In this document: positions 1-64,000 of the stretch, in pieces
Layout: each line of letters starts with the position of its first letter
Numbering within the stretch: the first letter of the stretch is position 1
From: a virus
IMG/VR virus record: IMGVR_UViG_3300010384_000005
Strand: one strand, 5' to 3'
DNA: 64,000 bases
Made by a program: the position numbers and the translations under genes
The notes under the pieces: generated by a model
What the model was told of the DNA's origin: nothing
The model's database searches: none
Seen by the model: the letters and a program-made list of their open reading frames with translations, nothing else

Positions 1-192
1 GACATCGGTCGACTTGAGCGTCTTGGTATTGAGGATGAGGATGCGGAAACAGCTATCGCCCGGTTCATCGAGAAGCATGTCGATGGTATAGCTCTTGCCC
101 AGGCTCGTGCTCTCGCCAACATACTGGTTGCCGAAGCGCGTGGTGTCGAACATCAGAAGGGCTTCTTCTTCGGAGATAATGTTGCGGTTCAT
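1..192 (-). CDS. Hypothetical protein, partial (runs off left edge)
   Basis: Manual translation from ATG at 192 gives MNRNIISEEEALLMFDTTRFGNQYVGESTSLGKSYTIDMLLDEPGDSCFRILILNTKTLKSTDV, open to position 1. GAGGA RBS upstream. Confidence 0.55.
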   Translation of the reverse strand, partial: MNRNIISEEEALLMFDTTRFGNQYVGESTSLGKSYTIDMLLDEPGDSCFRILILNTKTLKSTDV

Positions 193-218
193 GGTCGTCG
201 TCCTCTGGTGCCGTCGCT

Positions 219-536
219 TCAGGCGCAAAGCTGCTGAATGTCGGAAAGCTTGGTGCGGAGATGCCGGACCTCAGCGAGAAGCGCAGGCGTGGCGGCGCTG
301 TCGGAGTCGCCGAAGTAGACACCCAGCAAATCCATGGGCTCAATGTTCAGTGCACGGCAGATCGCGACTAGGGCGCCGACGGAAACGCGGTTCGTGCCCT
401 TTTCATATTTCTGAACCTGCTGAAATGTGACGCCGAGCTGCTGAGCGAGCTCAGTCTGGGAAGCACCACGGATGCGGCGTAATTCCTTGATGCGCTGTCC
501 AACTTCTACGTCAATGTCTCTGACACGCTTGCTCAT
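219..536 (-). CDS. XRE/Cro-C1-type HTH transcriptional regulator
   Basis: GQRIKELRRIRGASQTELAQQLGVTFQQVQKYEKGTNRVS is a classic HTH_3 signature. Start moved to MSKRV, which has a GAGGGA RBS. Confidence 0.85.
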   Translation of the reverse strand: MSKRVRDIDVEVGQRIKELRRIRGASQTELAQQLGVTFQQVQKYEKGTNRVSVGALVAICRALNIEPMDLLGVYFGDSDSAATPALLAEVRHLRTKLSDIQQLCA

Positions 537-605
537 TCCCTCATCCTCATCTCTGCCCGTTATCGCCGGTCGGCGGTTAGGCGGTGCGGTGTTCGATGAG
601 GAAAA

Positions 606-660
606 CATAGCGTTCGACTGAAATTCAGTCAATAGAAAATTTCGGCTCGACTGAAATTAA
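606..660. promoter_or_regulatory. Operator cluster at leftward early promoter (PL-like)
   Basis: GACTGAA-A-TTCAGTC palindrome at 616-630 and a second TCGACTGAA at 647-655. 606-625 matches 2381-2400 in the cI/cro gap at 19 of 20 nt. Confidence 0.65.
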
Positions 661-681
661 ATTCGGGCATATATCGGAGGG

Positions 682-978
682 ATGAACAGTACGACTGAAA
701 ATCCCAATGGGCGCTGGCTCAAAAGACGTGATGCTTGGATGCGGATGCTCGTTGGCGACTCGTTCGTCAGCCGGAACGCCAAACTGGTAGGTATACACAT
801 GGCTCTACGTCTGAGCGCAAAGAAGCCGTTCACATATCCAGCGATGAAAACGATCGGCAAAGCTCTCGATATCTCTCCGCGCCATGTGGCGCGTGCGCTG
901 AAAGAACTTGAGGATGAGGAGTGGATTAGAGTTCGCCGGCAACCGGGAAGATCAAGCGTGTATAGCCTGGACCTATGA
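682..978 (+). CDS. Winged-HTH protein resembling the N-terminal domain of phage replication initiators
   Basis: TYPAMKTIGKALDISPRHVARALKELEDEEWIRV fits an HTH_36-like initiator pattern. Directly followed by iteron-like repeats. Confidence 0.7.
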   Translation: MNSTTENPNGRWLKRRDAWMRMLVGDSFVSRNAKLVGIHMALRLSAKKPFTYPAMKTIGKALDISPRHVARALKELEDEEWIRVRRQPGRSSVYSLDL

Positions 979-1044
979 CATGGCTGTCATACCCACCTAT
1001 GACATGGCTGTCATACGAAATACGGAAAGCTGAAATACGGAAAG
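971..1044. repeat. Iteron-like repeats (putative replication origin)
   Basis: ACCTATGACATGGCTGTCATAC twice (971-992, 995-1016), each containing the palindrome TATGACA-N4-TGTCATA. Then GAAATACGGAAAG twice (1017-1029, 1032-1044) and a T-rich tract. Confidence 0.8.
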
Positions 1045-1295
1045 AGTCTTTTATTTTTTTATATTCTTGCTCTGAAGGGAGTTGTTGGAAACAGAGCATG
1101 AGAACGAAATTGTAATGAGGATGACGCAAATAGGACTTGGCTTTTATGTTATCTCATCATACCAGTATAGCGGGGAGGGGTTTGTTTGATCTAGATCAAA
1201 CTCTTTATGTGAGTATAAGTTAATTATTAAAAAGCTACTCTAGTTTGGATTGAGCCGCAGGCGGGCGATCACTCTCAACTGAAAATTTGAGAAAT

Positions 1296-1550
1296 CTACT
1301 TCTTACCGAGGAGATCAAATAGATCCCTCAGTAGGCTTGATGCTGCGTGCCTATCCTTATCGCTTAGCGAAGAAATGGATTGCACGATGGCCTCGATGTT
1401 AGCGAGGGGGGACGGGGAAAATGAAGCTTCCAGACGATCTAAAATCTCAGCATTCATGCTCCTGCCGTTATCTACGGCGGAGTGAGCTAGCTTTTTCTTC
1501 AATTCTGGCGGAAGGCGCAAATTGTGTCTGGGGTCAGGAGTCTGTGGCAT
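1296..1550 (-). CDS. Arc-family ribbon-helix-helix DNA-binding protein
   Basis: HNLRLPPELKKKLAHSAVDNGRSMNAEILDRLEASF is the Arc consensus. Start set at MPQTP. Confidence 0.85.
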   Translation of the reverse strand: MPQTPDPRHNLRLPPELKKKLAHSAVDNGRSMNAEILDRLEASFSPSPLANIEAIVQSISSLSDKDRHAASSLLRDLFDLLGKK

Positions 1551-1910
1551 TATTGCCTTATGCGGAAAATAATGAGTTCTGAAAATGGTGCAAATGTGGT
1601 GCGTATGTGCCACTGGTGTGCCATGCTTGTGTTTATGAGAAAATATCAATTGACTAATTCGTTGGGAAAATGTTCCTATTCTGTCCTAGAAAAAAATTAA
1701 GAAAATATCAATTCTGGCTAAAGTTTCGGGAGTTGAGCTGGAAGGGTGCATGCAGAGGGTGAAAAATATAGCAGCACACGAGAAAGGTCGCTGCAGCAAG
1801 GAGCATCATGCCAACGGGGGCTACAGCAATCTATCAGTTATTGGCGAAAATGGGCGCGCCAGAACAAAAGGCATTCGGGATCGTCATCGATTGCCTGTTG
1901 TGTCCGAAAT

Positions 1911-2345
1911 TCAGTGATTGTGAGTCTGGTCAGTCAATTGTTCGGCGGCCTCGGTCGCTTCTTGAAGTCTCTCAGGATGAGATTTCTCCAGCTCGCGAAC
2001 ACGTTGCATAATATCGATAAACACGTCGTTTATAGCCTGGCGTGACACACCGGCCTCGCGCGCCTCAGATACGGCGTCATTGATCGTCGCCCTCCAGTCA
2101 TTGTCGTTGGCTGGAGGATGTGAAATTAGGTCGGCCGGGGAACACCCGAACACCAGTGCAATCTGTTCAAGCGTGGATTGACTATATCCCTGCTTGCCTC
2201 TCTCTAGCTGCGAAATCGACGAGACGGACAGGTTTGCCGCGCTCGCAAGTTCCTCAATCGTCATATCCTTCGATTCGCGCCATTGGCGGATGAAGTGACG
2301 AGGTTTTCCGTCGTCTGAAGGTGTCAATTTCTTTCTTGTTCCCAT
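1911..2345 (-). CDS. cI: CI-like immunity repressor (XRE HTH, no peptidase domain)
   Basis: FIRQWRESKDMTIEELASAANLSVSSISQLERGKQGYS HTH, divergent from a cro-like gene across repeated operators. Confidence 0.8.
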   Translation of the reverse strand: MGTRKKLTPSDDGKPRHFIRQWRESKDMTIEELASAANLSVSSISQLERGKQGYSQSTLEQIALVFGCSPADLISHPPANDNDWRATINDAVSEAREAGVSRQAINDVFIDIMQRVRELEKSHPERLQEATEAAEQLTDQTHNH

Positions 2346-2380
2346 GATTCCAATTATCGCATAGCAACAAAATTTACCGC

Positions 2381-2431
2381 CATAGCGTTTGACTGAAATT
2401 TTCTCTTGACTGAAGTTTCGTTTTGACTGAA
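2381..2431. promoter_or_regulatory. OR-like operator array between cI and cro
   Basis: TTGACTGAA at 2389, 2406 and 2423, an exact 17-bp period. Confidence 0.75.
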
Positions 2432-2441
2432 ACTGCGAGCC

Positions 2442-2645
2442 ATGAAAAAGCTCTCAGAATTCTTCAAAGCAAATCGCGGCGCGCAAAAAAGGTTGGCTGA
2501 GCAGCTTGGGCTGCAGCCATCTACTGTGTCGCAATGGAAATCGGTCCCAGTAGAACATCTGCCTGAAGTGGCGGAGTTTACCGGCATTCCCCGCGAAGAA
2601 TTGGTTCCTGATGCATTTCGGCCTGCGCGGGAGATGTCCCCGTGA
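2442..2645 (+). CDS. cro: Cro-like regulator (YdaS/Cro superfamily)
   Basis: 67 aa, QKRLAEQLGLQPSTVSQWKSVP...VAEFTGIPREELVPD. First gene of the rightward operon. Confidence 0.85.
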   Translation: MKKLSEFFKANRGAQKRLAEQLGLQPSTVSQWKSVPVEHLPEVAEFTGIPREELVPDAFRPAREMSP

Positions 2646-3013
2646 AGGCTCAAAAGCACATATATTTCATCAAGCCCGTTGGCATGATTGGTCCGATCAA
2701 GATCGGATACTCCGCATTCGTGGGTGGGCGTCTTCTTCAATTGGCGGCTTGGTCCCCGTTCCCGCTGGAAGTCATCTATAGCGAGCCGGGGCCGTCGCAT
2801 GTCGAACGCGCGCTCCATCGTTGCTTTGCTGACTATCATTCTCATCTCGAATGGTTCCACCCAGGAGAGCGGCTAGTATCCGCAATAAAGCAGCTGGTCG
2901 CCGGAAGCACTATCGCTGAGGCGATCGATCTTAGCGATGAGCGCGGCTCCATCTTCATGCCGAACGGCAGGAAGGCCAATAAGGCGATCCCGCTGTCTGG
3001 TGGTGTCGTATGA
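2642..3013 (+). CDS. GIY-YIG-like (T5orf172/MUG113) domain protein
   Basis: IYFIK...IKIGYS...RL..L......E..LH..F.......EWF pattern. Confidence 0.7.
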   Translation: MKAQKHIYFIKPVGMIGPIKIGYSAFVGGRLLQLAAWSPFPLEVIYSEPGPSHVERALHRCFADYHSHLEWFHPGERLVSAIKQLVAGSTIAEAIDLSDERGSIFMPNGRKANKAIPLSGGVV

Positions 3014-3141
3014 CTCCTGATCTCACCATTCTCCTAGAAGTCCTGTCTGTCTGGCTACCGATCGTAGCCGTGATGTTCATTGCCGATAACCGGAAGGCGG
3101 ATCGAGTTGAGGCGCAGGCGCGCCGGGATGGGCTGGTATGA
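3010..3141 (+). CDS. Small membrane protein (43 aa)
   Basis: Manual translation MTPDLTILLEVLSVWLPIVAVMFIADNRKADRVEAQARRDGLV. ATGA overlaps on both sides. Confidence 0.5.
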   Translation: MTPDLTILLEVLSVWLPIVAVMFIADNRKADRVEAQARRDGLV

Positions 3142-3425
3142 ACACCGAAGCTAAGGCCTTTCCCAGAGACATCATCAAGGCGGCAGGCGATGTCTGCAGC
3201 GCAATGGGCATTCCATCGACCGTCGCAAATTGCATGCCAATCATGAATGCGCTGGTCGCCGAGCGCGAACGCTGCGCTGCAATTGCTGATATTGCCGCTT
3301 CGGGCCGTGATTGGCAGCGAGCAGATGCAAACGCCCAGAACGACAAACGTGCGGCCAGAGATTTCGAGAGCATGAAGATCGAAGCCCTTGAGATTGCGTA
3401 TGCTATTCGGAAAGGCGGTGCATGA
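3138..3425 (+). CDS. Hypothetical phage protein
   Basis: Tightly coupled ORF with AERERCAAIAD...IA.AIR motif common in phage early genes. Confidence 0.7.
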   Translation: MNTEAKAFPRDIIKAAGDVCSAMGIPSTVANCMPIMNALVAERERCAAIADIAASGRDWQRADANAQNDKRAARDFESMKIEALEIAYAIRKGGA

Positions 3426-3632
3426 ATGACTCCCTCCGACTTCATCACCGCAGCATATAAGCGTGCCTATGAATCCTACCACGGCAAACCAGCCCCGAAG
3501 ATCAGCCGAGGCTCTGGTGGGGGATACATCATCCATGGGGAGGGTGGGCCGAGTCCATCGAAGACAGAAGGCCAGATGCGGGTTCTGACGAACGCGATGA
3601 ACCGCTGGGCTAGGGAAGGGGTACGGGTATGA
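3426..3632 (+). CDS. Hypothetical protein
   Basis: Abutting ORF in the coupled operon. Confidence 0.65.
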   Translation: MTPSDFITAAYKRAYESYHGKPAPKISRGSGGGYIIHGEGGPSPSKTEGQMRVLTNAMNRWAREGVRV

Positions 3633-3922
3633 CGGATCCGAGCTTTTCTGCCGTTTGCAAGGAGCAATATCAGGCTGGCTATGAAGCCGCCATGAAGGAT
3701 TTCCTTGCAGCTATCCGTTATCTGCGCGGTCTGAGCGTCAACCCCTGTCTGTCCGACCGCCAATACCTGGAAAAGATCGCCGATCAGGTGATCGCACGCA
3801 ATCAACCCAAAGCCGAAACCTCTCGGGAAGCTTCGCCGGCAGCTGAGACGGAATCGGCCCAGAGCGGGGCAGGCGTTGTATCCGTCTGCCCCGCATTGAT
3901 CGATGATGTTGGGAGCGACTGA
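3629..3922 (+). CDS. Hypothetical protein
   Basis: ATGA-coupled ORF. Confidence 0.6.
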   Translation: MTDPSFSAVCKEQYQAGYEAAMKDFLAAIRYLRGLSVNPCLSDRQYLEKIADQVIARNQPKAETSREASPAAETESAQSGAGVVSVCPALIDDVGSD

Positions 3923-3925
3923 GCG

Positions 3926-4105
3926 ATGGGCGACGGAGGCAAGATCAAAGTCAGTGTCGATAATGATTGGGCATGGGCCATCATCATCGCCTTCTTTCTC
4001 TTCTGGCAACAGAGCGGCTGGTATCGCGTCGATTGTGCTCTTGGTGTCCAAAAAGCCTGCAATTTGATTGCGGCTGAAAAAGAATACACGGAGGCAAAGC
4101 CATGA
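3926..4105 (+). CDS. Small membrane protein (59 aa)
   Basis: Manual translation MGDGGKIKVSVDNDWAWAIIIAFFLFWQQSGWYRVDCALG... fills the gap and overlaps the next start (ATGA). Confidence 0.55.
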   Translation: MGDGGKIKVSVDNDWAWAIIIAFFLFWQQSGWYRVDCALGVQKACNLIAAEKEYTEAKP

Positions 4106-4302
4106 CCTCCGCAAACTCCGCAGCGCGCCAAATTCAGCGCCGAGAAGTGAACCCAGAGCCAGTTGGCAACGACTGGCTAGCCGACTTCCGCCGTCTGTTC
4201 TCAGAAGAATTTCCACCATCCGAATGTGAAGCACAGAAAGCCGTTGAAGGCATAGGCCATCAGCGGGTGCAGGGCAATCGGTTTTCGGGAGAAGGGGCAT
4301 GA
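4102..4302 (+). CDS. Hypothetical protein
   Basis: GGAGG RBS, ATGA coupling. Confidence 0.55.
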   Translation: MTSANSAARQIQRREVNPEPVGNDWLADFRRLFSEEFPPSECEAQKAVEGIGHQRVQGNRFSGEGA

Positions 4303-4628
4303 CTCAGTTCCATGTAGGCCAGAAGGTTGTTTGCGTGAATGCCAGCGAAATGGATGAAGCTCCTGTGGGCGTCCGAATAGTTGGTGATCTGGATGGCCTC
4401 CGAAAGGGGGCGATCTACACTGTTCGGTCGATTTACATTGATCATGTATGGGGAGGGGCATGTATTCGTCTGCATGAAATTGAGCGCCGCCCTCTCTCTT
4501 TTTTTAACGGTCAGTATTTCGAATCCGGTTATGACCCGAGTCGCTTTCGCCCAATCATTGAGCGCAAAACCGACATTTCCATCTTCAGAGCCATGCTGAA
4601 CCCTCAAAAGACTGAGGTGACGGCATGA
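4299..4628 (+). CDS. Hypothetical phage protein
   Basis: FHVGQKVVCV...G.IYTVR...RF(R)P pattern typical of small phage SH3-like proteins. Coupled. Confidence 0.7.
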   Translation: MTQFHVGQKVVCVNASEMDEAPVGVRIVGDLDGLRKGAIYTVRSIYIDHVWGGACIRLHEIERRPLSFFNGQYFESGYDPSRFRPIIERKTDISIFRAMLNPQKTEVTA

Positions 4629-4801
4629 TCACCGAATCCCTGCAAATCGCGCTCTTCATCTGGATATCCTCCAGCTTCGTGGCATGCCTTGGCGTCGTCG
4701 TCTGGCACATCGTTCGCGATTCCCTGCGTAAGCCAGTCAGGCATGAGGCTGTCATCCTTCAGTTCCGTCCTCGGGCAAGGAAGGGGCGCTTCCATGGATG
4801 A
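4625..4801 (+). CDS. Small membrane protein (58 aa)
   Basis: Manual translation MITESLQIALFIWISSSFVACLGVVVWHIVRD... with GAGGTG RBS. Confidence 0.5.
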   Translation: MITESLQIALFIWISSSFVACLGVVVWHIVRDSLRKPVRHEAVILQFRPRARKGRFHG

Positions 4802-4970
4802 CTTCCTCAGAGGTTTTCTTCCCGTCGCTGCGATCCTAATGGCCTTGGCGTTCGGTGCTTTCGTGCGCCATTTCATCGTCAAAGAGCTGAAGCGCCGCGA
4901 ATTCGCAGTCACCGACAATGCCGGTGCAGAAGAGGGCGCTCGGATAAATCACTGCGAGGGGACAAAGTGA
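4794..4970 (+). CDS. Small membrane protein
   Basis: MDDFLRGFLPVAAILMALAFGAFVRHF, one TM helix, AGGAAGG RBS. Confidence 0.55.
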   Translation: MDDFLRGFLPVAAILMALAFGAFVRHFIVKELKRREFAVTDNAGAEEGARINHCEGTK

Positions 4971-5239
4971 GCGCGGCTATGCAAACTTTCGAACAGGATT
5001 CGCGCGAGAGCCGTATCTATGAAGCTCTGCGCGCCAAATATCCTTACTCAGTCAGAGCGGAGACGCTTGCAAATCTAGCTGGTCTTTCTTGGCGGGACGA
5101 TCCGGTCAGATGCTTCACGCTGCTCTCCATTTCATTCGCAAAACTCACTCGGGAACTTGTCGGCACTGACTGGCAGGTCATGCGTACCGATGGAACTCCC
5201 GAAGCATTCTTTTGGCTTTCGCCAGTGGGCGGTGGCTGA
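4967..5239 (+). CDS. Hypothetical (winged-helix-like) protein
   Basis: GTGA coupling. RIYEALRAKYP...AETLANLAG is helix-turn-helix-like. Confidence 0.6.
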   Translation: MSAAMQTFEQDSRESRIYEALRAKYPYSVRAETLANLAGLSWRDDPVRCFTLLSISFAKLTRELVGTDWQVMRTDGTPEAFFWLSPVGGG

Positions 5240-5295
5240 ACTCCTTTCGTACGCCGCTCTTGCTGACAAGGATGACCCTATCAGGAGCGGCGAAC

Positions 5296-5748
5296 ATGAA
5301 GTGTGCAGAAACTCAACAAAAAGTATCCAATTTCAAAACAGGGAATGAGGCGAAAGCGATGTCTTTAGTGGACGCATATAGCCCGGAAGAGGCGAGAATT
5401 GTCGCCGAGAAGATGTTCAGGCGTGAATGCGATGGCTGGGGCGATGAAACGCGCGCCCTGGAAAAGGTGGCCCGTCAATGCGGCATGACGGCGGTCAGCT
5501 TCAAGAGGCTGATCAAAGGGAAGCGTAAGGGCGTCGATCTCAAACTGAGCCGACGTATCCGCCTCGCATACCTCAATCTTTGCCATTCACTCATGGCCCA
5601 ACTCCAGAACGACATAAAGGCTATCGAGGAGGCGTACGGCCATGACGCTGTGGCGGATTTTATTGATGAAGTTGAGGATTTGGATGCGCGCGTTCGCGTT
5701 GCGAAAGCAGCGGCCAAACGATCCTACGAACAACCCCAACAAGGATGA
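5296..5748 (+). CDS. Putative HTH regulator (CII-like position)
   Basis: RALEKVARQCGMTAVSFKRLIKGKRK HTH-like segment. AGGAG RBS sits in a hairpin (about 5250-5292). Alternative start at 5359. Confidence 0.6.
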   Translation: MKCAETQQKVSNFKTGNEAKAMSLVDAYSPEEARIVAEKMFRRECDGWGDETRALEKVARQCGMTAVSFKRLIKGKRKGVDLKLSRRIRLAYLNLCHSLMAQLQNDIKAIEEAYGHDAVADFIDEVEDLDARVRVAKAAAKRSYEQPQQG

Positions 5749-5754
5749 CAAACG

Positions 5755-6282
5755 ATGACAGCACTAGCTGGTGACAATTCGAAAGCAGAGCGTGAGCGCA
5801 GAGTTCAGTTTTCCTATTACCATCGGAAGGATCGCGACATCGCGGCGCAAATCCGCGAGTTGAATGAGCTGAAGAAGTCAAACCGGCAGAATGCCAAGGC
5901 TGCCGGATTCCCCTCAGCAAAGCTCGACCACTATCTGAAATCATTCCTTGCCGAAGATCAGCAGAAGCCGGTCGATAAGCACAGGTCAGAACGAGAAAAT
6001 TTGGCATGGCTTGGCTACATCCATGAAGACCCGCGCGGCGATCTTCTTTCGGATCGAGTGAGCAGTGAAGAGTTGCTTCGCGCCAAGGGCTTCCACGCCG
6101 GCCTGAATGGCCTTGACCGCGTCTCTGGATATGACGGCGGCAGTTCTGACGATCGCCTCTGGCTGGAATCATATGATGCTGGACGCGAGGAATACGACAC
6201 GATCCTTCCCGATATCGAGGCTCGCATCAACGCTGAAGCCGACAAGGAAGCTCCTCCCCAGGACGAAGACTACGAAGACTGA
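5755..6282 (+). CDS. Hypothetical protein, possibly GapR/DUF2312-like N-terminus with an Rmf-like C-terminal motif
   Basis: DIAAQIRELNELKKSNRQNAKAAGF coiled segment and KGFHAGLNG...WLESYDAG motif. Family call is tentative. Confidence 0.6.
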   Translation: MTALAGDNSKAERERRVQFSYYHRKDRDIAAQIRELNELKKSNRQNAKAAGFPSAKLDHYLKSFLAEDQQKPVDKHRSERENLAWLGYIHEDPRGDLLSDRVSSEELLRAKGFHAGLNGLDRVSGYDGGSSDDRLWLESYDAGREEYDTILPDIEARINAEADKEAPPQDEDYED

Positions 6283-6293
6283 CAGGTTCCCTA

Positions 6294-6360
6294 GGCGGCT
6301 TTCTCCTCCTCCCAGCAAAAGCCGCCCAACTAACCGGTCGCAAATGACCGGTACTTTCTT
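6294..6360 (+). ncRNA. Cuckoo-type anti-SD hairpin plus terminator-like hairpin
   Basis: GGCGGCTTT-(CTCCTCCTCCC...)-AAAGCCGCC at 6294-6326, then ACCGGTC-N6-GACCGGT-ACTTTCTT. Confidence 0.45.
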
Positions 6361-6372
6361 CCCGAGGGCATC

Positions 6373-6582
6373 ATGAGTTTGAACATAAAAATACAAGCAA
6401 AGACCGAAGAGATACTGGAGAGCGAAGCCGCCTTCTTTGGCGTGAACGCTACTGCTCTCGGGAAAGCGATAATCGATAAGGTCGTAGCTGGTGGTCTCAC
6501 CCGCGATGTTCTCCAAGGCGTTGATGTCGCCAGTTATCAATCTCGACGCCGTGGCCGTCCAATCCGGAGGACGGCGCAATGA
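6373..6582 (+). CDS. Small basic DNA-binding protein (RHH-like)
   Basis: LNIKIQAKTEEILESEAAFFGVNATALGKAIIDKV resembles a strand-helix-helix fold. Basic RRRGRP tail. Confidence 0.6.
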   Translation: MSLNIKIQAKTEEILESEAAFFGVNATALGKAIIDKVVAGGLTRDVLQGVDVASYQSRRRGRPIRRTAQ

Positions 6583-7301
6583 CTGTTATCTATTCTAATT
6601 GGACCATAGAGGCGAAGCAGAAGGCCAGCAAGCTATGGTCTGACGGGCTATCGGTTGCTCAAATAGCATCTCGCCTCAATGTTCAGCTCGGCTCCATTTC
6701 TGGCCTTATGACCCGCAATCGTGACATGTTCCCGAGGCGTGGTAGCCGGGGACAGTCCGCATACGCTCGAAGCAATACGGCGTCACTCAACGGGAAGTCC
6801 GTTTGGACCGAAGAGCAGCTTCAAACTGCAGTTGACATGTGGAATTCCAATCGCACCACCGAAGAGATCGGCGAAGCGATAGGCAAGACCGCCAAAGCCG
6901 TAAGGGTTAAAGCCAATAATAACCGCGATATGTTCCCGCATCGCGATCTGCGAGGCTCTGGACAAGGTAGGATAGTTGATCGCGTCGGGCGTCAGCAGGC
7001 GAAACGGGAACGGCATATTCAGGGCCTTCCTTCTGAACCGCCCCCGTTGCCTCATCACGGATATAACACGGCAGTTTTTGCGCTGCCTGGAGTTGCGCCA
7101 GTCCGGCTGCTGGATCTTACGGGCAAGCATTGCAGATGGCCCATTACCTGCGATGAAAGCCCGAAAGGCGCTGATACCCCGTTCTGCGGTGCCACGCGGA
7201 CCCACGGCTCTTATTGTGCTGCGCACGCCATGATCTCGCGTGGGCGAGGAACTACGTCAGAACGCAATGCCCTCAATGGTATCGGAGGGCGGCACTCATG
7301 A
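6579..7301 (+). CDS. gcrA: GcrA-family cell-cycle regulator homolog with duplicated N-terminal HTH
   Basis: WT.E....L..LW..G.S..QIA..L motif occurs twice, each ending NRDMFP. C-terminal LLDLTGKHCRWP...FCG......SYC..H is GcrA-diagnostic. Confidence 0.85.
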   Translation: MTVIYSNWTIEAKQKASKLWSDGLSVAQIASRLNVQLGSISGLMTRNRDMFPRRGSRGQSAYARSNTASLNGKSVWTEEQLQTAVDMWNSNRTTEEIGEAIGKTAKAVRVKANNNRDMFPHRDLRGSGQGRIVDRVGRQQAKRERHIQGLPSEPPPLPHHGYNTAVFALPGVAPVRLLDLTGKHCRWPITCDESPKGADTPFCGATRTHGSYCAAHAMISRGRGTTSERNALNGIGGRHS

Positions 7302-7930
7302 TAGTAATTGGCATCGACGCCGCCACCCGGACAGGATTCGCAGTTCGTAATAGCGAAAAGCACCGCTCGTCCATTATTGCCGGCACGTTCTCGGTCAAGG
7401 ACTACGATTGGGAAGAGAAATATGCCGTCGCGGCCAATCTCTTCTATCGCCTCGTGCAAGAGCATAAGCCCGATTTCGTCGCCATTGAGCGGCCGGAGCA
7501 TGGTGTTCGCCAATTCGCCAAGAAAGGCAAACCAGATCTGACAGGCGAAGAGAAGATGGTGTCGACTATCAATCCGGCCGCTCTTCAGCTCACGGGCATT
7601 GTCGGGGCCATCATCGGTATCTGCCAGATCAAGAGCATTCCGTTCGGCACCATAGCCGCAGTTTCTTGGCGTCCGGTCTACTTCGGCAAAGGCGTCAAGC
7701 CTGCGCAAGGCAAAGACTGGAAAGACCTGGCTATCGAATATGCCCAACGTGAGAACATCGCCCTGCCTACCTCCAAGGCCGAACAGAGAGACGCTGCGGA
7801 AGCAATCGGGATCTGCACATGCTGGGCTCAATGCCAAATTCCAGAACTGCGGTGGATGCAGCAGCGCTTCATCGATCTTCGCACGGGGGCATACGCTTCC
7901 AAGGCTAAGAGGGAAGGGATTGCGGCATAA
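7298..7930 (+). CDS. ruvC: RuvC-like Holliday junction resolvase
   Basis: MIVIGIDAATRTGFAV (RNase H strand with catalytic Asp), PDFVAIE, W+....G...K, DAAEAIGI. Confidence 0.72.
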   Translation: MIVIGIDAATRTGFAVRNSEKHRSSIIAGTFSVKDYDWEEKYAVAANLFYRLVQEHKPDFVAIERPEHGVRQFAKKGKPDLTGEEKMVSTINPAALQLTGIVGAIIGICQIKSIPFGTIAAVSWRPVYFGKGVKPAQGKDWKDLAIEYAQRENIALPTSKAEQRDAAEAIGICTCWAQCQIPELRWMQQRFIDLRTGAYASKAKREGIAA

Positions 7931-8400
7931 TGGGAAATCAGATCAATCGTGGTAAGGGACGCGGACTACAGTTTATCAGGCATGCCGCTGCTTCCAATAC
8001 CGACAATTGCATCGAGTGGCCATTCTATAGAATGAAAAACGGATACGGCCAAGTGGGGACCCATGACGGAATGTCATTGGCCCATCGGCTTGTGTGCGAG
8101 ATGGCCCATGGTGATCCCCCAACAGGAAAGACGCATGCCCTCCATGGCTGCGGTAATCGCTCCTGCGTCAATCCCCGCCATCTTCGTTGGGGAACACCTC
8201 AGGAAAATGAAGAAGACAAAAGAGCACATGGGACGTGGTTTACTCGTTTGGGCGGCGCCAAGCTAAACGAGAGAACCGTGCTTGCCATTCGTACTGATGC
8301 GTTATGCGGTCAGTCCGTTTATCAGCTTTCGATAAAATATCAGACTCCAAAATCCACTATCAGCAAAGTGGTGCGAAAGGATACGTGGAAGCATGTCTAA
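7930..8400 (+). CDS. HNH endonuclease (HNH_3 type)
   Basis: CIEWPF...GYG...AHRLVC...HALHGCGNRSCVNPRHLRWGTPQEN. Confidence 0.85.
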   Translation: MGNQINRGKGRGLQFIRHAAASNTDNCIEWPFYRMKNGYGQVGTHDGMSLAHRLVCEMAHGDPPTGKTHALHGCGNRSCVNPRHLRWGTPQENEEDKRAHGTWFTRLGGAKLNERTVLAIRTDALCGQSVYQLSIKYQTPKSTISKVVRKDTWKHV

Positions 8401-8926
8401 GCGCGCCACACAATTTGCACGCCGTGAGCGTGACTTTTATCGTACCCCTGAAAGCGCACTGATGCCGCTTTTAAAGCATCTGCATGGAGTTAAGACATTT
8501 TATGCGCCGTGCGCAGGGGACGGATATCTCGCCGACAATCTAGTGAAGCATGGTTTCAAATGCGTTGGGATGAGCGACATTGAGCCACTTCGCAGCGATA
8601 TTCTTGGATTGGATGCTCTAGATTTATACGACGTCCAAGCCGACTGCATTATTGAAAATCCGCCCTGGACCAGAGAAATCCTCCATCCGATGATCCTGCG
8701 GTTTCAAGCCATCGCGCCAACTTGGTTGCTATTCGATGCTGACTGGATACACACGCGACAAGCTGTCCCGTTTATTGATCAATGCAGCCATATCGTCAGT
8801 GTAGGTCGCGTGAAGTGGATCAAGGATTCTAAGTTTACCGGCAAAGATAATGCTGCTTGGCATCGTTTCCATGTCCAGCATAGCGGTGGGCCTCGCTTCT
8901 TCGCGAGAGAGGCGGTGGCGGCATGA
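8393..8926 (+). CDS. DNA amino-methyltransferase (N6-A/N4-C)
   Basis: SAM-binding YAPCAGDG (motif I) and IIENPPW (motif IV). N-terminal DFYRTP. Confidence 0.8.
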   Translation: MSKRATQFARRERDFYRTPESALMPLLKHLHGVKTFYAPCAGDGYLADNLVKHGFKCVGMSDIEPLRSDILGLDALDLYDVQADCIIENPPWTREILHPMILRFQAIAPTWLLFDADWIHTRQAVPFIDQCSHIVSVGRVKWIKDSKFTGKDNAAWHRFHVQHSGGPRFFAREAVAA

Positions 8927-10383
8927 ACGCCCACGCCCGTGATCCACTGCCGGCCAATATCGAGGCAGAACAGGGTTTGTTAGGTGGCATCCTAATGAAC
9001 AACGAGGCTATCGATAGAATCCCGGCTGGGTTTTCTCCAGAGCATTTCTACGAGAAAATTCACCGTCAGATATTCGAAGCCATTCTTGCGGGCAGGCAAG
9101 CAAAAAAGGGCATGAACCCAGTCACTGTTCGTTCCTTTATGCCCCCAGAAGCCGCCACGTCTAAGGTCGGTGACATCACCGTTGCGCAGTACCTTACTCG
9201 CCTCATGATGGAGGCTGTGAACGTCATCAACGTTCCTGACTTCGCAGACGCGATAACAGGTTACTATAACCGCCGCGAAGCCATGGCGATCGCCAATGAT
9301 GCCTATGTGGCTGGTATAGGGGCGCAGGACGAGCTTGAATTCGTAGACCGCATTACGGAATGCCGGGAGCGACTGACGGCAATTGTCTCGTCTATTCAGG
9401 AGCGGAATGCTCCCGCCGAAAGCTTCATCGATCGGATCGACCATACTCTCGACATGACGGCAGAAGCCATGTCTGGAAAGGATCTGGTTGGCCTTGATCC
9501 CGGTATTCCAGAGCTAATGCAGCTTATCGGTCCAGTGCAAGACGGTCACTTGCTGGTGATAGGCGGTGACGTGAAGACCGGCAAGAGCGCTGCGGCTTGG
9601 CAATGCGGCTTCAACATAGCCGAAAAGCATCCTATCGGCGGCGTCAGCGGTGAAATGCCGGTTGAGCAAATCATCATGCGTGAGAAGGCCCGTCGCACCG
9701 GGATATCCGCAAAACGTCAGAGGTTGGGCCGTGTGTCTTCTGTGGAGATGGACGAGCTAGCTCGCGCTGGGGCCGACATTAAGCGCCTCTGCCATGTCGA
9801 TATCGTCGCAAAGCAGCTCACCCTTGACCAGATCGATGAGCGGATAAACCGGCTGCAGGGTGAGTTTGGAATTAGCTGCTTCATTGTTGATCACATTCTA
9901 AAGCTAGCATGGACCGGCAAGATGGAAGATGCCGATGATTTCAAAAAGGCGAACCGGGCAACTTCTACGCTCAAGAACATCGCCATGAAGCGGAATATCC
10001 CGATCATCGCGCTCACCCACATCAACAAGAACAGCGGCGATACTCTTTACGGCAAGTCCTATCGGGATCGCCTGATGTCAGCGAAACGCCGCCGGCCGAC
10101 CTACAAGAGCATGCTCGGCAATATCGATAAGGACGTGGACAACATGATTATCGTCCATCAGGCGTTTCCCGCTGTGGCCGGTATGGAGCCGGAAGAGGGC
10201 ACCGAAGACTACCGCCTCTGGGAAGACACCATGAACGAGGTGAGGGGAAAAGCTGAATTCATCTTGGCTCTTTCCCGAGAAAACGAATTCCCGCGGCGCA
10301 AAGATATCCAATGGAACGGCGAAAGCACGAGCTTCGGGCCGGCGTTCAAGCAACAGTTTAATGAGCGCGGATTTTTTGCATGA
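8923..10383 (+). CDS. dnaB: DnaB-like replicative helicase
   Basis: LPANIEAEQGLLGGILMNN...FY...HR.IF N-domain, Walker A GGDVKTGKS, SGEM, IVDH, NIPIIALTHINK. Confidence 0.9.
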   Translation: MNAHARDPLPANIEAEQGLLGGILMNNEAIDRIPAGFSPEHFYEKIHRQIFEAILAGRQAKKGMNPVTVRSFMPPEAATSKVGDITVAQYLTRLMMEAVNVINVPDFADAITGYYNRREAMAIANDAYVAGIGAQDELEFVDRITECRERLTAIVSSIQERNAPAESFIDRIDHTLDMTAEAMSGKDLVGLDPGIPELMQLIGPVQDGHLLVIGGDVKTGKSAAAWQCGFNIAEKHPIGGVSGEMPVEQIIMREKARRTGISAKRQRLGRVSSVEMDELARAGADIKRLCHVDIVAKQLTLDQIDERINRLQGEFGISCFIVDHILKLAWTGKMEDADDFKKANRATSTLKNIAMKRNIPIIALTHINKNSGDTLYGKSYRDRLMSAKRRRPTYKSMLGNIDKDVDNMIIVHQAFPAVAGMEPEEGTEDYRLWEDTMNEVRGKAEFILALSRENEFPRRKDIQWNGESTSFGPAFKQQFNERGFFA

Positions 10384-10916
10384 AAAAGATTCTAACTTTT
10401 GAAAAAGCCAATCAACTTGTCCGTTATGAGCCAGAAACTGGTGAAATGTTCTGGCGCGTTAATCGACGAGGCGGTGCGAAGGCTGGCGACCAAGTTGGGC
10501 ACATAAATCAGGGCGGTTATTGGGCCACGATTGTCGATAGGGTTCCCATTGAAATGCATCGGCTAGCGTGGCTTCTTTATTACGGAGAATTGCCGGCGCG
10601 TGGGCTTTATGTCGATCATATAAATCGAATTAAGACTGATAATAGAATCGCCAATCTTAGGATTGTGGATGCGGACGGTAATGCTGCCAATAGGGTGCGC
10701 GAATCTTACAAGCACGGCGGCGAGCGCGGTATAGCATTCGACAAAATCAACAACAAATGGAATGTCAGCGTTCCAATCACGAAGCGCAAGAGCCGATACA
10801 TTGGATGTTTTGTAGATATTCGGGATGCACGAATAGCGCGAGATGCTGCAGAGAAAGCCATAAAGCTCATGGCTGATGCAGCGCCACTTGCGGAAAAGCG
10901 GGAGACCGCCGCATGA
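10380..10916 (+). CDS. HNH-AP2 homing endonuclease
   Basis: MHRLAWLLYYG...VDHINRIKTDNRIANLR plus AP2-like GIAFDKINNKW.V...YIGCF...DARIARD. Confidence 0.85.
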   Translation: MKKILTFEKANQLVRYEPETGEMFWRVNRRGGAKAGDQVGHINQGGYWATIVDRVPIEMHRLAWLLYYGELPARGLYVDHINRIKTDNRIANLRIVDADGNAANRVRESYKHGGERGIAFDKINNKWNVSVPITKRKSRYIGCFVDIRDARIARDAAEKAIKLMADAAPLAEKRETAA

Positions 10917-11176
10917 ACGAGTTCGCCATAGGCACCCAAGCCGTCCCTGGTGGATTTCTCGGCTGGTTTAGAAAAGTCCATCGTGCAGAGAACGAGATCG
11001 TTAAGGGTGAACGCGGCCAGCCCATCATCTTCCCCACGAAGTCAGAAGCCAAAGCTGCGGCTGGTGAGGCGATCGTCGCTTACATGAATGGCAGTTTCGT
11101 TCGCTCCGGTGAAATTCTCTCCGCACCCCGTAGAGAGGCTGAGGAGCTGTTTAGGAAGAAGGGAGAGGCCGCATGA
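10913..11176 (+). CDS. Hypothetical phage protein
   Basis: GGGAG RBS, ATGA coupling. Confidence 0.7.
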   Translation: MNEFAIGTQAVPGGFLGWFRKVHRAENEIVKGERGQPIIFPTKSEAKAAAGEAIVAYMNGSFVRSGEILSAPRREAEELFRKKGEAA

Positions 11177-11418
11177 CTCCTTGGAGATGGTGGGCCGGAG
11201 AGCTTGATGACGACGTTTACAATCTTGCCGGCGATGAGCCGACGCGTGAGGCAGTGATTAGGCTTGCTTGCCATAGTCTAAAACCGGGCGATCAATTCCG
11301 TATTATTGAAGCGCGGTCCAGTAGTGATCGTAAATATGAGGGATCTGACTTCGTGCCGTTCCTTCGTGTTCGGAATGCCGAAATCATCACCGTTGGACCT
11401 GTCAAGGTGGGTGCATGA
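11173..11418 (+). CDS. Hypothetical phage protein
   Basis: GGAGAGG RBS, ATGA coupling. Confidence 0.7.
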   Translation: MTPWRWWAGELDDDVYNLAGDEPTREAVIRLACHSLKPGDQFRIIEARSSSDRKYEGSDFVPFLRVRNAEIITVGPVKVGA

Positions 11419-12125
11419 TGCAAGTCGAAACCACCCTAAAATCCTTCTACAAGGGCGTAGACGAGCGTCTGGGCAAGACCAGGCCTACCGGCTGCAGAAG
11501 GCCGAACAAGTTAGCCGTGGCGCCGCATGACCAAGCTCCGGCCGGCCTGAGCAGAGAAGAGAGGTATATCTGGTCTCGTTGCCAGGAATTCGGCATCGGT
11601 TATGACTTGATCATCTCGGGCGAGAAATCACGGCAGTTCGCGGCGCCTCGGCAGCTACTCTATTATGAGCTGCACAAGAAATTCGACTTGTCCTACGAAC
11701 AGATCGGCCAATTGATGGGCGGCCGCCATCACACCACGATCCTTGGCGGCATTCACAATGTTCGTCGCTTGTTGGGATCCACAACATCTGACGCCGTTCC
11801 AGATGTCCAGAAGCTCATGGGTGACCAGAAACTTCATGACCAAGTCAAATCGGCATATCAGACCAATATTTCGCCCTCACTGATCGAGGAACGCTATGGC
11901 ATCAGCCGAAGGGCCGTTGCTCATATCGCCACGGTTGAGCGTTGGCAGAAGAATGGCGATAGAAGCACAGAACCTAAATTCCGCCTCGCTCAGATGCGCC
12001 GGGAATATTACGGCGGCAAGAAGCTTTCGTGGATCTGCGAGAAGCATGGCATCAGTTCCAAGGTTTTCCTGCGGTTGCGTCAGAAGCTTGGCTGGGAACC
12101 TCGGAAGAGGGTGACGGACGAATGA
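11415..12125 (+). CDS. DnaA C-terminal (domain IV) HTH-containing protein
   Basis: PRQLLYYELHKKFDLSYEQIGQLMGGRHHTTILGGIHNV matches the Bac_DnaA_C signature. Further small HTH-like segments follow. Confidence 0.75.
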   Translation: MMQVETTLKSFYKGVDERLGKTRPTGCRRPNKLAVAPHDQAPAGLSREERYIWSRCQEFGIGYDLIISGEKSRQFAAPRQLLYYELHKKFDLSYEQIGQLMGGRHHTTILGGIHNVRRLLGSTTSDAVPDVQKLMGDQKLHDQVKSAYQTNISPSLIEERYGISRRAVAHIATVERWQKNGDRSTEPKFRLAQMRREYYGGKKLSWICEKHGISSKVFLRLRQKLGWEPRKRVTDE

Positions 12126-12361
12126 CAGATCGTATCTCCTGCTGCGTTCCATTTTGCCAGCGTACCTGGAAGGGCGATGAGCGCGCTGTCGAATGGATCT
12201 GCCGCGCTCACTGGATGCCAATCCGGCTTGAGCGCCGAAAAGTGTATCGTCGCGCCCTGAGCGCCTTCAAAGACAATCCCACAGATGAAAACCGCGACAT
12301 TGCTTTTGGCCTTTGGGGAGCGATGAAGCGTGAGGCAATCGAGAAGGCTGCTGGGATATGA
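12122..12361 (+). CDS. Small Cys/His (zinc-finger-like) protein
   Basis: CCVPFC...WIC..HW motif. Start moved to MTDRIS, coupled to the previous stop. Confidence 0.7.
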   Translation: MTDRISCCVPFCQRTWKGDERAVEWICRAHWMPIRLERRKVYRRALSAFKDNPTDENRDIAFGLWGAMKREAIEKAAGI

Positions 12362-12813
12362 CTGATCGAGCCCGCGCTATGTTCGGTGAATTCGGTATAA
12401 CGGTGGTTCCGGCCAACGTAGTGCCTGGCATTGGACAGACGCGGGCTATTGTCACTCTCGAACGCATTATAAATCGCCATGGAGAGGCGCACGCACGATT
12501 TGTTGTCATGACACTGTCAGAGACCGCAAACAACCGCGGAGCGCTCACTGAGACAACGCTATGGGCTGTTTCAGATGTCTTGCGGGCAGCGCAGAAGAAT
12601 TTCCCCGATCTGATCGAAAATGACACCGAAGCATGGTTTCAGTTCTGGGACGGCGTTCCCCTTGGCTGGCTCGAATACTGGTGCCTGGACCTTGAGGGAA
12701 TTATCTCAAAGCGCCATGCCCTAGCCGGTATGTGCTATGAAAGGCTTCGTCGCCGGTTCGGCGATCTGGCAACCCAACCTGATCTATTAGATGACCGACG
12801 GAGTGCTGCATGA
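12358..12813 (+). CDS. Conserved rhizobial phage hypothetical protein
   Basis: Coupled ORF, phage-like composition. Confidence 0.72.
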   Translation: MTDRARAMFGEFGITVVPANVVPGIGQTRAIVTLERIINRHGEAHARFVVMTLSETANNRGALTETTLWAVSDVLRAAQKNFPDLIENDTEAWFQFWDGVPLGWLEYWCLDLEGIISKRHALAGMCYERLRRRFGDLATQPDLLDDRRSAA

Positions 12814-13454
12814 CCCCGGAAGAAATCACTGTATTGTTCATCAAGGCCATGGAGATCGATCGTCGTCTCCCTGATACGGCTCGGCCAGCAGCCCTCAAGG
12901 CGCAGAAGCTATCCTTCGTTCACGATTGGGCCGACGTTAATGGCTGGTCCAGTGAGGACAAGAAAGAGCGTGAGTGGCAATGGCTTGATCCCGCAAAGCT
13001 GAAGATTCGGCCGATCGATGTTTCGATCTGGGAGATGGCGAATGAGCTAATCTCCATGGTTCGTATCGAGAGCGATCGGAAGTGCTTACTTCGCTGGTCT
13101 ATGGCGCAGGCCGGTGGTAAACCTTTTGCGGCTTGGTGCCGTTCTGAAAACATCCATGTCGAGACGGGAAGACGACGGAAGAACAGGGCGATTGAAAGTA
13201 TTTTGGTCGCTCTTGGTTGCAAGCCGTTGCAGCATAACGATAATCGCCGTCCTGCGGTGTTGCGTTCGGATCAAGAATTTGGCATCAATGATGTCAACAT
13301 AGCAAATGACGCGCCCACCTATTGGAGAGCCCCAGATGCAAGGCCGATGGCCTGTGATTTTGATAGTGGTCTCCAGAATTTCGAATGGGCCGAACTGCAG
13401 AATGAGCGGCGTCGGAAACGGGCCGAGCTTCGCAAGCGTCAAGTCGCGGCATAG
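12810..13454 (+). CDS. Putative late-gene regulator (last gene of the early-right operon)
   Basis: Q-like position. Similar in style to alphaproteobacterial phage DUF6362 proteins. Function inferred from position only. Confidence 0.6.
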   Translation: MTPEEITVLFIKAMEIDRRLPDTARPAALKAQKLSFVHDWADVNGWSSEDKKEREWQWLDPAKLKIRPIDVSIWEMANELISMVRIESDRKCLLRWSMAQAGGKPFAAWCRSENIHVETGRRRKNRAIESILVALGCKPLQHNDNRRPAVLRSDQEFGINDVNIANDAPTYWRAPDARPMACDFDSGLQNFEWAELQNERRRKRAELRKRQVAA

Positions 13455-13457
13455 ATT

Positions 13458-14265
13458 GCTGCACTGCGGGTGTAGCCATTCCCCTCACGGGGCGCCATAA
13501 GCCAAGGATACGGTGTCACCGAGGCCCTTGGAGCCAATATGAGGCTCTGCCCGGACTGATCCCCGGAAGCACCCTCGGATCGGAGCGAGAGCTTCGGTCG
13601 ACGAAATCTGGAAAGACCCTACTGCATTCGTCTAGTCGGCAGGCTTCCAAACGCCGGCCCCTGCTGAGGTTGGTGCAGCACTCTTCCAGAGCCGGGTAAT
13701 GAAGGTCCTCGGAGAGATGGCTTTGTCTGATCTGCGGTCACCTGAACCCGGCAACAATTTGCTGCGATCCTCAAGGTGAGGTCTTAGCCTTCCAAGCTAA
13801 TAAGCCCGGTTCGATTCCGGGTCGCCGCTCCAATTCGGAAGATTTAACACATCTTCCCCGACATGTTATCGAAACGAGATTTCTTTGACATGTCGCGATA
13901 TCGAGGCGAATGCCTCAACGAGGGTGCCTCCTGTTAGCAAAGCGCAGGCGCAGAAAGATGAGGATATGCCCTCATAGGCCATAGCAATTCGCCCATATGG
14001 GCAAACGAGATCGGGAAGCAGCACGGATGGACGTGTACGGGCGAACGTCTTGGTAGCCTATGGACTGGATAGCCGCCGAACCCAAGCCGAGGCGGTATTA
14101 GAGCGCAGTAGCTGGTATCAAGCCCAGCCTTCCCGACTAATTCCTCACCAGAGGACAGGACGGCCCGCAGCGGGAATGCTCGCCTAAGCCGGATAGCCAA
14201 GGATTGGGGTTCGTGCCCGGTCACCGTCCTGAGTTATACGGTTTCCGCAAAAGCGGTATAACCGA
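13458..14265 (+). ncRNA. Large, densely structured ncRNA candidate (GOLLD-like) containing a tRNA
   Basis: About 810-nt gap with no credible + strand CDS. More than 20 stems read by eye, including long-range pairs 13607-13613/13684-13690, 13979-13984/14058-14063 and 14156-14163/14224-14231. Pseudoknots at 13556-13562/13577-13583, 14011-14018/14129-14136 and 14077-14083/14207-14213. tRNA in the middle. Confidence 0.6.
13761..13832 (+). tRNA. tRNA-Gly (anticodon TCC), atypical
   Basis: Acceptor GCTGCGA/TCGCCGC (one U-C mismatch), anticodon arm TTAGC-CTTCCAA-GCTAA, T arm CCCGG-TTCGATT-CCGGG, U73 and encoded CCA. Short D arm, 72 nt total. Confidence 0.85.
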
Positions 14266-14285
14266 AAATGCCCTAAAGCACGGAT

Positions 14286-14642
14286 ATGGCAATGGCACTT
14301 GATGCATGGGATCTCGATCCGCATAACCTGGCACTGACTTTGGCTAGAGCGGAAAAGGGAAGCTATCGGCTTGAGAAGGCCATCCAAGATGTTTTCGAAC
14401 GCGATACCCAATCCGGCTGGACGCGGAGCTTCGAAGCCGCCGTCAAATTGTTCGAGGAAGAGTTCGGGCGCGAAAAAGGTGACTGGACGCGCCAAGCCTT
14501 CGTCAACGGCTGCAATGGCATATCGTGGGACATCAGCGATCTCAACGGAACCGAATATGTCGGATCGGGTGAGACGGATGCTCTTGCGCTCTGCTGTGCC
14601 ATGGTGAGGGCAAAACTCAAAGATAATCGGCGTTCGTTCTGA
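14286..14642 (+). CDS. Hypothetical protein
   Basis: 118-aa ORF starting right after the structured region. Confidence 0.68.
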   Translation: MAMALDAWDLDPHNLALTLARAEKGSYRLEKAIQDVFERDTQSGWTRSFEAAVKLFEEEFGREKGDWTRQAFVNGCNGISWDISDLNGTEYVGSGETDALALCCAMVRAKLKDNRRSF

Positions 14643-14696
14643 TTTCGCGGCCCGATCGGCATAACTGCTGGTCGGGCTTTTCATTTGGAGAGTGAG

Positions 14697-14867
14697 ATGA
14701 AAAAGCGAGAGCCGAAGATCGGTGAAGCGCGTCGTTTCAAAGTTCTCAGATATCGGATTGCCGTTACGCCGATGGTCTCGTGGGCTGTACATGGCCGAAA
14801 GATTAATGATCGACGCTTCTCTTGGTTCATCCGAGATATGTGGCGCGTTGGAGATTATGGGATATGA
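14697..14867 (+). CDS. Small basic hypothetical protein
   Basis: GGAG RBS, coupled to the next gene (ATGA). Confidence 0.5.
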   Translation: MKKREPKIGEARRFKVLRYRIAVTPMVSWAVHGRKINDRRFSWFIRDMWRVGDYGI

Positions 14868-15220
14868 CCCTCGCAGAATTCAAAGCCTGGTTTGAAGGCT
14901 TCACGGAAACGTTGGAAGCCGCACCGAATGAAAAGCAGTGGGAGCGCATCAAGGCTCGGGTTGCTGAGATCGATGGGACCGTGACGACATATCCGGTCTT
15001 CGTTGATCGCTATATCCCGCCGTATCGGCCGTGGTATGGAGGGATACCTCTCAATCCCATCATCTACGGAGCCAACACGTCTCTCGAAGCGCGATCCTCT
15101 GTCTCGCTCAATGCCGGCGCTGGTGATATGCCGGTTAGCGCCATCAACCACGAAGTATTCAGCCCTATGAGCGCGATGACCGATCTCGGCAAAGCTGAGT
15201 TCCGGTCGCTGGATTCGTGA
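14864..15220 (+). CDS. Hypothetical phage protein
   Basis: MTLAEFKAWFEGF.E......QW..IK motif common in phages. GGAG RBS. Confidence 0.75.
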   Translation: MTLAEFKAWFEGFTETLEAAPNEKQWERIKARVAEIDGTVTTYPVFVDRYIPPYRPWYGGIPLNPIIYGANTSLEARSSVSLNAGAGDMPVSAINHEVFSPMSAMTDLGKAEFRSLDS

Positions 15221-15495
15221 TGTGCCCATATCGTCTGACGGCCGCCGTTCTTGAACTCATAATCGCGGCATCAACGGGATATTTCATCTTTCTTGCGGCA
15301 GACGGCTACGCCAAGCAAGAGCAGACAAAGCCTGAGATACGTCAGTTTGACACACAGCAGCCCAACAGCGTCGGTCCTGCTGTCCCGCCATGTCTAAGGC
15401 ATCCAGCGCCCGGAGATCGCCCACAGTTCGTTCTCAGGTCTGCGGATGGAACGGTTATCATCGTCGGGTCGGAAGATGTGAGGAAGAGGTGCTGA
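15217..15495 (+). CDS. Small membrane-anchored protein
   Basis: N-terminal hydrophobic helix, coupled start. Confidence 0.55.
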   Translation: MMCPYRLTAAVLELIIAASTGYFIFLAADGYAKQEQTKPEIRQFDTQQPNSVGPAVPPCLRHPAPGDRPQFVLRSADGTVIIVGSEDVRKRC

Positions 15496-15807
15496 GATGG
15501 CTCAGAAGAGCCCTTTCCACATCAAGGTTGGTACATGTCGGTACTATGGCGTGCGAGACGGGAAAGGTATCCGCCTCTGTGATCGGCGCCCTTGGTATGG
15601 GCGGTTTCGGATAGCTAATGGCAGGAATATTCCGCTTTCTGTAGAAAATTCTACCGCAGCCAAGTGCCCTAAATAGAAATAATATTCTATGAACTGGCTT
15701 CAACGTCTCTTCCATCGCCCACACTGGCTGACGGAGAGGCCTATAGGCGCGCCAAAGGATGTACATATCCAGGCGAGGGGATGGCGGGTGAGGTTTAGGA
15801 GATATCC

Positions 15808-15951
15808 ATGACCACCCACGAAAAGCAAACCGAGATCTCCAACCTCATAGCCATCCTAAAGGCAGAGGGCATGATGTATCCGGTTGGTGACGAACTGGAT
15901 GCCGTGCTCGCGGATTGCCGGCGGCTCGTGAAGGTGGTGAGGCAAAGATGA
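15808..15951 (+). CDS. Small hypothetical protein (47 aa)
   Basis: Manual translation MTTHEKQTEISNLIAILKAEGMMYPVGDELDAVLADCRRLVKVVRQR, AGGAG RBS. Confidence 0.55.
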   Translation: MTTHEKQTEISNLIAILKAEGMMYPVGDELDAVLADCRRLVKVVRQR

Positions 15952-16097
15952 CCAAGCGTTCGCCATTCCTCACCCGCTTTGAACAAGATGCTGAGCAAAT
16001 GGTTGGCGTCCTCACCCGAGGTGAGCCCAAGACGGAAGATGAGTGGAAGGCTGTTATCAGAGCCGCCAAGCGTCTTCTGGCCCATGCGGATGCGTAG
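15948..16097 (+). CDS. Small hypothetical protein
   Basis: MTKRSPFL..., GAGG RBS, ATGA coupling. Confidence 0.55.
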   Translation: MTKRSPFLTRFEQDAEQMVGVLTRGEPKTEDEWKAVIRAAKRLLAHADA

Positions 16098-16154
16098 CTG
16101 AAAAGCTAAGGATTTGCGTTAGTGTTCAACGCACATAAATATTGAGAACAATGC

Positions 16155-16532
16155 ATGCCTTTCGAACCCGGTAAAAGCGGCAATCCCGGAGGCCGACCGA
16201 AGTCCAAACCGTTCAAGGAAGCCCTACTCATGGAGGCGCTATCCGCGGAGCGTGGAGAGGTCTGTATCGCCAAGAAGGGCTCTCTTCGGTGGAATGCTCG
16301 CCAGCTTCTGGAAATGGGTGAGGTGGCTTCCATCAAGGAAATCGCTGACCGCCTGGATGGCAAGGTGACACAAAGTATCAGCGGCCCAGATGGTGGCCCG
16401 ATCCAAACGGTTGACCTGACAAACCTGAGTGAAGATGACCTCAATCGCCTCGAACTTGTCTTCGGTAGACTTGCCGGTATCGCCAGCGACGATGGTGAGA
16501 CTGATCCGTCTGGAGAAGGCGAGGAGGGCTAA
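16155..16532 (+). CDS. terS: Terminase small subunit
   Basis: PFEPGKSGNPGGRPK (DUF5681-type) N-terminus, EIADRLDGKVTQ, directly upstream of terL. Confidence 0.88.
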   Translation: MPFEPGKSGNPGGRPKSKPFKEALLMEALSAERGEVCIAKKGSLRWNARQLLEMGEVASIKEIADRLDGKVTQSISGPDGGPIQTVDLTNLSEDDLNRLELVFGRLAGIASDDGETDPSGEGEEG

Positions 16533-17994
16533 AGAGGCTGAGCGGGACAGAATATCCCAAGACGCAGAGCGCATTCGGGAAAAGTGCCAAACGCTTGCCG
16601 GATTTGTTCGCGAAGCATGGCCCATCCTTCATCCTGCTACACCTTATGTGCATGGTTGGCATATTGACGCCATTTGTGAACACCTGGAGGCGGTGACAGA
16701 CGGGAGGATTACACGCCTCCTTATCAACGTCCCGCCTGGCACAATGAAGTCCTTGCTGGTTTCGGTATTTTGGCCGAGCTGGGAATGGACGTTTAGGCCA
16801 GAGACGCAATATCTGACGACCTCGTATTCTGAGGGGTATGTCAAGCGTGACAGCCGTCGTATGCGCGACTTGGTGTCAAGCGAATGGTTTCAAGCCGTTT
16901 GGCCCCTTTCGCTGCCTCGTACAGCCGAGATCAGCTTCGAGAATAATCGAAGGGGATCTCGTGAAGGAAAGCCGTTCTCGTCACTTACGGGTGGCCGCGG
17001 CGATCGGGTGATTATTGACGACCCCCATTCGGTTGATGGGGCTGAAAGTGAGGCGGAACGCCTTTCGACTGTTCGGACGTTTCGCGAGTCCGTCCCGACA
17101 CGATTAAATGACCCCGAGCGATCGGCAATCATCGTCATTATGCAGCGATTGCATGAAGAGGATATCTCTGGGCAAATCGTGAAGCTTGGCCTTGGGTATG
17201 AGCATTTGATGCTCCCCATGGAGTTTGAGCCGGAACGGAAGTGCTATACCTCAATTGGGTTTGAGGACCCGAGAACGGAAGATGGGGAATTGCTCTTCCC
17301 TGAGCGCTTCCCTCGTGAGGTGGTTGAGCGCGACAAGGTGCCCATGGGCTCCTATGCCGTGGCAGGTCAATTCCAGCAGAGGCCATCCCCTCGATCTGGG
17401 GGTATGTTCCAGCGCAAAGACTTTGAGATTGTGGATGCTGTTCCCTCTGGCGGTAAGCGCTGCAGGGCTTGGGATTTTGCAGCCTCAACCGCGAAGCCGG
17501 GTAAGCAGCCTGATTGGACCGTTGGTCTAAGGATGCTGCATGTCAACGGTGTCTTCTATGTCGAAGATGTGTGCCGGGATCGGTGGTCGCCATCTGACGT
17601 AGAGAAAACGCTGAAGAATACGGCGTCCCAGGACGGCATACCTGTTGTGATCCGGATGCCGCAAGACCCTGGCGCTGCCGGTAAGTCCGATGCCAATACC
17701 AAGATCAAATTGCTGGCTGGCTATTCAGTCAAGGTAGAGCCGATAAGTGGTGACAAAGCCACGCGCGCTCGCCCTGCATCTGCTCAAGCTGAGGCGGGAA
17801 ATGTCAAGCTTGTCCGCGGTGCTTGGAATGATGCCTTCCTTGATGAGGTATGCACATTCCCGAATGGTCAGTTCGATGACCAAGTGGACGCCTTTGCTGA
17901 TGCGTTGAACGAGCTTGCTCTTGGTCGCGCCCCGATGAGAATTTCCGCAGAGGCCGTCAACGCCTCCCAAATGAGACCGATGGGCCATAGATGA
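16429..17994 (+). CDS. terL: Terminase large subunit
   Basis: RLLINVPPGTMKS Walker A, IIDDP Walker B, MQRLHEEDISG, RAWDFA...PDWTVG and DDQVDA nuclease motifs. Exact start uncertain. Confidence 0.95.
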   Translation: MKMTSIASNLSSVDLPVSPATMVRLIRLEKARRAKEAERDRISQDAERIREKCQTLAGFVREAWPILHPATPYVHGWHIDAICEHLEAVTDGRITRLLINVPPGTMKSLLVSVFWPSWEWTFRPETQYLTTSYSEGYVKRDSRRMRDLVSSEWFQAVWPLSLPRTAEISFENNRRGSREGKPFSSLTGGRGDRVIIDDPHSVDGAESEAERLSTVRTFRESVPTRLNDPERSAIIVIMQRLHEEDISGQIVKLGLGYEHLMLPMEFEPERKCYTSIGFEDPRTEDGELLFPERFPREVVERDKVPMGSYAVAGQFQQRPSPRSGGMFQRKDFEIVDAVPSGGKRCRAWDFAASTAKPGKQPDWTVGLRMLHVNGVFYVEDVCRDRWSPSDVEKTLKNTASQDGIPVVIRMPQDPGAAGKSDANTKIKLLAGYSVKVEPISGDKATRARPASAQAEAGNVKLVRGAWNDAFLDEVCTFPNGQFDDQVDAFADALNELALGRAPMRISAEAVNASQMRPMGHR

Positions 17995-19625
17995 CAGATC
18001 AAAAGACTGGCCTATGGGCTCGGTGGTTTCGAAAGGCTGAGACAGAGCCAGAGAAGCCCGTGGAGGCGAAAGCCGAACCGCAGGCTATGCGCATATCGGA
18101 ATTGGCTGTAGGTCGCTCCATGAACAACGGAGAGCCAAAGGCAACGCCATTTAAACCCGCTCCCATCCCTGAGTTCCTTTTGCCAGGGATGAAGGAACAG
18201 GGCTTTGTCGAACTGGCGATGGATAGCACCATCTCATCCGCCGCGACGTGGGCCGGTTCCTATTGGGGTCCAAACGGATACGCCTTTACGGAAGGCCTGG
18301 AGTTTCTCGGCTATCCATATCTAGCCGAGCTTGCCCAGCGCCCCGAGTATCGGCGCATTGTCGAAATCATCGCCCAGGAGATGACCCGGAAGTGGATTCG
18401 GGTCACATCAGCGGATGACGGCGACGAGGATAAGGAAAACGATAAAGCCAGATCCGACAAGATCGCCAAGATCATTGAGGAAATGGAGCGGCTGAACGTC
18501 CGCGAGAATTTCAAGATTATCGCGGAACAAGACGGCTTCTTTGGTCGGGCCCACCTCTATCTCGATACCGGCGCTTCGGATGACACGGTTGAGCTGAAGT
18601 TACCGATCGGTGATGGCCACGACAAGTTGAGCAAAAGCAAAGTCAGCAAGGACAAACCGCTCCTTGCCCTTCGCCCCGTCGAAGCCGTCTGGACCTACCC
18701 GACGAACTATAATTCGAACGATCCCCTCAAGGGTGATTGGTATAACCCGGATATGTGGTTCGTGATGGGCAAGCAGGTGCATGTCTCGCGCCTTCTGCCG
18801 TTTATCGGACGGCCGGTCCCTGACCTGCTGAAGCCGGCCTATTCGTTCGGCGGCCTTGCCATGACCCAGATGGCAAAGCCCTACGTGGATAACTGGCTAC
18901 AGACCCGCCAGAGCGTGAACGACATCATTTCGGCGTTCAACGTCTTCGTGCTCAAGACCAACATGTCTTCCGTCCTTCAGGGCGGCGGCATGGAAGCGGA
19001 AATGGCCCGCGCTGCGCTGTTCAACAACATGCGCAACAACCGCGGCCTCTTCATGGTTGACATGAAGGAAGAAGACTTCGCCAACGTATCGGCGCCACTG
19101 TCGAGTCTGGATTTGCTTCAGGCACAGTCCCAGGAGCATATGGCGGCTGTCGCTGGTATCCCGCTCGTGAAGCTGCTAGGGATTACGCCATCGGGCTTGA
19201 ATGCCTCGTCAGAGGGCGAAATCAGGGTGTTTTACGACACCATAGCCGCCTATCAGGAAGCGTTCTTCCGCGACAACCTGAACAAGGTTCTGGGCTTCAT
19301 TCAGTTGTCTCTCTTCGGTGAAGTAGATGACAGCATCGTATTTCAGTTTGAGCCGCTGTTCTCGCTGACCGAAAAGGAATTGGCTGAAGCCCGCAAGGCA
19401 CAAGCCGAAACCGATCAGATCTATATCGATGCTGGTGTGGTGTCCTCGGCTGAGGTTCGCCAGCGACTTGCCAGTGATCCGGATAGCTCGTATGACGGTC
19501 TTGATCCTGACGAAATGCCCGACCTTCTCGAAGAAGAGGAAGGTGGCCTAGTGCCCAAGGGCGGTGGAAGTGCTGTCGGGTCAATGTTCAAGGCCGAAGA
19601 AACCACTGGCAAGGAAGCTGCGTGA
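17991..19625 (+). CDS. Portal protein (DUF1073 type)
   Basis: Follows terL. LAQRPEYRRIVEIIAQEMTRKW and AGIPLVKLLGITPSGLNASSEGEIRVFYD motifs. Confidence 0.9.
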   Translation: MTDQKTGLWARWFRKAETEPEKPVEAKAEPQAMRISELAVGRSMNNGEPKATPFKPAPIPEFLLPGMKEQGFVELAMDSTISSAATWAGSYWGPNGYAFTEGLEFLGYPYLAELAQRPEYRRIVEIIAQEMTRKWIRVTSADDGDEDKENDKARSDKIAKIIEEMERLNVRENFKIIAEQDGFFGRAHLYLDTGASDDTVELKLPIGDGHDKLSKSKVSKDKPLLALRPVEAVWTYPTNYNSNDPLKGDWYNPDMWFVMGKQVHVSRLLPFIGRPVPDLLKPAYSFGGLAMTQMAKPYVDNWLQTRQSVNDIISAFNVFVLKTNMSSVLQGGGMEAEMARAALFNNMRNNRGLFMVDMKEEDFANVSAPLSSLDLLQAQSQEHMAAVAGIPLVKLLGITPSGLNASSEGEIRVFYDTIAAYQEAFFRDNLNKVLGFIQLSLFGEVDDSIVFQFEPLFSLTEKELAEARKAQAETDQIYIDAGVVSSAEVRQRLASDPDSSYDGLDPDEMPDLLEEEEGGLVPKGGGSAVGSMFKAEETTGKEAA

Positions 19626-19643
19626 TCAAGTTAGACCTTTGGG

Positions 19644-20534
19644 ATGTCATCAATACACGCGTTCCCCCGGAGTTGGACATTCCAGAGAGCCTTGAACAAC
19701 CGGAGAAGACCGTTGACGACAAAGCTGAGGCGAGCAACGCCGAAGACAGCGGAAACGGTACTTCGGCCGATCCATCCCAACATCGGGATTGAACTCGAAT
19801 ATCGCCGTCAGCTTCTGAAAATGATCGACGCGATGGCGAAGTCAGTAGAGTACTGGCTGACCGCCACGTATCGCCAGAATGAGCCTAGGATAGCCCAAGA
19901 CGAATCCCCAGCCGATGCGCTGCGGCGATCGATGAAAGAGCTATCCAAGCGGTGGCTGGATAAGTTCGATGAAATGTCCGTCAAGCTCGCTGAGTACTTT
20001 ACGCAATCGGTGGAGAAGCGCTCTACGGCGGGAATGAAGAAAATCCTGAAGGATGGCGGGTGGTCTGTCAGCTTTCAGATAACACCCGGAATGAAAGACA
20101 TCATGGATGCGACGGTCCATGCCAATGTGGCCTTGATCAAGAGCATCCCTCAAAAATTCCTCTCTGACGTGGAGGGATCAGTCATGCGTTCGGTGCAGGC
20201 CGGACGCGATCTAGGGACGCTGACGGAGGAGCTACAGAAGCACTATGGGGTTACGCGGCGTCGGGCGGCATTTATCGCCAGAGATCAAAATAACAAGGCC
20301 ACAGCAGCATTCAAGCGAGCCCGCGAACTGGAACTTGGCCTGGATGAGGCTGAGTGGAATCATAGCCACGGATCTCGGGAACCGAGACCAACTCATGTAG
20401 AAGCCGGACGGAAGAAAACACGCTACAAGATTTCGCAGGGCTGGTATGACCCTGCTGTAGGCCGGTATATCCAGCCTGCAGAAGAGCCGGGATGTAAATG
20501 CTTCGGTCGCGCAGTGATCAAGGGATTTTCTTGA
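19644..20534 (+). CDS. Head morphogenesis protein (MuF/SPP1 gp7 family)
   Basis: RRAAFIARDQNNKA...W.HS....PR.TH...P....GC.C signature. Confidence 0.85.
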   Translation: MSSIHAFPRSWTFQRALNNRRRPLTTKLRRATPKTAETVLRPIHPNIGIELEYRRQLLKMIDAMAKSVEYWLTATYRQNEPRIAQDESPADALRRSMKELSKRWLDKFDEMSVKLAEYFTQSVEKRSTAGMKKILKDGGWSVSFQITPGMKDIMDATVHANVALIKSIPQKFLSDVEGSVMRSVQAGRDLGTLTEELQKHYGVTRRRAAFIARDQNNKATAAFKRARELELGLDEAEWNHSHGSREPRPTHVEAGRKKTRYKISQGWYDPAVGRYIQPAEEPGCKCFGRAVIKGFS

Positions 20535-20740
20535 TGCACGAACTCACGCAGGCTTACCTTTTGGCTGAGAAAGTGCTGGATCGACCGAACGCTGATCCCG
20601 ATGATGATATAGCGGTTCTTGCTCGGCAATTGGTCAGAACCATGGAAAAGCTTGGCATCTGTGTTACTCGTGGCGCGACCGATGAAGAACGCGCTGCATG
20701 GCGCACGCAGGTATTAAACACTTACGAAGCCGGCGTTTAA
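20534..20740 (+). CDS. Small hypothetical protein
   Basis: TGATG coupling, 68 aa. Confidence 0.55.
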   Translation: MHELTQAYLLAEKVLDRPNADPDDDIAVLARQLVRTMEKLGICVTRGATDEERAAWRTQVLNTYEAGV

Positions 20741-20765
20741 AGTTAATCGACGACAATTTGAGGGA

Positions 20766-22595
20766 ATGCCAATGCCGCCAGTCAGTGAGCGACAGCGTAA
20801 AGCTATGTTCGCGGCCGCGGCAGGCCATAGCAATCTCGGCATACCCAAGAAGATAGGCGAAGAGTTCGTGGGCAAAGACGCCGTGGAAGCTCCACCGCTT
20901 GCCGCTGGTGTGATCTTCATCGCTCCGGATGGTGCTGTTCTCCTGCTCTGCCGAAGCGCACAGGAAGCCAACTACGGTGGCCATTGGGCTCTTCCTGGCG
21001 GGAAGGGCGAAGACGGCGAAACGCCTTGGCAGATCGCATGCCGCGAAGCTGAAGAAGAAATTGGGGCCGCAAACAAGCACGCATGGATTGGTGAGCCGAC
21101 CATAGCCGATGAGGTCACGACTCCCACCGGTATGGTGTTCACGACCTTCGTGCAGCCGGTTCGCTATCGCTTTGTCCCTGAAATCGATGCTGAGCACTGC
21201 GGATATGTATGGGCCACGGCTGATTGCCTCCCGAGCCCGATGCACCCGCAAGTAGCTCGTGTCCTTGGTATGCTCTTTCCTGAAGGTTCGGAAGAAATGG
21301 AAGCCAGAGATTCACGACCGATCTTTGCCGAAGATGGCGCTGCGGTAGGGATCGCTGAGGGCATAGCGTTTGACCGCGCCTCTGTTCGTTCCAAGGATGC
21401 GGACGGCCATATGCGGGTGGAGATCACACCGATCTCAAAGGCGAATGTATGCCCGTATTATGGCCGTGAGATTCCGAACTGGATGTCTCTCGGGCTTGAT
21501 CCAGAGCGGGTCTACAACCTCTACCGTGACCCGGAAGAGCTTGCAAAGGGCGCTGAGACATTCGCCGGTAAGCCGGTGATGATCATTCACAAGGCAACGA
21601 AGGCCGACAATCATCCGCGCGAAGTAGTGGTGGGTGCGGTAGGGGATGGGGTTGTATTCGATCCGCCTTATCTCAAGGCCCCTCTGATCATTTGGGACGG
21701 CGAAGCGATCGGTCTCATTGAGAGCGGCGAACAGCGTGAACTTTCGAGTTCATACCGATATGTCCCCGTGATGACGCCGGGCGTCGGCCCGGACGGCCAA
21801 CGATATGACGGCCGAATGACCGAAATCGTTGGCAATCACGTCGCTCTCGTTTCCGCCGGCCGCGCCGGATCGGATGTTTTTGTCCAGGACAACCTACCCG
21901 CCGGTTTGGCGGCAACCACTCCCAACAGCGGAATCCCGGCTGGCGGGGCTAAGCGGGCCCCGGCCCATGATGAAAAGGAGACAGAGATGTCGAAAGCTAA
22001 GGATAGTCGGGCCCGAGACGAAGGCCTGATGGAGCGTATCAAGGAAAAGGTCTCGGCCGAAGACTATAAGGCCCTTGACGAACTGATGGCTGGCAAAGCC
22101 AACGACGAAGACAAGGAAGAAGAAAAGAAGGCCGCCGACGAAGAGTCCAAGGCTGAGGAAAGGGCTGAAAAGTCCGAAGACAAAGCCAAGGATAAGGCTG
22201 CAAAGGACGAGGAAGAGGACGACAAGGAAAAGGCAGAGGACGAAGAGGAAGGCGTTTCCAAGGAAGCCATGGACTCCGCCATCAAGGCTGCTGTCATTGG
22301 GGAACGCAAGGCGCAGGCCGCTATCCGTGACGCCGAACGCTTCATCCGTCCGTGGGTCGGTGATCTCGCCGTGGCCTTTGATTCTGCCGATGATTACTAC
22401 AAGGCTGCTATCGAAGCTAATGGTCGCTCTGTCAAGGATGTCCATCCTTCCGCATATCGCGCCATCCTCGAAATGATCCCTAAGCCCGGCCAACAGCGCA
22501 CCCCGACGCCGCGCCTGGCAATGGACAGCGCCAAGTCCAACGGTTTCGCTGAACGGTTCCCGGAAGCGGCCCGCATCGGCGTCAGCCTCCGCTAA
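20766..22595 (+). CDS. Nudix hydrolase-DUF2213 head maturation protease/scaffold fusion
   Basis: Perfect Nudix box GKGEDGE-TPWQIAC-REAEEEIG. DUF2213 motifs ISKANVCPYYGREIP, ELSSSYRY, NHVALV..GRAG. D/E/K-rich scaffold tail. Confidence 0.85.
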   Translation: MPMPPVSERQRKAMFAAAAGHSNLGIPKKIGEEFVGKDAVEAPPLAAGVIFIAPDGAVLLLCRSAQEANYGGHWALPGGKGEDGETPWQIACREAEEEIGAANKHAWIGEPTIADEVTTPTGMVFTTFVQPVRYRFVPEIDAEHCGYVWATADCLPSPMHPQVARVLGMLFPEGSEEMEARDSRPIFAEDGAAVGIAEGIAFDRASVRSKDADGHMRVEITPISKANVCPYYGREIPNWMSLGLDPERVYNLYRDPEELAKGAETFAGKPVMIIHKATKADNHPREVVVGAVGDGVVFDPPYLKAPLIIWDGEAIGLIESGEQRELSSSYRYVPVMTPGVGPDGQRYDGRMTEIVGNHVALVSAGRAGSDVFVQDNLPAGLAATTPNSGIPAGGAKRAPAHDEKETEMSKAKDSRARDEGLMERIKEKVSAEDYKALDELMAGKANDEDKEEEKKAADEESKAEERAEKSEDKAKDKAAKDEEEDDKEKAEDEEEGVSKEAMDSAIKAAVIGERKAQAAIRDAERFIRPWVGDLAVAFDSADDYYKAAIEANGRSVKDVHPSAYRAILEMIPKPGQQRTPTPRLAMDSAKSNGFAERFPEAARIGVSLR

Positions 22596-22622
22596 TCCAC
22601 CCAACAGTGAAAGGAACACGAC

Positions 22623-23582
22623 ATGTCTAACGGCATTCAGTCGTCCGTGACTACCCAGCCCGCCGTTGGCGTGGTTGGTGACTTCGCTACCGCAAATCCG
22701 CGGTTTTCTCAACTTGCCGGTCCTAGTGCTATCGTTGCTGGCCCGAGCGGTCTCGTCATTGGCCGTTTCGCATGGCTGAGCTATAGCCAGATCGATGGCG
22801 ACAATGCACCGGCTGCAGCCAACAACTTCGGTACCGGCCCCGTGGCTGGTTTCGTCGGCCGCGCCCAACAGGGTCTCATCACGACCTATCTGACGGCATA
22901 TGGCATGACCATTCCGGCAGGCTTCCAGGCAACGCTCTTCTCGGGCGGTGATTTCTGGGCCCTCAACAGCGGTGCATCTGCTGCTCAGGTTGGTATGAAG
23001 GCCTATGCGAACTTCGCAGATGGTTCTGTGACCTTTGCTGCCGCCGGCTCCCCGACGACCGGTCAGGCAACCACTTCGGCAATCGCTGCCGGCACGGCTG
23101 CCACGGGTACGGGCACCATCGTTGGCAACGTCCTGACGATCGCCAGCGTCTCGAATACCATCTTCGTGGGCGCACTGGTCACGGGAACGAATGTTGCCAC
23201 CGGCACCACGATCGTCTCCCAGCTCTCTGGCACGGCCGGCGGTGCTGGCACCTATGCGGTGGATATCCCGAATCAGAGCGTTGCCAGCACGTCGCTGACC
23301 CTGACGCCGTATGTTCTCGATACGACCGGTGGCACCGTCACCGGCACGATTGCGGTCAACGGCATCATCACCTCTGCAGGTACCCCTTCGGGTGGTGTAG
23401 TCGTCGGTAAGTCTGTCGCATCGGCCTATGCTGCCGGCAAGTGGGTTATCGCCTCCAAGGGCGCCACTTCCGCATCTGGCACAGTCGTCATCGCAAGCAA
23501 TGTCGAAACGTCCTGGCACGCCGCTTCCTTCGGCGCCAACGGCGAGATCGTCAAGATCAGCAACGTGCCGGGCATCGGCTAA
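22623..23582 (+). CDS. Head decoration/cement protein
   Basis: Between scaffold and capsid genes. QP..GV.GDFA..NP N-terminus, G/T/S-rich insert. Confidence 0.78.
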   Translation: MSNGIQSSVTTQPAVGVVGDFATANPRFSQLAGPSAIVAGPSGLVIGRFAWLSYSQIDGDNAPAAANNFGTGPVAGFVGRAQQGLITTYLTAYGMTIPAGFQATLFSGGDFWALNSGASAAQVGMKAYANFADGSVTFAAAGSPTTGQATTSAIAAGTAATGTGTIVGNVLTIASVSNTIFVGALVTGTNVATGTTIVSQLSGTAGGAGTYAVDIPNQSVASTSLTLTPYVLDTTGGTVTGTIAVNGIITSAGTPSGGVVVGKSVASAYAAGKWVIASKGATSASGTVVIASNVETSWHAASFGANGEIVKISNVPGIG

Positions 23583-23611
23583 GCCTTTCGGCCCAGAACA
23601 GGAGAAACTCA

Positions 23612-24703
23612 ATGAATTACCAGGAAGCATCTACGCTCTGGGCCGAAGACAGCATTCGGTTCCAGCAACTCGGCGTCACCCTCCCGGATGTGAAGTCTTA
23701 CATCCCGGATGGTTTCGCCACCGACTTCGCATTCGCGATGGATTCTCAGCCCCAGCTTGCCGCTACGGCTCCGAACTCCGCGGTCCCCATGATCTTCACG
23801 ACCATGGTAGACCCGAAGGTCTTCAAGGCTCTGTTCGCCCCCAACAAGGCCACGCTGATCCTGAAGGAAGAACGCCGCGGTACGTGGGTCGATGACACCA
23901 TCATGCTCCCGATCACGGAAGCAGCCGGTGAAGTGTCTTCGTACGGTGACTACGCCAACAACGGCGCAGTGACCTCGAACACCAACTGGCCACAGCGTCA
24001 GGCCTATCTCTTCCAGGTCATCAAGCAGTACGGCGAACGTGAACTGGAACGTGCAGGCGCTGCCCGCATCAACTGGGTTTCCGAGCTTGACTACTCGGCC
24101 GCCGTGATGCTGAACAAGTTCTCAAACCTGACCTACTTCTTTGGTGTTCAGGGCCTGCAGAACTACGGCCTTCTCAACGATCCGAACCTGAATGCCTCGA
24201 TCACGCCGGCAACGAAGGCTTGGGGCGGCACCAGCTGGTATAGCGGCAACCAGGTTGCTGCAACAGCCAACGAAATCTATGCCGACGTTGTGAGCCTGTT
24301 TGCACAGCTCGTCACTCAGTCGGGTGGTCTGGTTGATCGTGAAACGCGTATGGTGCTGGCACTCAGCCCAGCATCTGAAGCTGCGTTCACCACGACCAAC
24401 AGCTTCAACGTCAACGTTTCGGATCTTCTGAAGAAGAACTTCCCGAACCTCCGCATTGTCTCGGCTGTCCAGTATGGCGCACTGTCTTCGACCAACCCGC
24501 AGGGCATCGCGGGCGGCAACTTCATGCAGCTCATCGCTGAAGAGGTTGAAGGCCAGGAAACCGGCTTCATGGCCTTCAACGAAAAGATGCGGGCTCACAA
24601 ACTGATCCCAGGTCTGTCCAACTACATGCAAAAAGTGTCGGCCGGCTCGTATGGAGCCGTGTTGCGCCAGACATTCACCATTGCTGGCATGCTCGGCATC
24701 TAA
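23612..24703 (+). CDS. Major capsid protein (DUF2184 family)
   Basis: AGGAG RBS. YGERELERAGAARINW, NLTYFFGVQGLQNYGLLNDPNL motifs. 363 aa. Confidence 0.9.
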   Translation: MNYQEASTLWAEDSIRFQQLGVTLPDVKSYIPDGFATDFAFAMDSQPQLAATAPNSAVPMIFTTMVDPKVFKALFAPNKATLILKEERRGTWVDDTIMLPITEAAGEVSSYGDYANNGAVTSNTNWPQRQAYLFQVIKQYGERELERAGAARINWVSELDYSAAVMLNKFSNLTYFFGVQGLQNYGLLNDPNLNASITPATKAWGGTSWYSGNQVAATANEIYADVVSLFAQLVTQSGGLVDRETRMVLALSPASEAAFTTTNSFNVNVSDLLKKNFPNLRIVSAVQYGALSSTNPQGIAGGNFMQLIAEEVEGQETGFMAFNEKMRAHKLIPGLSNYMQKVSAGSYGAVLRQTFTIAGMLGI

Positions 24704-24704
24704 C

Positions 24705-24841
24705 GAAGGTTAGATACTAAGGCGAGGCTTTCCCAATCAAAGTTAAGGCAGACTGACCGGGACGCTGGTCTTGACGGTCGTATGGCTCCGTTCCTCCCCG
24801 GATCGCTGAGCGACAGGTGACGTTTGCCCGAACTAACCCTC
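24705..24841 (+). other. Structured intergenic element after the capsid gene
   Basis: Closing stem 24705-24713/24833-24841, inner stems 24747-24753/24822-24828 and 24757-24761/24797-24801, plus several small hairpins. Confidence 0.4.
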
Positions 24842-24854
24842 AAAAGGATCTGAT

Positions 24855-25340
24855 ATGACCACGTCGTCAAACACTGTGATCGTTGCATGCAAACTTCCGG
24901 CCGGCATCTATATGCAGGGCTATGAGATGAAAGAGGTTCAGGAGCAGACGCCGCTTGGCTTCCGTCCTGTTCAGCAGGCCGTTCCGAAAGGCCCGCAGAT
25001 CAAGATCAACGGCAATGGCGCCCCTCAGGGTGCCGTCGCGAATGGTCTCGTCGATGGCGGTTATGCACTCACATACAATGTCCCGGCAGATACTGCCCGG
25101 GCATGGATGGAAGCAAACAAGCATTCCGACATGGTGAAGAACAAGCTCATCTTCATCGCTGACAAGGCGGAAAGCGCCGTGGCTCAGTCCAGGAATAACC
25201 ATGCCGTCAAGAGCGGGTTGGAGCGCCTGGACATTTCGACAAAGAGCGAGAATGGCAAGGAAGTGCCGGCCGATCCCCGTTGGCCCCGCTCCAACAATGC
25301 CAATGTCTCGGCCATCAAGTCCGATAGCCGCGCCGCCTAA
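24855..25340 (+). CDS. Head-associated hypothetical protein
   Basis: V.VACKLP.G...GG..LT..V...F...W motif. Conserved post-capsid position. Confidence 0.75.
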   Translation: MTTSSNTVIVACKLPAGIYMQGYEMKEVQEQTPLGFRPVQQAVPKGPQIKINGNGAPQGAVANGLVDGGYALTYNVPADTARAWMEANKHSDMVKNKLIFIADKAESAVAQSRNNHAVKSGLERLDISTKSENGKEVPADPRWPRSNNANVSAIKSDSRAA

Positions 25341-25357
25341 CAGATCGGAGCACGGCA

Positions 25358-25804
25358 ATGGGTGTCATCGTCCAGTTTGATCTAGCGGCATGGCGATTGC
25401 TGTTTCCAGAATTCAGCAACGTCACGGATGATCAGCTTAACGGCCCGATCTGGACGATGGCACAAGCCTATTGCCGTAATGATGGTGGTGGCCCAGTTTG
25501 TGATGTTCTCGTTCAGACTGAGTTGCTGAACCTCATGGAGGCGCATATTGCGCAGCTTCTCTATGGCTCGACAACTCAACCGGCAAGCGGGCTTGTAGGG
25601 CCTATCACATCGGCAACGGAAGGTAGCGTGTCTGTCGCAACGGGTTTGGTGTTGAATACTTCGAACCAGTTTTTTTTGCAGTCGAAATATGGCCAATTAT
25701 TTTGGCAGCTCGCGCTCCCTTATCGCCTAGCCCGCTACTATCCGAAAATCACCCAGCAGTTCCAGCCAGTCGCGGCTCCAGGTAGCCCCTACTGGAATGC
25801 GTGA
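25358..25804 (+). CDS. Head-tail connector (DUF4054)
   Basis: FDLAAWRLLFPEF...AHIAQL...SATEGSVSV...QSKYGQLFW. Confidence 0.85.
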   Translation: MGVIVQFDLAAWRLLFPEFSNVTDDQLNGPIWTMAQAYCRNDGGGPVCDVLVQTELLNLMEAHIAQLLYGSTTQPASGLVGPITSATEGSVSVATGLVLNTSNQFFLQSKYGQLFWQLALPYRLARYYPKITQQFQPVAAPGSPYWNA

Positions 25805-25815
25805 AGGAGAATGCC

Positions 25816-25989
25816 ATGGACAAGGAACTCCGCAAGGAAGTCCGCGATTGGAAAGCGGAAGTCGAAGATCGGTTGAAGGCGTTAGAAGCCGCATGGGCTT
25901 CACAGGGAGCCGCAAGCGATGCTCCGGTATCCGAGAGCGGCAAGGGCAAGAAATCCAACCCTGAGCCTTCTTCGGGCGAAAGCGCCTGA
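25816..25989 (+). CDS. Small hypothetical protein
   Basis: GAAGGAG RBS, TGATG coupling to the next gene. Confidence 0.5.
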   Translation: MDKELRKEVRDWKAEVEDRLKALEAAWASQGAASDAPVSESGKGKKSNPEPSSGESA

Positions 25990-26528
25990 TGGTAACGCTC
26001 AAGGGCGGCTCGGGCTTGGCAAAAGCCCTCAATGAGATCGCAAAGAATGTCTCGAAAGCCGCATCCGTAGACGTGGGATTCCTCGAAGGGTCTACTTATC
26101 CGGACGGGAAATCCGTCCCCGAGATCGCCGCCATTCAGGAATTTGGTGCTCCTAAGGCCGGAATACCACCGCGCCCCTTCTTTCGCACGATGATTGAGGC
26201 GAAAAGCCCCGAATGGGGTGAAGCCGTAGGCAATCTTCTCGTCGCCAACAAATACGATGCGGCAAAGACGCTGGGACAGACTGGTGCAGCTATCAAAGGG
26301 CAGCTCCAGGAGTCCATCATTGAGACTTACAACCCGCCACTCAGCCAGATCACCCTTATGCTGCGCAAAATGCGCGCCGAGGATCCGGATCTCATTGTAA
26401 CCGGTAAAACGGTAGGCGAGGCCGCAAGACGAGTGGCAGCGGGCGAAAGTACGGAAGGCGTATCAACAAAACCCTTGGTCGATAGCGGGCATCTCTTAGC
26501 CAGCGTCGATTTTGAAGTCAAAAACTAA
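25989..26528 (+). CDS. Neck/tail-completion protein
   Basis: VGFLEG..YPDG..VA.IA..QEFG....IPPRPFFR...KPLVDSGHL. Confidence 0.8.
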   Translation: MVTLKGGSGLAKALNEIAKNVSKAASVDVGFLEGSTYPDGKSVPEIAAIQEFGAPKAGIPPRPFFRTMIEAKSPEWGEAVGNLLVANKYDAAKTLGQTGAAIKGQLQESIIETYNPPLSQITLMLRKMRAEDPDLIVTGKTVGEAARRVAAGESTEGVSTKPLVDSGHLLASVDFEVKN

Positions 26529-26545
26529 CCGCCAAGGAGGCGAAC

Positions 26546-26983
26546 ATGACAACTCTCTGGTCTCCAGCGACTGGCGACGTAAACTTTCCCGGCCTTACGC
26601 CAACCGCAATCAACAATACGCCGATTGGAGCGACAACTCAGTCTACCGGTGGATTTTCCACACTGACTGTGGATTCTGGCACAAAGACAGCCACGGCTAC
26701 GGCTGGCGCCGCCACCCTGAACAAGGGCTCCGGCATCGTCACGTCGGAAGCACTTTCGACTGCAGCAGGCGCAACCTATACGCTGACGATCACCAATAGC
26801 ACGATCGTTGCCAGCGATCTGGTGTTCGCCTCTGTCCAGCTTGGCACCGCCACCACTGGTACGCCCACGGTCACGACAGCCACGGCCGGCAACGGTACAA
26901 TCACGATTGTCGTTCAGAACATCCACGCCTCGGCTGCGCTGAACGGAACGATCAAAATCAGCTTCATGTCGCTGGCCCTCTAA
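26546..26983 (+). CDS. Virion structural protein (T/G/A-rich beta protein)
   Basis: GGAGG RBS, ATLNKGSG.VTSEAL motif, within the neck cluster. Confidence 0.72.
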   Translation: MTTLWSPATGDVNFPGLTPTAINNTPIGATTQSTGGFSTLTVDSGTKTATATAGAATLNKGSGIVTSEALSTAAGATYTLTITNSTIVASDLVFASVQLGTATTGTPTVTTATAGNGTITIVVQNIHASAALNGTIKISFMSLAL

Positions 26984-27360
26984 TGAACCTGCACGGCGTC
27001 GTCGCGCCTATCATTGGGGCAGTAAATCCGAATGTGCCCTGCTCAATGCAGGTCAGCACTGGCTATATAACGAACGACGATGGCACGCAGATCCCGACCT
27101 ACAACACCGTGACGGGAACGGCACAGGTTCAGGCCCTGACGTTCAAGGATCTGAACCAAGTCGATGGCATCAATAAGAATGGCGCGGCCCGTGGGATCTA
27201 TTTCTACGGTGATATTGTCGGCGTCCTCCGAACCAGAACAAAGGGCGGAGACATCATCACGCTTTCGGACGGCGCCAACATCGGCAACTGGCTTGTCGTT
27301 CAACCACTGGAAACGTGGGCTGTCGGCTGGTGCAAGTGCGCCTGCGTCCTGCAAAACTGA
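26983..27360 (+). CDS. Head-closure/adaptor-like protein
   Basis: MNLHGVVAPII..VNP...QVQAL...GGD.....W.V....E.W..W pattern. Confidence 0.78.
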   Translation: MNLHGVVAPIIGAVNPNVPCSMQVSTGYITNDDGTQIPTYNTVTGTAQVQALTFKDLNQVDGINKNGAARGIYFYGDIVGVLRTRTKGGDIITLSDGANIGNWLVVQPLETWAVGWCKCACVLQN

Positions 27361-27369
27361 GGATTCCCA

Positions 27370-27657
27370 ATGATTGATCAACGGTTTGTCCCGGTTGGAT
27401 ATCAGCAGATAACCAGCCTCACTTCAGCCGTCTCGCTGACCGTACCCAATGGTGGGGCTGATGTCGCAATCATTGCCGCAGATACTGCTGCCGTGCGTTG
27501 GCGTGACGATGGAACGGCACCGACTGCATCGATTGGTATGCCGCTCTCAAACACCGGAGCCGCACTGGAATATTCGGGTTCGCTTTCGAAAATCCAGTTC
27601 ATTGCTCAGACCGGTGCGCCTGTCCTCAATATCTCGTACTACAAGATTGTTGGCTAA
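27370..27657 (+). CDS. Hypothetical structural protein
   Basis: GYQQITSL...VRWRDDGTAPTASIGMPL motif, coupled in the late operon. Confidence 0.72.
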   Translation: MIDQRFVPVGYQQITSLTSAVSLTVPNGGADVAIIAADTAAVRWRDDGTAPTASIGMPLSNTGAALEYSGSLSKIQFIAQTGAPVLNISYYKIVG

Positions 27658-28593
27658 ATGGGCTTCGCTCCGTCGCCTACGCAGTCGAACATTCTGACTG
27701 TGCTGCGATCCTTCCTGCTCGGTATCTTGCCGAGCGGAAACGCAAAGTTCACTGGTTCGATTGCTGGCAATACCCTGACCGTCACGGCGGTAACGGCGGG
27801 AGCAATCAGTTTCGGTGATGCCATCCTCGGTGAGGGCGTTTCCCCAGGCACGATAGTCACGGCGTTCGGGTCTGGATCAGGGGGCCTGGGGACATATACA
27901 CTCAGCGCCTCACAGACGCTGGCCAGCACGAAAATGTATACGGGAGTTGAAGTGATCGCGGCGCAGACAAACCGCGTTCCTGAGCCCTCTGTACCCGATT
28001 TCGTGACCATGACGCCAATCATGCAGACCCGTTTGGAAACGAACGTGGATACCTATGAGGATGTCTCGTTTACAGCCTCCATCGCTGGAACTGTCATGAC
28101 GGTTACCGCCGTAGCCTTTGGAACGATTGCGGTAGGGCAGATGGTATTCGGAGTCGGGTTGGCAAGCCCTACGAAGATCATTGCTTTCGGAACAGGCACG
28201 GGTGGGATCGGGACATACACCGTCACGCCCTCTCAAACCGTGACATCGGAAAAGATGGCCTCAGGCGGAGAAATCTTCCTCCAGGCCACAAAGGTCACCG
28301 TCCAATTGGATGTTCACGGCCCGAACAGTGCCGAGAATGCACAGACGATATCAACGCTATTCCGCGATGAATATGCGGTTCGGGCGTTCGCTGCCAAGGG
28401 CTTCGATGTCACGCCGCTGTTTGTGAGTGATCCCCGGCAGTTGCCATTTGAGAATGAGAACGCCCAAGTCGAAAACCGCTGGGTGATCGATGCTGTTATG
28501 CAGGCGAACCAAGTGATCAGGGCGCCGCAGGAATTCGCAGACCAACTCGACATCACCTTGATCGAGGTCGATGCGGCATATCCAGCCGCCTAA
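27658..28593 (+). CDS. Tail terminator-like protein with two inserted beta modules
   Basis: VI.AQ.NRVPEP...F..MTP and VQLDVHGP...A....TLFRD core just upstream of the sheath. Two [12 protein letters not shown] modules. Confidence 0.78.
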
Positions 28594-28627
28594 TCCATCC
28601 ACAATCAGATCGAAAGGAAAACGGGCG

Positions 28628-30589
28628 ATGACGTCGATCCCGGCCTCACAAATCGTGCGCGTCAATCCGAACGTGCTCAATGCCGGCGGCAGTGGGCTCG
28701 TTCTTAACGGCCTGATGCTGACCCAGAATACGCAGGTGCCGACCGGAACGGTTTTGTCGTTTCCGAACGACGGCGTTTCTGTCTCCAACTATTTCGGGCC
28801 ATCGGCGCTGGAGACCGCGATTGCGGCCATCTATTTCAACGGCTTCAACACATCCACGCAGAAGCCCGGTGAAATCCTGTTTGCGCAGTATAATTCCGCA
28901 TCTGTGGCGGCTTATCTGCGTGGCGGCCCGGTCAATCAGTTGACGATCCCGCAGCTTCAGGGTCTTTCTGGTTCGCTGTCCATTGTCATGGATGGCTACA
29001 CCTATTCTGCCGCCAGCATCAATCTTTCTGGCGCCACGAGCTATTCTGCCGCTGCCACGCTCATTCAGACGGGCCTCAATACGGCCCTTCCGTCTGCCGC
29101 AAGCGTGACGGGTTCGATCGCCGCAGGCACCGCATCTGTGACCGCCTCCATCGCTGGCAATACCATGTATGTGACGGCCGTCAGCTCTGGTACACTGGTT
29201 GTGGGCGCGGTTCTGACTGGTACGGGTGTGACCGCAGGCACTCAGATCGATGCGCAGATTTCCGGCACGCCTGGTGGCATCGGTGAATATGCGGTATCGA
29301 AGACGCAGGTCATTGCGAGCGAAACTATTACCGCTTCCTATGGCACCTTGACCGTGACAGCCGTTTCGTCTGGCACCCTGTCTGTCGGTCAAACCATCAC
29401 TGGCGGCACCACGCTTGCCAATACCAACATTACCGCCCTTGGTACGGGCACGGGCCTTACTGGCACCTATATCGTCAATCTGACGCAGACCGTCTCCAGC
29501 GGATCACTGACGGCCACCGGATCTGCCCTCGCGGTATCCTTTGACTCTGTCTCTGGCGGCTTCGTCATCAAGTCCGGCTCGCGTGGCAATCAGTCCACCG
29601 TTGCTTATGCAACCGGTACTCTTGCCGCCCCGATCTTCGTGACACAGGTAACCGGTGCAGTTCTTTCTCAGGGTGCCACAGCGACCAGCCCTTCTGCGTT
29701 CATGACCTCCATCACGAACCTTACCCAGAATTGGGCAACGTTCATGACGCTCTTTGATCCAGACAATGGTTCGGGCTGCGTTCAGAAGCTGGAATTCGCT
29801 GTTTGGACCAACAATCAGAACAAGCGTTGGGCCTACATCGCGTGGGATACCGATGTCACCCCGACGGCAAGCAACAATGCCACGACGAGCTTCGGCAACA
29901 TCGTGCAGGCAGCGAACTATGATGGCATCGCCCCGATCTATCAGCCGCTCAACGCCTCTACGCCGGCCGTCGATATCGCGGCTTTTGTCTGTGGCATCGC
30001 GGCCTCAATTGACTTCACGGCATTGAACGGGCGCATCACCTTTGCCTTCCGCGGCCAGGATGGCCTTATCGCTGGCGTCACCGATGCCACGACGGCCAAT
30101 AACCTGACGGCTAATGGCTACAACTTCTATGGTGCATACGCGACGGCTAATCAGCAGTTCGTGGAATTCCAAACCGGTCTCGTCTCAGGTGAGTTCCAGT
30201 GGCTGGACAGTTATGTCAACCAGATTTGGTTGAATAATGCTCTTCAGCTCGCCCTTATGGAGCTTCTGCAGAACGTCAATTCCATTCCCTACAATAATCA
30301 AGGGTATGGACTGATGCGGGCCGCATGCCTTGATCCCATCCAGGCAGCTTTGAACGCTGGCGTCATCCGAGCCGGCGTTACGCTCTCCAATCTTCAGAGA
30401 GCGCAGGTCCGCAACGCTACTGGAACCGATACCGCTTGGCAGGTCATTCAGCAGCAGGGTTGGTATCTCCAGATCGTTGATGCTGCTCCGCAGGTCAGGC
30501 AGGCCCGTCAGTCGCCTCCGAGCACCTTCTATTATACAGATGGTCAATCGGTGCAAACCATTGTTTTGAATAGCATTTTGGTCCAGTAA
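28628..30589 (+). CDS. Tail sheath protein (DUF3383)
   Basis: [54 protein letters not shown]. Confidence 0.9.
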
Positions 30590-30605
30590 AGGATATAATT
30601 CGAGG

Positions 30606-31340
30606 ATGAAAAAGGTTCTCGAATGTGTGGATTGCAAGGCATCATTTGGCCATGAAAAGATAGGAGGGCAACCAATTCGATGCCCATCCTGCCGACTCGA
30701 AAATAAGCGTCGCCTTGGGCGAGAAACAGCAAGGCGACGCCGAGAATCAGATCCAGAAAAAGATAGAGCCACCCAGAAGCGCTATCGTGATCGAAACAAA
30801 GACAAACAAACAAAAAGAAATAAAGATTTTTATGCCGCGAATAAGGAGCGTGAAAAGAAGCGGGCTCAAAAATGGCGGATGGCAAATGCTGACCAATGCA
30901 AAGAGGTCGCAGCCAAATGGCGTAAAGATAACGCAGAGCGTTTTAAGGCAATGCAGGACGCATGGGCTGAAGAAAATGCCGAACATCTGAAGCAATATCG
31001 CCGCGAACAATATCTCCTCAATCGAGAAGAGGAACTGGCCAAAGCGAAGGAATGGAAGGCTGCGAATACAGACCTATGTGCAGCTCTTTTCATGAAGCGA
31101 AAAGCCGCAAAATTGCAAGCTACGCCACCTTGGGCGGATGAAAAGGCAATTAGGGCGATTTATGCCGAGGCGCGTCGGCTCACAATGGAAACCGGCATCA
31201 AGCATCATGTCGATCATATTTACCCGCTCCAATCTGATTGGGTGTGTGGACTGCATATCGAGACAAATCTGCAAATTCTGACCGCATCGGAAAATCATTC
31301 GAAGTCGAACCGGCGGCATCCAGATTATCATCCCAATTGA
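30606..31340 (+). CDS. HNH endonuclease inserted in the tail operon
   Basis: CxxC...CxxC, long basic helix, ATPPWAD, HHVDHIYPL...VCGLHIETNLQILTASENHSKSN. Confidence 0.85.
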   Translation: MKKVLECVDCKASFGHEKIGGQPIRCPSCRLENKRRLGRETARRRRESDPEKDRATQKRYRDRNKDKQTKRNKDFYAANKEREKKRAQKWRMANADQCKEVAAKWRKDNAERFKAMQDAWAEENAEHLKQYRREQYLLNREEELAKAKEWKAANTDLCAALFMKRKAAKLQATPPWADEKAIRAIYAEARRLTMETGIKHHVDHIYPLQSDWVCGLHIETNLQILTASENHSKSNRRHPDYHPN

Positions 31341-31350
31341 GGAGCCTACA

Positions 31351-31782
31351 ATGGCAAGTCTAACTTCAGCGAATGCGGTCATCACGCTCAGGATTCCGGG
31401 GCTTTTCAATACCCCGGTCACCCTGCAGGGGTTCATGACCGACAATATCTATGACACCCCAACGGTCGAAGTGAACCAGACCGCCATGGGCGTTGATGGC
31501 AAGTTGTCTGCTGGCTTCGTCTTTAACCCGATCGATCAGACCTTCTACATCCAGGCCGATTCCTCATCCGGTGACATCTTCGACACGTGGTGGGGGAACA
31601 TGATCACACAACGCGACACGTTCCGTTGCTTCGGAGAAACCACCCTCCCAGCCTTGGGCACCACTTATACCTCCAACAATGGTGCTCTGATCAGTTGGCC
31701 GCCGATCCCGACCGCTGGGAAGATCCTGCAGGGTCGGCAAGCGCTGATCCGCTGGGAAAGCATCGTTCCGAATCCACTTTGA
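31351..31782 (+). CDS. Tail tube protein
   Basis: GAGGAG RBS. SLTSANAVI...LQGF..D...MGVDGKLSAG motif downstream of the sheath. Confidence 0.85.
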   Translation: MASLTSANAVITLRIPGLFNTPVTLQGFMTDNIYDTPTVEVNQTAMGVDGKLSAGFVFNPIDQTFYIQADSSSGDIFDTWWGNMITQRDTFRCFGETTLPALGTTYTSNNGALISWPPIPTAGKILQGRQALIRWESIVPNPL

Positions 31783-31792
31783 GGCTTAGCTT

Positions 31793-32299
31793 ATGGCTCG
31801 CAAAGAGATTGACGTGTCGATCACTGACGAGGGGCGTGATCAAGGCAAGGTGTTTCATATCAAGGAAATGCCGGCCATGCAGGCTGAACAGTGGGCGATG
31901 CGTGCGCTTATGGCCGTGGCCCGTTCTGGTGTTGATATCGGTCAGGCGGCTTCCGGTGGCATGCAGGCACTGGCCTATCTGGGTATCGAGGCAATCACGA
32001 AGGTTCACTTCGAGGATGTCAAGCCGCTCTTGGATGAGATGCTGGATTGCGTCTCAGTCAAGCCGAACCTCAAGAATCTGGCTATCGTCAGGCCTCTGAT
32101 GGATGAGGATATCGAAGAAGTCCAAACCCTCCTGCAGCTTCGCAAGGAGGTGCTGAATCTCCATCTGGGTTTTTCGAATCCCGCCGACCAGTCGAAGTCA
32201 ACCTTGGGCACATCGGCGTCGAACTCCTCGAATACCCCAATCTCCCAAGATCCATCGGTACGGTTCTCTCGATCTCGCCCAGCAAAACCACAGCGCTAA
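31793..32299 (+). CDS. Tail assembly chaperone (gpG-like)
   Basis: GRDQGKVFHIKEMPAMQAEQWAMRAL...DIEEV.TL..LRKEV..LH.GF. Directly upstream of the tape measure. Confidence 0.8.
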   Translation: MARKEIDVSITDEGRDQGKVFHIKEMPAMQAEQWAMRALMAVARSGVDIGQAASGGMQALAYLGIEAITKVHFEDVKPLLDEMLDCVSVKPNLKNLAIVRPLMDEDIEEVQTLLQLRKEVLNLHLGFSNPADQSKSTLGTSASNSSNTPISQDPSVRFSRSRPAKPQR

Positions 32300-32415
32300 G
32301 GGATTTGAACGAGTTCCTTTCTGTCGAAGATGTTTATGACATCATCGAAGTGTCCAAGATCGACGGGCACAACACTCGCCTGATCAATGAACACAATAGA
32401 AATAAAGGAGGCTGA
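32167..32415 (+). CDS. -1 frameshift extension of the tail chaperone (gpGT-like)
   Basis: Slippery heptamer G GGT TTT at 32167-32173 in the correct phase. The -1 frame stays open to TGA at 32413-32415 and reads ...LEYPNLPRSIGTV...LRDLNEFLSVEDVYDIIEVSKIDGHN... Confidence 0.75.
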   Translation, partial: GFFESRRPVEVNLGHIGVELLEYPNLPRSIGTVLSISPSKTTALRDLNEFLSVEDVYDIIEVSKIDGHNTRLINEHNRNKGG

Positions 32416-32418
32416 TCG

Positions 32419-34671
32419 TTGGGGACCATAATCGATAGCCTCATCGTTGCGCTAAAATTAGACCCTTCTGAATATAAGAAGGGTTCGAAAGAGGTCGCTG
32501 ACACCTCGAAAAAGACCACCGAGCAAGTCGTCAAGGGCGGCAAGTCCATTGAGGAGTCGAGCAAAAAGGCTGCCGACTCCATCAGCAAGGTCACACGTGA
32601 AGTCCTCGGGCTTTACGCCGTCTTTGTTGGTGCCCGCGGGATCAAGGAGTTCATCGGTGATCTTATAGGGGCCGACGCTGCCCTTGGCCGGTTCTCGCGT
32701 AATCTCAACACCTCTCCACAAACGCTCTATGCATGGGGCGCAGCTGCCGAGCGGGTAGGCGGCTCGAACGAAGCCACAGCGGCAACGTTCGAGCGCATCG
32801 GCAAGGCGCTTTTCGATTTGCACCGCAACGGGCAGGCCCTTCCGAAGGAATATGCCCAGCTTCAAGCCCTTACGGGCATGAACATCGACCGTGATCACGG
32901 TGTCGACAAGTTCCTTCAAGATACCGCTGCTGCGCTACAGCGGCTCAACCAGATAGATCCGTCGCAGGTTCATTTCATCGCCCAGGGCATGGGCATCGAT
33001 GATGGAACCGCGAACGTCATGATCAAATACGGTTCAGCCATTGGAGCCTATATTGATCAGTTGAAGAAACTCGCGCCGCAGAACGAAGCCATCAAGGCGG
33101 CACAAGAGCTTCAGGACAAGTGGGCGACACTTCAGCAGACCGCCGTCAATCTCGCTAATACCATTCTCGATAAACTTGGCCCTCAGATCGCCGATCTTCT
33201 CACGAAGATGACGGATTGGATCTCCAAGAATGGAGATTGGATCAACTCTGGCATTGTAAAAGCCGTTGGCGAGTTCGCCGATTATCTGAAGTCCATCGAC
33301 TGGAATGCGGTCGGGCAGGGCTTGAAGGAATTTGGCAATGACGCAAAGGCTGTGGCTGATGCGCTAGGAGGGGTAGTTCGAGCAACTGAAATCCTGATTG
33401 GTCTTTGGGCTGGCGGCAAAGCTCTTGGGATGATCGGGAGCCTTCGCAATATCATTGGCGGCGGCAGTGCATCTGCGGCGTCTGCAGGCGCAAGCAGTGG
33501 CCTGATGGCGTTCCTCGGCAAAGCTGGAATTGTGGCAGCTGGCATCGGAACTGCCATCTGGGGAGCCGAAAAATATAAGGAAAGGCATGCAGCGGGCCAA
33601 ATCGAAACCCAAGAGCAGCAAGATCGGATCGATAAATTCAATCAATGGCGTTCTGGTCATAAAGGGGCGTTCTCTTCTTGGCTGGACTCACTATTTGGCG
33701 GGAACAAAGATGCCAGCGGCCATGCTGATGCTTTGCAGAATAATCCGGCTTTGGGAGCTGCGGTTCTCGGCAACGGTAGGGATGGCGCACTAGATTCGTT
33801 CCTTGGCGGTACGGTAGATGGTCGTCCAATCTCTAAATCTAATCCTGTTCCGGTAGTCGCCGCTGATCAGCAGAGCGGTGGCGGGTTCTGGAGCAAGCTT
33901 GGAAGCGCCATCGGCAGTTTCTTTGGTGGTGGTGCTACTTCCGGAGCAGCATCGGCGGGTTCTTCAGATAATAGTAGCGGGCCAGTACAAGCGATTGGCC
34001 CATCTGCCGGCGAGAGAGGCTGGTGGACAAAAGATCGTCAAAAACATGCCTTTGACCGGCTTACTAAAGAAGCTGGATTAAGCCCACAGGGAGCGAAAGC
34101 ACTTATTTCTCGCTGGATGAATGTTGAAGCATCTGGCGGCCCGGGCGAAGTTAATTCGATCGGCGCTACTGGTATTGCCCAAATGCTCGGCCCTCGAAAG
34201 CGCCGCTTGCTCCAGATGGCGCAAGAGCGGGGTGTTCCCGTCAAAGATTATGATCTTCAACTCAGCCACATTATTGAAGAGCTTAACGGTTCCGAGGCAA
34301 GGGCGGCACAACGGTTGCGGAGCGCCAAGACGGCTGAGGAAGGCGCGATTGGTGCAAGTATGTTTGAACGGGCTGAGGGATATAATTCCCTGACGGGTCG
34401 GGATAACTTCACCGGGCGCACATTGGGTGGCATGCGTGGAATGGATAAATTCGTTGGGGATACTCTTGCTGGAGCTGCCCTAAGTTCCCGCCTGTCGACC
34501 ATTTCCAATGATAACCGTTCATCCACATCTACAACATCGCATCAATTCAGCGTTGGGCAGATCAACGTCAACGCTCCCAACGCGACGGATGCTCAGGGTA
34601 TCGCGAGCAAGGTCACGGATGCGATGGTTAGATCTACGGCTGCAGCAACGGCAAATTATGGACCACGATAA
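32419..34671 (+). CDS. Tape measure protein with C-terminal tail-lysozyme domain
   Basis: TIIDSLIVALKLD start and a helical A/G-rich body. C-terminal GLSPQGAKALIS...E.......GATGIAQ...R...QL..IIEEL...FER resembles Phage_lysozyme2. Confidence 0.88.
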   Translation: MGTIIDSLIVALKLDPSEYKKGSKEVADTSKKTTEQVVKGGKSIEESSKKAADSISKVTREVLGLYAVFVGARGIKEFIGDLIGADAALGRFSRNLNTSPQTLYAWGAAAERVGGSNEATAATFERIGKALFDLHRNGQALPKEYAQLQALTGMNIDRDHGVDKFLQDTAAALQRLNQIDPSQVHFIAQGMGIDDGTANVMIKYGSAIGAYIDQLKKLAPQNEAIKAAQELQDKWATLQQTAVNLANTILDKLGPQIADLLTKMTDWISKNGDWINSGIVKAVGEFADYLKSIDWNAVGQGLKEFGNDAKAVADALGGVVRATEILIGLWAGGKALGMIGSLRNIIGGGSASAASAGASSGLMAFLGKAGIVAAGIGTAIWGAEKYKERHAAGQIETQEQQDRIDKFNQWRSGHKGAFSSWLDSLFGGNKDASGHADALQNNPALGAAVLGNGRDGALDSFLGGTVDGRPISKSNPVPVVAADQQSGGGFWSKLGSAIGSFFGGGATSGAASAGSSDNSSGPVQAIGPSAGERGWWTKDRQKHAFDRLTKEAGLSPQGAKALISRWMNVEASGGPGEVNSIGATGIAQMLGPRKRRLLQMAQERGVPVKDYDLQLSHIIEELNGSEARAAQRLRSAKTAEEGAIGASMFERAEGYNSLTGRDNFTGRTLGGMRGMDKFVGDTLAGAALSSRLSTISNDNRSSTSTTSHQFSVGQINVNAPNATDAQGIASKVTDAMVRSTAAATANYGPR

Positions 34672-35312
34672 TGGCATTCCCGGTAAACGTTCCCCGCGTG
34701 CCGGGAGTGCCGTCCGTTCTATTTGCGGCGGGCGCGGGACAAATCATCTCATTACTGACGCAGGACGCCGTCTCGCTCTTCAGCGGTGGTTCCCTACAGC
34801 AGCCATGGGGTATCTATCTGGGTGGCTCGCCAGTCGTCTTGGCTGACAACGTCGTCTCGTTCGATTTCAGACAGCAATATACGATCTCTGATTACCCCGT
34901 AGAGCAGGGGGCCTTTGCTTCCTACAATAAAGTGCAAATCCCGTTTGATGGCCGATTCCGGTTCTCCACGGGCGGATCTGATGATGATAAGTCCGCATTC
35001 GTCCAATCGATACGCGATATCATCGGTGACCTGAATCTCTATACAATCGTCACGCCGATCGCGATCTATTCGAGTGTAAACCTCACGCATTGGGATTACG
35101 GACAGACGGCTACCAATGGCGTAGGGTTGCTCACCATAGATGTCTGGACGGAGGAGGTGCGCGAAACAGGCGTGCAGGCGATGTCCAACACTCAGAGCCC
35201 TACTGCTGCCTCGCAGGTAAACGGTGGAACGGTTCAACCGGTTTCCGCTACCTCATTGCAGTCGGCCCAAACTGGCGCGATACGGTCCTCTGGCGGCCGA
35301 TTGGCGGGATAG
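34671..35312 (+). CDS. Baseplate/distal tail protein
   Basis: WGIY...ISDYPVEQGAFASYNKV motif, follows the tape measure. Confidence 0.8.
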   Translation: MAFPVNVPRVPGVPSVLFAAGAGQIISLLTQDAVSLFSGGSLQQPWGIYLGGSPVVLADNVVSFDFRQQYTISDYPVEQGAFASYNKVQIPFDGRFRFSTGGSDDDKSAFVQSIRDIIGDLNLYTIVTPIAIYSSVNLTHWDYGQTATNGVGLLTIDVWTEEVRETGVQAMSNTQSPTAASQVNGGTVQPVSATSLQSAQTGAIRSSGGRLAG

Positions 35313-35317
35313 CAAAC

Positions 35318-35620
35318 ATGTTGATTGTTCCGCTACAGGCCGTTCCAAATCAGACGGTTACCGTGACGCTCAATGATCAGGTCACGCAAATCAATGTCTA
35401 TCAGACCTATAATGGCCTGTTTATCGATATTTATTTGGAAAATGATCTCATCATAGGTGGCGTGATTTGTGAAAATCAAAATCGCATCATCAGGTCGGCC
35501 TATCTCGGTTATTCCGGTGATCTGGCATGGATCGATGTTCAGGGAGCAAGCGATCCGGATTATACTGGGATCGGAACGCGGTTCTTTCTGGCATATCTCA
35601 CGCCGGAAGAATTGGCTTAG
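35318..35620 (+). CDS. Baseplate protein (plug-like)
   Basis: IVPLQAVPNQT.TV.L...G...D..G..DP.Y.G.G.RF.L.Y. Confidence 0.8.
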   Translation: MLIVPLQAVPNQTVTVTLNDQVTQINVYQTYNGLFIDIYLENDLIIGGVICENQNRIIRSAYLGYSGDLAWIDVQGASDPDYTGIGTRFFLAYLTPEELA

Positions 35621-35624
35621 GCCA

Positions 35625-36239
35625 TCACTGATCCCAGTTGAAATCCATTGTGCCCATGTTGGTTTCAACTGAAACATTCAAAGGGTTGCATTCATAGGAG
35701 CCAACTGCGAAGCGCTCGCCATATGTCAAGTTTAATTGATTGTCCGGCGTCTCAGGCATAAGCAAGCGAGAAGTATATCTGCATTTCCCCTTGTTTACAG
35801 TTACCGACTTGACGGTGATACTATTTTCAAGGCTCGTTAAAATGACAGTCCAGTTGTCCATTGGTGAGAAGTTTGGGGACCCGATCGCGGATGGAATATT
35901 GTATTTATTAGCGACCAAACCATTTTCCGCGCCCATGTTCCAGTGAACATCGGTGTTCCCTCTAGGAGTATCAATAACGACTTCGATCGGGTCGCAATAA
36001 TACGTGCCGGCGTTAAAGGTCTGGCCGAATTTCAGGTTGATTGGCAGCGGAACCCCACCGCCATGCAAGCAGCCGCGATTCACATCGATATGATCGATTG
36101 TTAAATCATCGACTTTCGACGTGATTTGTAGATCGAAGTATCGGAAATCGCCGCTTACTGGTTGCTTGTTGGCGGCGAATGTATCTGCTTTTACGGGGAA
36201 AGCAGCAAGACATAAACTTGCGAATAAAAAAGCGCGCAT
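35625..36239 (-). CDS. Exported protein with two tandem Cys-containing beta domains (moron)
   Basis: Signal peptide MRAFLFASLCLAAFPVKA. Repeated VN(R/K)GxC...L.(F/Y)G..F..G.Y.C.P..V...T..G....W. Antisense to the late operon, GGAGG RBS. Confidence 0.75.
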   Translation of the reverse strand: MRAFLFASLCLAAFPVKADTFAANKQPVSGDFRYFDLQITSKVDDLTIDHIDVNRGCLHGGGVPLPINLKFGQTFNAGTYYCDPIEVVIDTPRGNTDVHWNMGAENGLVANKYNIPSAIGSPNFSPMDNWTVILTSLENSITVKSVTVNKGKCRYTSRLLMPETPDNQLNLTYGERFAVGSYECNPLNVSVETNMGTMDFNWDQ

Positions 36240-36293
36240 GACAGCCTCCAGGGGAGGCCATCATTATCCTGAATCGCGTAAAAGTCGATATGG

Positions 36294-36494
36294 CTATTCT
36301 TTCAGATAGGCATTCCCAATAAGCCAGTCTCGAAGGATGCGGCGGATGGCTTCTTGACGAGTGATGCCTTGATTTTCCGTCGCGAACTTATCGATCGCGC
36401 TCAGATCGGGCTCTTGAACACGAAGCACAATCCGATCGCTTTCTACGCTCGGACGGCCTCGTGATTTTTTGGGCACATTAATTGTTGACGACAT
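36294..36494 (-). CDS. CopG/ribbon-helix-helix regulator
   Basis: KKSRGRPS...IVLRVQEPDLSAIDKFA....ITRQEAIRRIL. Confidence 0.8.
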   Translation of the reverse strand: MSSTINVPKKSRGRPSVESDRIVLRVQEPDLSAIDKFATENQGITRQEAIRRILRDWLIGNAYLKE

Positions 36495-36585
36495 GAATAA
36501 AAGGTGACATAAAATAATCAGCCGCGCAAGATGCTACCAACATCTAACGCGGCCTAACCGAAACCGAACTTTACAGGAGTTCGAT

Positions 36586-36747
36586 ATGGCTAAATCATCT
36601 ATATCTCTTTCTTCGCTTTTCCGTAACCCTGCAGTTCGCGATGCTTTTGAGCGAGCTGAGCGCGATAATGGCGCGGCTTTCGTAATCTTGGCTCCGAAGT
36701 CCCCCACCTTAGGTGGTGGCGCGGCTCGGGTTCTGGAGGTTGCGTGA
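36586..36747 (+). CDS. Small hypothetical protein (53 aa), first gene of the cassette
   Basis: Manual translation MAKSSISLSSLFRNPAVRDAFERAERDNGAAFVILAPKSPTLGGGAARVLEVA, AGGAG RBS. Confidence 0.6.
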   Translation: MAKSSISLSSLFRNPAVRDAFERAERDNGAAFVILAPKSPTLGGGAARVLEVA

Positions 36748-37118
36748 TGGATCGGAGGACAATTCTCAAGCATTTGCCATTTGCTGCTGCTATTCTCGCC
36801 GCACCCGCTGTAGTATCAGCTAAAATGAGCGAAACTCCATTGGAGCGCGTCAATCGCCTTTCGGAGGAGCTTGCAATCGCACTGGACGACTACTGGGATG
36901 GAAAAGCCCACGCCACAGTGTTCCCAGCCTCATCTGGCTACGGCATCAAAATGTCCGTGACTCACGTGGAGGTTGACAAGTTCACTCGTCTTGAACGTCA
37001 TACCGAGGGTCTGAAAAAGGCATTCGCGGAAATCTATCCTGCGAAGAAACTGAACGTCTACAACCAGTTCAAATCGGATGGCGGGACCATTGTCTTCGTT
37101 ACGGCGGAGGAAGTCTGA
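36747..37118 (+). CDS. Hypothetical protein with a Tat-like leader
   Basis: MDRRTILKHLPFAAAILAAPAVVSA. TGATG coupling on both ends. Confidence 0.65.
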   Translation: MDRRTILKHLPFAAAILAAPAVVSAKMSETPLERVNRLSEELAIALDDYWDGKAHATVFPASSGYGIKMSVTHVEVDKFTRLERHTEGLKKAFAEIYPAKKLNVYNQFKSDGGTIVFVTAEEV

Positions 37119-37783
37119 TGGCCGTGGCAAAGAAAGAAGAAATTGGAATCGAGCTTCCGCCGCTGGATATCCGGTTGATGGAAGTGACTGTAATCGGCGA
37201 CAGTCCGCTGATCGTGCATGCTTGGTCGGAAAAGGCCAAGAAGGAAATGCTGGACAAACAGATGAAGAAGGCAAAGCCGGCGAAAGAACCCAAGAACCCG
37301 CAGGCAGACTTCGAAGCTTCAATGTATCGCCTTGCTGATGGTGGATACGGCTTTCCAAGCGTTGCCTTCAAAGCTGCTGCTGTCACGGCTGGAACATCAG
37401 TCGCTGGTTTGACGAAGATCCAAGCACGGCAAGCATTCCATATTCTCGGTGAAGACGCTGACATTGCTGGTGTCTTCGAAGGCTCTAAATCGCGAGTTAA
37501 TTTGATCCGCATAGGCGGCACGTCGCCCACAATGCGTGAAGACATGGTTCGCGTCGGCATGGGTACAGCAGACTTGCGCTATCGCCCTGAGTTTTCAGAG
37601 TGGCATGCAAAGCTTCTCGTTCGATACAATGCTAACGTTTTGAGCGAAAGTCAGATCCTGAACCTACTCAATGTTGCCGGGTTTGCCGTCGGAGTCGGAG
37701 AATGGCGCCCCGAGAAGGACGGCCAATACGGCATGTTCCATGTCGCGACCGAAGCCGATCTTGTGAAACTGGAGGCCGCATGA
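37118..37783 (+). CDS. Stand-alone Cas7/RAMP-like protein (Vipr-like)
   Basis: RAMP motif order: beta1 EVTVIGDSPLIVH; FPSVAFKAA (compare IPGSSLKG of Csm3/Cas7); thumb EDMVRV...DLRYRPEF; C-terminal G-rich loop AGFAVGVGEWRPEKDGQYGMFHV. Confidence 0.75.
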   Translation: MAVAKKEEIGIELPPLDIRLMEVTVIGDSPLIVHAWSEKAKKEMLDKQMKKAKPAKEPKNPQADFEASMYRLADGGYGFPSVAFKAAAVTAGTSVAGLTKIQARQAFHILGEDADIAGVFEGSKSRVNLIRIGGTSPTMREDMVRVGMGTADLRYRPEFSEWHAKLLVRYNANVLSESQILNLLNVAGFAVGVGEWRPEKDGQYGMFHVATEADLVKLEAA

Positions 37784-38286
37784 TGCGCATCGCCGGTTTT
37801 GAATTCGCTGAAGGTGCTCGTTTCCAGGCTGGAGCATCGAAGGACGCCAAGCTCATTGGCGAGCATCTGGAAATGCTTAGGAAGAGGTTCAAGGGTGAAC
37901 TAACGCCCGAGGACGTTCTTGAAGACGCCAAGCATGACAATTCTCCTCTCCATTCGTTTTTCGAATGGAGCGACACCGAGGCGGCTCGGCAATATCGGTT
38001 ACAACAGGCAAGGGGACTGATCCGCGCTGTAGTTGCCGTTTATGTCCGGGAGGATCAACCAGCAGTTAGACAGAAAGCCTATGTTCATATTCCTGAGCCG
38101 AGTGCCCCGCATTATCGAGAGGCCTCGCATGCGATGTCTCAGGCAAAGACGCGAGAAATGGTGCTGAAGTCTGCCCTTGCAGGGCTCCATGCATGGAAGA
38201 AGAAATACAAGGATCTCCAAGAATTCGCAGCGCTGATTTCGATCATCGACAAAATCGATGAGAAATCACTTCAACCAGTAGCATGA
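37780..38286 (+). CDS. Partner protein of the RAMP-like gene (helical, unknown function)
   Basis: ATGA-coupled to the RAMP gene. GELTPEDVLEDAK..NSPLHSFFEWSD.EAA..YRLQQARGLIR motif. Confidence 0.78.
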   Translation: MMRIAGFEFAEGARFQAGASKDAKLIGEHLEMLRKRFKGELTPEDVLEDAKHDNSPLHSFFEWSDTEAARQYRLQQARGLIRAVVAVYVREDQPAVRQKAYVHIPEPSAPHYREASHAMSQAKTREMVLKSALAGLHAWKKKYKDLQEFAALISIIDKIDEKSLQPVA

Positions 38287-38339
38287 GACAGAGGGTTATG
38301 CCGAGAGTTACTTACAACCTCGGACGCGAAAGCGGACAT

Positions 38340-38481
38340 GGCAGGCAGGTCTAGTTGAGTTAAGTCGTGGTCAGGTGTGGACCGGCAGGCGTGTTTAGGC
38401 AACGTCAGTTGAGGCCAGTTAAGCCGAGTTATGGCAGGCGGGGTTAGGCCCGTTATGATTTGGCAAGCTCAGGCAAGCCAT
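38340..38481 (+). repeat. Pentamer array: three GGCA-delimited units of (GNY-NN)8-9, putative guide RNA array
   Basis: GGCA at 38340, 38384 and 38433, followed by 8, 9 and 9 pentamers. Position 1 is G in 25/26, position 3 is C/T in 25/26, and positions 4-5 vary. Confidence 0.85.
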
Positions 38482-38500
38482 TTCTTGGATGCATAATAGA

Positions 38501-38531
38501 AGGCGGTTCTTCGGAGCCGCCTTTTTCTTTT
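38501..38531 (+). terminator. Rho-independent terminator closing the array
   Basis: AGGCGGTTC-TTCG-GAGCCGCCT followed by TTTTCTTT. Confidence 0.85.
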
Positions 38532-38541
38532 GGAGTAAAGG

Positions 38542-39402
38542 ATGTCCTTCACCGAAAAGAAAATCACCGTTCAGTTCAATTTGGCAAACGGCTCATTCGG
38601 CGACGGCAAGAACAATACTGCGATCGTGACAGGTCTGCGTTGCTCGGCAAATATCGATGCTACTGGCGGAGTTTCGAGCAACAGAATGCAGTTAGCAGTC
38701 TACGGTCTGCCCTTGTCGTTGATGAACCAGTTGAGCACGGTCGGAACCCAGTACAACTCGCTCTATAAGAATAGCATTACCGTTGAAGCTGGCGACGATA
38801 CCACAGGAATGTCTCTTGTTTTTGGAGGTGTGATTTTTTCCGCATTCGTAGACGCTCAGAACATGCCAGATGTAGCGTTTCGTGTTCAGGCGGCTCCCGG
38901 CCCATTCCAAGCAGTGAAACCCGTTCCCGCCCTAAGCATAAAGGGCTCTGCGGATGCTGCCGGGATGATGGGTAATCTCGCTAAGCAGATGGGGCTAGCC
39001 TTCGAGAACAACGGCGTTCAAGTGAAGTTAGCAAATCCGTATTTCGGCGGAACGGCTTGGACGCAGGCCATGGCGATAGCACGTCACGGCAATTTCGACC
39101 TGATCTACGAGCCGAACAAGATGGTGATCTCTCCACGAGGGCAGCCGCGGCAGGGGGATGCCATCCTGATCTCGCCCGATACCGGACTGGTCGGCTATCC
39201 GATGTTTTCGGAAAACATGGTTGTTGTTCGCTGCCTGTTTAATCCGGCGGTAAAGCAACTTTCTCTTGTTGAGGTCAAAAGCGACCTCACGCCGGCCAAC
39301 GGCAAATGGCAGGTCAAGAGCATCACCTATGAATTGGAATCGCAGACCCCCGGAGGGCGGTGGTTCATGGTCCTCGAACTGATCGCTATAGGAACACAAT
39401 AG
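38542..39402 (+). CDS. Baseplate hub protein
   Basis: MSF..K.I...F.L...I...GL..S.MN.LS...I..DTGLVGYP...W.V....Y.LES....G.WF. GGAG RBS. Confidence 0.85.
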   Translation: MSFTEKKITVQFNLANGSFGDGKNNTAIVTGLRCSANIDATGGVSSNRMQLAVYGLPLSLMNQLSTVGTQYNSLYKNSITVEAGDDTTGMSLVFGGVIFSAFVDAQNMPDVAFRVQAAPGPFQAVKPVPALSIKGSADAAGMMGNLAKQMGLAFENNGVQVKLANPYFGGTAWTQAMAIARHGNFDLIYEPNKMVISPRGQPRQGDAILISPDTGLVGYPMFSENMVVVRCLFNPAVKQLSLVEVKSDLTPANGKWQVKSITYELESQTPGGRWFMVLELIAIGTQ

Positions 39403-39404
39403 AG

Positions 39405-40061
39405 ATGGCGAAGCCAGAGAGCTATTTCGGGCAACGCGGCACGTTTGACGATTCCTCCGACTACAATGTTCGTGACTTCCATATCCGGCAGAGATTGGGA
39501 GAGGTCCGGACTATGGTCCCCGTCAAGATCATCGCGGTTCATGGTGGCGGGGTAGGGCCGGCGCCTACGGTCGATGTCCAACCGCTCATTAACCAGATAG
39601 ATGGGCAGGGTAACCAGACTCCGCACGGCATCATTTACGGCATTCCGGTTTCCCGTAGTCAGGGCGGCGGCAATACGATCATCAATGACCCAAAGGTCGG
39701 TGACAAGGGCCACATGTCGATCTGCGATCGGGACATGTCATCGCTCAAGGCAAATAAAGGCGAGGTTTCCAATCCTGGCTCGTATCGCATGCATGATATG
39801 GCGGATGGAGTCTACCACGGCAACCTATTCAATCAGGACACCGACCAATACATTTATTTCCGCGATGATGGGATCACGCTGCAGGATAAGAACGGCAACA
39901 CGATCGAGACCAAACCCGGCTCTATCGCCATCACCGGAAATCTCACAGTCACGGGCAATGTCACTGCCGGATTTGGAACTGGCGATAGCGTAACTCTTCA
40001 GGGGCATACGCACCCGACTACGCCTCCCGGACCTGAAGCGCCTCCCAATCCAGGAACATGA
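39405..40061 (+). CDS. Baseplate spike (Gp138 family)
   Basis: PTVDVQPL...P.VGDKG....CDRD.S....R.HD.ADG.Y. C-terminal HTH metal-binding GHTH. Confidence 0.85.
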   Translation: MAKPESYFGQRGTFDDSSDYNVRDFHIRQRLGEVRTMVPVKIIAVHGGGVGPAPTVDVQPLINQIDGQGNQTPHGIIYGIPVSRSQGGGNTIINDPKVGDKGHMSICDRDMSSLKANKGEVSNPGSYRMHDMADGVYHGNLFNQDTDQYIYFRDDGITLQDKNGNTIETKPGSIAITGNLTVTGNVTAGFGTGDSVTLQGHTHPTTPPGPEAPPNPGT

Positions 40062-40062
40062 C

Positions 40063-40413
40063 ATGGATACTCTCTTGCTCGATACCGAGACATGGGATCT
40101 CGCCGTGGATACCGCTAGAAATATTGCCATGGCATCGGCCCCATACGCGCGTGCTCAAGACGCCGCCAGCGCAATCCGCACGTTTGAAGGTGAAGTTTAC
40201 TACAACACCTTGCTTGGAATTCCTTATTTCACGCAAATCCTCGGCTATGCACCGCCGGTCGCATTGATGAAGGCAAACTTCAATGAGGCCGCACTGACTG
40301 TTCCCGGCGTGGTGACATCGCAATGCTTTATCACCTCGTGGGAGGATCGTGTGGTCCGCGGGCAAGTGCAAATCACTGACGAAGACGGCAATACGTCGGC
40401 TGCATCCTTCTAA
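40063..40413 (+). CDS. Baseplate wedge initiator (gp25/GPW-like)
   Basis: LLLD..TWDL..D..GNIA....AQD...AIRTF.GE.YY....GIPYF..ILG. Confidence 0.8.
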   Translation: MDTLLLDTETWDLAVDTARNIAMASAPYARAQDAASAIRTFEGEVYYNTLLGIPYFTQILGYAPPVALMKANFNEAALTVPGVVTSQCFITSWEDRVVRGQVQITDEDGNTSAASF

Positions 40414-40426
40414 GGATTTTCATTAA

Positions 40427-41860
40427 ATGGCTACGACTAATGTGCCGAGCCCGAGCTTCGGGCCGAATGGATTCCTCATACCGTCCGCTCAGGTTGTGCT
40501 TGAAGGCGTAATAGAGGACATCAATACCGCTTTCGGCGGCAATCTGAATCCTGCCCTCAACACTCCTCAGGGCCAACTCGCATCCTCCGAAGCAGCAGTA
40601 GTCGATAATGCCAATCAGGCGTTTCTTTACCTGACGCAGCAGTTCGACCCAGCCTTCGCTTCGGGTCGCTATCAAGACGCACTGGCGCGGATTTACTTCC
40701 TTTCGCGTAACCCATCTCAGCCGACTGTGGTTCAGGCTCTCTGCACCGGGTTACAGGGTGTGGTCATTTCCGCAGGCGCTCTAGCGATCGCTGCAGATGG
40801 CAACCAATATGTCTGCACTGAAGCGGGGACTATTCCGGCCTCTGGGAACATAACGCTAACATTTGCATGCTTAGTTCCCGGCCCCATTTCATGTCCAGCC
40901 GGCACACTTAACCAAATCTATCAGTCGATTCCTGGCTGGGATGCGATCACCAACCCTTCGGATGGCGTTCTTGGAAACGATGTCGAGAGCCGGTCAGCCT
41001 TCGAGGCGCGTCGTGCCGCTTCTGTTGCCCTGAATTCCATCGGCTCGCTGCCATCTGTCCTTGGGGCAGTTCTTGCCGTTCCGAACGTCATCGATGCATT
41101 CGTAACGGAGAATGCCACGAACAATCCGCAAACGATCGGAGGCGTCTCGCTTTACCCAAATTCGCTTTATGTTGCTGTGGTTGGCGGTGAGGCTCAAGCC
41201 GTTGCTGAGGCAATATGGTCCAAAAAGGCCCCTGGTTGTGCCTATAGTGGCAACACGACGGTAACGGTCCTCGATACTAGCACGGGTTATGTCCCCCCAT
41301 ATCCGGCCTACGCTGTTTCCTTTCAGGTTCCGGCGCCTCTGCCCATTCTATTCGCGGTCAATATCGTAAATTCAACATTGGTCCCAGCCGATGCGGCAAC
41401 ACAAATCCAAAACGCAATCATAGGAGCTTTTGCTGGAACTGATGGGGGGCCACGAGCGAAGATCGGCGCGACTCTGCTGGCGAGCCGGTTTTATGCTCCC
41501 ATCCTTGCTCTTGGCTCATGGGCGCAGATCGTCTCAATTGAGATTGGATCGGTAAACAATGCCTCTGCCTCGTTCACTGGCTCGATCTCTGGAACGACCC
41601 TGACAGTTTCTGCGGTCGCCTCGGGAACCTTGGCGGTCGGGCAAACGATCTCGGATGTCACCGGAAACCTAATTGTGGGGACAACGATCACCGCCCTTGG
41701 AACAGGTTCGGGCGGAACAGGCACCTACACGGTTTCGGTGAGCCAGACGGTCGGATCTGAAAGCATGCAGTCAGCGGTCGCAAACCTCTTTGAGATCGGA
41801 GTCCGCATCAATCAGGTACCGACTGTTTCCGCCAATAACATCGTCGTGACGCTCAGCTAA
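40427..41860 (+). CDS. Baseplate J-like protein
   Basis: TPQGQLA...[12 protein letters not shown]...G.DVESR..FE.RR...P.SLYV.V.GG. Confidence 0.9.
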
Positions 41861-42603
41861 TGACAGACGTTCCGTATCCGCGCCCTCCCGCTGGCATTCC
41901 CAATGGGATCGGGCAATTTGTCATTGGGCAAAGCCCTATCGGGACGCAGCCAGGGTTTGACGTTTGGTCAACAGTTATCAGTCAGTATGCGAATTCGCCT
42001 ATTCTGACGACGCTGATCAGCAATCTGGCAGACTACATCGATCAGACGCAAAACTTTGATGCGTTCTACGATTACATCATGAACGTTGCTACGGCCCAAG
42101 GATATGGCTTGGACGTATGGGGCCGCATAGTTGGCGTGAACCGCATCCTGCAGGTCAACGTTGGAAACTGGTTTGGCTTCAATGAAGCCTCTCCGGGCTC
42201 TTTCACCTTCGGGCAAGGCTCATTTTACAGCGGCGCTCCGTTAACCAGCAATTATTCGCTGTCCGACGAAGTATACCGCACGCTGATTTACGCCAAGGCG
42301 GCGGCGAACATCACCGATGGATCGATCCCTTCGATCAATAGAATTCTGATGACGCTCTTCCCCAACAGAGGGAACGCCTACGTCACGGAAGGTTCCCAAA
42401 GTGGATCATGGTTTGGCTTTGCTGAATCCGCGAATGCCCAAGGCTTCAACCAGGCGGCGTTCTATAGCGGCTCGTCCGTCGCCTCCATGACCATGTCATA
42501 TGTGTTCGAGTTTCAGCTTTCCCCCGTGGAACTCGCCATCGTTCAAAATTCCGGTGTCCTCCCGAAGCCAACTGGCGTTCAGGCATCCGTCGTCATTCTC
42601 TAA
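41860..42603 (+). CDS. Baseplate wedge protein (DUF2612)
   Basis: SQYANSP...TAQGYGLDVWGRIVG...LSD..YR.LI..KA..NI...PKPTGV. Confidence 0.85.
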   Translation: MTDVPYPRPPAGIPNGIGQFVIGQSPIGTQPGFDVWSTVISQYANSPILTTLISNLADYIDQTQNFDAFYDYIMNVATAQGYGLDVWGRIVGVNRILQVNVGNWFGFNEASPGSFTFGQGSFYSGAPLTSNYSLSDEVYRTLIYAKAAANITDGSIPSINRILMTLFPNRGNAYVTEGSQSGSWFGFAESANAQGFNQAAFYSGSSVASMTMSYVFEFQLSPVELAIVQNSGVLPKPTGVQASVVIL

Positions 42604-42618
42604 AATCGAGGTCATATA

Positions 42619-43812
42619 ATGAAGCGCTCCGACATTCCGTCGAAGTTCCCGATTCCGTTTGGGAATTCGGCGGGGGCTGGCTATATCCGCCAAGTCCCGA
42701 CCGCATCTCAAATTGGGGTTACAAATGGCGCGGCATCCCTGACCGATGGTTTTGTGCCGTTGAATTTCCTGCCTGTTGGTTCGGGCGGCGTGCCACCGTT
42801 CGGTCAGGATATGAATGGCATTCTGAACCAGATTTCTGCTTGGTCCAGATGGCAATCGGCAGGAAACCCACTCACGTTCGACGCGACTTTTGCCACAAAT
42901 ATTGGCGGCTATCCGGCAGGGGCAATTCTTTCCGCCGCCGCTGGCGGCAACCTGTGGCTCTGCCTCACAGACGACAATACTTCAAATCCGGATACTGGTG
43001 GTGCAGGATGGGTGGCGATCGGGGTTGGCCGCACCCGTCTTTATGCAAACCTTAATCTTTATGTTGCAACCACCGGCAGCGATAGCAACAACGGATTCTC
43101 GGCTGGCTCGCCTTTTGCTACCCTTCAAAAGGCATGGGATTATCTGCAGAGCAGTGTCGATCTAAATGGGTTTTCCGTCACCATTAATGTTGCTGATGGG
43201 ACCTATACAGCCGGCATTTTAGGGCAGGGCTCAATTGTGGGCCAAAATACAGCAAGCGCCGTTACTTTCCAGGGTAATGCGACGACTCCCGCAAACTGCG
43301 TTGTCAATGTCACGAACTCCAATAGTTTTGCCACGTTGACGGGAGCATTTTTTACGGTGAATGGCTTCACCATGACTGCGACCGGATCCGCATCGGCGGC
43401 GACGGGATGCGCGCTCCGAACCAATCAAGGAACGATCATCTTCCAAAATTGCCGCTTTGGCGCTTGTTCGGTTGCTCATCTCAGTGCTGGTGGTGGTGGT
43501 GCGATCTTCACGAATGGTGCCAACACTATTTTTGGTGGCGCCCCCAATGCCTGGTTTGCTGCGGTCTCTGGCAACATCAACGTTGCGAATTCGTCGTGGA
43601 CGCTTACCGGAACTCCGGCTTTCTCGGGGTCTTTCGTTGCAGCGCAGACATCTTCAACGGTTTTGGCCGCTAGCGTCTCATTCAGCGGCTCTGCGACCGG
43701 GCAGCGCTACAATGCTATTCAGAGTTCGACGATTAATTCGTTTGGCAGCGGTGCGAACTATTTTCCTGGATCAATCGCCGGATCGGCTGATTCGACAAGT
43801 ACCTACGCCTAA
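42619..43812 (+). CDS. Tail fibre protein
   Basis: Baseplate-anchor N-terminus (G.AS...GF.P...GG.PP.G.DMNGIL...IGGYP.GA), then LYVATTGSDSNNG...PFATLQKA and a beta-helix-like body. Confidence 0.8.
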   Translation: MKRSDIPSKFPIPFGNSAGAGYIRQVPTASQIGVTNGAASLTDGFVPLNFLPVGSGGVPPFGQDMNGILNQISAWSRWQSAGNPLTFDATFATNIGGYPAGAILSAAAGGNLWLCLTDDNTSNPDTGGAGWVAIGVGRTRLYANLNLYVATTGSDSNNGFSAGSPFATLQKAWDYLQSSVDLNGFSVTINVADGTYTAGILGQGSIVGQNTASAVTFQGNATTPANCVVNVTNSNSFATLTGAFFTVNGFTMTATGSASAATGCALRTNQGTIIFQNCRFGACSVAHLSAGGGGAIFTNGANTIFGGAPNAWFAAVSGNINVANSSWTLTGTPAFSGSFVAAQTSSTVLAASVSFSGSATGQRYNAIQSSTINSFGSGANYFPGSIAGSADSTSTYA

Positions 43813-43824
43813 GGAATCATAAAT

Positions 43825-45312
43825 ATGAAACTTTTTGCTAGCATCCTTGCGGCGATCGCTTTTGCCTGCCCTTCGATTGCCTTTTGCCAGTCTTCCCCGG
43901 GCCTGACGTATGGGCAAGTTCCTACCGCCGGCCAATGGAACGGCTACTTTGCCTCCAAGCAGGATGTCTTGGGCTATACCCCGCTGAACCAAGCGGGTGG
44001 AACGATGACTGGCCCGCTCAAAACATCGGCATCTACCACAAGTGCTGCGGGTTTTTCTGTGCTTCCCGGTGTTGGCCCGAACGTGCCCAATAACGGTGAT
44101 ATCTGGCTGACCTCGTCTGGTCTTTATTATCGTGCCAACAACATCACGTTTGGCCCAGTTGGAGCTGGCACCATTACGGGTCCCGGAACAACGACCGTTG
44201 GGAATGTTGCCAAATGGGGAAACACGAGCGGCACATCGCTTGTTGATGGCGGCCCGCTCGGGACCGCTGCCACCCAGAACACCGGCACGAGCGGGGCGAA
44301 TGTCCCGCTGCTGAATGGGGGGAATACGTGGAGCGGGAATCAGACCTTTACTGGCAGCAATGCCATTGTAATCGATCTTCCCGATACCTCGGGCAAGCAA
44401 ATTAGATATAATTCTGCAGGCTTGGTAAAGTGGAGCGCTCTAGCCCAGGCTACGTCTCACAACTATGCTGTCCAACGCTATGATGCGTCAGGTGCCTTCC
44501 TTGATACTCCATTTACAATCAATTGGTCCAACGGCATTACTACCGTATCCAACGGTTTGGGCTTGGGCACGAATGCCGCGATAACGTTCACAGGAACCGG
44601 CGCGGCGACAACCCGGTCTAATCTTGGCGCGGCAGCTTCGGGCGCAAACAGCGACATCACATCCCTCTCTGGCCTCACCACGGCTCTTTCTGTCGCCCAA
44701 GGCGGCACGGGAGGCAATACACAAGCCACGGCTCGTACCGGCCTTGGTCTTGGTTCCATTGCCACGCAGGCCGCATCGGCGGCTGCTATTACAGGCGGTT
44801 CCATTGATGGAACGACGGTTGGTGCCACGACCGCATCGACGGGTCGCTTCACCACGCTTGCAGCTACCAGCACGATCACGCCGTCTTCCACGAGCGGCAT
44901 TGTCGGCACGACGACGAACGACAACGCGAATGCGGGCAGCATCGGAGAATACAATACTTTCCAGTCGAGCGGAACGGCGCTGACCTCCAATACCCCGGCG
45001 AACGCCACGAGCCAGAGCCTTACTGCCGGTGATTGGGATGTGCAATGCACTGTACGGTTCAACCCGGCTGCTGGCACGACATATTCTTCAGTGCTTGCAG
45101 GCGTGAATACCACGTCCGCAACCAATCCAGGCTTTACGGCCTACACTCTGCTGAATGCTGCTTTGACGACCGGCCAGCAGCAAGTCATCAGCAGCCCAGT
45201 GACTCGCGTCAGCCTCGCATCGACGACGACCGTCTATTGCATCGCGACATCGATTTTCGGTACCTCTACGATGACCGCAGATGGTTCGCTTCGATATCGC
45301 CGCGCCCGGTAA
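43825..45312 (+). CDS. Second fibre/spike-like protein with an N-terminal signal-peptide-like segment
   Basis: G/T/S/A-rich, with A.ARTGLGLG and TRSNLG fibre repeats. N-terminus MKLFASILAAIAFACPSIAFC. Confidence 0.68.
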   Translation: MKLFASILAAIAFACPSIAFCQSSPGLTYGQVPTAGQWNGYFASKQDVLGYTPLNQAGGTMTGPLKTSASTTSAAGFSVLPGVGPNVPNNGDIWLTSSGLYYRANNITFGPVGAGTITGPGTTTVGNVAKWGNTSGTSLVDGGPLGTAATQNTGTSGANVPLLNGGNTWSGNQTFTGSNAIVIDLPDTSGKQIRYNSAGLVKWSALAQATSHNYAVQRYDASGAFLDTPFTINWSNGITTVSNGLGLGTNAAITFTGTGAATTRSNLGAAASGANSDITSLSGLTTALSVAQGGTGGNTQATARTGLGLGSIATQAASAAAITGGSIDGTTVGATTASTGRFTTLAATSTITPSSTSGIVGTTTNDNANAGSIGEYNTFQSSGTALTSNTPANATSQSLTAGDWDVQCTVRFNPAAGTTYSSVLAGVNTTSATNPGFTAYTLLNAALTTGQQQVISSPVTRVSLASTTTVYCIATSIFGTSTMTADGSLRYRRAR

Positions 45313-45365
45313 TTGAACACGGGGGGAACGCTTGATATTGTCTTTCAGCTCACGAAGGACGAAGA

Positions 45366-46565
45366 ATGCTAACGCTTTGGTTTTATATTTCCGCCGCAAT
45401 ATTCTATCTGGCGTTAGCAGGACTGCTTCATCCTCGTGGAAGGGCTATTTTCCAAAGTGCCTTTCTATCTGATGGAGGGGTTCAGTCTCTGGATGGCCTC
45501 CGCGGTCTTTCGGCCTTCTGGGTAATGGTCGGGCACATCGCGCCATTTCTCTTCGTGAGCAATGTCGTCTTGATATCAGGCCCTAAGGCTGTGGCTATCT
45601 TTGCTGTCCTGAGTGGCTTTTTGATTTACGGATCAGCCTCCAAAATCAGGGATATGGATGATCTTCGGAATTTCGTCGTCAGGCGATTTTTCAGGATTTA
45701 CCCGGTCTATGCCATTTCGCTGATTTTGATCGTAGTCTTTTTCTGGGATCGATCATTCACGGTGGCGCGGTTCGTCGGCGATGTGCTGATGTTTCGCTCA
45801 CTCGGGTCGCCGACTTTCGCTAGTTCGTACACTTGGAGCGTGTTCCCAGAAGTGCTGTTCTATGCGGTGATCCCGGCCTATGTCCCATTTGGGCTGAAGT
45901 GGGGATGGAAAGCCGCCGTTCCAGCCGCGATCCTGCTTTCATATGGCTCAATCTACGGCCAGTTGGATTTTCGGATCTGGCAGTATTTCTTTGTGGGTAT
46001 CGCCCTAGCCGATATTGTCCCAAAGACTGTCGATCTCCCGAAGTCGTGGGCGGAAATGGCGCTTCTGGCGGGGATAGGACTTCTCGCTCTCGATCTCTAC
46101 GTTGATTGGGGATGGGTGCTCTTCAACGGGATGAGCCAGCTTTTCGGCACGGAATATTTTGCGGATACGTTCAAGCAAAATAATCGGTTCACTTTTGGTC
46201 TTGGGGTGGCGGCGGCTCTGATTGTGTTCGGGGCAGTTCGATCTTCGATAGGTCGGCGCATCCTCTCATCGGCACCATTGGTGTTTTTAGGGAAGATTTC
46301 ATACAGCCTCTTTGTGCTGCACGCGATCATCCTCTGCATTTACTTGCGAGGATATTTTCATGTGTCCTTCGAATGGCATCAGTATGCCTTTGTAAAGGAA
46401 TTTATACAGCCCACGATCCGCCTTCGAGAGCTTGGGCTGATTCTGCTACCCTCGATCTTCACGACGGCAACAATCTCATACCTATTGATCGAGAAGCCTC
46501 TGATCGACTTCAGCCATCGAGGATCTAAGTCGAAAGCCATGCAGCAAGCTCCAAGTAGGGCCTGA
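45366..46565 (+). CDS. Acyltransferase-3 (OafA/YrhL family) membrane O-acyltransferase
   Basis: SLDGLRGLSA..V...H, F.VLSGFLI, RRFFRIYP, WS...E..FY, LGKISYSLF.LH. About 10 TM segments. Confidence 0.9.
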   Translation: MLTLWFYISAAIFYLALAGLLHPRGRAIFQSAFLSDGGVQSLDGLRGLSAFWVMVGHIAPFLFVSNVVLISGPKAVAIFAVLSGFLIYGSASKIRDMDDLRNFVVRRFFRIYPVYAISLILIVVFFWDRSFTVARFVGDVLMFRSLGSPTFASSYTWSVFPEVLFYAVIPAYVPFGLKWGWKAAVPAAILLSYGSIYGQLDFRIWQYFFVGIALADIVPKTVDLPKSWAEMALLAGIGLLALDLYVDWGWVLFNGMSQLFGTEYFADTFKQNNRFTFGLGVAAALIVFGAVRSSIGRRILSSAPLVFLGKISYSLFVLHAIILCIYLRGYFHVSFEWHQYAFVKEFIQPTIRLRELGLILLPSIFTTATISYLLIEKPLIDFSHRGSKSKAMQQAPSRA

Positions 46566-46597
46566 TTTCTTTTCTACACAATTTGGTTGAGGCAACG

Positions 46598-47545
46598 ATG
46601 TCCACAACATCGATCAATGGCGATTGCCCGATTTTCAACGGCAATTTCGACAAATGGCAGCGAGGAGTCTCGCAGACCGGTTCTGGCTACGGCTCCGATG
46701 ACGCTTGGTTGAACGATAGCAACGGCTCGACGAAGACGCATAGTCAGCAGATGTATCCGGTTGGCCAGAGCAATGTACCTGGAAATCCGCGGTATTTCTC
46801 GCAGACAATATTCAACAGCCTCAGCGGGGCGATGAACTATGTCCGCAAATCGTTCCGAATGGAGAATGTGCGGAATTTTCAGGGGCAGCAGGCGACGCTG
46901 ACGTTTTATGCGCAGGCCGATAGCCAGCGGCCGATTGCGGTTGAGCTTGTCCAGAATTTCGGGACCGGTGGCAATCCCGATGTCACCGTTACCGGGATCG
47001 GTTCGCAGAAGGTGGCGATCGCTCCGGGAGGGATGAACCGCTACGATGTGCTCTTCGATGTCCCGAGCATCGCAGGCAAGTATCTCGGCACGAACGAGGA
47101 CAGCTATCTCGAAGCGGTGTTCTGGTTTGACGCTGGCACGAATTTCAATGTCAGGACGGCCAATCTCGGGCAGCAGAGCGGATCGATCTCGCTTGGAAGG
47201 GTGTCCATTGGACCAGGCGATCAGCGGCCCAACCCAGATCCGTATAATGCTTTGCCTCTTAGCGTCCTCGATCTGGAATGTCGGCGTCGATTTCTAGTAC
47301 TCAATAGCCTACTTTTGCAGGGCTATGGGTCGGCAGGCAGCTATATAGGGCAGTCGTTCATCATTCCAGTTTTGATGCGGGCAGCGCCGATTCCAACTGT
47401 GACATCAGACTTCTACATAAATTCATCTACCCTGTATGTTGGCAATCTCGCCATGCCCCAACAGCCTCTGAGGCTTCAGGTGACGGTCACGACAACTGGT
47501 TTCGCCTCGGCCCAGTTCAATGCGTTTCTGAACGCGGATCTCTAA
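46598..47545 (+). CDS. Carbohydrate-binding-like protein related to phage fibre C-terminal domains
   Basis: FNGNFDKWQRG...Y..D.W...GQQATLTFYAQAD....V.L.Q.FGTGG...CRR.F pattern. Confidence 0.68.
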   Translation: MSTTSINGDCPIFNGNFDKWQRGVSQTGSGYGSDDAWLNDSNGSTKTHSQQMYPVGQSNVPGNPRYFSQTIFNSLSGAMNYVRKSFRMENVRNFQGQQATLTFYAQADSQRPIAVELVQNFGTGGNPDVTVTGIGSQKVAIAPGGMNRYDVLFDVPSIAGKYLGTNEDSYLEAVFWFDAGTNFNVRTANLGQQSGSISLGRVSIGPGDQRPNPDPYNALPLSVLDLECRRRFLVLNSLLLQGYGSAGSYIGQSFIIPVLMRAAPIPTVTSDFYINSSTLYVGNLAMPQQPLRLQVTVTTTGFASAQFNAFLNADL

Positions 47546-47547
47546 TC

Positions 47548-48651
47548 ATGGCTGCTTGGGCTGAAACGCTCGCGGTCACGAATGCTGGGGCAACGGTGTC
47601 TACCCTCACGCCAGCGCTGACAACGATCTATGCGCCCACATCGGCAGCTTGGGGCTATTCCCACGCGCCGTTCCTGACAATGTTCGCCAACTGCTTCTTT
47701 GTCATGTTCGCGAACGGGCCGAATGGGGAGGCATATCCGGGGCAGCGGGTTTACATCCGCAAGAGTACGGATTTTTCGAACTGGTCCGATGCCGTCATGA
47801 TCGGGCCTCAAAACGGGTATTTCACCCAACGCGTTCTGATCTCCGCAGGGTTTCGACAGGTAGGCTCGAAGCTCTATGCTTTCTACTCGGTCTTTGAATA
47901 CGATCCTCGCGTGCTGACCAATGGAGCGCCGCCTGCTGGCGATGTCGGGTATCTCTACGTCAAGACCTATTGGATTTCGACATCGGATGGCGTTTCGTGG
48001 AGCGCGCCGGTCGAGCTTGGTCCGAATATGGAACCGAACCGACAGCCTAAGGCACTGGCGAGTGGACGGCTGGTCATGGCGGGGCACACGACATTTCCTT
48101 GGACCGATCAAGGCGACGGCCTTAGCGGCTGGCAGATCGCAGGGATTTGCCCGTCGATACCGAGCGACGATGCTTCGACCATCCTCGAAGCGCAGGCGAT
48201 TAAGGCTTGGGATCAGACGCTCTGCGAAGGGGATTTTTATCAGCTCCCATCTGGCGAGATCCGGATGCTGCTTCGCTCGACGGAAGACTACCTCTGGATG
48301 ACGCGGAGTTTCGACAATGGCCTTAGCTGGTCGCAGCCGGGTCGGACGAACTTCGGGCACGGAACCTCGAAATTCGATGCTGGCCGGCTGGCGGATGGCC
48401 GCTACTATGTTCTGGGCAATCCGCCGATCGGCAACCGCGACTATCTTTCGCTCTGGCTTTCCGCAGACGGAGCGAGCTTTACCAAGCGGTATGACGTGGC
48501 GACGGCGCCATACACTGTTCAATTCCCCGGCAGGTCGAAATACGGCGCCTACGGCTATCCTAGCCTGCTGCAATACAACGGAACGCTCTATGCCGTCGCA
48601 TCGCGCGGCAAGGAAGCCATAGCGGGATATTCGTTCCCGGTTCCTGCCTAA
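47548..48651 (+). CDS. Sialidase/BNR (Asp-box) beta-propeller glycoside hydrolase
   Basis: Asp boxes STDFSNWS, STSDGVSWS, SFDNGLSWS, SADGASFT, and a terminal YGYPS. Confidence 0.8.
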   Translation: MAAWAETLAVTNAGATVSTLTPALTTIYAPTSAAWGYSHAPFLTMFANCFFVMFANGPNGEAYPGQRVYIRKSTDFSNWSDAVMIGPQNGYFTQRVLISAGFRQVGSKLYAFYSVFEYDPRVLTNGAPPAGDVGYLYVKTYWISTSDGVSWSAPVELGPNMEPNRQPKALASGRLVMAGHTTFPWTDQGDGLSGWQIAGICPSIPSDDASTILEAQAIKAWDQTLCEGDFYQLPSGEIRMLLRSTEDYLWMTRSFDNGLSWSQPGRTNFGHGTSKFDAGRLADGRYYVLGNPPIGNRDYLSLWLSADGASFTKRYDVATAPYTVQFPGRSKYGAYGYPSLLQYNGTLYAVASRGKEAIAGYSFPVPA

Positions 48652-48672
48652 ATCATCACATCGGAGTCTATT

Positions 48673-49191
48673 ATGACGGACCTGTTTCCTCAGGCGCTGG
48701 CGAAGGTGCTTGTCAGCGAGGGTGGCTTCTCTAATGATCCTCAGGATCCCGGCGGCGCCACCAACAAGGGCATTATCCAGTCCGAATATGACAAGTACCG
48801 CTGGTCAAAGAAGCTCGGCGTCCGATCGGTGAAGTTCATCACGGATGCAGAAGTTTCGGATATTTACCGGAACAGCTATTGGCTGGCCGGTAAATGCGAT
48901 CAGATGCCCGCTGGCGTCTCCTACGTCCAGTTTGACGGCAATGTGAACTCTGGCCTCAGCCAGTCGGCAAAATGGTTACAGCGCGCCCTTGGCGTTGCTG
49001 ATGATGGCGTCATTGGTCCCAAGACCTTGGCCGCGCTCAATGCCTTCCCGAACAAAGACGCGCTGATCGACAATATTTGCGACCAACGCCTGAAGTTCCT
49101 CCAATCGCTCAAGACATGGCCTCACTTCGGAAAAGGGTGGGGTGCCCGCGTCGCTCAAGTCAGAGCGACCGGTAAGGCTTGGGCGCAATAA
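48673..49191 (+). CDS. Endolysin, glycoside hydrolase family 108 with PG-binding domain
   Basis: SEGGFSNDPQDPGGATNKGI...YW...LQRALGVADDGVIGPKT...FGKGW..RV. Confidence 0.9.
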   Translation: MTDLFPQALAKVLVSEGGFSNDPQDPGGATNKGIIQSEYDKYRWSKKLGVRSVKFITDAEVSDIYRNSYWLAGKCDQMPAGVSYVQFDGNVNSGLSQSAKWLQRALGVADDGVIGPKTLAALNAFPNKDALIDNICDQRLKFLQSLKTWPHFGKGWGARVAQVRATGKAWAQ

Positions 49192-49218
49192 GCCCCCTCA
49201 ACATCAAAGGATAATCCC

Positions 49219-49605
49219 ATGCGTATCATAGGCTTGGTGGCAGTCGCCGCCATGACGATCTCGCTCGGCTCTTGTGCAGCCCTGCAGAAGCTTTCCAGCA
49301 CTGAAGTCCCCTATAGCTCCATCCTCGTCGCTGCAAATGGCGTGGATGCGGCGGAAACGACTGCGAAGAACTATATCGTGCTCTGCACGCCGAATCCGGC
49401 CCCGAAAGGCTGCGATGACGCCCTGATCAAGAACAAGATCGTTCCGGCCGTGAAAAATGCTCGCACGGCTCGTGACGCAGCGCTGAAGTTCGTCAACGAC
49501 AATCCGAACGCCAAGTTCGGCCCTGCGACACTGACAAGTGCGGTTTCTACCGCCGTCGGCACGCTGCAGACGATCCTCTCCCAAAACAACATCTCTTCGA
49601 ACTAA
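49219..49605 (+). CDS. Lipoprotein in the lysis cassette (possible o-spanin)
   Basis: Lipobox LGSC after a hydrophobic leader, immediately after the endolysin. Confidence 0.7.
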   Translation: MRIIGLVAVAAMTISLGSCAALQKLSSTEVPYSSILVAANGVDAAETTAKNYIVLCTPNPAPKGCDDALIKNKIVPAVKNARTARDAALKFVNDNPNAKFGPATLTSAVSTAVGTLQTILSQNNISSN

Positions 49606-49617
49606 CAGGAGCTTCCG

Positions 49618-49938
49618 ATGAACATTCAGCTCATCGCATCCTTTCTTTCCATGCTGCTTGCGGTCATCCCGCAGATGACCAACTCTCAGGCCGTCAACAG
49701 CGTTGTGACCTGGCTTGAACAGATCATTCCGACGCTTGTTCAGGAATATCAGGATCTGCTTCCGACCGTGAAGAACATCATCGCTCTTCTGAAGTCGAAC
49801 GCTGCCGTTACCCCTGAGCAGGTTGCAACGCTCCAAGCTCAGGAAGTCGTCATCGACAAAGCATTCGACGATGCCTTGGCAGCCTACCTCGCAAACCATC
49901 CCGATCCAGCGCCGGCTCCCGCCGCTTCTGCCAGTTGA
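49618..49938 (+). CDS. Helical membrane-anchored protein in the lysis cassette
   Basis: Hydrophobic N-terminus, amphipathic helices, AGGAG RBS. Confidence 0.68.
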   Translation: MNIQLIASFLSMLLAVIPQMTNSQAVNSVVTWLEQIIPTLVQEYQDLLPTVKNIIALLKSNAAVTPEQVATLQAQEVVIDKAFDDALAAYLANHPDPAPAPAASAS

Positions 49939-49963
49939 AGCTCCATCAAAGGAGGTCTTGAAA

Positions 49964-50308
49964 ATGGCCGACACCCAAACTCAAATCAAAGCTCAGATGG
50001 CCGATGCAGTTGCTTCGGCTGTTGCCAATCCCAAGGTGCAGGCGGAACTTTCAGCGGTGCCGGCGATCATTGACGCCCTGACTCCCGTTGTCGATGCCAT
50101 TCTGCATTCGACCAACAACGAACCTTGGTACAAAAGCCGAGTTGTCTGGGGGCAGATCATTACAGTGGTTGGTCTGATCGCCTCGGCTGCTGGCCTCAAT
50201 ATGGGCGCTACCACACAGGAGATCCTCATCTCGCTAGGCGTGACGCTCTCCGGCCCCGCTATCGCGCTGTGGGGCCGCTACGTGGCGAAGAAACCGCTCG
50301 GTTCATGA
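49964..50308 (+). CDS. Holin-like membrane protein
   Basis: PWYKSRVVWG then two TM helices and a basic C-tail. AGGAGG RBS. Confidence 0.7.
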   Translation: MADTQTQIKAQMADAVASAVANPKVQAELSAVPAIIDALTPVVDAILHSTNNEPWYKSRVVWGQIITVVGLIASAAGLNMGATTQEILISLGVTLSGPAIALWGRYVAKKPLGS

Positions 50309-50403
50309 TCGCACGCCTCCAGCTTCTCGGAGCCATCATCTTCATAGCCACGCTGGCGGTAGGTATTCTGCTGGCGTGGCATTCCGTTCTCCTCGGGCTT
50401 TGA
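50305..50403 (+). CDS. Very small membrane protein (32 aa)
   Basis: MIARLQLLGAIIFIATLAVGILLAWHSVLLGL, ATGA coupling. Confidence 0.45.
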   Translation: MIARLQLLGAIIFIATLAVGILLAWHSVLLGL

Positions 50404-50407
50404 AAGA

Positions 50408-50791
50408 ATGCCAATGCCACCAATCACGCGAGATGCGGCCCTTCACCAACAGCTCGGAGAGCTTATCGCGGGCATGCGGGCAATTCAGGAAACAAATCAT
50501 CGCCTAGAGGAGATGATTCAGAAATCGGACGAAAAATCAGACGCTAGCCGAGCCTCAATGCATAAGCGGATGGATGATTTCGGCGATCGAATTGCCAAGG
50601 TGGAGAACACTTCCCTCGAAACGGCCAAAACCGTCGAGAAAATGAAGCCTACCGTAGATGAGGTCCATGCATGGAAGCAGCGCGGCATAGGAGCGCTTTT
50701 CATCGTGGGCATAGGGGCATCGGCCCTCACGTTTCTGTTAACAACATACTTTTCTAATATTATTTCGTGGCTGACCAAGACTGGTCCGTAA
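50408..50791 (+). CDS. Coiled-coil protein with C-terminal TM helix (DUF1515/XhlA-like)
   Basis: SRASMHKRMD...W+..G.G.L..VG pattern typical of rhizobial phage lysis regions. Confidence 0.68.
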   Translation: MPMPPITRDAALHQQLGELIAGMRAIQETNHRLEEMIQKSDEKSDASRASMHKRMDDFGDRIAKVENTSLETAKTVEKMKPTVDEVHAWKQRGIGALFIVGIGASALTFLLTTYFSNIISWLTKTGP

Positions 50792-50845
50792 TTTTGCGCG
50801 CCCGTCACAATTTCCGTTTCCGATTGACTTGACAAAGGGCGACAT

Positions 50846-52090
50846 ATGCCAACACCTCCATTGAAAGACGAAGACTGCCTCTATGGCCTTGAGCTGGTGA
50901 AGACCCACAAGACGATCCAGGCTGCCTCAAGAGCCACTGGACTTGATTGGCATTGGATAATGCGTCGGGTGAGAGAGGCCAAGCGGCGCAACCTTTCAAA
51001 AGATACCCCAGCACCTCCGAAACTCCAACCAGAAGCTTCCCGCGCCGAAGTCCGTGACGCCGCTTTCTGGCGCAAGAAACACTCAGTATCCGAGAAGGAG
51101 CTTGCAGATGCCGAGCATCTGGTTTCGGAGCTTTCCGGTATTCGCGGTCTGCCATTCACCATCCCAGATTGGATATTGGATACACGCACCGGCCGGCGCG
51201 GCAAGAGTGTAATCGGGGCGCTCGTTTCCGACATCCATATGGGTGAGGTAATCTCTGCCGAAGAAATTCTCGGGATCAATGCCTTCAACCCGGAGATCTG
51301 CCGCCAGAGGCTGCGCCGGTATTTCGCTGCAGTCTGCACGATCGGTCAGCGATGGGCTTCGGACACGGATTGCGAAGGCGTTCTCCTCGCGCTTGCCGGC
51401 GATCTGATCAGCGGCGACATCCACGACGAACTAAAGATGACGAACGCCCTGACATCGCATGAGCAATGCTTGGCGGTCGCAGAGGAGTGCGTTGCGGGCA
51501 TCCGGCATCTCCGGGATACCTATGGCCGGGTTCATGTCGTCGGAGTTCCTGGCAACCATGGGCGTACCACTCATAAGCCGACTGCCAAGCTCTACGCTCG
51601 CCTGTCCTATGACAGTCTGATCGTTTCGATGATTGCCCAGCGCTTCGAGGGGGACGATAGGGTGACGTTCCAGCAGAGCGATGCCAAAGACCAGATCACG
51701 CCGGTTTTCGGAAGAATAGTCTTCAGCTCGCATGGTGATAAAATTGGGACCAAGGGCGGCATGGGGTTTGCCGGCCCGATGCTTCCGATTGTCCGCGGCT
51801 CTAAGAAGATCGACGCGCAACAGGCCGGTATCGGTCGGAAGCCCGATCTCATCCAATTTGGGCACTATCATACGACGGGGAATCCGGGGAACGTCCTATC
51901 GAATGGTTCCGTTGTTGGGTACTCAGAATATGCAGATGACCTTCGCGCCGTCGTAGAGCCTCCGCAGCAATGGATGTATCTCTTGCATAGCAAATGGTTT
52001 CTTAGGGAAAGAATGCCTGTTCAGCTTGAAGACCCCATGGTGCCACCTAAGCCTAGCGTCAGGGTTCCCGCCGGCTGGCACACAGCGTAA
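50846..52090 (+). CDS. Calcineurin-like metallophosphoesterase with N-terminal HTH
   Basis: SDIHMGE, AGDLISG, PGNHGR, HGD, FGHYH: all five metal-binding motifs. Confidence 0.85.
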   Translation: MPTPPLKDEDCLYGLELVKTHKTIQAASRATGLDWHWIMRRVREAKRRNLSKDTPAPPKLQPEASRAEVRDAAFWRKKHSVSEKELADAEHLVSELSGIRGLPFTIPDWILDTRTGRRGKSVIGALVSDIHMGEVISAEEILGINAFNPEICRQRLRRYFAAVCTIGQRWASDTDCEGVLLALAGDLISGDIHDELKMTNALTSHEQCLAVAEECVAGIRHLRDTYGRVHVVGVPGNHGRTTHKPTAKLYARLSYDSLIVSMIAQRFEGDDRVTFQQSDAKDQITPVFGRIVFSSHGDKIGTKGGMGFAGPMLPIVRGSKKIDAQQAGIGRKPDLIQFGHYHTTGNPGNVLSNGSVVGYSEYADDLRAVVEPPQQWMYLLHSKWFLRERMPVQLEDPMVPPKPSVRVPAGWHTA

Positions 52091-52193
52091 AGAGAATCTC
52101 AATTGAGGCAACGGCAACCATCGCCATTGTCGCTTCTGATGTTCCTGATCCTCTGCCTCGTCCTAATCATCCTGCGGAAAGGGCCATCGTCTC

Positions 52194-52367
52194 ATGGAAA
52201 AGACGCTAGACGATCCCCCACCCGAGATCAGAATCGTCGTCCGCATGGAAGGCGACAAACCCACCTATGAATTCCGTATCGGCAACCTGTCATACGGAAA
52301 AGTGCCTGCACAGTGGATTGTGGAAGCCATCCGCGAATTCTCTGGCGCTCTCAGGTGGGTGAAATGA
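52194..52367 (+). CDS. Small hypothetical protein (57 aa)
   Basis: Manual translation MEKTLDDPPPEIRIVVRMEGDKPTYEFRIGNLSYGKVPAQWIVEAIREFSGALRWVK, coupled to the next gene. Confidence 0.55.
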   Translation: MEKTLDDPPPEIRIVVRMEGDKPTYEFRIGNLSYGKVPAQWIVEAIREFSGALRWVK

Positions 52368-52582
52368 TCGGCGACCGGTACTGCCCGCTCTGTCATGGAT
52401 CGGGGCTGATCCGATCTCCCGATACTGGATTTTCAGTATGCGAACGGCCTATGTCGGCCGTTCCTAAGCCGCTTCCTGATTTTGATGAGGAATGGCACGC
52501 ATTATCCCTATCCGATGATAATTCGGACGAAAAAGGGATAAATGCCGATCCGAAGCCCGCGGCTAAGCCGTCCCGTCCCTGA
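52364..52582 (+). CDS. Small CxxCxGxG protein
   Basis: YCPLCHGSG motif, ATGA coupling. Confidence 0.5.
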   Translation: MIGDRYCPLCHGSGLIRSPDTGFSVCERPMSAVPKPLPDFDEEWHALSLSDDNSDEKGINADPKPAAKPSRP

Positions 52583-53000
52583 GTCTATCGCGCTCCTTGG
52601 CTTCGATCTGAATTCTCTCCTTATAATCATCCGTCCCAAACTCGTCGCGCATGACAAAGCCTCCCTGGCGGAGCTGCAGCCGTGTCGTCTTCGAATGATG
52701 GGAAAGCAGTTCCGTAAAAGCCCTCTGGGCCGCGACTACGTTATTCATCCCGCCTAAGCGCTCCTTACGCCGGCCGTCTTCCACATAGACTTCATCGATC
52801 GAATAGTTGAAGCGATCACCGAAGAAGTTATCCTTCTCCGACCCCGGAAGAACATAAACGGCAGCCTCTCTTCCCACGTCACAAAAATAGATTCGCTCTT
52901 TGCCATATATCCAGACGATGCGCTCGCCATGGCCTCTACGAGCCTTGGAGCATACCTGCCATTCGCCGTTGAAATTGATAAGCCGATAGTCGCGGGGCAT
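52563..53000 (-). CDS. Hypothetical protein
   Basis: 145-aa ORF ending the leftward run and converging on the late operon. Confidence 0.55.
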   Translation of the reverse strand: MPRDYRLINFNGEWQVCSKARRGHGERIVWIYGKERIYFCDVGREAAVYVLPGSEKDNFFGDRFNYSIDEVYVEDGRRKERLGGMNNVVAAQRAFTELLSHHSKTTRLQLRQGGFVMRDEFGTDDYKERIQIEAKERDRLRDGTA

Positions 53001-53069
53001 CTTTCCACCTCAATCTTTGAGTTTGCCGCCGCCCTGATCGTTCTCACTATGTTCCTGTTTTGGGTGGAG

Positions 53070-53318
53070 TCAAGTTTCCAACTTGAAGGGCCTAAAATTC
53101 TTCGCGGCCAAGATGTTGTTCTTGAGAAGATCGAGATATTCAGGATATGCCTGCGCGTCAGGGAAGCAACCGGCGCTATAGGCTTCGTTATAGGCTTGGG
53201 CGAGTTCTTCTCTAGCCTTTAAAATCCATGCTTCTGACACATCATCGCCAATGCCGTTAAGATAATTGCAAAGCGCGGCATCTAGACGCCACATTGCATT
53301 GGTCTGGCGTTCGTTCAT
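53070..53318 (-). CDS. Hypothetical protein
   Basis: MNERQ start with GGAG RBS, coupled to the upstream gene. Confidence 0.6.
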   Translation of the reverse strand: MNERQTNAMWRLDAALCNYLNGIGDDVSEAWILKAREELAQAYNEAYSAGCFPDAQAYPEYLDLLKNNILAAKNFRPFKLET

Positions 53319-53521
53319 CTCACCGTCTCCTTCTTGCTTTTGCATGAAGAGGATCTGATGCCCTGCGCAGCAAGCCAAACCGCAAAGCATAAGCAAAATG
53401 CGCTAATGCCGAAATCAGCATAGGCAAAACCCATGCTATTGGCGCTGGCGTTTGCTGTGCCTGCCGCAAGGGCCATCATCGCCATAAAGAATTGCACGAC
53501 AACTAAGTGTGCCGTCTTCAT
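53315..53521 (-). CDS. Small membrane protein
   Basis: Two hydrophobic segments, coupled. Confidence 0.55.
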   Translation of the reverse strand: MKTAHLVVVQFFMAMMALAAGTANASANSMGFAYADFGISAFCLCFAVWLAAQGIRSSSCKSKKETVR

Positions 53522-53820
53522 CCCACCGTCTCCTTGCCTTCCTGAAGAGCCGCATCGATCATCTGTTGCCATGCATCCCTAAGTTCGCCATCAGAAACTG
53601 GATTCCCGTCGTTCCATAGCCAATTCTTCATGGCCGGGGCATTGAGCATATCGGATGTCGGCTCTCGTATTGCCTCAATGGCGTCACGAGCGGCGTCTTC
53701 CCAGTCCTTCCATGTTTGGGCGACAAGCAGATCAATGGATTGATACCCCCTTTCTTCTGCGGTCCAATTTCCGATTTCTCTCTTGGCTATTGCCCGCGCC
53801 ACGCGCTCAATCATCGTCAT
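53518..53820 (-). CDS. Conserved phage hypothetical protein
   Basis: MIERVARAI...AR.AIEA.REPT..M...W..MIDAAL, AGGAG RBS. Confidence 0.75.
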   Translation of the reverse strand: MTMIERVARAIAKREIGNWTAEERGYQSIDLLVAQTWKDWEDAARDAIEAIREPTSDMLNAPAMKNWLWNDGNPVSDGELRDAWQQMIDAALQEGKETVG

Positions 53821-53842
53821 ATGTGGTCTCCTAGAACAGGCA

Positions 53843-53968
53843 GGTAACGGCCCTGGTAACGGGCGGTAACGCCGTTGTCGTAAGTAGCCGTTTCTGCATT
53901 GAAATTCGATTTACCATGGTTAAGGCTTTGTTATTCTCGAAACATTGATTTTATTTATTGTCGTTACC
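53843..53968. other. Putative attP site
   Basis: GGTAACG at 53843, 53855 and 53865 and inverted CGTTACC at 53962 (arm-like) flank an AT-rich core at the 3' end of the integrase. Confidence 0.55.
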
Positions 53969-55162
53969 GGAACGGCCTGCGGTCCTCTTTTCGGAGAAGC
54001 GTGTTGCCGCTTCTATGACAGATCTGTCATAGACGTTCTCAGTCATGCGCTTGCTGTGGCCCGCCACCTTTGCGACATCATCTACGGACGCGTCTTTCGC
54101 GCGTCCTTCGGACACCCCAGAGGCGCGTAGATCCCTAGCCCAGATATCCTTCGGAATGCCTGCGGCGATCCGGTCTTTTCTCCACCCATCTCGGAATGTG
54201 CCTTCCCGCCACGGAAGCGCCGTCTGCTCATTCACGATAATTGGGCCAACTCTCTTGTCCAGCGGCCAGTGCTCAAGCTCTTCCAATACCATAGGAGCAT
54301 TGTAGAGGGGATATTTGATCTTCTTTCCCGTGGTGTCTTCGGTCTTCGAGGGTGTGTAGGTGAGGATCATATCGGAGTCGATGTCCTCCCACCGTAAGCC
54401 GATCCATTTCTCCTCACGCTTTTCATTGACGATATCGGAAATGCCCTCGGCGTTAATCGGAACCCATTGCCCAATCACATCCCAAAGGCGTAGGAGGCTT
54501 TCATAGACGATCGCATAGGCAAGGGCAGCAGATGGCCTGCCACGCGCGTGTGCGGCCTTTCTAGCGGCAACGACCTGATCGGCAGTTAAAACCGCCGTAC
54601 GGGGCTTTATTGAAGGAATGTCCTTATTCGTCTCCAGCAGGATTGCCATAAAATCTATGCATCCCTCGGCTTTGGCCTGGATGCCAAATGAGACGACGGC
54701 ACGCAAAATCGCTCGGCACATATGAGACGCAGCCAAGTGCTCGCCCTTTGAAGACCATGTGCGATGCCATTGCTTGATATCTAGGCCGCTCACAGCGTCG
54801 ACACGACGGGCACCGATATGGGATTCCATTCTAGGCAGATAATGATCGTATGGAACTTTTGATGACGGCTTTAGGGCATGATATTCGCTTTCAGGATGCT
54901 TCTGATACATCGTGAATAGCGACCGAAAGGTTCCGTCAAACTCTAGGGCATTACGCCTATAGCCGGCGCGCCAGAGCTTCATTTCAGCTTGCAGGACTTC
55001 ACATTTTGCGATCAGGATTTCCGGCTGATCGCGATACATATTCAAATTGAGCGTTTTTGGGGTGTAGCCTGCCTTCACCACCTCTTCATCGGCCACCCAA
55101 TAGGGTGTTTTCTTATTGCCGCGTTTGATCCATTTCAGGCCTTCCGCCTTTGTCTCTTCCAT
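53951..55162 (-). CDS. int: Tyrosine integrase
   Basis: YESLLR, PSKT, WARDLRASG, VAGHS....VYDR: R-K-(H)xxR-H-Y catalytic set. Confidence 0.9.
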   Translation of the reverse strand: MEETKAEGLKWIKRGNKKTPYWVADEEVVKAGYTPKTLNLNMYRDQPEILIAKCEVLQAEMKLWRAGYRRNALEFDGTFRSLFTMYQKHPESEYHALKPSSKVPYDHYLPRMESHIGARRVDAVSGLDIKQWHRTWSSKGEHLAASHMCRAILRAVVSFGIQAKAEGCIDFMAILLETNKDIPSIKPRTAVLTADQVVAARKAAHARGRPSAALAYAIVYESLLRLWDVIGQWVPINAEGISDIVNEKREEKWIGLRWEDIDSDMILTYTPSKTEDTTGKKIKYPLYNAPMVLEELEHWPLDKRVGPIIVNEQTALPWREGTFRDGWRKDRIAAGIPKDIWARDLRASGVSEGRAKDASVDDVAKVAGHSKRMTENVYDRSVIEAATRFSEKRTAGRSGNDNK

Positions 55163-55419
55163 GCTCCCTCATCCTCTTCTCCGTCTGGAACGCCCTTGCC
55201 CGTTTTCGGCAAATGGAAATAATTATCGTAGAATAGCTTGAGCAGCGGTACTGGTCGACCACCATGCATCTGGTCGACCTTGGGGAAACCGGGGATTTTC
55301 TCAAGAGCCGGTAGGCGTGTCTTACGCCATTGGTCCGCATTCGACTTCCCGACCAGAGCAACAGCGATCTCCTGATCGGTAGCGAACACCGGCAATGTGT
55401 CGAGAGGCGAAGGCGTCAT
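55135..55419 (-). CDS. Putative excisionase
   Basis: Small ORF overlapping the int start. LPVFATDQEIAVAL...GFPKVD..HGGR. Call based on position. Confidence 0.6.
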   Translation of the reverse strand: MTPSPLDTLPVFATDQEIAVALVGKSNADQWRKTRLPALEKIPGFPKVDQMHGGRPVPLLKLFYDNYFHLPKTGKGVPDGEEDEGAWKRQRRKA

Positions 55420-55673
55420 TCTTCCTTCTCCCCGCTGTTGTCCTTTTGTTCCTGCAATAAAGTGGGGGCGGAGTCCGAGAGGGAAACAGCAGCCCGAATT
55501 TCCCAGGAGGGATTGCGCAAATTTCGGGATGAAAACCATAGGGCTGTCTCGGTTCCGTCATCATGCTGGAATGACAGAAACCATCGTGAATCGCCCATAT
55601 GCTCTAGATGCGCTCCCTTGGTGGAGACGATCTCGTCGAGCTTGCCATTTACGAATTCGCGGCGGTCCATCAC
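55416..55673 (-). CDS. Hypothetical protein
   Basis: Coupled ORF, LDEIV....HLE.M....W...motif. Confidence 0.65.
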   Translation of the reverse strand: MMDRREFVNGKLDEIVSTKGAHLEHMGDSRWFLSFQHDDGTETALWFSSRNLRNPSWEIRAAVSLSDSAPTLLQEQKDNSGEKEE

Positions 55674-55843
55674 TTCCCCGCCTCCTCGTTAAGAGCGGCG
55701 CGGCCGGCGGTCTGGCATGATTGAGTGCTGACGACCGAATTGAACCCTACTACTACTTGGCCAGCAGCTTTCCCGACCTGATCTCCAGCGCCGAACAGGA
55801 TGAAAAGGAAAATCACAAAGACGACATAGCCGATGTCACGCAT
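55670..55843 (-). CDS. Small membrane protein (57 aa)
   Basis: Manual translation MRDIGYVVFVIFLFILFGAG..., GGAGG RBS. Confidence 0.5.
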   Translation of the reverse strand: MRDIGYVVFVIFLFILFGAGDQVGKAAGQVVVGFNSVVSTQSCQTAGRAALNEEAGK

Positions 55844-56135
55844 CAGTCCCTCCCAGCTTAGAGAGGAGGGCGCGGGCGGCGCGAAGACTTCCGATCTGGA
55901 AATCGTGCGCCCATGCTACCTGATCATTGTCGCTCTCATCGGGATCGTAGGAATTTGCAGCTTCGGCAAACGGCTCCAGTACCTTCATAACCTCTTCCAT
56001 CACCTCTGCTTGGCGCTGGCGTTCGGCCAAAATTGCTTTGGCTATGACGGTAGGCTCGTCCTTTAAGGGCGTCCTTGAAAGAGTTCGCGAGACTGCCGCA
56101 GCGGCCTGCATGATATCGTCCGGTATCTCGCTCAT
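55836..56135 (-). CDS. Hypothetical phage protein
   Basis: IPDDIMQAA...IAKAILAERQR...LEPFA motifs. Confidence 0.7.
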   Translation of the reverse strand: MSEIPDDIMQAAAAVSRTLSRTPLKDEPTVIAKAILAERQRQAEVMEEVMKVLEPFAEAANSYDPDESDNDQVAWAHDFQIGSLRAARALLSKLGGTDA

Positions 56136-56434
56136 TGCATCGGCCCTCCGTTGGCGATCCCTTCGGCTTGGGCGCGCGCTTGGGGGATGTAGGAGGTAAC
56201 GAATGCCTCAAGCTCATCGTGGACCAAAGGAGCATCGATGACGAAGGAATGCAGAATTCCCATAAGCCCTGTCAGGATACCGCCCGTCACGACCTCGATT
56301 TGCTCGGCCGGCTGAAGACTGCGGAAGTCTGGATTGTTGAATATGGACATGCCCAGAGATGCGACCTTTCGGCGGATCTCGTCTGCCATCGCATCGGTCT
56401 TGCTGTTGGGATCGAAAGGTTTGGGTGCGCTCAT
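56132..56434 (-). CDS. Hypothetical protein
   Basis: GAGGAG RBS, ATGA coupling. Confidence 0.7.
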   Translation of the reverse strand: MSAPKPFDPNSKTDAMADEIRRKVASLGMSIFNNPDFRSLQPAEQIEVVTGGILTGLMGILHSFVIDAPLVHDELEAFVTSYIPQARAQAEGIANGGPMQ

Positions 56435-56622
56435 GGCTTCTCCTCGATTTCAACGGAGGCCGTGAAGCTGTTATATCCGGCCGGCCGGTCAAAGGCGTCA
56501 TAAGCTGGGCTGGCGCTGATGATGACGCTCGCATCCAGGGCGCTTCCGCCTCGCACCCGCTCGACATAACGCGCGATTGCCAACTTCACTTCCTGTTCGG
56601 ACAAGGTGACGGTTATCTTCAT
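56431..56622 (-). CDS. Small hypothetical protein
   Basis: GGAG RBS, coupled. Confidence 0.6.
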   Translation of the reverse strand: MKITVTLSEQEVKLAIARYVERVRGGSALDASVIISASPAYDAFDRPAGYNSFTASVEIEEKP

Positions 56623-56774
56623 TTCTCCCTCCCTTCATTGGAGGGTGGAGGGGTAGGGGCGCGCTCCTGCTTCCTTGCTCTGGCGACGATCAGCAACTCC
56701 TTCTGAAACTGCTCTTTAGATATCTTTCCGGCCCGGTAATCTGACCTGATATTTGCCTCTGCGGCATCGATCAT
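56619..56774 (-). CDS. Small hypothetical protein (51 aa)
   Basis: Manual translation MIDAAEANIRSDYRAGKISKEQFQKELL... fills the gap and overlaps the next start. Confidence 0.45.
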   Translation of the reverse strand: MIDAAEANIRSDYRAGKISKEQFQKELLIVARARKQERAPTPPPSNEGREK

Positions 56775-56785
56775 TTCTGTCCAGA

Positions 56786-57154
56786 TCATCTCCCCACCTC
56801 CGAAGCGGTCTTCTGATCCGCTGGGTAGGCGGCCTTGCGGATTTCCTCGACCGTCGCCACATCAATCCAGAACGATCCGTTGGTGTAGCCGATGGTGTCT
56901 TCTGGCGACATATGATCCATGCTGTCCGACATTCGCTTCAAGAGCGTGGAGTAAGCAGGAGCAGGAGCAGGCGAGCGAGGCAACGTCGCCATCAAATAGC
57001 ACGTCCAGTTCAGGTTCGCCTTTTCCCAGAAAGCACGGGCTTCTTCCTCGTTATCGAAGGCGGCCAAATCCATTTGCGGGTCATCGAATATGACGACGAA
57101 CTGCCGCTTGGGCTGATCCGACGGCTGGCACCAGATTTCTTGATGTTCGCTCAT
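56786..57154 (-). CDS. Hypothetical phage protein
   Basis: F.D.E.A...A......NW.C.L motif, coupled operon. Confidence 0.68.
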   Translation of the reverse strand: MSEHQEIWCQPSDQPKRQFVVIFDDPQMDLAAFDNEEEARAFWEKANLNWTCYLMATLPRSPAPAPAYSTLLKRMSDSMDHMSPEDTIGYTNGSFWIDVATVEEIRKAAYPADQKTASEVGR

Positions 57155-57269
57155 GGCTTCTGCTCTTCGCTAGAGGGGGACGGTGGAGAGGCTTTGCGAT
57201 TTTTGAGGTTGATCTGACATTTCTGGGTCCCATCCTCTTTTCGTCTTTCGAGGTTGATACGGTCACTGT

Positions 57270-57737
57270 TCACTCCCTTGCTCCGTCGCTAGTCCGATCG
57301 ATCCGTGTAGTGGACCCAATACTCGGAGCGGATCGATCGGACGGGCTATGAATCTCCCCTTCGGCTTTAGCTTTGAGGGAGGCGATCATGGCTCGCGTTT
57401 CATTGGCCGACAGGAGCGGAAAGGGCATCATCGTCCCGACGCTTTCGAGCTTGCCGCTGGAAATGTCCCACACAGGCAGACCGCGCCTCAGGGCCGTCTC
57501 TATCTCCGTAGCCACGCCAGACCCTATCGAGCCGTCTGGGAAGCGCAGGAATGCAAGACCATCGCAATCGTTGACCACCCCTTTGAAGTGCCCCATCCCG
57601 TACATGAGGTAGGCGGAAGCGTGATGCGGTTGGTCGGGGTTCTCGACTTTCCATCCGTTCGCACGAAGGAGGTCGATTGCCTGCGCCTGACGGGCGCTGC
57701 CGTAGTCAGTCACGGGGTGAGCGAGATAGACCCTCAT
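57270..57737 (-). CDS. Nucleoside 2-deoxyribosyltransferase-like (NDT/DUF4406) protein
   Basis: RVYLAHP...G..V.NP...CD.L......S.GV..EI..A...GLPV flavodoxin-like signature. Confidence 0.7.
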   Translation of the reverse strand: MRVYLAHPVTDYGSARQAQAIDLLRANGWKVENPDQPHHASAYLMYGMGHFKGVVNDCDGLAFLRFPDGSIGSGVATEIETALRRGLPVWDISSGKLESVGTMMPFPLLSANETRAMIASLKAKAEGEIHSPSDRSAPSIGSTTRIDRTSDGARE

Positions 57738-58537
57738 GCCGATGCTCCCCGGCGCATGCAGTCCTTGCACATCGGTGCGAAGAGATCGCCTTGGCCCTTG
57801 CTTGGCTTAGGAGCAGGTTGTCCCCAGCCGAACCCGTGCAACCTCAATGCCTCCTTTTCCAGGTCTGTCAGCCATTCGTGCCACTTCGGGTAGATGACGG
57901 CAGCTTCTTTCCGCTCCTCGTCGCTCTGCATCGTGCCACACATGCATTCGCCCGAGCGGCAAAGCTGAACGGCCACCGGGTTGATCGGTGTCTGGCATCG
58001 CTCCAGATACTCGTCGCGGTCCTCTTGCGTCCAATCATGGATGATGTTCACCCAGATGTTTCCCTTGGACGCAGGGTCCTGACGATAGAGCTTCAGGTTC
58101 TTCTTGCGGTTTTCGCTCTCGTCCTTGCGTGCGCCGTTAAGGAGAAGGACACGGACGCCGCGCTTTCCATGCCTGATCTCGCGAGACACTGCCTTACGGA
58201 ATGGTGTCGCCTTCAGTACCCGGTAAGCAAAGCCGTGGGCATCCACACCCTTGCCGAAGAAGCCCTTGCGAAGAACGTAGTCTTCGTAGGCGGTTCCGGC
58301 GTCGGCCTCGACGTACTCGCCCTTGCGGCCATAGACATCGCGGACAAACTCTGTCGTCTCCGGGATGCCGCATCGCGTGTTGCCGTGGATGACGAAGTCG
58401 ATCTTCAGGCCAAGCTCGCGGGCCACCTGGTCGGAAGCAGCGCTGTCCTTGCCACCCGATACCATCGAGACGATGTGCGTCGGATTGTATTCCTCAATCG
58501 CCTTTTTAACGATTTCTGAACTGGATTCGATTTTCAT
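57734..58537 (-). CDS. PAPS reductase-family (adenine nucleotide alpha hydrolase) protein
   Basis: VSGGKDS PP-loop, G.R..ES, NII.DWT..D...Y, SGECMCG. Confidence 0.85.
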   Translation of the reverse strand: MKIESSSEIVKKAIEEYNPTHIVSMVSGGKDSAASDQVARELGLKIDFVIHGNTRCGIPETTEFVRDVYGRKGEYVEADAGTAYEDYVLRKGFFGKGVDAHGFAYRVLKATPFRKAVSREIRHGKRGVRVLLLNGARKDESENRKKNLKLYRQDPASKGNIWVNIIHDWTQEDRDEYLERCQTPINPVAVQLCRSGECMCGTMQSDEERKEAAVIYPKWHEWLTDLEKEALRLHGFGWGQPAPKPSKGQGDLFAPMCKDCMRRGASA

Positions 58538-58776
58538 GCGGCTAACTCCCGGATTTGACAGGGGGAATTGACGGGCTCATGTTCCCGCGACTTCTGGGGG
58601 AACGGTTTATGAAGGGTCTGATAAGCTTCGACTTGCTGCGGCTGGACGGGTATGAGCGCAAGGGCGGCGGTGAGGGCTGCACGCATTGCAAACTCGCTCG
58701 GATAAAGCGCCGTCTCTGGCAATTCCGTAACATAAGCCTTGCGAGCGGCTTCGATCATTTCAGGTGTCGGTTTCAT
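58534..58776 (-). CDS. Hypothetical phage protein
   Basis: PTPEMIEAA...AL.AALA motif. Confidence 0.65.
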   Translation of the reverse strand: MKPTPEMIEAARKAYVTELPETALYPSEFAMRAALTAALALIPVQPQQVEAYQTLHKPFPQKSREHEPVNSPCQIRELAA

Positions 58777-58930
58777 TTCCACGTTTCCCTCTCGGCCTCG
58801 GCACTGGCGACGGCCTCATAGATGTTCTTGGATGTCCACCGCTTGCGAGGTTCAGCGCAGGCAGCGATTGCTATGGCGATCAGGAGAAGAATCGCGAGTG
58901 ATGGAGAGCGGGGAGTCATGTGCCGCACCA

Positions 58931-59320
58931 TCACTTCAAATCCACGTCGGGAATGATGACGGAAGGTTTGAAGATCACTTTGTAACGATAGACGCTGACC
59001 GGCATGGGTTCCAGCTGCTCGACGACGTATGTCACATTGTCAGAAAGGCCAGCAAAGAACTTCTTGTAAGCTCCAGGTCCGGTTTTGCAGGTGATGGAAA
59101 TCTCGCGGGCCTTATCAGCGTTCCCGAGGGAGCAAAGCCCTTCGACAGACAAGAGATAGTTGTCTGTAATTCCGTTGATGACCACAATCCGGCGGTTGAC
59201 TTGGAAATTGTCGGCCGCTGTCGATATGTTCTGAGATGCCACGTCTGCGTCATTGCAGCCGGAAAGCAGGGCGCCAGAAACGGCCAATACAGAGAATGCC
59301 AACATGATAGGCTTACGCAT
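58931..59320 (-). CDS. Conserved phage lipoprotein
   Basis: Lipobox LSGC, then ADVASQN.S.AADNF...RRIV..NGIT...L...G.CS. Confidence 0.78.
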   Translation of the reverse strand: MRKPIMLAFSVLAVSGALLSGCNDADVASQNISTAADNFQVNRRIVVINGITDNYLLSVEGLCSLGNADKAREISITCKTGPGAYKKFFAGLSDNVTYVVEQLEPMPVSVYRYKVIFKPSVIIPDVDLK

Positions 59321-59322
59321 GA

Positions 59323-59763
59323 TCAATAATCCTTTTCGGAAGGTGCGGCGCTTTTCGCCGGCTCGAACATGTTTCGGTATGGCAGGCTCGGCTTAGGCTG
59401 CCGGCGCAATGCCTTTTCGGATTTGGGGAAAGGTGCGGAGCGGATCGGCTTGGAGGCGCGCGTTTTGAGTCCGTTGGCACGATTATACTGCCGCTTCGCC
59501 TTGGCGATCTGCTTCACGTCCTGATTGGTCTTGCCACCATCGCCACGGTGGCAACAATCGCGGCCGAGAAGTTGGCCCTCCGCAATCGTGATAGGCCTTT
59601 GCTTGTCCGCTTCCGGTCGGAGGGCCTCAGCTATGATATGGTCGATCTCGTAGGGTTTGGCGCCTAGGACGAGGCCGCAGCGCTCGCAGCATATTTTTCC
59701 GTCCCGCTTTGAGCGTTCGACTATCTGTTCTCGTTGGTTTCTTGTGAATTCTCGGCGGGACAT
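59323..59763 (-). CDS. HNH endonuclease
   Basis: RREFT...CE.CG.....YEIDHII...CC.H...KT..D...IAKAKR. Confidence 0.75.
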   Translation of the reverse strand: MSRREFTRNQREQIVERSKRDGKICCERCGLVLGAKPYEIDHIIAEALRPEADKQRPITIAEGQLLGRDCCHRGDGGKTNQDVKQIAKAKRQYNRANGLKTRASKPIRSAPFPKSEKALRRQPKPSLPYRNMFEPAKSAAPSEKDY

Positions 59764-59764
59764 G

Positions 59765-59947
59765 TCAAATCCCCGCCAGCCTGGCGCAGCCATAGCTCAT
59801 CGCAAAAACGACGATAGACGCAACAAAAGAGGCTAGAACGGTATCGGGATCAGCATCCGCTGATTTGAATACGGTCCAATATGATCCAGATATTCCCAAG
59901 AGGAACAGGAGGGCGGTCACGAAATAGGCGATAGCGGTTGCGATCAT
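59765..59947 (-). CDS. Small membrane protein
   Basis: Two TM helices, GGAGG RBS. Confidence 0.6.
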   Translation of the reverse strand: MIATAIAYFVTALLFLLGISGSYWTVFKSADADPDTVLASFVASIVVFAMSYGCARLAGI

Positions 59948-60378
59948 GCCGTACCTCCGATCTTGTCAGAGGAATTTTCAAGCCGTTCCCAATATTGTTC
60001 GAGTTCCCGTGCGAACTGTTCGCAGCGCTCCCAAAGATTAAATAGGCAGGCTTCTTTCTCCGTCTCGAAGTAATGGCCGCGATAGACACTATCTGTCCAT
60101 TCCCGCCCATCTGGAGAAAACCGTAGTTTCTTCCAACCGTGTTCTGTCTCTGTCTTTTCTCGGATGATTATCTTTTCGACGCCGCGACCGTTTACATTAT
60201 AAAACGTGCCCAGTTGGACGGTGCCCCATTCCTTGTCGTAGCCACCAAATCCAAACTTAGCTACAGGCTTAGCCTCGGTAGGCCAGCGCAAAGCCAAAGT
60301 ACGCTTCATTGCAGCCATTTCAGCGCTAGCGGCCTCTACAGCCCATTTTGGCGACGACGTTCTCCAATCTTTGCTCAT
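59944..60378 (-). CDS. Hypothetical protein
   Basis: GGAGG RBS, ATGA coupling. Confidence 0.7.
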   Translation of the reverse strand: MSKDWRTSSPKWAVEAASAEMAAMKRTLALRWPTEAKPVAKFGFGGYDKEWGTVQLGTFYNVNGRGVEKIIIREKTETEHGWKKLRFSPDGREWTDSVYRGHYFETEKEACLFNLWERCEQFARELEQYWERLENSSDKIGGTA

Positions 60379-60665
60379 GCCGCGCCCTCCAACCTGAAAA
60401 CTGGCTGTCCGTCGATAATTCTTGCATATTGCGGATTGCGATACAGACGTGGGCCGTAATGGGAGAGCCCTTCCGTGAGCAGATAATCAATCTGATCTCC
60501 GTTTTGGGTGTTTTCGGCTTTCCAGCGCCACTGCTTGCGCCCGTCAAATACGCTGCAGGTTGGGACCGTTAGGACGCGGACCTCAATATTCGCAAACATC
60601 TCGCATTCGTAGATGATGTCGCCTATTGCAAGATGCTGGATTTCTTCATCTCGGATGCTGGTCAT
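60375..60665 (-). CDS. Hypothetical phage protein
   Basis: Start moved to MTSIR (GGAGG RBS). GDIIYECE...GPRLY motif. Confidence 0.7.
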   Translation of the reverse strand: MTSIRDEEIQHLAIGDIIYECEMFANIEVRVLTVPTCSVFDGRKQWRWKAENTQNGDQIDYLLTEGLSHYGPRLYRNPQYARIIDGQPVFRLEGAA

Positions 60666-60666
60666 A

Positions 60667-61818
60667 TCAGCCTCCAATCTCTTCAACAGAGCAATCCAGC
60701 CATTCGGCGTACTGCTCCAATGCCGATTCACGCAGTCGGTGGAAATCTGCCGACGGCGCTTTGATCTGTGCATCGGCGCTTTCAAAGAATGATCTGATGT
60801 AATCATGAAGTTCAGCCGGAAGCTGTTTCTTCCAAATATCTTTGGCTGCAACCAAAACACCACGCCTAGCCTGTGGTGTCTCCAGCGTGTCATCCACCGG
60901 GATAGACATCAGCTTCTGGCAGCATTCGATCAGATCGGCTCTATCCGTGGGGAAGAGCTTTTGCTGAGGCGAAGAGGGGGCGTCCGACAACGACGGGGAC
61001 GATACGTCGTCGGACGCAGCAGAGGTTAAGGGCGAAGCCTCTGCATTTACCGGCTCACTGGATGAGGGGGAGGAGCCGGATTCGGTAATATCTGTCAGGA
61101 TTTCGCCGTTGAGAGCGGTTTCCGTCTCGGAGTGGACAAAGGAGGCGTCGAAGCCTTCTTGCTCGTCAGTAGCTTCCTGAGAGGCTTGGGCGGCGCGTAG
61201 GCGCTGCATGACGGAAGGTTGTGGCGTAATGTCCTTGGCATTGTCGGGGCCAGTAAAGCTTTCCACCTCGTCACGATCATAGACGCCAAGGATCACCTCA
61301 GGCGTGTACCGCCGAGCCCATGAACGGCCCGTGTAGTAGCATTGCTGCTGGTCCGAATCCGACTTCCATAGAGGGGAGTTCTTCGGAGTGATGTCCTTCA
61401 GTTTTGGCGATCGTACGGATAGGACGACACCGTCAAGCTTGCCGGATGCGATGCAAACACGATCAGGACCTTCACCTTCAAACTCATAGGTAATCCGACC
61501 TTCGATGCCAGAACGGGTATTCACGACAGCGACTATGAGTTGAGCCTCATAGGCGATCTGACCATTGACCGAATAGGACTTTGATGCGACTGCAAAGGGG
61601 TTCATCTGCCAGTCCAGCGCCTGAAGGGCTACGGCCATACATGCGCCTGCGTTCCCACGCAGATGCTTCGGTAGAGCGATATCCGCACGGCACATAACCT
61701 CAGCGAACTTCACAACTTCGGAAAGGTTCTGTGGCGCAATCTTGGCACCTGTAGAGCCGCTGGATATACCAACGGCATTCATCGGCAGGCGATCAGTGGA
61801 TTCTGCAAGCTGGTTCAT
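60667..61818 (-). CDS. recT: RecT-family single-strand annealing protein
   Basis: PKHLRGN.G.C.AV..QA..W.MNPF.VA...Y.VNG...YEAQL...L.Y...R.W.R.Y.P.VILGVY. Acidic C-terminal extension. Confidence 0.85.
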   Translation of the reverse strand: MNQLAESTDRLPMNAVGISSGSTGAKIAPQNLSEVVKFAEVMCRADIALPKHLRGNAGACMAVALQALDWQMNPFAVASKSYSVNGQIAYEAQLIVAVVNTRSGIEGRITYEFEGEGPDRVCIASGKLDGVVLSVRSPKLKDITPKNSPLWKSDSDQQQCYYTGRSWARRYTPEVILGVYDRDEVESFTGPDNAKDITPQPSVMQRLRAAQASQEATDEQEGFDASFVHSETETALNGEILTDITESGSSPSSSEPVNAEASPLTSAASDDVSSPSLSDAPSSPQQKLFPTDRADLIECCQKLMSIPVDDTLETPQARRGVLVAAKDIWKKQLPAELHDYIRSFFESADAQIKAPSADFHRLRESALEQYAEWLDCSVEEIGG

Positions 61819-62873
61819 GCTGCCTCGCGATCTTGCGTAGTAAGGAAGTTGTCGAGGCGCTCTTTGGCCCAAGGCTTAAGCTGGATACGGCGCTCGCCAT
61901 CGTTGAAGGGCCGCGCTCCAGGCCACTCGCCAGTATCCAAGCAGCGCCGGATAGTGCGAAGGCACCAGCGAACGACACGTTCGCCGCGGTCGATATCGAA
62001 TTCATCAATCTCAACATGCGCCGTATCGGGCACGTCGTCGTTCAGGACATAGAGAAGGGCGAAGGTGTCAAAGGGCATGTTGAGCCCACGGCAGACCATG
62101 CGGGTGATTGCGGCCTGCAGATAGTAACCTGCGTCGAAAATCTGACGCTCAAGGAAGTCTTCATCGAACTTGCCGGCCGTTTTCAGATCGGCGTAGACGC
62201 CATCGGCCTTCGGAATCACGTCAGGACGAGCGCGAAGCCAAATCCCGGTTTCCGGATCTTTCCAAAACATTGACCGTTCGATCCGACCATTCAGGATGCC
62301 TTCACGAACAAGAGGATACTTGCTGGCATCGGCATGAATGCGTCGGATACGATCGAACTGATCGGTTGTGATGACTGTGAGCTTCTTCTTCTGGGCATCA
62401 GCTAGAAACGCCTTGCAGTCATTGGCATTGGCGTTCCAGGCGCGACGTTCCTTTTCAGGAAGTGTCAGATCTTCGATGCGATGATCTGGCCGAACCGTGA
62501 ACCGATCCTTGAAAACTTCATCACCTAGCAGAAGGCAATGTGTCGCCTTGCCGAAATCCAATGCTTCGGTGGTCTTCGGATCGACATGATCCTTGTTCCA
62601 CTGCCAGCGTCCCCAGAAAGCCTTGGGAGAACCGCCATGCGTTGGTATAAGCCACTTCAAGGCGCTCTTGGAGACAGAAGGGCCGTCGAGAAGATCGGTG
62701 TTGCCGTGATAATCATCCAGGCTGATACCGGCATAGACGCCGTTCTGGGTGATAGTCTTGCCATCCCAGATACGTTCGCCGCGCTTGGCTGCCAAATTGC
62801 CGATGATACCCTGAGGACCGGATAGCTCGCCTATGCTTTTGGCGCTTCCCGGCGGATCGATAATCTTCGCCAT
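61815..62873 (-). CDS. recE: RecE/exonuclease VIII-like PD-(D/E)XK nuclease (DUF3799)
   Basis: DYH......SKS, FGKATH..LL, ERSMFW.D.ETG..LRARPD...DLKT...GYY.QAA. Adjacent to recT. Confidence 0.85.
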   Translation of the reverse strand: MAKIIDPPGSAKSIGELSGPQGIIGNLAAKRGERIWDGKTITQNGVYAGISLDDYHGNTDLLDGPSVSKSALKWLIPTHGGSPKAFWGRWQWNKDHVDPKTTEALDFGKATHCLLLGDEVFKDRFTVRPDHRIEDLTLPEKERRAWNANANDCKAFLADAQKKKLTVITTDQFDRIRRIHADASKYPLVREGILNGRIERSMFWKDPETGIWLRARPDVIPKADGVYADLKTAGKFDEDFLERQIFDAGYYLQAAITRMVCRGLNMPFDTFALLYVLNDDVPDTAHVEIDEFDIDRGERVVRWCLRTIRRCLDTGEWPGARPFNDGERRIQLKPWAKERLDNFLTTQDREAA

Positions 62874-62905
62874 TACGGCTAACTCCTGTTGAAATTGGTG
62901 GTTGG

Positions 62906-63118
62906 TCAGCGCCGGAACGCGACCTGTTCCTGATTGCGCAGCGTCCAGTCGTGATCTGCTTGTCGGGCCATAGGGACCGAGACAAAGGCGATGACGATCA
63001 CGAGGCAGACGAGCCAGATGGCGGTTACTGTTCGCCAGAAGTCGCGATCACGATCCTGTTGGGCTTTGAGGATTTTAGCGTTGGTTTCAGCCAAGCGGGC
63101 TTGAATGTCGGTCATCAC
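62906..63118 (-). CDS. Small membrane protein
   Basis: One TM helix, GGAGG RBS. Confidence 0.55.
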   Translation of the reverse strand: MMTDIQARLAETNAKILKAQQDRDRDFWRTVTAIWLVCLVIVIAFVSVPMARQADHDWTLRNQEQVAFRR

Positions 63119-63588
63119 CGGCCCTCCGCTTTCGCGATGACCTCATCGATGTAGACAAGGTCAATCTTCTCTTGGTCAGAAAGCTGGCTGCGGGCGTCTT
63201 TCAGGCATTCGAGCAAGCGCGAGGAGGTTTCCTCGGCCTTTTCCGCGCGAGCCCGCTGCAGCCGGATATCGGCGTATGGATCGCTCCTCATCCTGTTGAC
63301 TCTGTCGATGGCGTCCCAGACCCATGAGTCCATATCATCGTAGATGTCTCGCAAATCATCAGCATCGTTTGTGCTGCCGAAATATCTCCGATCACCTTCA
63401 TCTTGGATGTTGTCCGTGACGTGAACGATCTTGTCCCGCGTCTTACTGACCAGCCTGAGAAGGGATCGGTATTTGCCCTTGTAGAGATTGCGTTCCGCTT
63501 CGAGTTTCTCGATAACGGTGCCTCGGCGATCCATTTCGGAGGCGATTTCGTCTATCGATGCCGTGCGGGATGAATGAACTACGGACAT
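63115..63588 (-). CDS. Hypothetical phage protein
   Basis: GGAGG RBS, TGATG coupling, LL..LK.....I....IAKAEG ending. Confidence 0.65.
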   Translation of the reverse strand: MSVVHSSRTASIDEIASEMDRRGTVIEKLEAERNLYKGKYRSLLRLVSKTRDKIVHVTDNIQDEGDRRYFGSTNDADDLRDIYDDMDSWVWDAIDRVNRMRSDPYADIRLQRARAEKAEETSSRLLECLKDARSQLSDQEKIDLVYIDEVIAKAEGR

Positions 63589-63917
63589 CAGCGTTCCTCC
63601 CGCATCATCTCACGGCGCGCGTCGGCGGCATCTTCAACAGCCGCCTGATACTGTTCCGCCGCTTCTGACAGAAGCCAGGACTTGAAACCGTCCGCGCTTG
63701 TGAAGCGGTCGCCAATCGACCATGGCAGCTGCAACTCATCCTTGCCGTCAAAGAAGCGAATGGAATCGATATCAGCCGTCGGCTCTTCCGGTGGGTCGAT
63801 CTCGGTAGCTTTGCGTCCAGGATGCACCGTGAAATTCACGACCATCGTCAACTCGATCTCTGTCCCGCAGTCCCAGCCGCTGATGCAGACAATTTGTTCG
63901 GTGCGATACTTAGACAT
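63588..63917 (-). CDS. Hypothetical phage protein
   Basis: Start moved to MSKYR (GAGGTG RBS). V.F...PG..AT..DP.E motif. Confidence 0.7.
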   Translation of the reverse strand: MSKYRTEQIVCISGWDCGTEIELTMVVNFTVHPGRKATEIDPPEEPTADIDSIRFFDGKDELQLPWSIGDRFTSADGFKSWLLSEAAEQYQAAVEDAADARREMMREER

Positions 63918-63999
63918 GACGCACCTCAAACACACTGGTGACATCAGCCGTCCCGCACCGTCTGGCCTTGGCCCGAGCCCGTTCTCGCATGTCGTGGTG
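63910..63999 (-). CDS. 3' end of a hypothetical gene entering from the right edge
   Basis: Frame HHDMRERARAKARRCGTADVTSVFEVRHV* overlaps the start of the next gene. Confidence 0.4.
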   Translation of the reverse strand, partial: HHDMRERARAKARRCGTADVTSVFEVRHV

Positions 64000-64000
64000 C

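Follow-up and report, generated by a model that had tools for sequence, protein, structure and literature searches.

The stretch of DNA analysed here (hereafter the window, 64,000 nucleotides of the 66,966-bp IMG/VR virus record IMGVR_UViG_3300010384_000005) belongs to a temperate myovirus bearing an accessory island of about 2.9 kb between tail genes, encoding a Dit-like protein and a virion protein, and the gene of the baseplate hub. The island (35599–38541) comprises genes for a secreted 204-aa protein, a ribbon-helix-helix (RHH) protein and a 124-aa protein with a twin-arginine signal, the gene pair vipr-vap and a pentamer array. The vipr gene (37118–37783, plus strand) codes for a minimal RAMP/Cas7-like subunit of 221 aa named Vipr, which is the very translation product described in a previous sequence-only reading of this DNA. 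Its stop codon overlaps the start (ATGA) of a vap-like accessory gene (37780–38286, plus strand) for a 168-aa protein, and in 82 out of the 90 related loci analysed, a homologue of this partner gene adjoins vipr. The structural model of the partner protein is confident (pLDDT 91) and gives only weak, winged-helix-like fold matches; the protein could be assigned to no recognisable family and has no detectable similarity to anything annotated. Divergently oriented upstream of vipr lies the RHH gene (36294–36494, minus strand), the product of which has a weak match to Pfam RHH_1 (E 0.0016, below the cut-off). In 13 related loci, a homologue of the RHH gene likewise precedes vipr; the product is probably a regulator accompanying the cassette. 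The genes for the 124-aa twin-arginine-signal protein and the 204-aa secreted protein were also considered as parts of the system and were dismissed, since they are not conserved with vipr.

In the closest sibling virus (L277), the same slot is filled by 487 unrelated bp (L277:4514–5000) replacing the island and apparently encoding a small membrane protein on the opposite strand. Within 5 kb of the hub gene, homologues of vipr or vap are likewise absent in three further siblings (L278, L279, and L280), and Vipr was not found in the whole record of any of the four (L277–L280), three of these records being 97–100% complete. Concerning the virus backbone, a 100-aa ORF conserved in the siblings (35318–35620, plus strand) lies at the edge of the island and matches the virion structural protein family phrog_349 (E 7e-22); the longer ORF overlapping it on the minus strand (35333–35677) is probably spurious. 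In addition, the head maturation protease (20766–22595) possesses an N-terminal NUDIX-like region (phrog_1198/1185) at residues of about 33–166.

Vipr and its relatives

The four RAMP landmarks previously proposed for the 221-aa protein are located as described, in agreement with its AlphaFold model (pLDDT 96, pTM 0.90). In this model, beta-1 (residues 18–27) is followed by the conserved H34, the helix starting with FPSVAFKAA spans residues 81–94 and the "thumb" beta-hairpin (residues 138–146 and 150–159) bears the invariant R156, while the glycine loop extends over residues 187–209 with G188, G192, R197, and G205 being invariant among 80 homologues. Having a single RRM core, a thumb and a glycine-rich loop, the modelled structure represents a minimal RAMP fold. 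In the Foldseek comparison proposed for checking the assignment, run against a library of solved folds without the Vipr entry, Csm3, Cmr4 and type VII Cas7 were the closest solved folds. By sequence family, the protein is inconspicuous, as neither Pfam (E up to 1) nor NCBIfam or PADLOC gave a match to the protein and the PHROGs match is solely to the unnamed phrog_4652. Throughout the 66,966-bp record, there is also no match to the RAMP family PF03787, which was retrieved from control genomes, nor to Cas1 (PF01867), and a run of Tandem Repeats Finder on the window did not reveal any CRISPR-like array. Hence, the claim of a phage lacking both a CRISPR array and other cas genes holds, as does the Cas7/RAMP-like character of the protein, whereas its description as solitary has to be abandoned in view of the conserved partner gene and the pentamer array 3' of it.

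The closest relative of known structure and function comes from VIPR (Viral Interference Programmable Repeat), in which a small phage-encoded RAMP, Vipr, polymerises with one protomer per repeat on vrRNAs composed of GGY/NN pentamers. The NN dinucleotides are thereby exposed for pairing with double-stranded DNA, with one target base left out in each unit, and rival mobile elements are transcriptionally silenced, according to three preprints describing experiments on the SUSP1 and Pseudomonas fulva clades only, both type II (10.64898/2026.04.26.720920, 10.64898/2026.04.26.720927, 10.64898/2026.10.15.759431). Searching the PDB chains with the single window sequence resulted in one significant match, the SUSP1 Vipr 36pp_D (E 2.5e-5), and a profile built from 80 homologues aligned with the same chain at E 2e-13, spanning residues 4–189 of 202. 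When ranking AFDB clusters by fold, A0A0F9A1L0 came out on top (E 1.3e-16, 30% identity), followed by X1U2U4, A0A661D0E2, A0A1F4YLN4, and A0A2D6XG06, and exactly these five are given as the founding Vipr accessions in the methods of 10.64898/2026.04.26.720920. Moreover, H17, R138, D177, W178, and R179, which are described as reading the GGY motif in SUSP1 Vipr (10.64898/2026.04.26.720920, 10.64898/2026.04.26.720927, 10.64898/2026.10.15.759431), align with H34, R156, E195, W196, and R197 of the window protein. Among the 80 homologues, these positions are occupied by H in 69, R in 80, E or D in 80, W in 59 and R in 80 sequences. The replacement of D177, the aspartate reading G1 in SUSP1, by E195 is a conservative change.

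Related proteins are widespread, with more than 7,800 among the matches listed from a 90%-identity cluster database and 4,057 clusters at 50% identity (E ≤0.001) when searching 1.84 billion representative proteins. The closest relatives are named "hypothetical protein" and come from Rhizobium, Agrobacterium, Mesorhizobium, Sinorhizobium and related genomes. Clade members are found in Rhizobiales prophages as well as in Mycobacterium and Gordonia phages, the latter two being the isolated phages with a homologue, which is annotated as hypothetical every time. Judged from these sequence comparisons, the window locus is part of a very large clade distant from SUSP1, whose guide units are tail-less and overlap by 1 nt.

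The pentamer array

The 255-nt intergenic region 3' of the vap-like gene holds the only periodic runs of G-G/T-Y-NN in the window, considering both strands of the 64 kb. It starts with a leader (38287–38343, plus strand) which contains a hairpin (CCGAG...CTCGG), also present in the RNA fold, and ends with CATGGCAG. This leader is nearly identical in one relative (L017), other relatives having a different hairpin leader. Three vrRNA units follow on the plus strand. Unit 1 (38344–38388) consists of nine pentamers, the last being GGCAG, with the NN series AG TA GA AA GT CA GT CC, unit 2 (38388–38437) of ten pentamers with GGCAG at the end and the series GT TA AA CA GA CA AA GA AT, and unit 3 (38437–38481) of nine pentamers, the last ones degenerate, with the series GG TA CC AT TT AA CA AA AT. 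Units 1 and 2 as well as units 2 and 3 share 1 nt at the GGCAG junction. The region is closed by an intrinsic terminator (38498–38535, plus strand) with a 12-bp stem, a 4-nt loop and a T run, which is likewise seen in the RNA fold. With 9, 10 and 9 pentamers, the runs exceed the four tandem YNNGG (GGY/NN) repeats required as a minimum next to vipr in VIPR systems. The triplet is G-G/T-Y, a "related consensus" of GGY, with T at position 2 in several units. In and around the array, Rfam did not reveal anything, the hammerhead ribozyme included, and no convincing sigma-70 promoter was found directly 5' of it; co-transcription of the array with vipr-vap is assumed.

An array of the same type is present on the vipr strand in all but 7 of the 90 related loci, and several of these seven are contigs ending near vipr. 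Altogether, 439 units were collected, showing G at triplet position 1 in 97%, G (81%) or T (16%) at position 2 and C (60%) or T (34%) at position 3, next to variable NN positions, although these triplet frequencies are partly circular, as the detector selects for the triplet. Free of such circularity are the GGCAG ends found in 291 of the 439 units and the exact 1-nt overlap between 186 pairs of neighbouring units. Since extending guides 1 and 2 through GGCAG does not gain any match, this pentamer is considered as punctuation and not as part of the guide.

Comparable arrays occur in isolated phages. Mycobacterium phage Saal (Cheoctovirus) carries a GGCAG-punctuated staggered GGY/NN array (L001:4598–4820, about 36588–36810 of the record) upstream of gp51, and arrays of the same kind, likewise punctuated by GGCAG, are found downstream of the vipr homologue in Gordonia phages ODay (L002:5629–5771) and Pipp (L003:5617–5832). 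In Pipp, the array coincides with gp43 (L003:5611–5880), annotated as "hypothetical protein" and probably not a protein gene.

Guide–target matches

Guides were decoded by the published rule, i.e., by joining the NN dinucleotides with one wildcard between each, resulting in 16–18 informative bases per guide (18 in guide 2). As the guides are that short, single guide matches constitute weak evidence. Guide 2, however, has at least 120 exact matches in IMG/VR when decoded with the 1-nt skip, compared to 6 with reversed dinucleotide order, 4 with a 0-nt skip and none with a 2-nt skip. Of the 120 matches listed, 112 lie in frame in a single capsid family, at a site reading V-Y-N-Q-E-H-N/K-E-I. The 46 distinct sequences of this site differ only at the skipped wobble bases; in silico, the base skipped in the 1-nt-skip mode of targeting is the codon wobble position. 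The putative target is a 305-aa major capsid protein, identified by Pfam (Phage_capsid_4), by phrog_371 and by the annotation of phages in GenBank. It is unrelated to the carrier's own capsid protein (phrog_264), and guide 2 has no counterpart anywhere in the 64-kb window.

A guide-2 site was not found in 401 sampled bacterial genomes from the order to which a Rhizobium genome with a homologous vipr (L005) belongs, nor in two genomes carrying a vipr homologue. Many capsid-target contigs are about 7.1 kb long; treating these as one small element was rejected, as they are not collinear and do not have terminal repeats and, consequently, represent fragments. One 18.6-kb contig, IMGVR_UViG_3300026078_000107 (L015 and L127), encodes both a vipr-vap pair 90% identical to that of the window and a capsid gene with a perfect guide-2 site. 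With vipr and the target capsid on one contig, the carrier group and the group of capsid-target phages plausibly meet, and the combination of vipr-vap with a foreign capsid gene points to a cassette moving between unrelated phage backbones. Guide 2 of the window would strike a phage that has a near-identical Vipr of its own.

Guides 1 and 3 lead back to the tail genes flanking the island. The baseplate hub gene, starting in the carrier 60 nt 3' of the array, is matched by guide 3 at 18/18 positions in all four close IMG/VR hub homologues (L277–L280), where the site reads G-Y-P-M-F-N-Q-N-I. The corresponding carrier allele (39193–39218, plus strand) reads G-Y-P-M-F-S-E-N-M and matches at 15/18, the mismatches lying together in units 6–7. 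For guide 1, the match is perfect (16/16) in the Dit-like tail gene of L215, a less closely related sibling, where the site reads S-Y-D-K-V-Q-V-P, and amounts to 13–14/16 in that of L277, L279, and L280. This orthologous, in-frame site is the best one for guide 1 in all four of these siblings; in L278, guide 1 has no match at the orthologous position, the best of 11/16 being elsewhere. The carrier's Dit-like allele (34920–34942, plus strand; S-Y-N-K-V-Q-I-P) matches at 12/16, and this site and the one in its hub gene are the best self-matches of guides 1 and 3 in the window. For guide 1, the match in L215 is the only exact one in a homologous gene. Most other exact matches of guides 1 and 3 in IMG/VR were discarded as chance or database redundancy, being low-G+C sequences with in-frame stops that recur on near-identical contigs. 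Guides 1, 2, and 3 all have the sense of the coding strand and follow the codon register of their targets, with the skipped base at the wobble position. Consequently, they would pair with template DNA, whereas pairing with the mRNA is impossible.

Proposed function and known systems

The analysis has shown the homology and fold of the protein, the architecture of the locus, the conserved array and the guide–target matches with their controls, and together these argue for a complete VIPR system that would silence late genes of co-infecting or resident rivals, a reading held with high confidence. Transcription and processing of the array, ribonucleoprotein assembly, DNA binding, silencing and a benefit for the phage are inferred. 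By homology with SUSP1, the transcript of 38344–38481 would be processed into three short guide RNAs, on which Vipr protomers would assemble at one per pentamer, each sequestering a G-G/T-Y triplet and leaving the two variable bases exposed. Through these dinucleotides, the resulting filament of 8–9 protomers would pair with double-stranded DNA, one base in three being skipped, and transcription would be blocked. In this way, the major capsid gene of a foreign phage would be silenced by guide 2, and the Dit-like and hub genes of siblings devoid of VIPR by guides 1 and 3. The sequence-only reading of a Cas7-like protein polymerising on pentamer RNA, acting without a nuclease and repressing rival phages is supported by the present results and essentially correct.

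It is unlikely that in a real VIPR locus guides 1 and 3 serve for timing or dampening the carrier's own tail operon and are not directed against siblings. Such self-regulation is suggested by the carrier's best sites, which are orthologous, in frame and at most 3.5 kb away from the array, and by the hub site with its 83% match exceeding the 80% cut-off for targets used in 10.64898/2026.04.26.720920; weak self-binding or self-regulation may hence occur. However, perfect matches in siblings combined with imperfect ones in the carrier are the reverse of what self-regulation predicts, and guide 2 lacks any counterpart in the window. According to 10.64898/2026.04.26.720920, moreover, the sets studied contain no self-targets at or above 80%, and disturbed NN pairing abolished silencing. 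It is very improbable that the filament of Vipr and RNA acts on mRNAs of rivals, as type III CRISPR does, and not on DNA. Although Csm3 and Cmr4 as nearest CRISPR folds are RNA-targeting subunits, all three guides of the window are sense-like and thereby complementary to template DNA and not to mRNA, and SUSP1 VIPR is reported to bind double-stranded DNA (10.64898/2026.04.26.720920, 10.64898/2026.04.26.720927, 10.64898/2026.10.15.759431). Equally improbable is a degenerate or orphan CRISPR-Cas subunit of the Cas7/Csm3 kind, employed, for example, as a decoy or anti-CRISPR using crRNA. The ranking of Csm3, Cmr4, and type VII Cas7 as closest solved folds would fit, but was obtained with the library devoid of Vipr, and both its sequence and its AFDB fold ranking place the protein nearer to Vipr proteins than to Cas7 of any kind; furthermore, the record lacks a Pfam RAMP match, Cas1 and a CRISPR array, and the pentamer array is conserved alongside vipr across the 90 loci. 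Finally, a virion or tail-assembly protein, as might be guessed from the position of vipr within a tail/baseplate module with tape-measure and Dit genes on one side and the baseplate hub on the other, is extremely unlikely, considering the RNA-binding RAMP fold, the vipr-less siblings (three records nearly or fully complete, the slot of L277 being occupied by unrelated DNA) and the homologues of Saal, where the early-region neighbours are the repressor and antirepressor genes, and of Pipp, where integrase and helix-turn-helix genes are adjacent.

Within the preferred reading of a VIPR system directed against rivals, two of the three guides appear to aim at sibling alleles of the tail genes flanking the slot, guide 3 at the hub gene directly downstream of the cassette and guide 1 at the Dit-like gene one gene upstream. 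From the sequences, it might be speculated that poison and resistant alleles form a linked unit, which we regard as possible but doubtful. In mixed infections or upon superinfection of a lysogen, cassette-less siblings would lose tail and baseplate expression, and recombinants would survive only with the cassette together with its flanking alleles. If true, this would be an RNA-guided analogue of the marker exclusion by homing endonucleases. Targeting of linked flanking structural genes is not described in the available text on VIPR (10.64898/2026.04.26.720920, 10.64898/2026.04.26.720927, 10.64898/2026.10.15.759431).

The system might itself become a target. In a related VIPR locus, the guide from the first unit (L025:4188–4247) shows a 20/22 match in codon register to positions 38014–38045 within vap of the window, and five further related loci have vap genes matched by it at 20–21/22. 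In its own locus, this guide stays below the 90% cut-off everywhere, and shuffled guides did not give any match of at least 90%. Judging from these matches, this looks like VIPR-against-VIPR targeting, as is reported for other clades in 10.64898/2026.04.26.720920, 10.64898/2026.04.26.720927, and 10.64898/2026.10.15.759431.

VIPR as such is already known from the 2026 preprints, and the window locus is a further example. It adds a clear case of a tail-less, GGCAG-punctuated and 1-nt-overlapping array as well as a specific putative target set, in which virion genes of siblings without the cassette are joined by one of a foreign phage, the carrier alleles being mismatched. The 1-nt-skip, wobble-blind code is upheld in silico beyond the characterised clade, leaving the picture of VIPR unchanged. 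Besides, a natural comparison is provided by the three 97–100% complete cassette-less siblings with a perfect guide-3 site versus the carrier with its three-mismatch allele, making the putative silencing of rival virion genes, mismatch tolerance and processing of staggered arrays directly testable.

Compared to the type II system of Escherichia phage SUSP1 (Vipr, vap1 and vrRNAs; PDB 36pp), the window locus shares a homologous Vipr of about 200 aa in which the H, R, acidic, W and R residues contacting the GGY motif are conserved, the two-gene operon without CRISPR array, the GGY/NN pentamer guides, the 1-nt-skip code on codon wobble positions and its location on a phage with rival mobile elements as targets. 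On the other hand, the similarity revealed by the single-sequence search is only distant, T is often found at triplet position 2, E195 takes the place of D177, and the partner protein does not resemble anything annotated. In SUSP1, the vrRNA is about 100 nt long and has a structured 3' tail, whereas the window has short tail-less units of 8–9 guide pentamers with GGCAG and 1-nt overlap. The targets differ as well, being a satellite recombinase and lysis-lysogeny regulators in SUSP1 and, presumably, virion structural genes of siblings and foreign phages in the window. "Staggered" vrRNA arrays of other VIPR types are mentioned in the legend of fig. S18 of 10.64898/2026.04.26.720920, the text of which gives neither sequence, type nor target; successive units share 1 nt there, exactly as in the window and in the 186 related pairs. 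With Csm3 and Cmr4 of type III CRISPR systems, RAMPs of the Cas7 group, the window Vipr shows only 7–10% identity, and it does not match the Pfam RAMP family. Their period is 6 nt versus 5 nt here, and the window lacks Cas10, Cas1, Cas6, and a CRISPR array, the putative target being DNA that would be bound without cleavage. In marker exclusion among T-even phages, a homing-endonuclease gene acts on the allele of a nearby gene in a relative infecting the same cell, the allele linked to it being resistant. By analogy, the window cassette would resemble this arrangement in that an accessory gene acts on the nearby allele of a relative and its own linked allele is resistant, but marker exclusion proceeds via DNA cleavage and gene conversion, whereas the window system would employ RNA-guided silencing.

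What the first reader, a model, noticed from the sequence alone, without database searches (positions are those of the whole stretch)
38335..38531. Non-coding GNY-NN pentamer array in three units after a RAMP-like gene: candidate non-contiguous guide RNAs
Seen: after the stop at 38286 come a hairpin leader (CCGAG/CTCGG 38301-38323; CGC-GAAA-GCG 38325-38334) and GGCA spacers at 38340, 38384 and 38433. Each spacer is followed by a strict 5-nt period. Unit 1: GGC-AG GTC-TA GTT-GA GTT-AA GTC-GT GGT-CA GGT-GT GGA-CC. Unit 2: GGC-GT GTT-TA GGC-AA CGT-CA GTT-GA GGC-CA GTT-AA GCC-GA GTT-AT. Unit 3: GGC-GG GGT-TA GGC-CC GTT-AT GAT-TT GGC-AA GCT-CA GGC-AA GCC-AT. A strong terminator follows. In the 26 pentamers, position 1 is G in 25, position 3 is Y in 25, and position 2 is G13/T9/C3/A1. 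The last two bases vary freely and differ between units, so this is a fixed scaffold carrying variable information rather than a microsatellite. The only ATG (38338) stops after 6 codons. Knowledge (my recollection of recent preprints, to be verified): VIPR systems pair a Cas7-like protein with RNAs of alternating GGY/NN motifs, whose NN bases read a gapped dsDNA target. Inference: this is such a system, with an unusually high share of GTY triplets.
Basis: partly seen in the sequence, partly recalled or inferred. Interest (0 to 1): 0.96.

Follow-up and report, generated by a model that had tools for sequence, protein, structure and literature searches.

The report
Phage VIPR guide-RNA array, three guides
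This non-coding stretch is a three-guide array of a phage VIPR system, the Cas7-like RNA-guided DNA-silencing system first described in 2026 preprints. Its variable bases match capsid, tail and baseplate genes of rival phages but not the phage's own copies, so it is an informative new example of a known kind.

Summary
Positions 38340-38481 hold 26 pentamers of the form G-(G/T)-Y-N-N in three blocks (8, 9 and 9 units), each preceded by a 4-nt GGCA step. A hairpin leader comes before the array and an intrinsic terminator after it.

The upstream 221-aa protein is a Vipr:
- A profile of the family hits the solved SUSP1 Vipr structure at E 3.9e-13.
- The predicted fold matches only Cas7-type proteins among its top hits.
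- The residues that hold the GGY motif in SUSP1 Vipr are conserved.

Almost all of the 90 related loci fetched with enough flank carry a pentamer array beside vipr, and 82 of 90 keep the same partner gene. In them the scaffold is fixed and the NN bases are near-random.

Reading the NN bases with the published one-base-skip rule gives in-frame matches, with the skipped base at the codon wobble position:
- Guide 2 matches a major-head gene in at least 120 viral contigs.
- Guide 3 matches the baseplate-hub gene of sibling phages that lack the cassette.
- Guide 1 matches their Dit-like tail gene.
- The phage's own copies mismatch at 3-4 positions.

VIPR, including 'staggered' arrays of this layout, is already described, so this is a new member of a known kind. 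Expression, processing and silencing were not tested.

The parts
36294..36494 (-). 66-aa ribbon-helix-helix ORF transcribed away from the vipr operon; candidate regulator of the cassette
   Evidence: Pfam RHH_1 at E 0.0016, 18.7 bits, just under the 20.5-bit cutoff. It lies inside the 2.9-kb insertion. The regulatory role is inferred.
36586..37118 (+). Two small ORFs (53 aa at 36586-36747; 124 aa at 36744-37118) directly upstream of vipr; function unknown
   Evidence: ORF list. No Pfam, PHROG, NCBIfam or PADLOC hit. A promoter-like site lies at 36570-36598.
37118..37783 (+). vipr: 221-aa Cas7-like RAMP protein that would coat the guide RNA, one protomer per pentamer
   Evidence: phmmer to PDB 36pp_D 'SUSP1 Vipr protein' gives E 2.5e-5. 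The family profile A1 gives E 3.9e-13 over residues 3-188 of 202. The AF2 model has pLDDT 94, and its top 50 Foldseek hits in the PDB are all CRISPR effector-complex chains, type III Csm/Cmr, III-D, III-E Cas7-11 and type VII, at 7-15% identity. SUSP1 H17, R138, D177, W178 and R179 align to H34, R156, E195, W196 and R197.
37780..38286 (+). vap-like accessory gene (167-168 aa) whose ATG overlaps the vipr stop codon; fold and activity unknown
   Evidence: A homologue sits beside vipr in 82 of 90 related loci. It hits phrog_15946 only. No Pfam, PDB, NCBIfam or PADLOC match. No similarity to SUSP1 vap1.
38301..38339 (+). Array leader: two small hairpins followed by GGACAT just before the first GGCA
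   Evidence: Both hairpins form in the MFE fold. The leader is about 85-90% identical in L013 and L012, whereas the array content is not conserved.
38340..38343 (+). Delimiter 1: a 4-nt GGCA step, i.e. a pentamer frame slipped by one base
   Evidence: The sequence GGCA followed by GGC recurs between units in the clade; 221 distinct units were parsed on this delimiter.
38344..38383 (+). Guide 1: 8 pentamers, NN = AG TA GA AA GT CA GT CC
   Evidence: It matches 16/16 in frame in the Dit-like gene of L211 and 14/16 in L226 and L228. The phage's own site at 34920 matches only 12/16.
38384..38387 (+). Delimiter 2 (GGCA)
   Evidence: The matches to the targets stop at the delimiters.
38388..38432 (+). 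Guide 2: 9 pentamers, NN = GT TA AA CA GA CA AA GA AT
   Evidence: It matches 18/18 in at least 120 IMG/VR contigs. In 110 of the 120 inspected the site encodes VYNQEHNEI, and 99 of the reading frames at the hits are 300-349 aa, with the site near residue 76 in those examined. The protein is a Mu gpT-like major head protein. Control patterns gave 0-6 hits.
38433..38436 (+). Delimiter 3 (GGCA)
38437..38481 (+). Guide 3: 9 pentamers, NN = GG TA CC AT TT AA CA AA AT
   Evidence: It matches 18/18 in frame (GYPMFNQNI) in the baseplate-hub genes of L223, L225, L226 and L228; the two compared (L223, L225) are 86-89% identical to the window's own hub. The own site at 39193 matches 15/18.
38498..38533 (+). 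Intrinsic terminator that closes the vipr-vap-array transcription unit
   Evidence: A 12-bp stem with a 4-nt loop followed by a T run; it also forms in the fold.
34920..34942 (+). Own Dit-like gene, the site homologous to the guide 1 target; 4 of 16 guide positions mismatch
   Evidence: The peptide SYNKVQIP is the same as in L226 and L228, but Ser is coded TCC here instead of AGY.
39193..39218 (+). Own baseplate-hub gene, the site homologous to the guide 3 target; 3 of 18 guide positions mismatch
   Evidence: the sequence is GGC TAT CCG ATG TTT TCG GAA AAC AT, so Asn-Gln of the targeted alleles is Ser-Glu here.

Best explanation
This is the guide-RNA array of a VIPR system carried by a ~67-kb myovirus.

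Layout. A 2.9-kb cassette sits between a baseplate-plug gene and the baseplate-hub gene. It holds an RHH ORF, two small ORFs, vipr, a vap-like gene, the array and a terminator.

Transcription and guides. The array is probably transcribed together with vipr and vap. It contains three guides of 8, 9 and 9 pentamers. In each pentamer the G-(G/T)-Y triplet would be gripped by Vipr protomers, one per pentamer. The two N bases stay exposed and pair with the template DNA strand of a target, skipping one target base per pentamer, so that a guide reads positions 1 and 2 of consecutive codons. The 4-nt GGCA step shifts the frame by one base and marks where one guide ends and the next begins.

Targets. 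The three guides are directed at structural genes of competitors:
- the Dit-like and hub genes of sibling phages that share this tail module but lack the cassette;
- the major-head gene of a different, abundant phage group.
The phage's own alleles differ at 3-4 guide positions and so should escape.

Likely effect. Binding most likely silences transcription of the rival's late genes during co-infection or in a lysogen. That outcome is inferred by analogy with SUSP1 VIPR.

Shown here: the anatomy, the protein homology, the conservation pattern and the target matches. Inferred: expression, processing at GGCA, ribonucleoprotein formation, and silencing rather than cleavage.
For: Protein. Sequence homology to the solved SUSP1 Vipr. 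Cas7-type fold. The residues that contact GGY are conserved.

Array. The statistics are far beyond chance.

Association. Almost all of the 90 related loci with enough flank have a pentamer array next to vipr, and 82 of 90 keep the vap homologue.

Scaffold versus information. Over 2197 pentamers in 221 distinct units, position 1 is G in 96%, position 2 is G 79% / T 17%, and position 3 is Y in 94%. Positions 4 and 5 have entropies of 1.92 and 1.97 bits. The leader is conserved but the guides are entirely different in a relative whose Vipr is 94% identical.

Targets. Guide 2 gave at least 120 hits, against 6, 0 and 4 for the reversed-order, 2-nt-skip and 0-nt-skip controls. Guide 3 hits the orthologous hub gene of syntenic siblings that lack vipr. 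Guide 1 hits the orthologous Dit-like gene. No self-match reaches 80% or better, except 15/18 at the diverged hub site. Every match is in frame, with the skipped base at wobble, and on the sense strand, which excludes pairing with mRNA.

Reciprocity. Guides of relatives match this phage's vap gene (20/22 and 16/18) and its sheath gene (15/16), all in frame, while their own copies mismatch.

Architecture. The layout fits the published 'staggered arrays' whose vrRNAs overlap by 1 nt.
Against: - There is no RNA evidence: no public RNA run holds the locus.
- No promoter was recognised between vap and the array, so release of separate guides needs a processing step that nobody has shown for this architecture.
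- The units have no conserved 3' tail, unlike the characterised type II vrRNAs.
- The vap-like protein is unrelated in sequence to SUSP1 vap1 and has no recognisable domain, so the outcome (silencing or cleavage) is open.
- Counted by sequence family rather than by contig, 18-base gapped patterns find 2-3 chance families in IMG/VR. The guide 2 match is therefore weaker taken alone than its 120 hits suggest.
- Guide 1 has only 16 informative bases, and most of its 11 exact hits look like chance.
- The guide 3 pattern with at most 1 mismatch was not found in 401 sampled genomes of the order of Rhizobium leucaenae, so no host-resident target prophage was identified.
Confidence: 0.87

Rival explanations
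1. The array makes one long vrRNA of about 140 nt rather than three separate guides. The GGCA steps are internal register shifts within a single ribonucleoprotein, which carries three target-reading segments on one RNA.
For: There are no internal promoters, terminators, tails or ribozymes between the units. A single leader and a single terminator flank the whole array. Nothing here shows cleavage.
Against: Each target match covers exactly one unit and stops at the delimiters. The three targets lie in different genes and different phages. The number of units varies freely among close relatives, and unit length clusters at 8-12 pentamers. The preprint's Fig. S18 legend describes individual processed vrRNAs.
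Confidence: 0.1
2. The array is a decoy or hijacking RNA (solo-vrRNA style). Its main role would be to redirect or titrate the Vipr proteins of other phages rather than to arm the neighbouring Vipr.
For: Satellites and phages with standalone vrRNAs that redirect foreign VIPR complexes are described (10.64898/2026.10.15.759431, abstract). VIPR loci of relatives target this phage's vap gene, so there is real VIPR-against-VIPR conflict.
Against: The array sits in one unit with an intact vipr and vap, under a conserved leader. Its guides match essential structural genes of competitors, not decoy-like host repeats.
Confidence: 0.02
3. The periodic stretch is a structural or regulatory RNA or DNA element unrelated to guide function (for example a 3' UTR stabiliser or a protein-binding repeat), and the target matches are coincidences.
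For: The region folds more stably than shuffles (z = -4.5). Chance hits at the family level do occur for 18-base gapped patterns.
Against: Guides 1 and 3 hit the orthologues of the genes that flank the cassette, in syntenic sibling phages, in frame and at sites where the own copy differs. That cannot be coincidence. NN entropy is near maximal while the scaffold is fixed. The linkage to a Vipr homologue holds across 90 loci.
Confidence: 0.01

Closest known systems
Type II VIPR of Escherichia phage SUSP1 (vipr agp039, vap1 agp038, four vrRNAs; bioRxiv 10.64898/2026.04.26.720920; structure PDB 36pp)
   Same: The gene order is the same: vipr, then vap, then a downstream RNA array. The Vipr proteins are homologous, with the same G-loop (GVGEWRP here, GVGDWRP in SUSP1) and the same His and Arg contacts. 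Both use 5-nt GGY/NN repeats. Both follow the one-base-skip rule, with the skipped base at codon wobble. In both, the targets are competing mobile elements.
   Different: Vipr identity is only 34%, and only over the C-terminal 65 residues by BLASTP. The vap proteins are unrelated in sequence. SUSP1 vrRNAs are ~100 nt, each with its own leader and a conserved ~40-nt tail with hairpin and pseudoknot. Here the units are 40-45 nt, have no tail, abut one another and are separated only by GGCA. Position 2 of the triplet tolerates T here (17% in the clade, 35% in this array). SUSP1 guides aim mainly at a satellite; these aim at structural genes of sibling and unrelated phages.
'Staggered vrRNA arrays' of other VIPR types (Fig. 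S18 of 10.64898/2026.04.26.720920)
   Same: [quoted passage not shown] This matches the GGCA-G-GC junction here, where two pentamer frames share one G.
   Different: The figure and supplementary tables are not held. I could not check whether this clade, the GGCA delimiter or the type assignment is the same. The preprint states that only the ribozyme-interspersed and single-vrRNA architectures were confirmed by small-RNA sequencing.
CRISPR class 1 Cas7 backbone filaments (Csm3, Cmr4, type VII Cas7)
   Same: The RAMP fold is shared: RRM core, G-loop and thumb. The top structural matches are all CRISPR effector-complex chains of these systems. In both, one protomer binds per fixed RNA step and periodically interrupts base pairing.
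   Different: The RNA step is 5 nt with 2 paired bases, instead of 6 nt with 5 paired. There is no CRISPR array and no other cas gene in the window. The guide information is interleaved with the scaffold rather than carried as a contiguous spacer.
Vipr homologue and array of Mycobacterium phage Quico (QUICO_57) and related actinophages
   Same: About 40% identity to this Vipr over 90% of its length. A ~240-nt GGC-NN array with the same GGCA one-base frame slips lies just upstream of the gene.
   Different: In Quico the array lies upstream rather than downstream, the scaffold is almost purely GGC, and the locus sits in the immunity/early region (Cro, Ant, Xis) rather than in a tail module. The record annotates the gene as hypothetical.

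Membership tests
VIPR system | A Vipr protein: a minimal RAMP (RRM core, G-loop, thumb) homologous to described Viprs | tested here: met
   The family profile hits PDB 36pp 'SUSP1 Vipr protein' at E 3.9e-13 over nearly its full length. The single sequence gives E 2.5e-5. The AF2 model has pLDDT 94 and its top 50 Foldseek hits are all CRISPR effector-complex chains of Cas7 type.
VIPR system | Conservation of the residues that hold the GGY motif in SUSP1 Vipr (H17, R138, D177, W178, R179) | tested here: met
   They align to H34, R156, E195, W196 and R197. R156 and R197 are invariant and H34 is at least 90% conserved in 52 family members. D177 is the conservative Glu here. The residue roles are taken from 10.64898/2026.04.26.720927.
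VIPR system | An adjacent non-coding tandem array of 5-nt units with a fixed GGY (or related) triplet and two variable bases, at least 4 units long | tested here: met
   There are 26 units of G-(G/T)-Y-NN in three blocks. The relaxed position 2 falls under the preprint's 'related consensus'.
VIPR system | The scaffold is conserved and NN is hypervariable among relatives | tested here: met
   Across 221 units and 2197 pentamers, the entropies at positions 1-5 are 0.30, 0.91, 1.28, 1.92 and 1.97 bits. A relative with 94% identical Vipr has a conserved leader but entirely different guides.
VIPR system | The NN bases specify targets by the one-base-skip rule, typically in competing mobile elements and without self-targets | tested here: met
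   Searches give in-frame matches of 16/16, 18/18 and 18/18 in rival phage genes. Controls with 0-nt skip, 2-nt skip or reversed NN order gave 4, 0 and 6 hits against at least 120. The best self-matches are 12/16, 13/18 and 15/18. This is computational only.
VIPR system | A minimal locus with a vipr-accessory (vap) gene and no CRISPR array or other cas genes | tested here: met
   The partner ORF is conserved in 82 of 90 loci. No CRISPR-like repeats occur in the window, and no cas domains in the neighbouring genes. Whether the partner belongs to one of vap1-6 could not be checked.
VIPR system | The vrRNA is expressed, bound by Vipr, and directs dsDNA binding or silencing | not testable with these tools
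   No RNA run holds the locus. Small-RNA sequencing, pull-down and reporter assays are needed.
Type II VIPR (SUSP1 / P. fulva architecture) | Each vrRNA has 9-16 repeats followed by an invariant ~40-nt structured 3' tail | tested here: not met
   The units have 8-9 repeats and abut through GGCA with no tail. Compare the SUSP1 array. The locus is therefore not filed under type II.
Staggered-array VIPR architecture (Fig. S18 of the preprint) | Consecutive vrRNAs occupy frames that overlap by 1 nt, so the end of one is the start of the next | tested here: met
   GGCA followed by GGC is two pentamer frames sharing one G. It recurs at every unit boundary here and in the clade. It matches the legend text only; the figure itself was not seen.

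The most novel reading that the evidence does not exclude
Two linked proposals.

1. In this large Vipr clade, the one-base frame slip (GGCA) is by itself the punctuation that ends one Vipr filament and starts the next. A single transcript would then yield several independent guides with no tail, no ribozyme and no Cas6-like processing.

2. The cassette works as a sibling-exclusion module. Its guides are aimed at the allelic versions of the very genes that flank its insertion site, in cassette-free relatives. The carrier is protected by recoding, for example by switching Ser from AGY to TCC with no change in the peptide.
Probability: 0.35. Interest if true: 0.6.

Novelty: new member of a known kind. 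Interest (0 to 1): 0.45.

Why it matters
VIPR is a newly described RNA-guided DNA-recognition system, so well-resolved natural examples are useful.

- **All three guides have credible natural targets.** These support the one-base-skip code in a Vipr clade far from the characterised type II systems.
- **A clean test case for an unconfirmed architecture.** The tail-less, GGCA-punctuated 'staggered' array has so far only been inferred, and this locus could be used to test it.
- **A visible ecological logic.** The guides hit structural genes of cassette-free sibling phages and of an abundant unrelated phage group. The carrier escapes through a few codon changes, and relatives' arrays aim back at this phage's vap and sheath genes.
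- **Possible practical use.** Guides of 40-45 nt that need no tail could be a more compact format for programmable silencing, if they work as predicted.

Tried and rejected
- **Rfam.** A search of 37500-39000 found only sub-threshold noise.
- **Single-sequence AF2 model of Vipr.** It was useless (pLDDT 36) and was replaced by the alignment-based model.
- **vap-like protein.** Pfam, NCBIfam, PADLOC, a PDB profile search and the ESM Atlas gave no informative hit.
- **RNA evidence.** Only one DNA run was found, holding 7% of the sampled words.
- **Local test of skip rules.** I tested 207 relatives' guides against 1.2 Mb of fetched DNA. The database was too small to separate the rules: mean best match was 0.76 for every rule. 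It did reveal the hits in this phage's vap and sheath genes.
- **Host prophage targets.** The guide 3 pattern with at most 1 mismatch was absent from 401 sampled genomes of the order of Rhizobium leucaenae. A first attempt failed on a handle error.
- **Other G..Y.. runs in the window.** Those at 58615-58649 and 59371-59400 are short, lack the GG core and are at chance level.
- **Own-locus targets in VIPR-positive relatives.** L001-L030 do not carry the guide 1 or guide 3 target sites in their flanks. Their cassettes sit in other genomic contexts.
- **VIPR type (I-VII).** It could not be assigned, because the preprint's supplementary data are not held.

Full report
**What is in the sequence**

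The window is most of a 66,966-base virus record. It is a myovirus with terminase, portal, major head, sheath, tape-measure and baseplate genes.

After the stop codon at 38286 come two small hairpins (38301-38323 and 38325-38334). The array follows:
- GGCA at 38340, then 8 pentamers (38344-38383);
- GGCA at 38384, then 9 pentamers (38388-38432);
- GGCA at 38433, then 9 pentamers (38437-38481);
- a 12-bp terminator stem with a T run at 38498-38533.

Position 1 is G in 25 of 26 pentamers, position 3 is Y in 25 of 26, and position 2 is G13/T9/C3/A1.

A local score for in-phase G..Y.. pentamers is 42 here. Markov simulations of the whole window gave 12.5 +/- 1.4, with a maximum of 17. The binomial probability is about 5e-19. 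Autocorrelation peaks at multiples of 5. Tandem Repeats Finder does not see the array and finds no CRISPR-like repeats anywhere in the window.

One detail of the finding is wrong: further ATGs lie at 38431, 38455 and 38489. None opens a meaningful frame.

**The neighbouring protein is a Vipr**

The 221-aa ORF at 37118-37783 has no Pfam, NCBIfam or PADLOC family. Its only family hit is the unnamed phrog_4652.

- By phmmer it hits PDB 36pp 'SUSP1 Vipr protein' at E 2.5e-5.
- A 52-sequence family profile hits the same chain at E 3.9e-13, covering residues 3-188 of 202.
- The same profile finds the SUSP1 gene in the phage's own genome at E 1.1e-15.
- The alignment-based AlphaFold model is confident (pLDDT 94). 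Its top 50 PDB matches are all CRISPR effector-complex chains (type III Csm/Cmr, III-D, III-E Cas7-11 and type VII) at 7-15% identity.

The structural preprint names the residues that hold G1, G2 and Y3 in SUSP1: H17, R138, D177, W178 and R179. They align to H34, R156, E195, W196 and R197 here. R156 and R197 are invariant in the family.

The family is very large: 4,057 representatives at 50% clustering have E below 0.001. The nearest named homologues are hypothetical proteins of Rhizobium, Agrobacterium, Labrys, Devosia and Mesorhizobium.

**Literature**

VIPR is described in three 2026 preprints from one group, and VIPR arrays were recovered independently by a genomic language-model survey. 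The relevant published points are these:
- a minimal locus of vipr plus vap;
- vrRNAs made of YNNGG repeats with hypervariable NN;
- the one-base-skip rule, with skipped bases at codon wobble positions;
- targets in competing phages and satellites, and sometimes in other VIPR loci;
- seven types with varied array architectures, among them 'staggered arrays' in which vrRNAs overlap by 1 nt (Fig. S18 legend). The staggered type was not among the architectures confirmed by small-RNA sequencing.

**Relatives**

I fetched 90 related loci, 10 genomic and 80 viral, at 43-94% Vipr identity.

- Almost all of those with enough flank have a pentamer array next to vipr. It usually lies about 500 nt downstream, after the partner gene.
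- The partner gene is present in 82 of 90.
- Close relatives show the same layout: a leader, then 1-8 units of 8-12 pentamers, each preceded by GGCA.

Over 221 distinct units (2197 pentamers), position 1 is G in 96%, position 2 is G 79% / T 17%, and position 3 is Y in 94%. Positions 4 and 5 have entropies of 1.92 and 1.97 bits.

L013 has a Vipr 94% identical and a partner protein 92% identical to those here. Its leader is conserved up to the first GGCA. After that the guides are entirely different, and there are four instead of three.

**Targets**

I converted each unit to an NN-x pattern and scanned IMG/VR for exact matches.

In 110 of the 120 the site encodes VYNQEHNEI in frame, and 99 of the reading frames at the hits are 300-349 aa; the site lies near residue 76 in those examined. 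The protein belongs to phrog_371 (major head protein) and Pfam Mu-like_gpT. All wobble bases vary among the contigs while all 18 guide positions stay fixed. Controls with the same dinucleotides gave 6 hits for reversed order, 0 for 2-nt skip and 4 for 0-nt skip. Those control hits fall into 2-3 unrelated sequence families each. This is why I rate guide 2 taken alone as good evidence but not overwhelming. The window has no homologue of that head protein; its own head protein is phrog_264.

*Guide 3* hit 8 contigs. Four of them (L223, L225, L226, L228) carry GYPMFNQNI in frame in a baseplate-hub gene; the hubs of L223 and L225 are 86-89% identical to the window's own hub at 38542-39402, the gene immediately downstream of the array. 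The homologous own site at 39193 differs at 3 of 18 guide positions, with Asn-Gln replaced by Ser-Glu.

*Guide 1* (16 informative bases) gave 11 hits, mostly noise. One (L211) lies in frame in a Dit-like gene 54% identical to the window's 34671-35312. The homologous sites in L226 and L228 match 14/16. The own site at 34920 matches only 12/16 although it encodes the same peptide, SYNKVQIP, because Ser is coded TCC instead of AGY.

L223 and L226 are collinear with window 27-42.8 kb but lack 35614-38542, and they have no vipr. The VIPR unit is therefore a ~2.9-kb insertion between the Pam3 gp18-like plug gene and the hub gene. Two of its guides aim at the cassette-free alleles of nearby tail and baseplate genes: the hub gene directly downstream of the insertion and the Dit-like gene two genes upstream of it.

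All matches are identical to the coding strand. The RNA would therefore pair with the template DNA strand and could not pair with the mRNA.

**Reciprocal targeting**

Guides from relatives match this phage in frame:
- L021 unit 1 matches 20/22 at 38014 in the vap-like gene; its own vap matches only 17/22;
- L014 matches 16/18 at 38203, also in vap;
- L013 matches 15/16 at 30116 in the sheath gene.

These are individually marginal given the small database. However, all three are sense-strand and in frame 0, and the L021 guide also matches the vap genes of five other loci at 20-21/22.

**How it most likely works**

The array is probably co-transcribed with vipr and vap. There is a promoter-like site at 36570-36598, no promoter before the array, and one terminator after it. 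Vipr protomers would bind one pentamer each and present NN.

The 4-nt GGCA step breaks the 5-nt register and delimits the guides. In support, every target match spans exactly one unit, from its first pentamer to its last, and does not extend into GGCA.

Whether the RNA is physically cut there, and by what, is unknown. So is whether binding silences or destroys the target, because the partner protein has no recognisable domain and is unrelated to SUSP1 vap1.

**Comparison and verdict**

The locus meets every VIPR criterion that can be tested in silico. It fails the type II criterion of a conserved 3' tail and fits the 'staggered' architecture instead.

The same GGCA-slipped array lies upstream of the Vipr homologue of Mycobacterium phage Quico. 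The architecture therefore spans phages of Actinobacteria and of Alphaproteobacteria.

An earlier follow-up note of this scan, on the vipr gene itself, reached the same reading. I reached mine from my own calls.

This is a new member of a known kind. Its value lies in the resolved natural targets and in being a clean test case for tail-less staggered guides.

Noticed in passing
L243:1608-1848 (Mycobacterium phage Quico, NC_028751.1 about 37314-37554): A ~240-nt GGC-NN pentamer array with the same GGCA one-base frame slips lies just upstream of QUICO_57. That gene is a 'hypothetical protein' about 40% identical to this Vipr. The locus sits in the Cro/Ant/Xis region. About 30 mycobacteriophage and Gordonia phage records carry the homologue.
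   Followed up: partly
window 38014-38045, 38203-38228 and 30116-30138: Guides of related VIPR loci match this phage's vap-like gene (L021 20/22, L014 16/18) and its tail-sheath gene (L013 15/16). All are in frame and on the sense strand, while the homologous sites in their own loci mismatch. This suggests VIPR-against-VIPR conflict.
   Followed up: partly
L011 and L123 (both from IMGVR_UViG_3300026078_000107): One 18.6-kb viral contig carries a Vipr 90% identical to this one and also the Mu gpT-like major head gene that guide 2 matches 18/18. The cassette therefore moves between phages with different head modules.
   Followed up: no
window 36294-36494 (-): A small ribbon-helix-helix ORF, just under the Pfam cutoff, is transcribed away from the vipr operon inside the inserted cassette. 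It may regulate the cassette.
   Followed up: partly
   Followed up: no
window 20766-22595: The head maturation protease ORF carries an N-terminal NUDIX hydrolase region (phrog_1198 and phrog_1185 hits at residues ~33-166).
   Followed up: no
window 58615-58649 and 59371-59400: Two short runs of G..Y.. pentamers (7 and 6 units) lack the GG core. They are at the level seen in shuffled sequence and are not VIPR arrays.
   Followed up: yes

What the first reader, a model, noticed from the sequence alone, without database searches (positions are those of the whole stretch)
38344..38481. Decoded NN strings give three AT-rich gapped target patterns
Seen: NN strings are U1 AG,TA,GA,AA,GT,CA,GT,CC; U2 GT,TA,AA,CA,GA,CA,AA,GA,AT; U3 GG,TA,CC,AT,TT,AA,CA,AA,AT. 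Of 52 NN bases, 35 are A/T, well above the mostly GC-rich background. The second NN is TA in all three units. Inference, assuming every third target base is skipped: targets are AGnTAnGAnAAnGTnCAnGT(nCC), GTnTAnAAnCAnGAnCAnAAnGA(nAT) and GGnTAnCCnATnTTnAAnCAnAA(nAT). AT richness points to promoter or operator regions, for example the cI/cro switch of rival prophages. The last NN may belong to the boundary, since AT also precedes the first GGCA. I found no convincing self-target in the intergenic regions I checked by eye.
Basis: inference. Interest (0 to 1): 0.8.

Follow-up and report, generated by a model that had tools for sequence, protein, structure and literature searches.

The report
Phage VIPR guide RNAs, targets decoded
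The three five-letter-repeat units are guide RNAs of a phage VIPR system, a CRISPR-related DNA-silencing device first described in 2026, and they spell conserved codons of head and tail genes of rival phages rather than AT-rich promoters, so this is a good new example of a known kind.

Summary
Observation confirmed. On the + strand, 38344-38481 holds three in-register pentamer units (triplet + NN) separated by GGCA phase breaks. The NN strings, the 35/52 A/T count and TA as second NN are exactly as stated.

The locus is a VIPR system (bioRxiv 10.64898/2026.04.26.720920, .720927, 2026.10.15.759431). It has a Vipr gene (37118-37783; its profile hits PDB 'SUSP1 Vipr protein', E 8e-9), an accessory gene, a structured leader, a 'staggered' array of three vrRNAs and a terminator. 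The scan has met VIPR before on other DNA.

- U3 matches the baseplate-hub gene of four VIPR-less sibling phages exactly and in codon register. The phage's own hub has 3 mismatches.
- U2 matches one invariant peptide (VYNQEHNEI) of a major head protein in 112 diverse viral contigs.
- U1 matches the Dit-like tail gene of a relative exactly, and two siblings at 14/16.
- Controls give background only: reversed NN order gave 6, 0 and 3 hits, and U2 with no skip gave 4.

The promoter/operator (cI/cro) inference is not supported, because every convincing hit is coding with the skipped base at the wobble position. The last NN belongs to the guide. This is a new member of a known kind.

The parts
37118..37783 (+). 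vipr gene (221 aa), Cas7-like RAMP subunit
   Evidence: A profile of 8 homologs hits PDB 36pp_D 'SUSP1 Vipr protein' at E 8.2e-9 over nearly the full length. H34, R156 and E195-W196-R197 align with SUSP1 H17, R138 and D177-W178-R179, the GGY-contact residues named in the paper. The AF2 model has pLDDT 79, and its top Foldseek hits are Csm3/Cas7 of type III and VII complexes. It falls in phrog_4652.
37780..38286 (+). accessory gene (vap-like, 168 aa from the ATGA overlap; a longer frame opens at 37702)
   Evidence: It is conserved next to vipr in 17 viral loci and falls in phrog_15946, unknown function. No Pfam, PDB-sequence or PDB-fold match was found.
38295..38339 (+). structured leader: two hairpins (38301-38323 and 38325-38335) ahead of the array
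   Evidence: It is conserved in relatives, with compensatory changes in 3 of 12 pairs. The whole gap folds with z -3.8 on the + strand only.
38340..38344 (+). boundary pentamer GGCAG; its last G is the first G of vrRNA U1
   Evidence: Boundaries are spaced 5k+4 nt. This fits the 'staggered arrays with 1 nt overlap' of the discovery preprint.
38344..38383 (+). vrRNA U1, 8 pentamers, decoded as AGnTAnGAnAAnGTnCAnGTnCC
   Evidence: It matches L147 exactly and in frame, in the Dit-like gene (phrog_1830) at peptide SYDKVQVP. The homologous sites of L023 and L025 have 2 mismatches of 16.
38384..38388 (+). boundary pentamer GGCAG between U1 and U2
   Evidence: Its AG is not matched in the targets.
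38388..38432 (+). vrRNA U2, 9 pentamers, decoded as GTnTAnAAnCAnGAnCAnAAnGAnAT
   Evidence: Of these, 112 lie in one 304-aa major head protein family (phrog_371) at peptide VYNQEHNEI, with 40 different wobble combinations.
38433..38437 (+). boundary pentamer GGCAG between U2 and U3
38437..38481 (+). vrRNA U3, 9 pentamers, decoded as GGnTAnCCnATnTTnAAnCAnAAnAT
   Evidence: It matches the baseplate-hub genes of L020, L022, L023 and L025 exactly and in frame, at peptide GYPMFNQNI. Two further in-register pentamers (TT, TG) do not match the targets.
38498..38535 (+). intrinsic terminator closing the cassette
   Evidence: A 12-pair GC-rich hairpin followed by a T run.
39193..39218 (+). own hub-gene site homologous to the U3 target, 3 of 18 mismatches (codons SE in place of NQ)
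   Evidence: It is in codon register with ORF 38542-39402.
34920..34942 (+). own Dit-like-gene site homologous to the U1 target, 4 of 16 mismatches (Ser TCC instead of AGY, Asn for Asp, Ile for Val)

Best explanation
The stretch 38344-38481 is a staggered array of three VIPR guide RNAs (vrRNAs). They are transcribed on the + strand with or after vipr (37118-37783) and its accessory gene, preceded by a structured leader and closed by a terminator.

By analogy with the characterised SUSP1 system (inferred here), one Vipr protomer binds each pentamer. It buries the G-G/T-Y triplet and presents the two NN bases, which pair with two adjacent bases of one DNA strand while every third target base is flipped out. 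The filament then sits on the DNA and blocks transcription.

Shown here by sequence: the three guides read like codons without their wobble base.
- U3 reads G-Y-P-M-F-N-Q-N-I of the baseplate-hub gene of VIPR-less sibling phages.
- U1 reads S-Y-D-K-V-Q-V-P of their Dit-like tail gene.
- U2 reads V-Y-N-Q-E-H-N-E-I in the most conserved block of the major head protein of an unrelated, widespread phage family.

All three guides have the sense of the coding strand. They would therefore pair with the template DNA strand and cannot pair with the mRNA.

The phage's own homologous sites differ at 3 of 18 positions (hub) and 4 of 16 (Dit-like). I infer this spares its own genes.

The likely biological role, also inferred, is to silence late structural operons of competing phages in the same cell.
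For: Published framework.

Membership of the protein.

Pentamer grammar: the window's 26 pentamers plus 50 clade guides (478 pentamers) have G1 96%, G/T2 93% and Y3 93%.

Exact 1-nt-skip hits in IMG/VR:
- U3 gave 8 hits, 4 of them in hub homologs that are 87-89% identical to the own hub.
- U2 gave at least 120 hits, 112 of them in one head-protein family. These have 93 distinct 326-nt contexts of median 76% nt identity.
- U1 gave 11 hits. One is in frame in a Dit-like homolog, and two siblings that also carry the exact U3 site have 14/16 sites.

Controls on the same database: reversed NN order gave 6, 0 and 3 hits, all but one in contigs of 27-47% GC and all but one with stop codons in the codon frame. 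U2 with 0 skip gave 4 hits.

Clade test: 9 of 50 guides have a site with <=2 mismatches at skip 1, against 1, 0 and 1 at other skips and 2.2% of shuffles.

Target phages: they lack vipr and carry a 430-470-nt slot where this phage has the 2.9-kb island.

Self sites.
Against: - There is no RNA evidence. No RNA run holds the locus, so transcription, processing at GGCA|G and loading on Vipr are all inferred.
- The guides are short (16-18 informative bases), and only exact matches could be scanned database-wide.
- U1 rests on one exact hit plus two 14/16 sites.
- No other guide of the clade converges on the U2 head-protein family. Its nearest named relatives come from a freshwater spring and from marine or freshwater alphaproteobacterial phages, so a shared host with this Rhizobiales-type phage is unproven.
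- U3 found no site at <=1 mismatch in 301 sampled Rhizobiaceae species genomes.
- The own hub site is 83% matched, above the 80% cut-off the preprint uses to call targets, so self-sparing is not demonstrated.
- The triplet is often GTY rather than GGY, and there is no 3' pseudoknot tail as in the characterised type II.
Confidence: 0.85

Rival explanations
1. One reading: the gapped guides are real, but they are aimed at AT-rich regulatory DNA (promoters, operators, the cI/cro switch) of rival prophages.
For: The NN strings are AT-rich (35/52 here; 60% clade-wide). The preprint reports that one Pseudomonas VIPR clade mostly targets lysis-lysogeny regulators. One guide of a relative (L016) matches a non-coding leader exactly.
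Against: All convincing hits of U1-U3 lie in structural-gene coding sequence in codon register. Hits outside those families are mostly in AT-rich contigs with stop codons, and are as frequent as control hits. AT richness can be explained without promoters: codon positions 1+2 are more AT-rich than position 3 in this phage, and the targeted peptides are rich in N, Q, E, K, Y and I.
Confidence: 0.04
2. The pentamer tract is a protein-binding scaffold or decoy RNA, like the triplet-plus-spacer sites that wrap around TRAP. In that case NN are mere spacers without target information.
For: The geometry, a conserved triplet plus 2 variable bases repeated 8-9 times, resembles TRAP sites (my own knowledge). 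This was my first idea.
Against: NN strings give exact in-frame matches to phage genes far above controls. The adjacent protein is a Vipr homolog, not a TRAP-like ring. Guide function of such RNAs has been shown experimentally in SUSP1.
Confidence: 0.03
3. The array is genuine VIPR, but the particular matches (especially U2 and U1) are coincidences of short A-rich patterns in a very large, redundant database, or the guides are decaying and no longer have living targets.
For: Guides carry only 16-18 informative bases. About 8-10 background hits per pattern are seen. One chance hit in an abundant family would bring many rows at once. There is no convergence of other guides on the U2 family. No Rhizobiaceae genome hit was found for U3.
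Against: Controls of equal composition gave 6, 0 and 3 scattered hits and no family cluster. U1 and U3 hit homologs of the very genes flanking the island, in frame, in the same sibling phages. U2 sits in the most conserved block of its target, with free variation only at the skipped bases.
Confidence: 0.08

Closest known systems
VIPR systems with staggered vrRNA arrays (fig. S18 of bioRxiv 10.64898/2026.04.26.720920)
   Same: It is phage-borne, with a lone Vipr RAMP gene plus one accessory gene. Guides are triplet/NN pentamers. Adjacent guides share one base, so the register shifts by one (GGCA|G). Targets obey the 1-nt skip rule.
   Different: The figure and data tables are not held, so the type number (I-VII) and the vap class could not be assigned. 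The preprint states that the hammerhead-interspersed arrays and single-vrRNA systems were confirmed by sRNA-seq, not the staggered ones. This clade uses GTY about one fifth of the time and has a conserved two-hairpin 5' leader.
Type II VIPR of Escherichia phage SUSP1 and the Pseudomonas fulva prophage (same preprints; PDB 36pp)
   Same: The Vipr is homologous, with conserved GGY-contact residues. Targets are wobble-aligned coding sequence in competing mobile elements. Relatives' guides are aimed at rival VIPR loci.
   Different: SUSP1 vrRNAs are about 100 nt with 9-16 repeats and an invariant 3' pseudoknot tail. Here the units are 40-45 nt with 8-9 repeats and no individual tail. The accessory protein shows no detectable similarity to anything solved. 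The predicted targets are virion genes of sibling and unrelated phages, rather than a satellite recombinase or lysogeny regulators.
Class 1 CRISPR-Cas effector backbones (Cas7/Csm3/Cmr4 filaments)
   Same: The RAMP fold matches: the top structural matches are Csm3 and type VII Cas7. One protomer binds per fixed number of guide bases, with periodic base flipping.
   Different: There is no CRISPR repeat-spacer array and no cas1/cas2 or other cas genes in the island. The guide is noncontiguous, with 2 of every 5 RNA bases paired.
TRAP-type triplet-repeat RNA sites (trp RNA-binding attenuation protein)
   Same: A conserved triplet separated by 2-nt spacers and repeated 8-11 times (my own knowledge).
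   Different: No TRAP-like protein is present. The 'spacers' carry target information.

Membership tests
VIPR system | A Vipr protein (minimal RAMP: RRM core, G-loop, thumb) encoded next to the RNA locus | tested here: met
   The profile hits PDB 'SUSP1 Vipr protein' at E 8.2e-9 over 173 of 196 positions. The G-loop GVG(D/E)WRP, the thumb Arg and the beta-sheet His are conserved (against residues named). The AF2 model matches Csm3/Cas7.
VIPR system | vrRNA made of at least 4 tandem pentamers, conserved GGY (or a related consensus) alternating with hypervariable NN | tested here: met
   The window has 26 pentamers in three registers. Clade triplets are G 96%, G/T 93% and C/T 93%. NN and unit number differ between loci whose accessory proteins are 88% identical. 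The second triplet base is T in 21%, a deviation from strict GGY.
VIPR system | NN strings specify DNA targets with one skipped base per unit | tested here: met
   Exact in-frame hits against controls. Skip 1 beats skips 0, 2 and 3 and shuffles in the clade. This is computational evidence only.
VIPR system | An accessory vap gene beside vipr | tested here: inconclusive
   A conserved 168-aa gene overlaps the vipr stop codon. Whether it belongs to vap1-6 cannot be checked, because no vap sequences are held, and it has no Pfam or PDB similarity.
VIPR system | vrRNAs are expressed, processed and bound by Vipr | not testable with these tools
   No RNA run holds the locus.
VIPR, staggered-array architecture | Adjacent vrRNAs overlap by 1 nt, so the end of one marks the start of the next | tested here: met
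   Boundaries are 44 and 49 nt apart (5k+4). The in-frame terminal pentamer GGCAG shares its last G with the next unit. The same holds in relatives. Processing sites are unverified.
VIPR type II (SUSP1-like) | Each vrRNA is capped by an invariant structured 3' tail (pseudoknot) | tested here: not met
   Units follow each other directly. The only conserved structure is a 5' leader with two hairpins, plus the terminator.
CRISPR-Cas | A repeat-spacer array with contiguous spacers, plus adaptation and effector cas genes | tested here: not met
   No such array was found. The neighbours are tail genes and unknowns.
TRAP-like ring-protein RNA site | A TRAP-family protein and information-free spacers | tested here: not met
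   The neighbouring proteins are a RAMP and an unknown helical protein. The NN carry target matches.

The most novel reading that the evidence does not exclude
A temperate Rhizobiales-type myophage may use one short guide (U2) to give its lysogen immunity against a whole, unrelated and globally abundant phage family. It would do this by sitting on nine invariant codons of that family's major head gene, while two other guides (U1, U3) disable VIPR-less siblings at the genes flanking the island's own insertion slot. Self and non-self would be told apart by as little as three central mismatches and a serine codon-family switch (AGY to TCN), the only synonymous change this code can see. The clade-wide A-rich bias of the second NN base, and the preference for AA and TA in the first two units, could then reflect a rule of target choice or register keeping not described for type II.
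Probability: 0.3. Interest if true: 0.55.

Novelty: new member of a known kind. Interest (0 to 1): 0.4.

Why it matters
The system itself was published in 2026, so the value here is as a worked natural example from a clade that has not been studied experimentally: staggered arrays in alphaproteobacterial phages.

- It gives three concrete, testable guide-target pairs, each with a built-in near-cognate control (the own hub at 3 mismatches, the own Dit-like gene at 4). These could calibrate the mismatch tolerance of short 8-9-unit guides.
- U2 illustrates why a code that skips wobble bases is useful. One 18-base guide matches 112 contigs that share only about 76% nucleotide identity around the site.
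- For the scan, it shows that AT-rich NN strings should not be read as a pointer to promoters.

Tried and rejected
- Rfam found nothing over the gap beyond weak terminator-like hits. TRF does not see the array.
- BLAST of the gap against phage and plasmid collections found only the terminator.
- My first idea, a TRAP-like protein-wrapping RNA, was dropped once the NN strings gave in-frame gene matches and the Vipr homology was shown.
- The genome search 'relatives' is not available for a virus record.
- U3 at <=1 mismatch found nothing in 301 sampled Rhizobiaceae species genomes. I did not repeat this for U1 and U2 because of its cost and low yield.
- Scanning the 50 clade guides against 120 loci of the U2 head-protein family showed no second guide converging on that family.
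- No usable sequencing run was found, one DNA run with a 0.07 share.
- The accessory protein was folded (pLDDT 73) but has no PDB fold or sequence match.
- A loose run-based pentamer caller was too noisy across overlapping registers. I replaced it with a caller bounded by GGCAG.
- The terminal pentamer's AG, and the two extra in-register pentamers after U3 (TT, TG), were tested as guide positions. They do not match the targets.
- The type number (I-VII) could not be assigned, because the figures and data tables of the preprint are not held.

Full report
**Setting.** The window is nearly all of a 66,966-b IMG/VR virus record. The finding lies in a 255-nt gene-free gap (38287-38541). On one side is a 194/168-aa ORF (phrog_15946, unknown function). 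On the other is the baseplate-hub gene 38542-39402 (phrog_196, PF22759). The gap closes a roughly 2.9-kb island (35621-38541) inserted into a myovirus tail and baseplate module, downstream of the tape-measure gene 32419-34671, the Dit-like gene 34671-35312 and a virion protein gene ending at 35620. The nearest cellular copy of the island's 221-aa gene is in Rhizobium leucaenae (81%), then Methylobacterium (69%).

**The observation.** GGCAGGC occurs at 38340, 38384 and 38433. From the second GGC of each, the sequence reads in strict 5-nt steps as triplet + NN.
- U1 (38344-38383) has 8 pentamers.
- U2 (38388-38432) has 9 pentamers.
- U3 (38437-38481) has 9 pentamers.

Each unit therefore ends with an in-frame pentamer GGCAG, whose last G is the first G of the next unit. 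A 12-pair terminator follows at 38498-38525. Only the + strand folds better than shuffles (z -3.8 against -1.1). Most of the 15 related viral loci that reach past the accessory gene carry the same design downstream of it: a conserved leader, then pentamer units punctuated by GGCAG. Unit number and NN differ even between loci whose accessory proteins are 88% identical.

**What it is.** I checked that lead myself. Three 2026 preprints describe Viral Interference Programmable Repeat systems. These consist of a minimal RAMP protein (Vipr), an accessory gene (vap), and vrRNAs of alternating GGY/NN pentamers, whose NN bases pair with DNA while every third target base is skipped. The preprints also mention 'staggered arrays' in which neighbouring vrRNAs overlap by 1 nt, which is what the GGCA|G junctions look like.

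The 221-aa gene 37118-37783 is a Vipr.
- A profile of eight homologs hits the PDB chain named 'SUSP1 Vipr protein' (36pp_D) at E 8.2e-9 over almost its whole length.
- H34, R156 and E195-W196-R197 fall on SUSP1 H17, R138 and D177-W178-R179, the residues that hold the GGY bases.
- The AF2 model (pLDDT 79) matches Csm3/Cas7 subunits.

The accessory protein folds as a mixed helical protein without any PDB match.

**Testing the decoding.** I converted the three NN strings to patterns with one wildcard between dinucleotides.

Within the window, U1 and U2 have no site at up to 3 mismatches. U3 has one site, 39193-39218, with 3 mismatches, in codon register inside the neighbouring hub gene.

Exact scans of 2.9 million IMG/VR contigs gave the following.
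- **U3** gave 8 hits. Four are in 55-56% GC contigs, in frame in hub genes 87-89% identical to the phage's own, at peptide GYPMFNQNI where the own protein has GYPMFSENM. The other four are AT-rich, and three of them have stop codons in the codon frame.
Of these, 112 lie in one 304-aa major head protein family (phrog_371; GenBank relatives are annotated as major capsid protein) at peptide VYNQEHNEI. They show 40 different combinations of the skipped bases. There are 93 distinct 326-nt contexts with a median nucleotide identity of 76%. The window has no homolog of this protein.
- **U1** gave 11 hits. One (L147, 64% GC) is in frame in a Dit-like gene (phrog_1830) 54% identical to the own one, at SYDKVQVP. 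The homologous sites of L023 and L025 match 14 of 16 positions, and both phages also carry the exact U3 site. Two guides therefore converge on the same siblings.

**Controls.** The same dinucleotides in reversed order gave 6 (U2), 0 (U3) and 3 (U1) hits. All but one lie in contigs of 27-47% GC, all but one have stop codons in the codon frame, and none form a gene-family cluster. U2 read contiguously (0 skip) gave 4 hits.

As an independent test I called 50 unique guides from the window and 27 related loci. I scanned them against 515 kb of those loci with the arrays masked.
- At skip 1, 9 guides have a site with <=2 mismatches, and 3 have a site with <=1.
- At skips 0, 2 and 3 the counts for <=2 mismatches are 1, 0 and 1.
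- Among 1500 NN-order shuffles, 33 reach <=2 mismatches and none reach <=1.

The one-base-skip reading is therefore supported both by the literature and by data from this clade.

The convincing targets are not promoters or operators. All three are coding sequence of virion genes, with the skipped base on the third codon position. This is the pattern reported for SUSP1 and explained as resistance to synonymous escape.

The AT excess is real: 67% here and 60% over 956 NN bases in the clade, against 47.6% at codon positions 1+2 of this phage's structural genes. It does not require regulatory DNA. The targeted peptides are rich in N, Q, E, K, Y and I, whose first two codon bases are A/T-rich. About 3% of 9-codon windows in the phage's own structural genes are as AT-rich as U2 and U3.

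The bias is strongest at the second NN base (A 43%, G 13%). I suspect this reflects avoidance of G runs that would blur the register, or easier strand separation. That is inference only.

CC, AT and AT match Pro, Ile and Ile codons in the targets. The last NN is variable in the clade, with AT in 6 of 49 guides. By contrast, the AG of the terminal GGCAG never matches.

**Self versus non-self.**
- The own hub site differs at three adjacent informative positions (15/18).
- The own Dit-like site differs at 4 of 16. Two of these come from using the TCC serine codon where the siblings use AGY.
- The five target-bearing records searched (G003, G004, G005, G306, G307) show no Vipr homolog. Where this phage has the island, the four hub-target siblings have a 430-470-nt slot with a small reverse-strand ORF, and L147 has a roughly 1.1-kb slot.

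All three guides have the sense of the coding strand, so they can pair with the template DNA strand but not with the mRNA. That fits DNA targeting.

**Limits.**
- Nothing here shows expression or processing.
- Only exact matches could be scanned at database scale.
- U1 is the weakest assignment.
- The host of the U2 family is unknown. Its named relatives are a spring-water virus (90%; that site has 3 mismatches) and distant Pelagibacter, Roseobacter and Caulobacter phages.
- No other clade guide converges on the U2 family.
- A sample of 301 Rhizobiaceae species genomes holds no U3 site at <=1 mismatch.
- The own hub site, at 83%, lies above the preprint's 80% calling threshold, so whether three central mismatches suffice for self-sparing needs a bench test.

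**Verdict.** The promoter/operator reading is wrong. The stretch is the guide array of a VIPR system of the staggered kind, a new member of a known kind. The scan has reported the same class on several other genomes.

Noticed in passing
L016:3635-3684 against L008:3587-3615: A 10-unit guide of a relative matches all 20 informative positions of the conserved leader hairpin in front of another phage's array. This is an apparent anti-VIPR guide. The window's own leader would match 16 of 20 by my own count.
   Followed up: partly
window 30116-30138 (tail sheath gene 28571-30589): The first guide of the closest relative (L003:3643, 8 units) matches this in-frame sheath site at 15 of 16 positions. 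The window's phage is thus itself a predicted target of a sibling's VIPR.
   Followed up: partly
L018:3616 against L011:3316 and L017:3274: An 11-unit guide matches the accessory (vap-like) gene of two other VIPR-carrying phages at 21 of 22 positions. L007:1595 matches the same gene of L005 at 18 of 20.
   Followed up: no
50 clade guides (window, L003-L018, L158-L165): NN composition is position-biased. The first unit is AA in 17 of 50 guides and the second is TA in 13 of 50. Overall the second NN base is 43% A and 13% G, and AG is the rarest dinucleotide. The AG result is partly an effect of the caller, which splits at GGCAG.
   Followed up: partly
L007, L009, L014, L017, L018 against window 38295-38339: Two unrelated leader types precede these arrays. 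One is the GCCGAGAGTT...AACCTCGG hairpin type seen in the window. The other is a GGAGCCGGATGCCC..CCGGCTGG type. L007 carries both, and L016 has two arrays, each with its own hairpin-type leader.
   Followed up: no
window 35621-37118; L168:382-849, L020, L023, L025, L147: The slot between the virion-protein gene and the hub gene is a variable cargo site. Four siblings carry a small reverse-strand ORF of about 130 codons, and L147 has a roughly 1.1-kb insert. The window carries a reverse 204-aa ORF (35625-36239) and a 124-aa ORF (36744-37118) ahead of vipr.
   Followed up: partly
window 37118-37783: Vipr homologs at 39-46% identity are annotated 'hypothetical protein' in 27 Mycobacterium and 5 Gordonia phage records, plus one Pseudomonas phage and one cyanophage, of the GenBank phage collection.
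   Followed up: no
window 13761-13829: The only Rfam match above the gathering score in the window is a tRNA.
   Followed up: no
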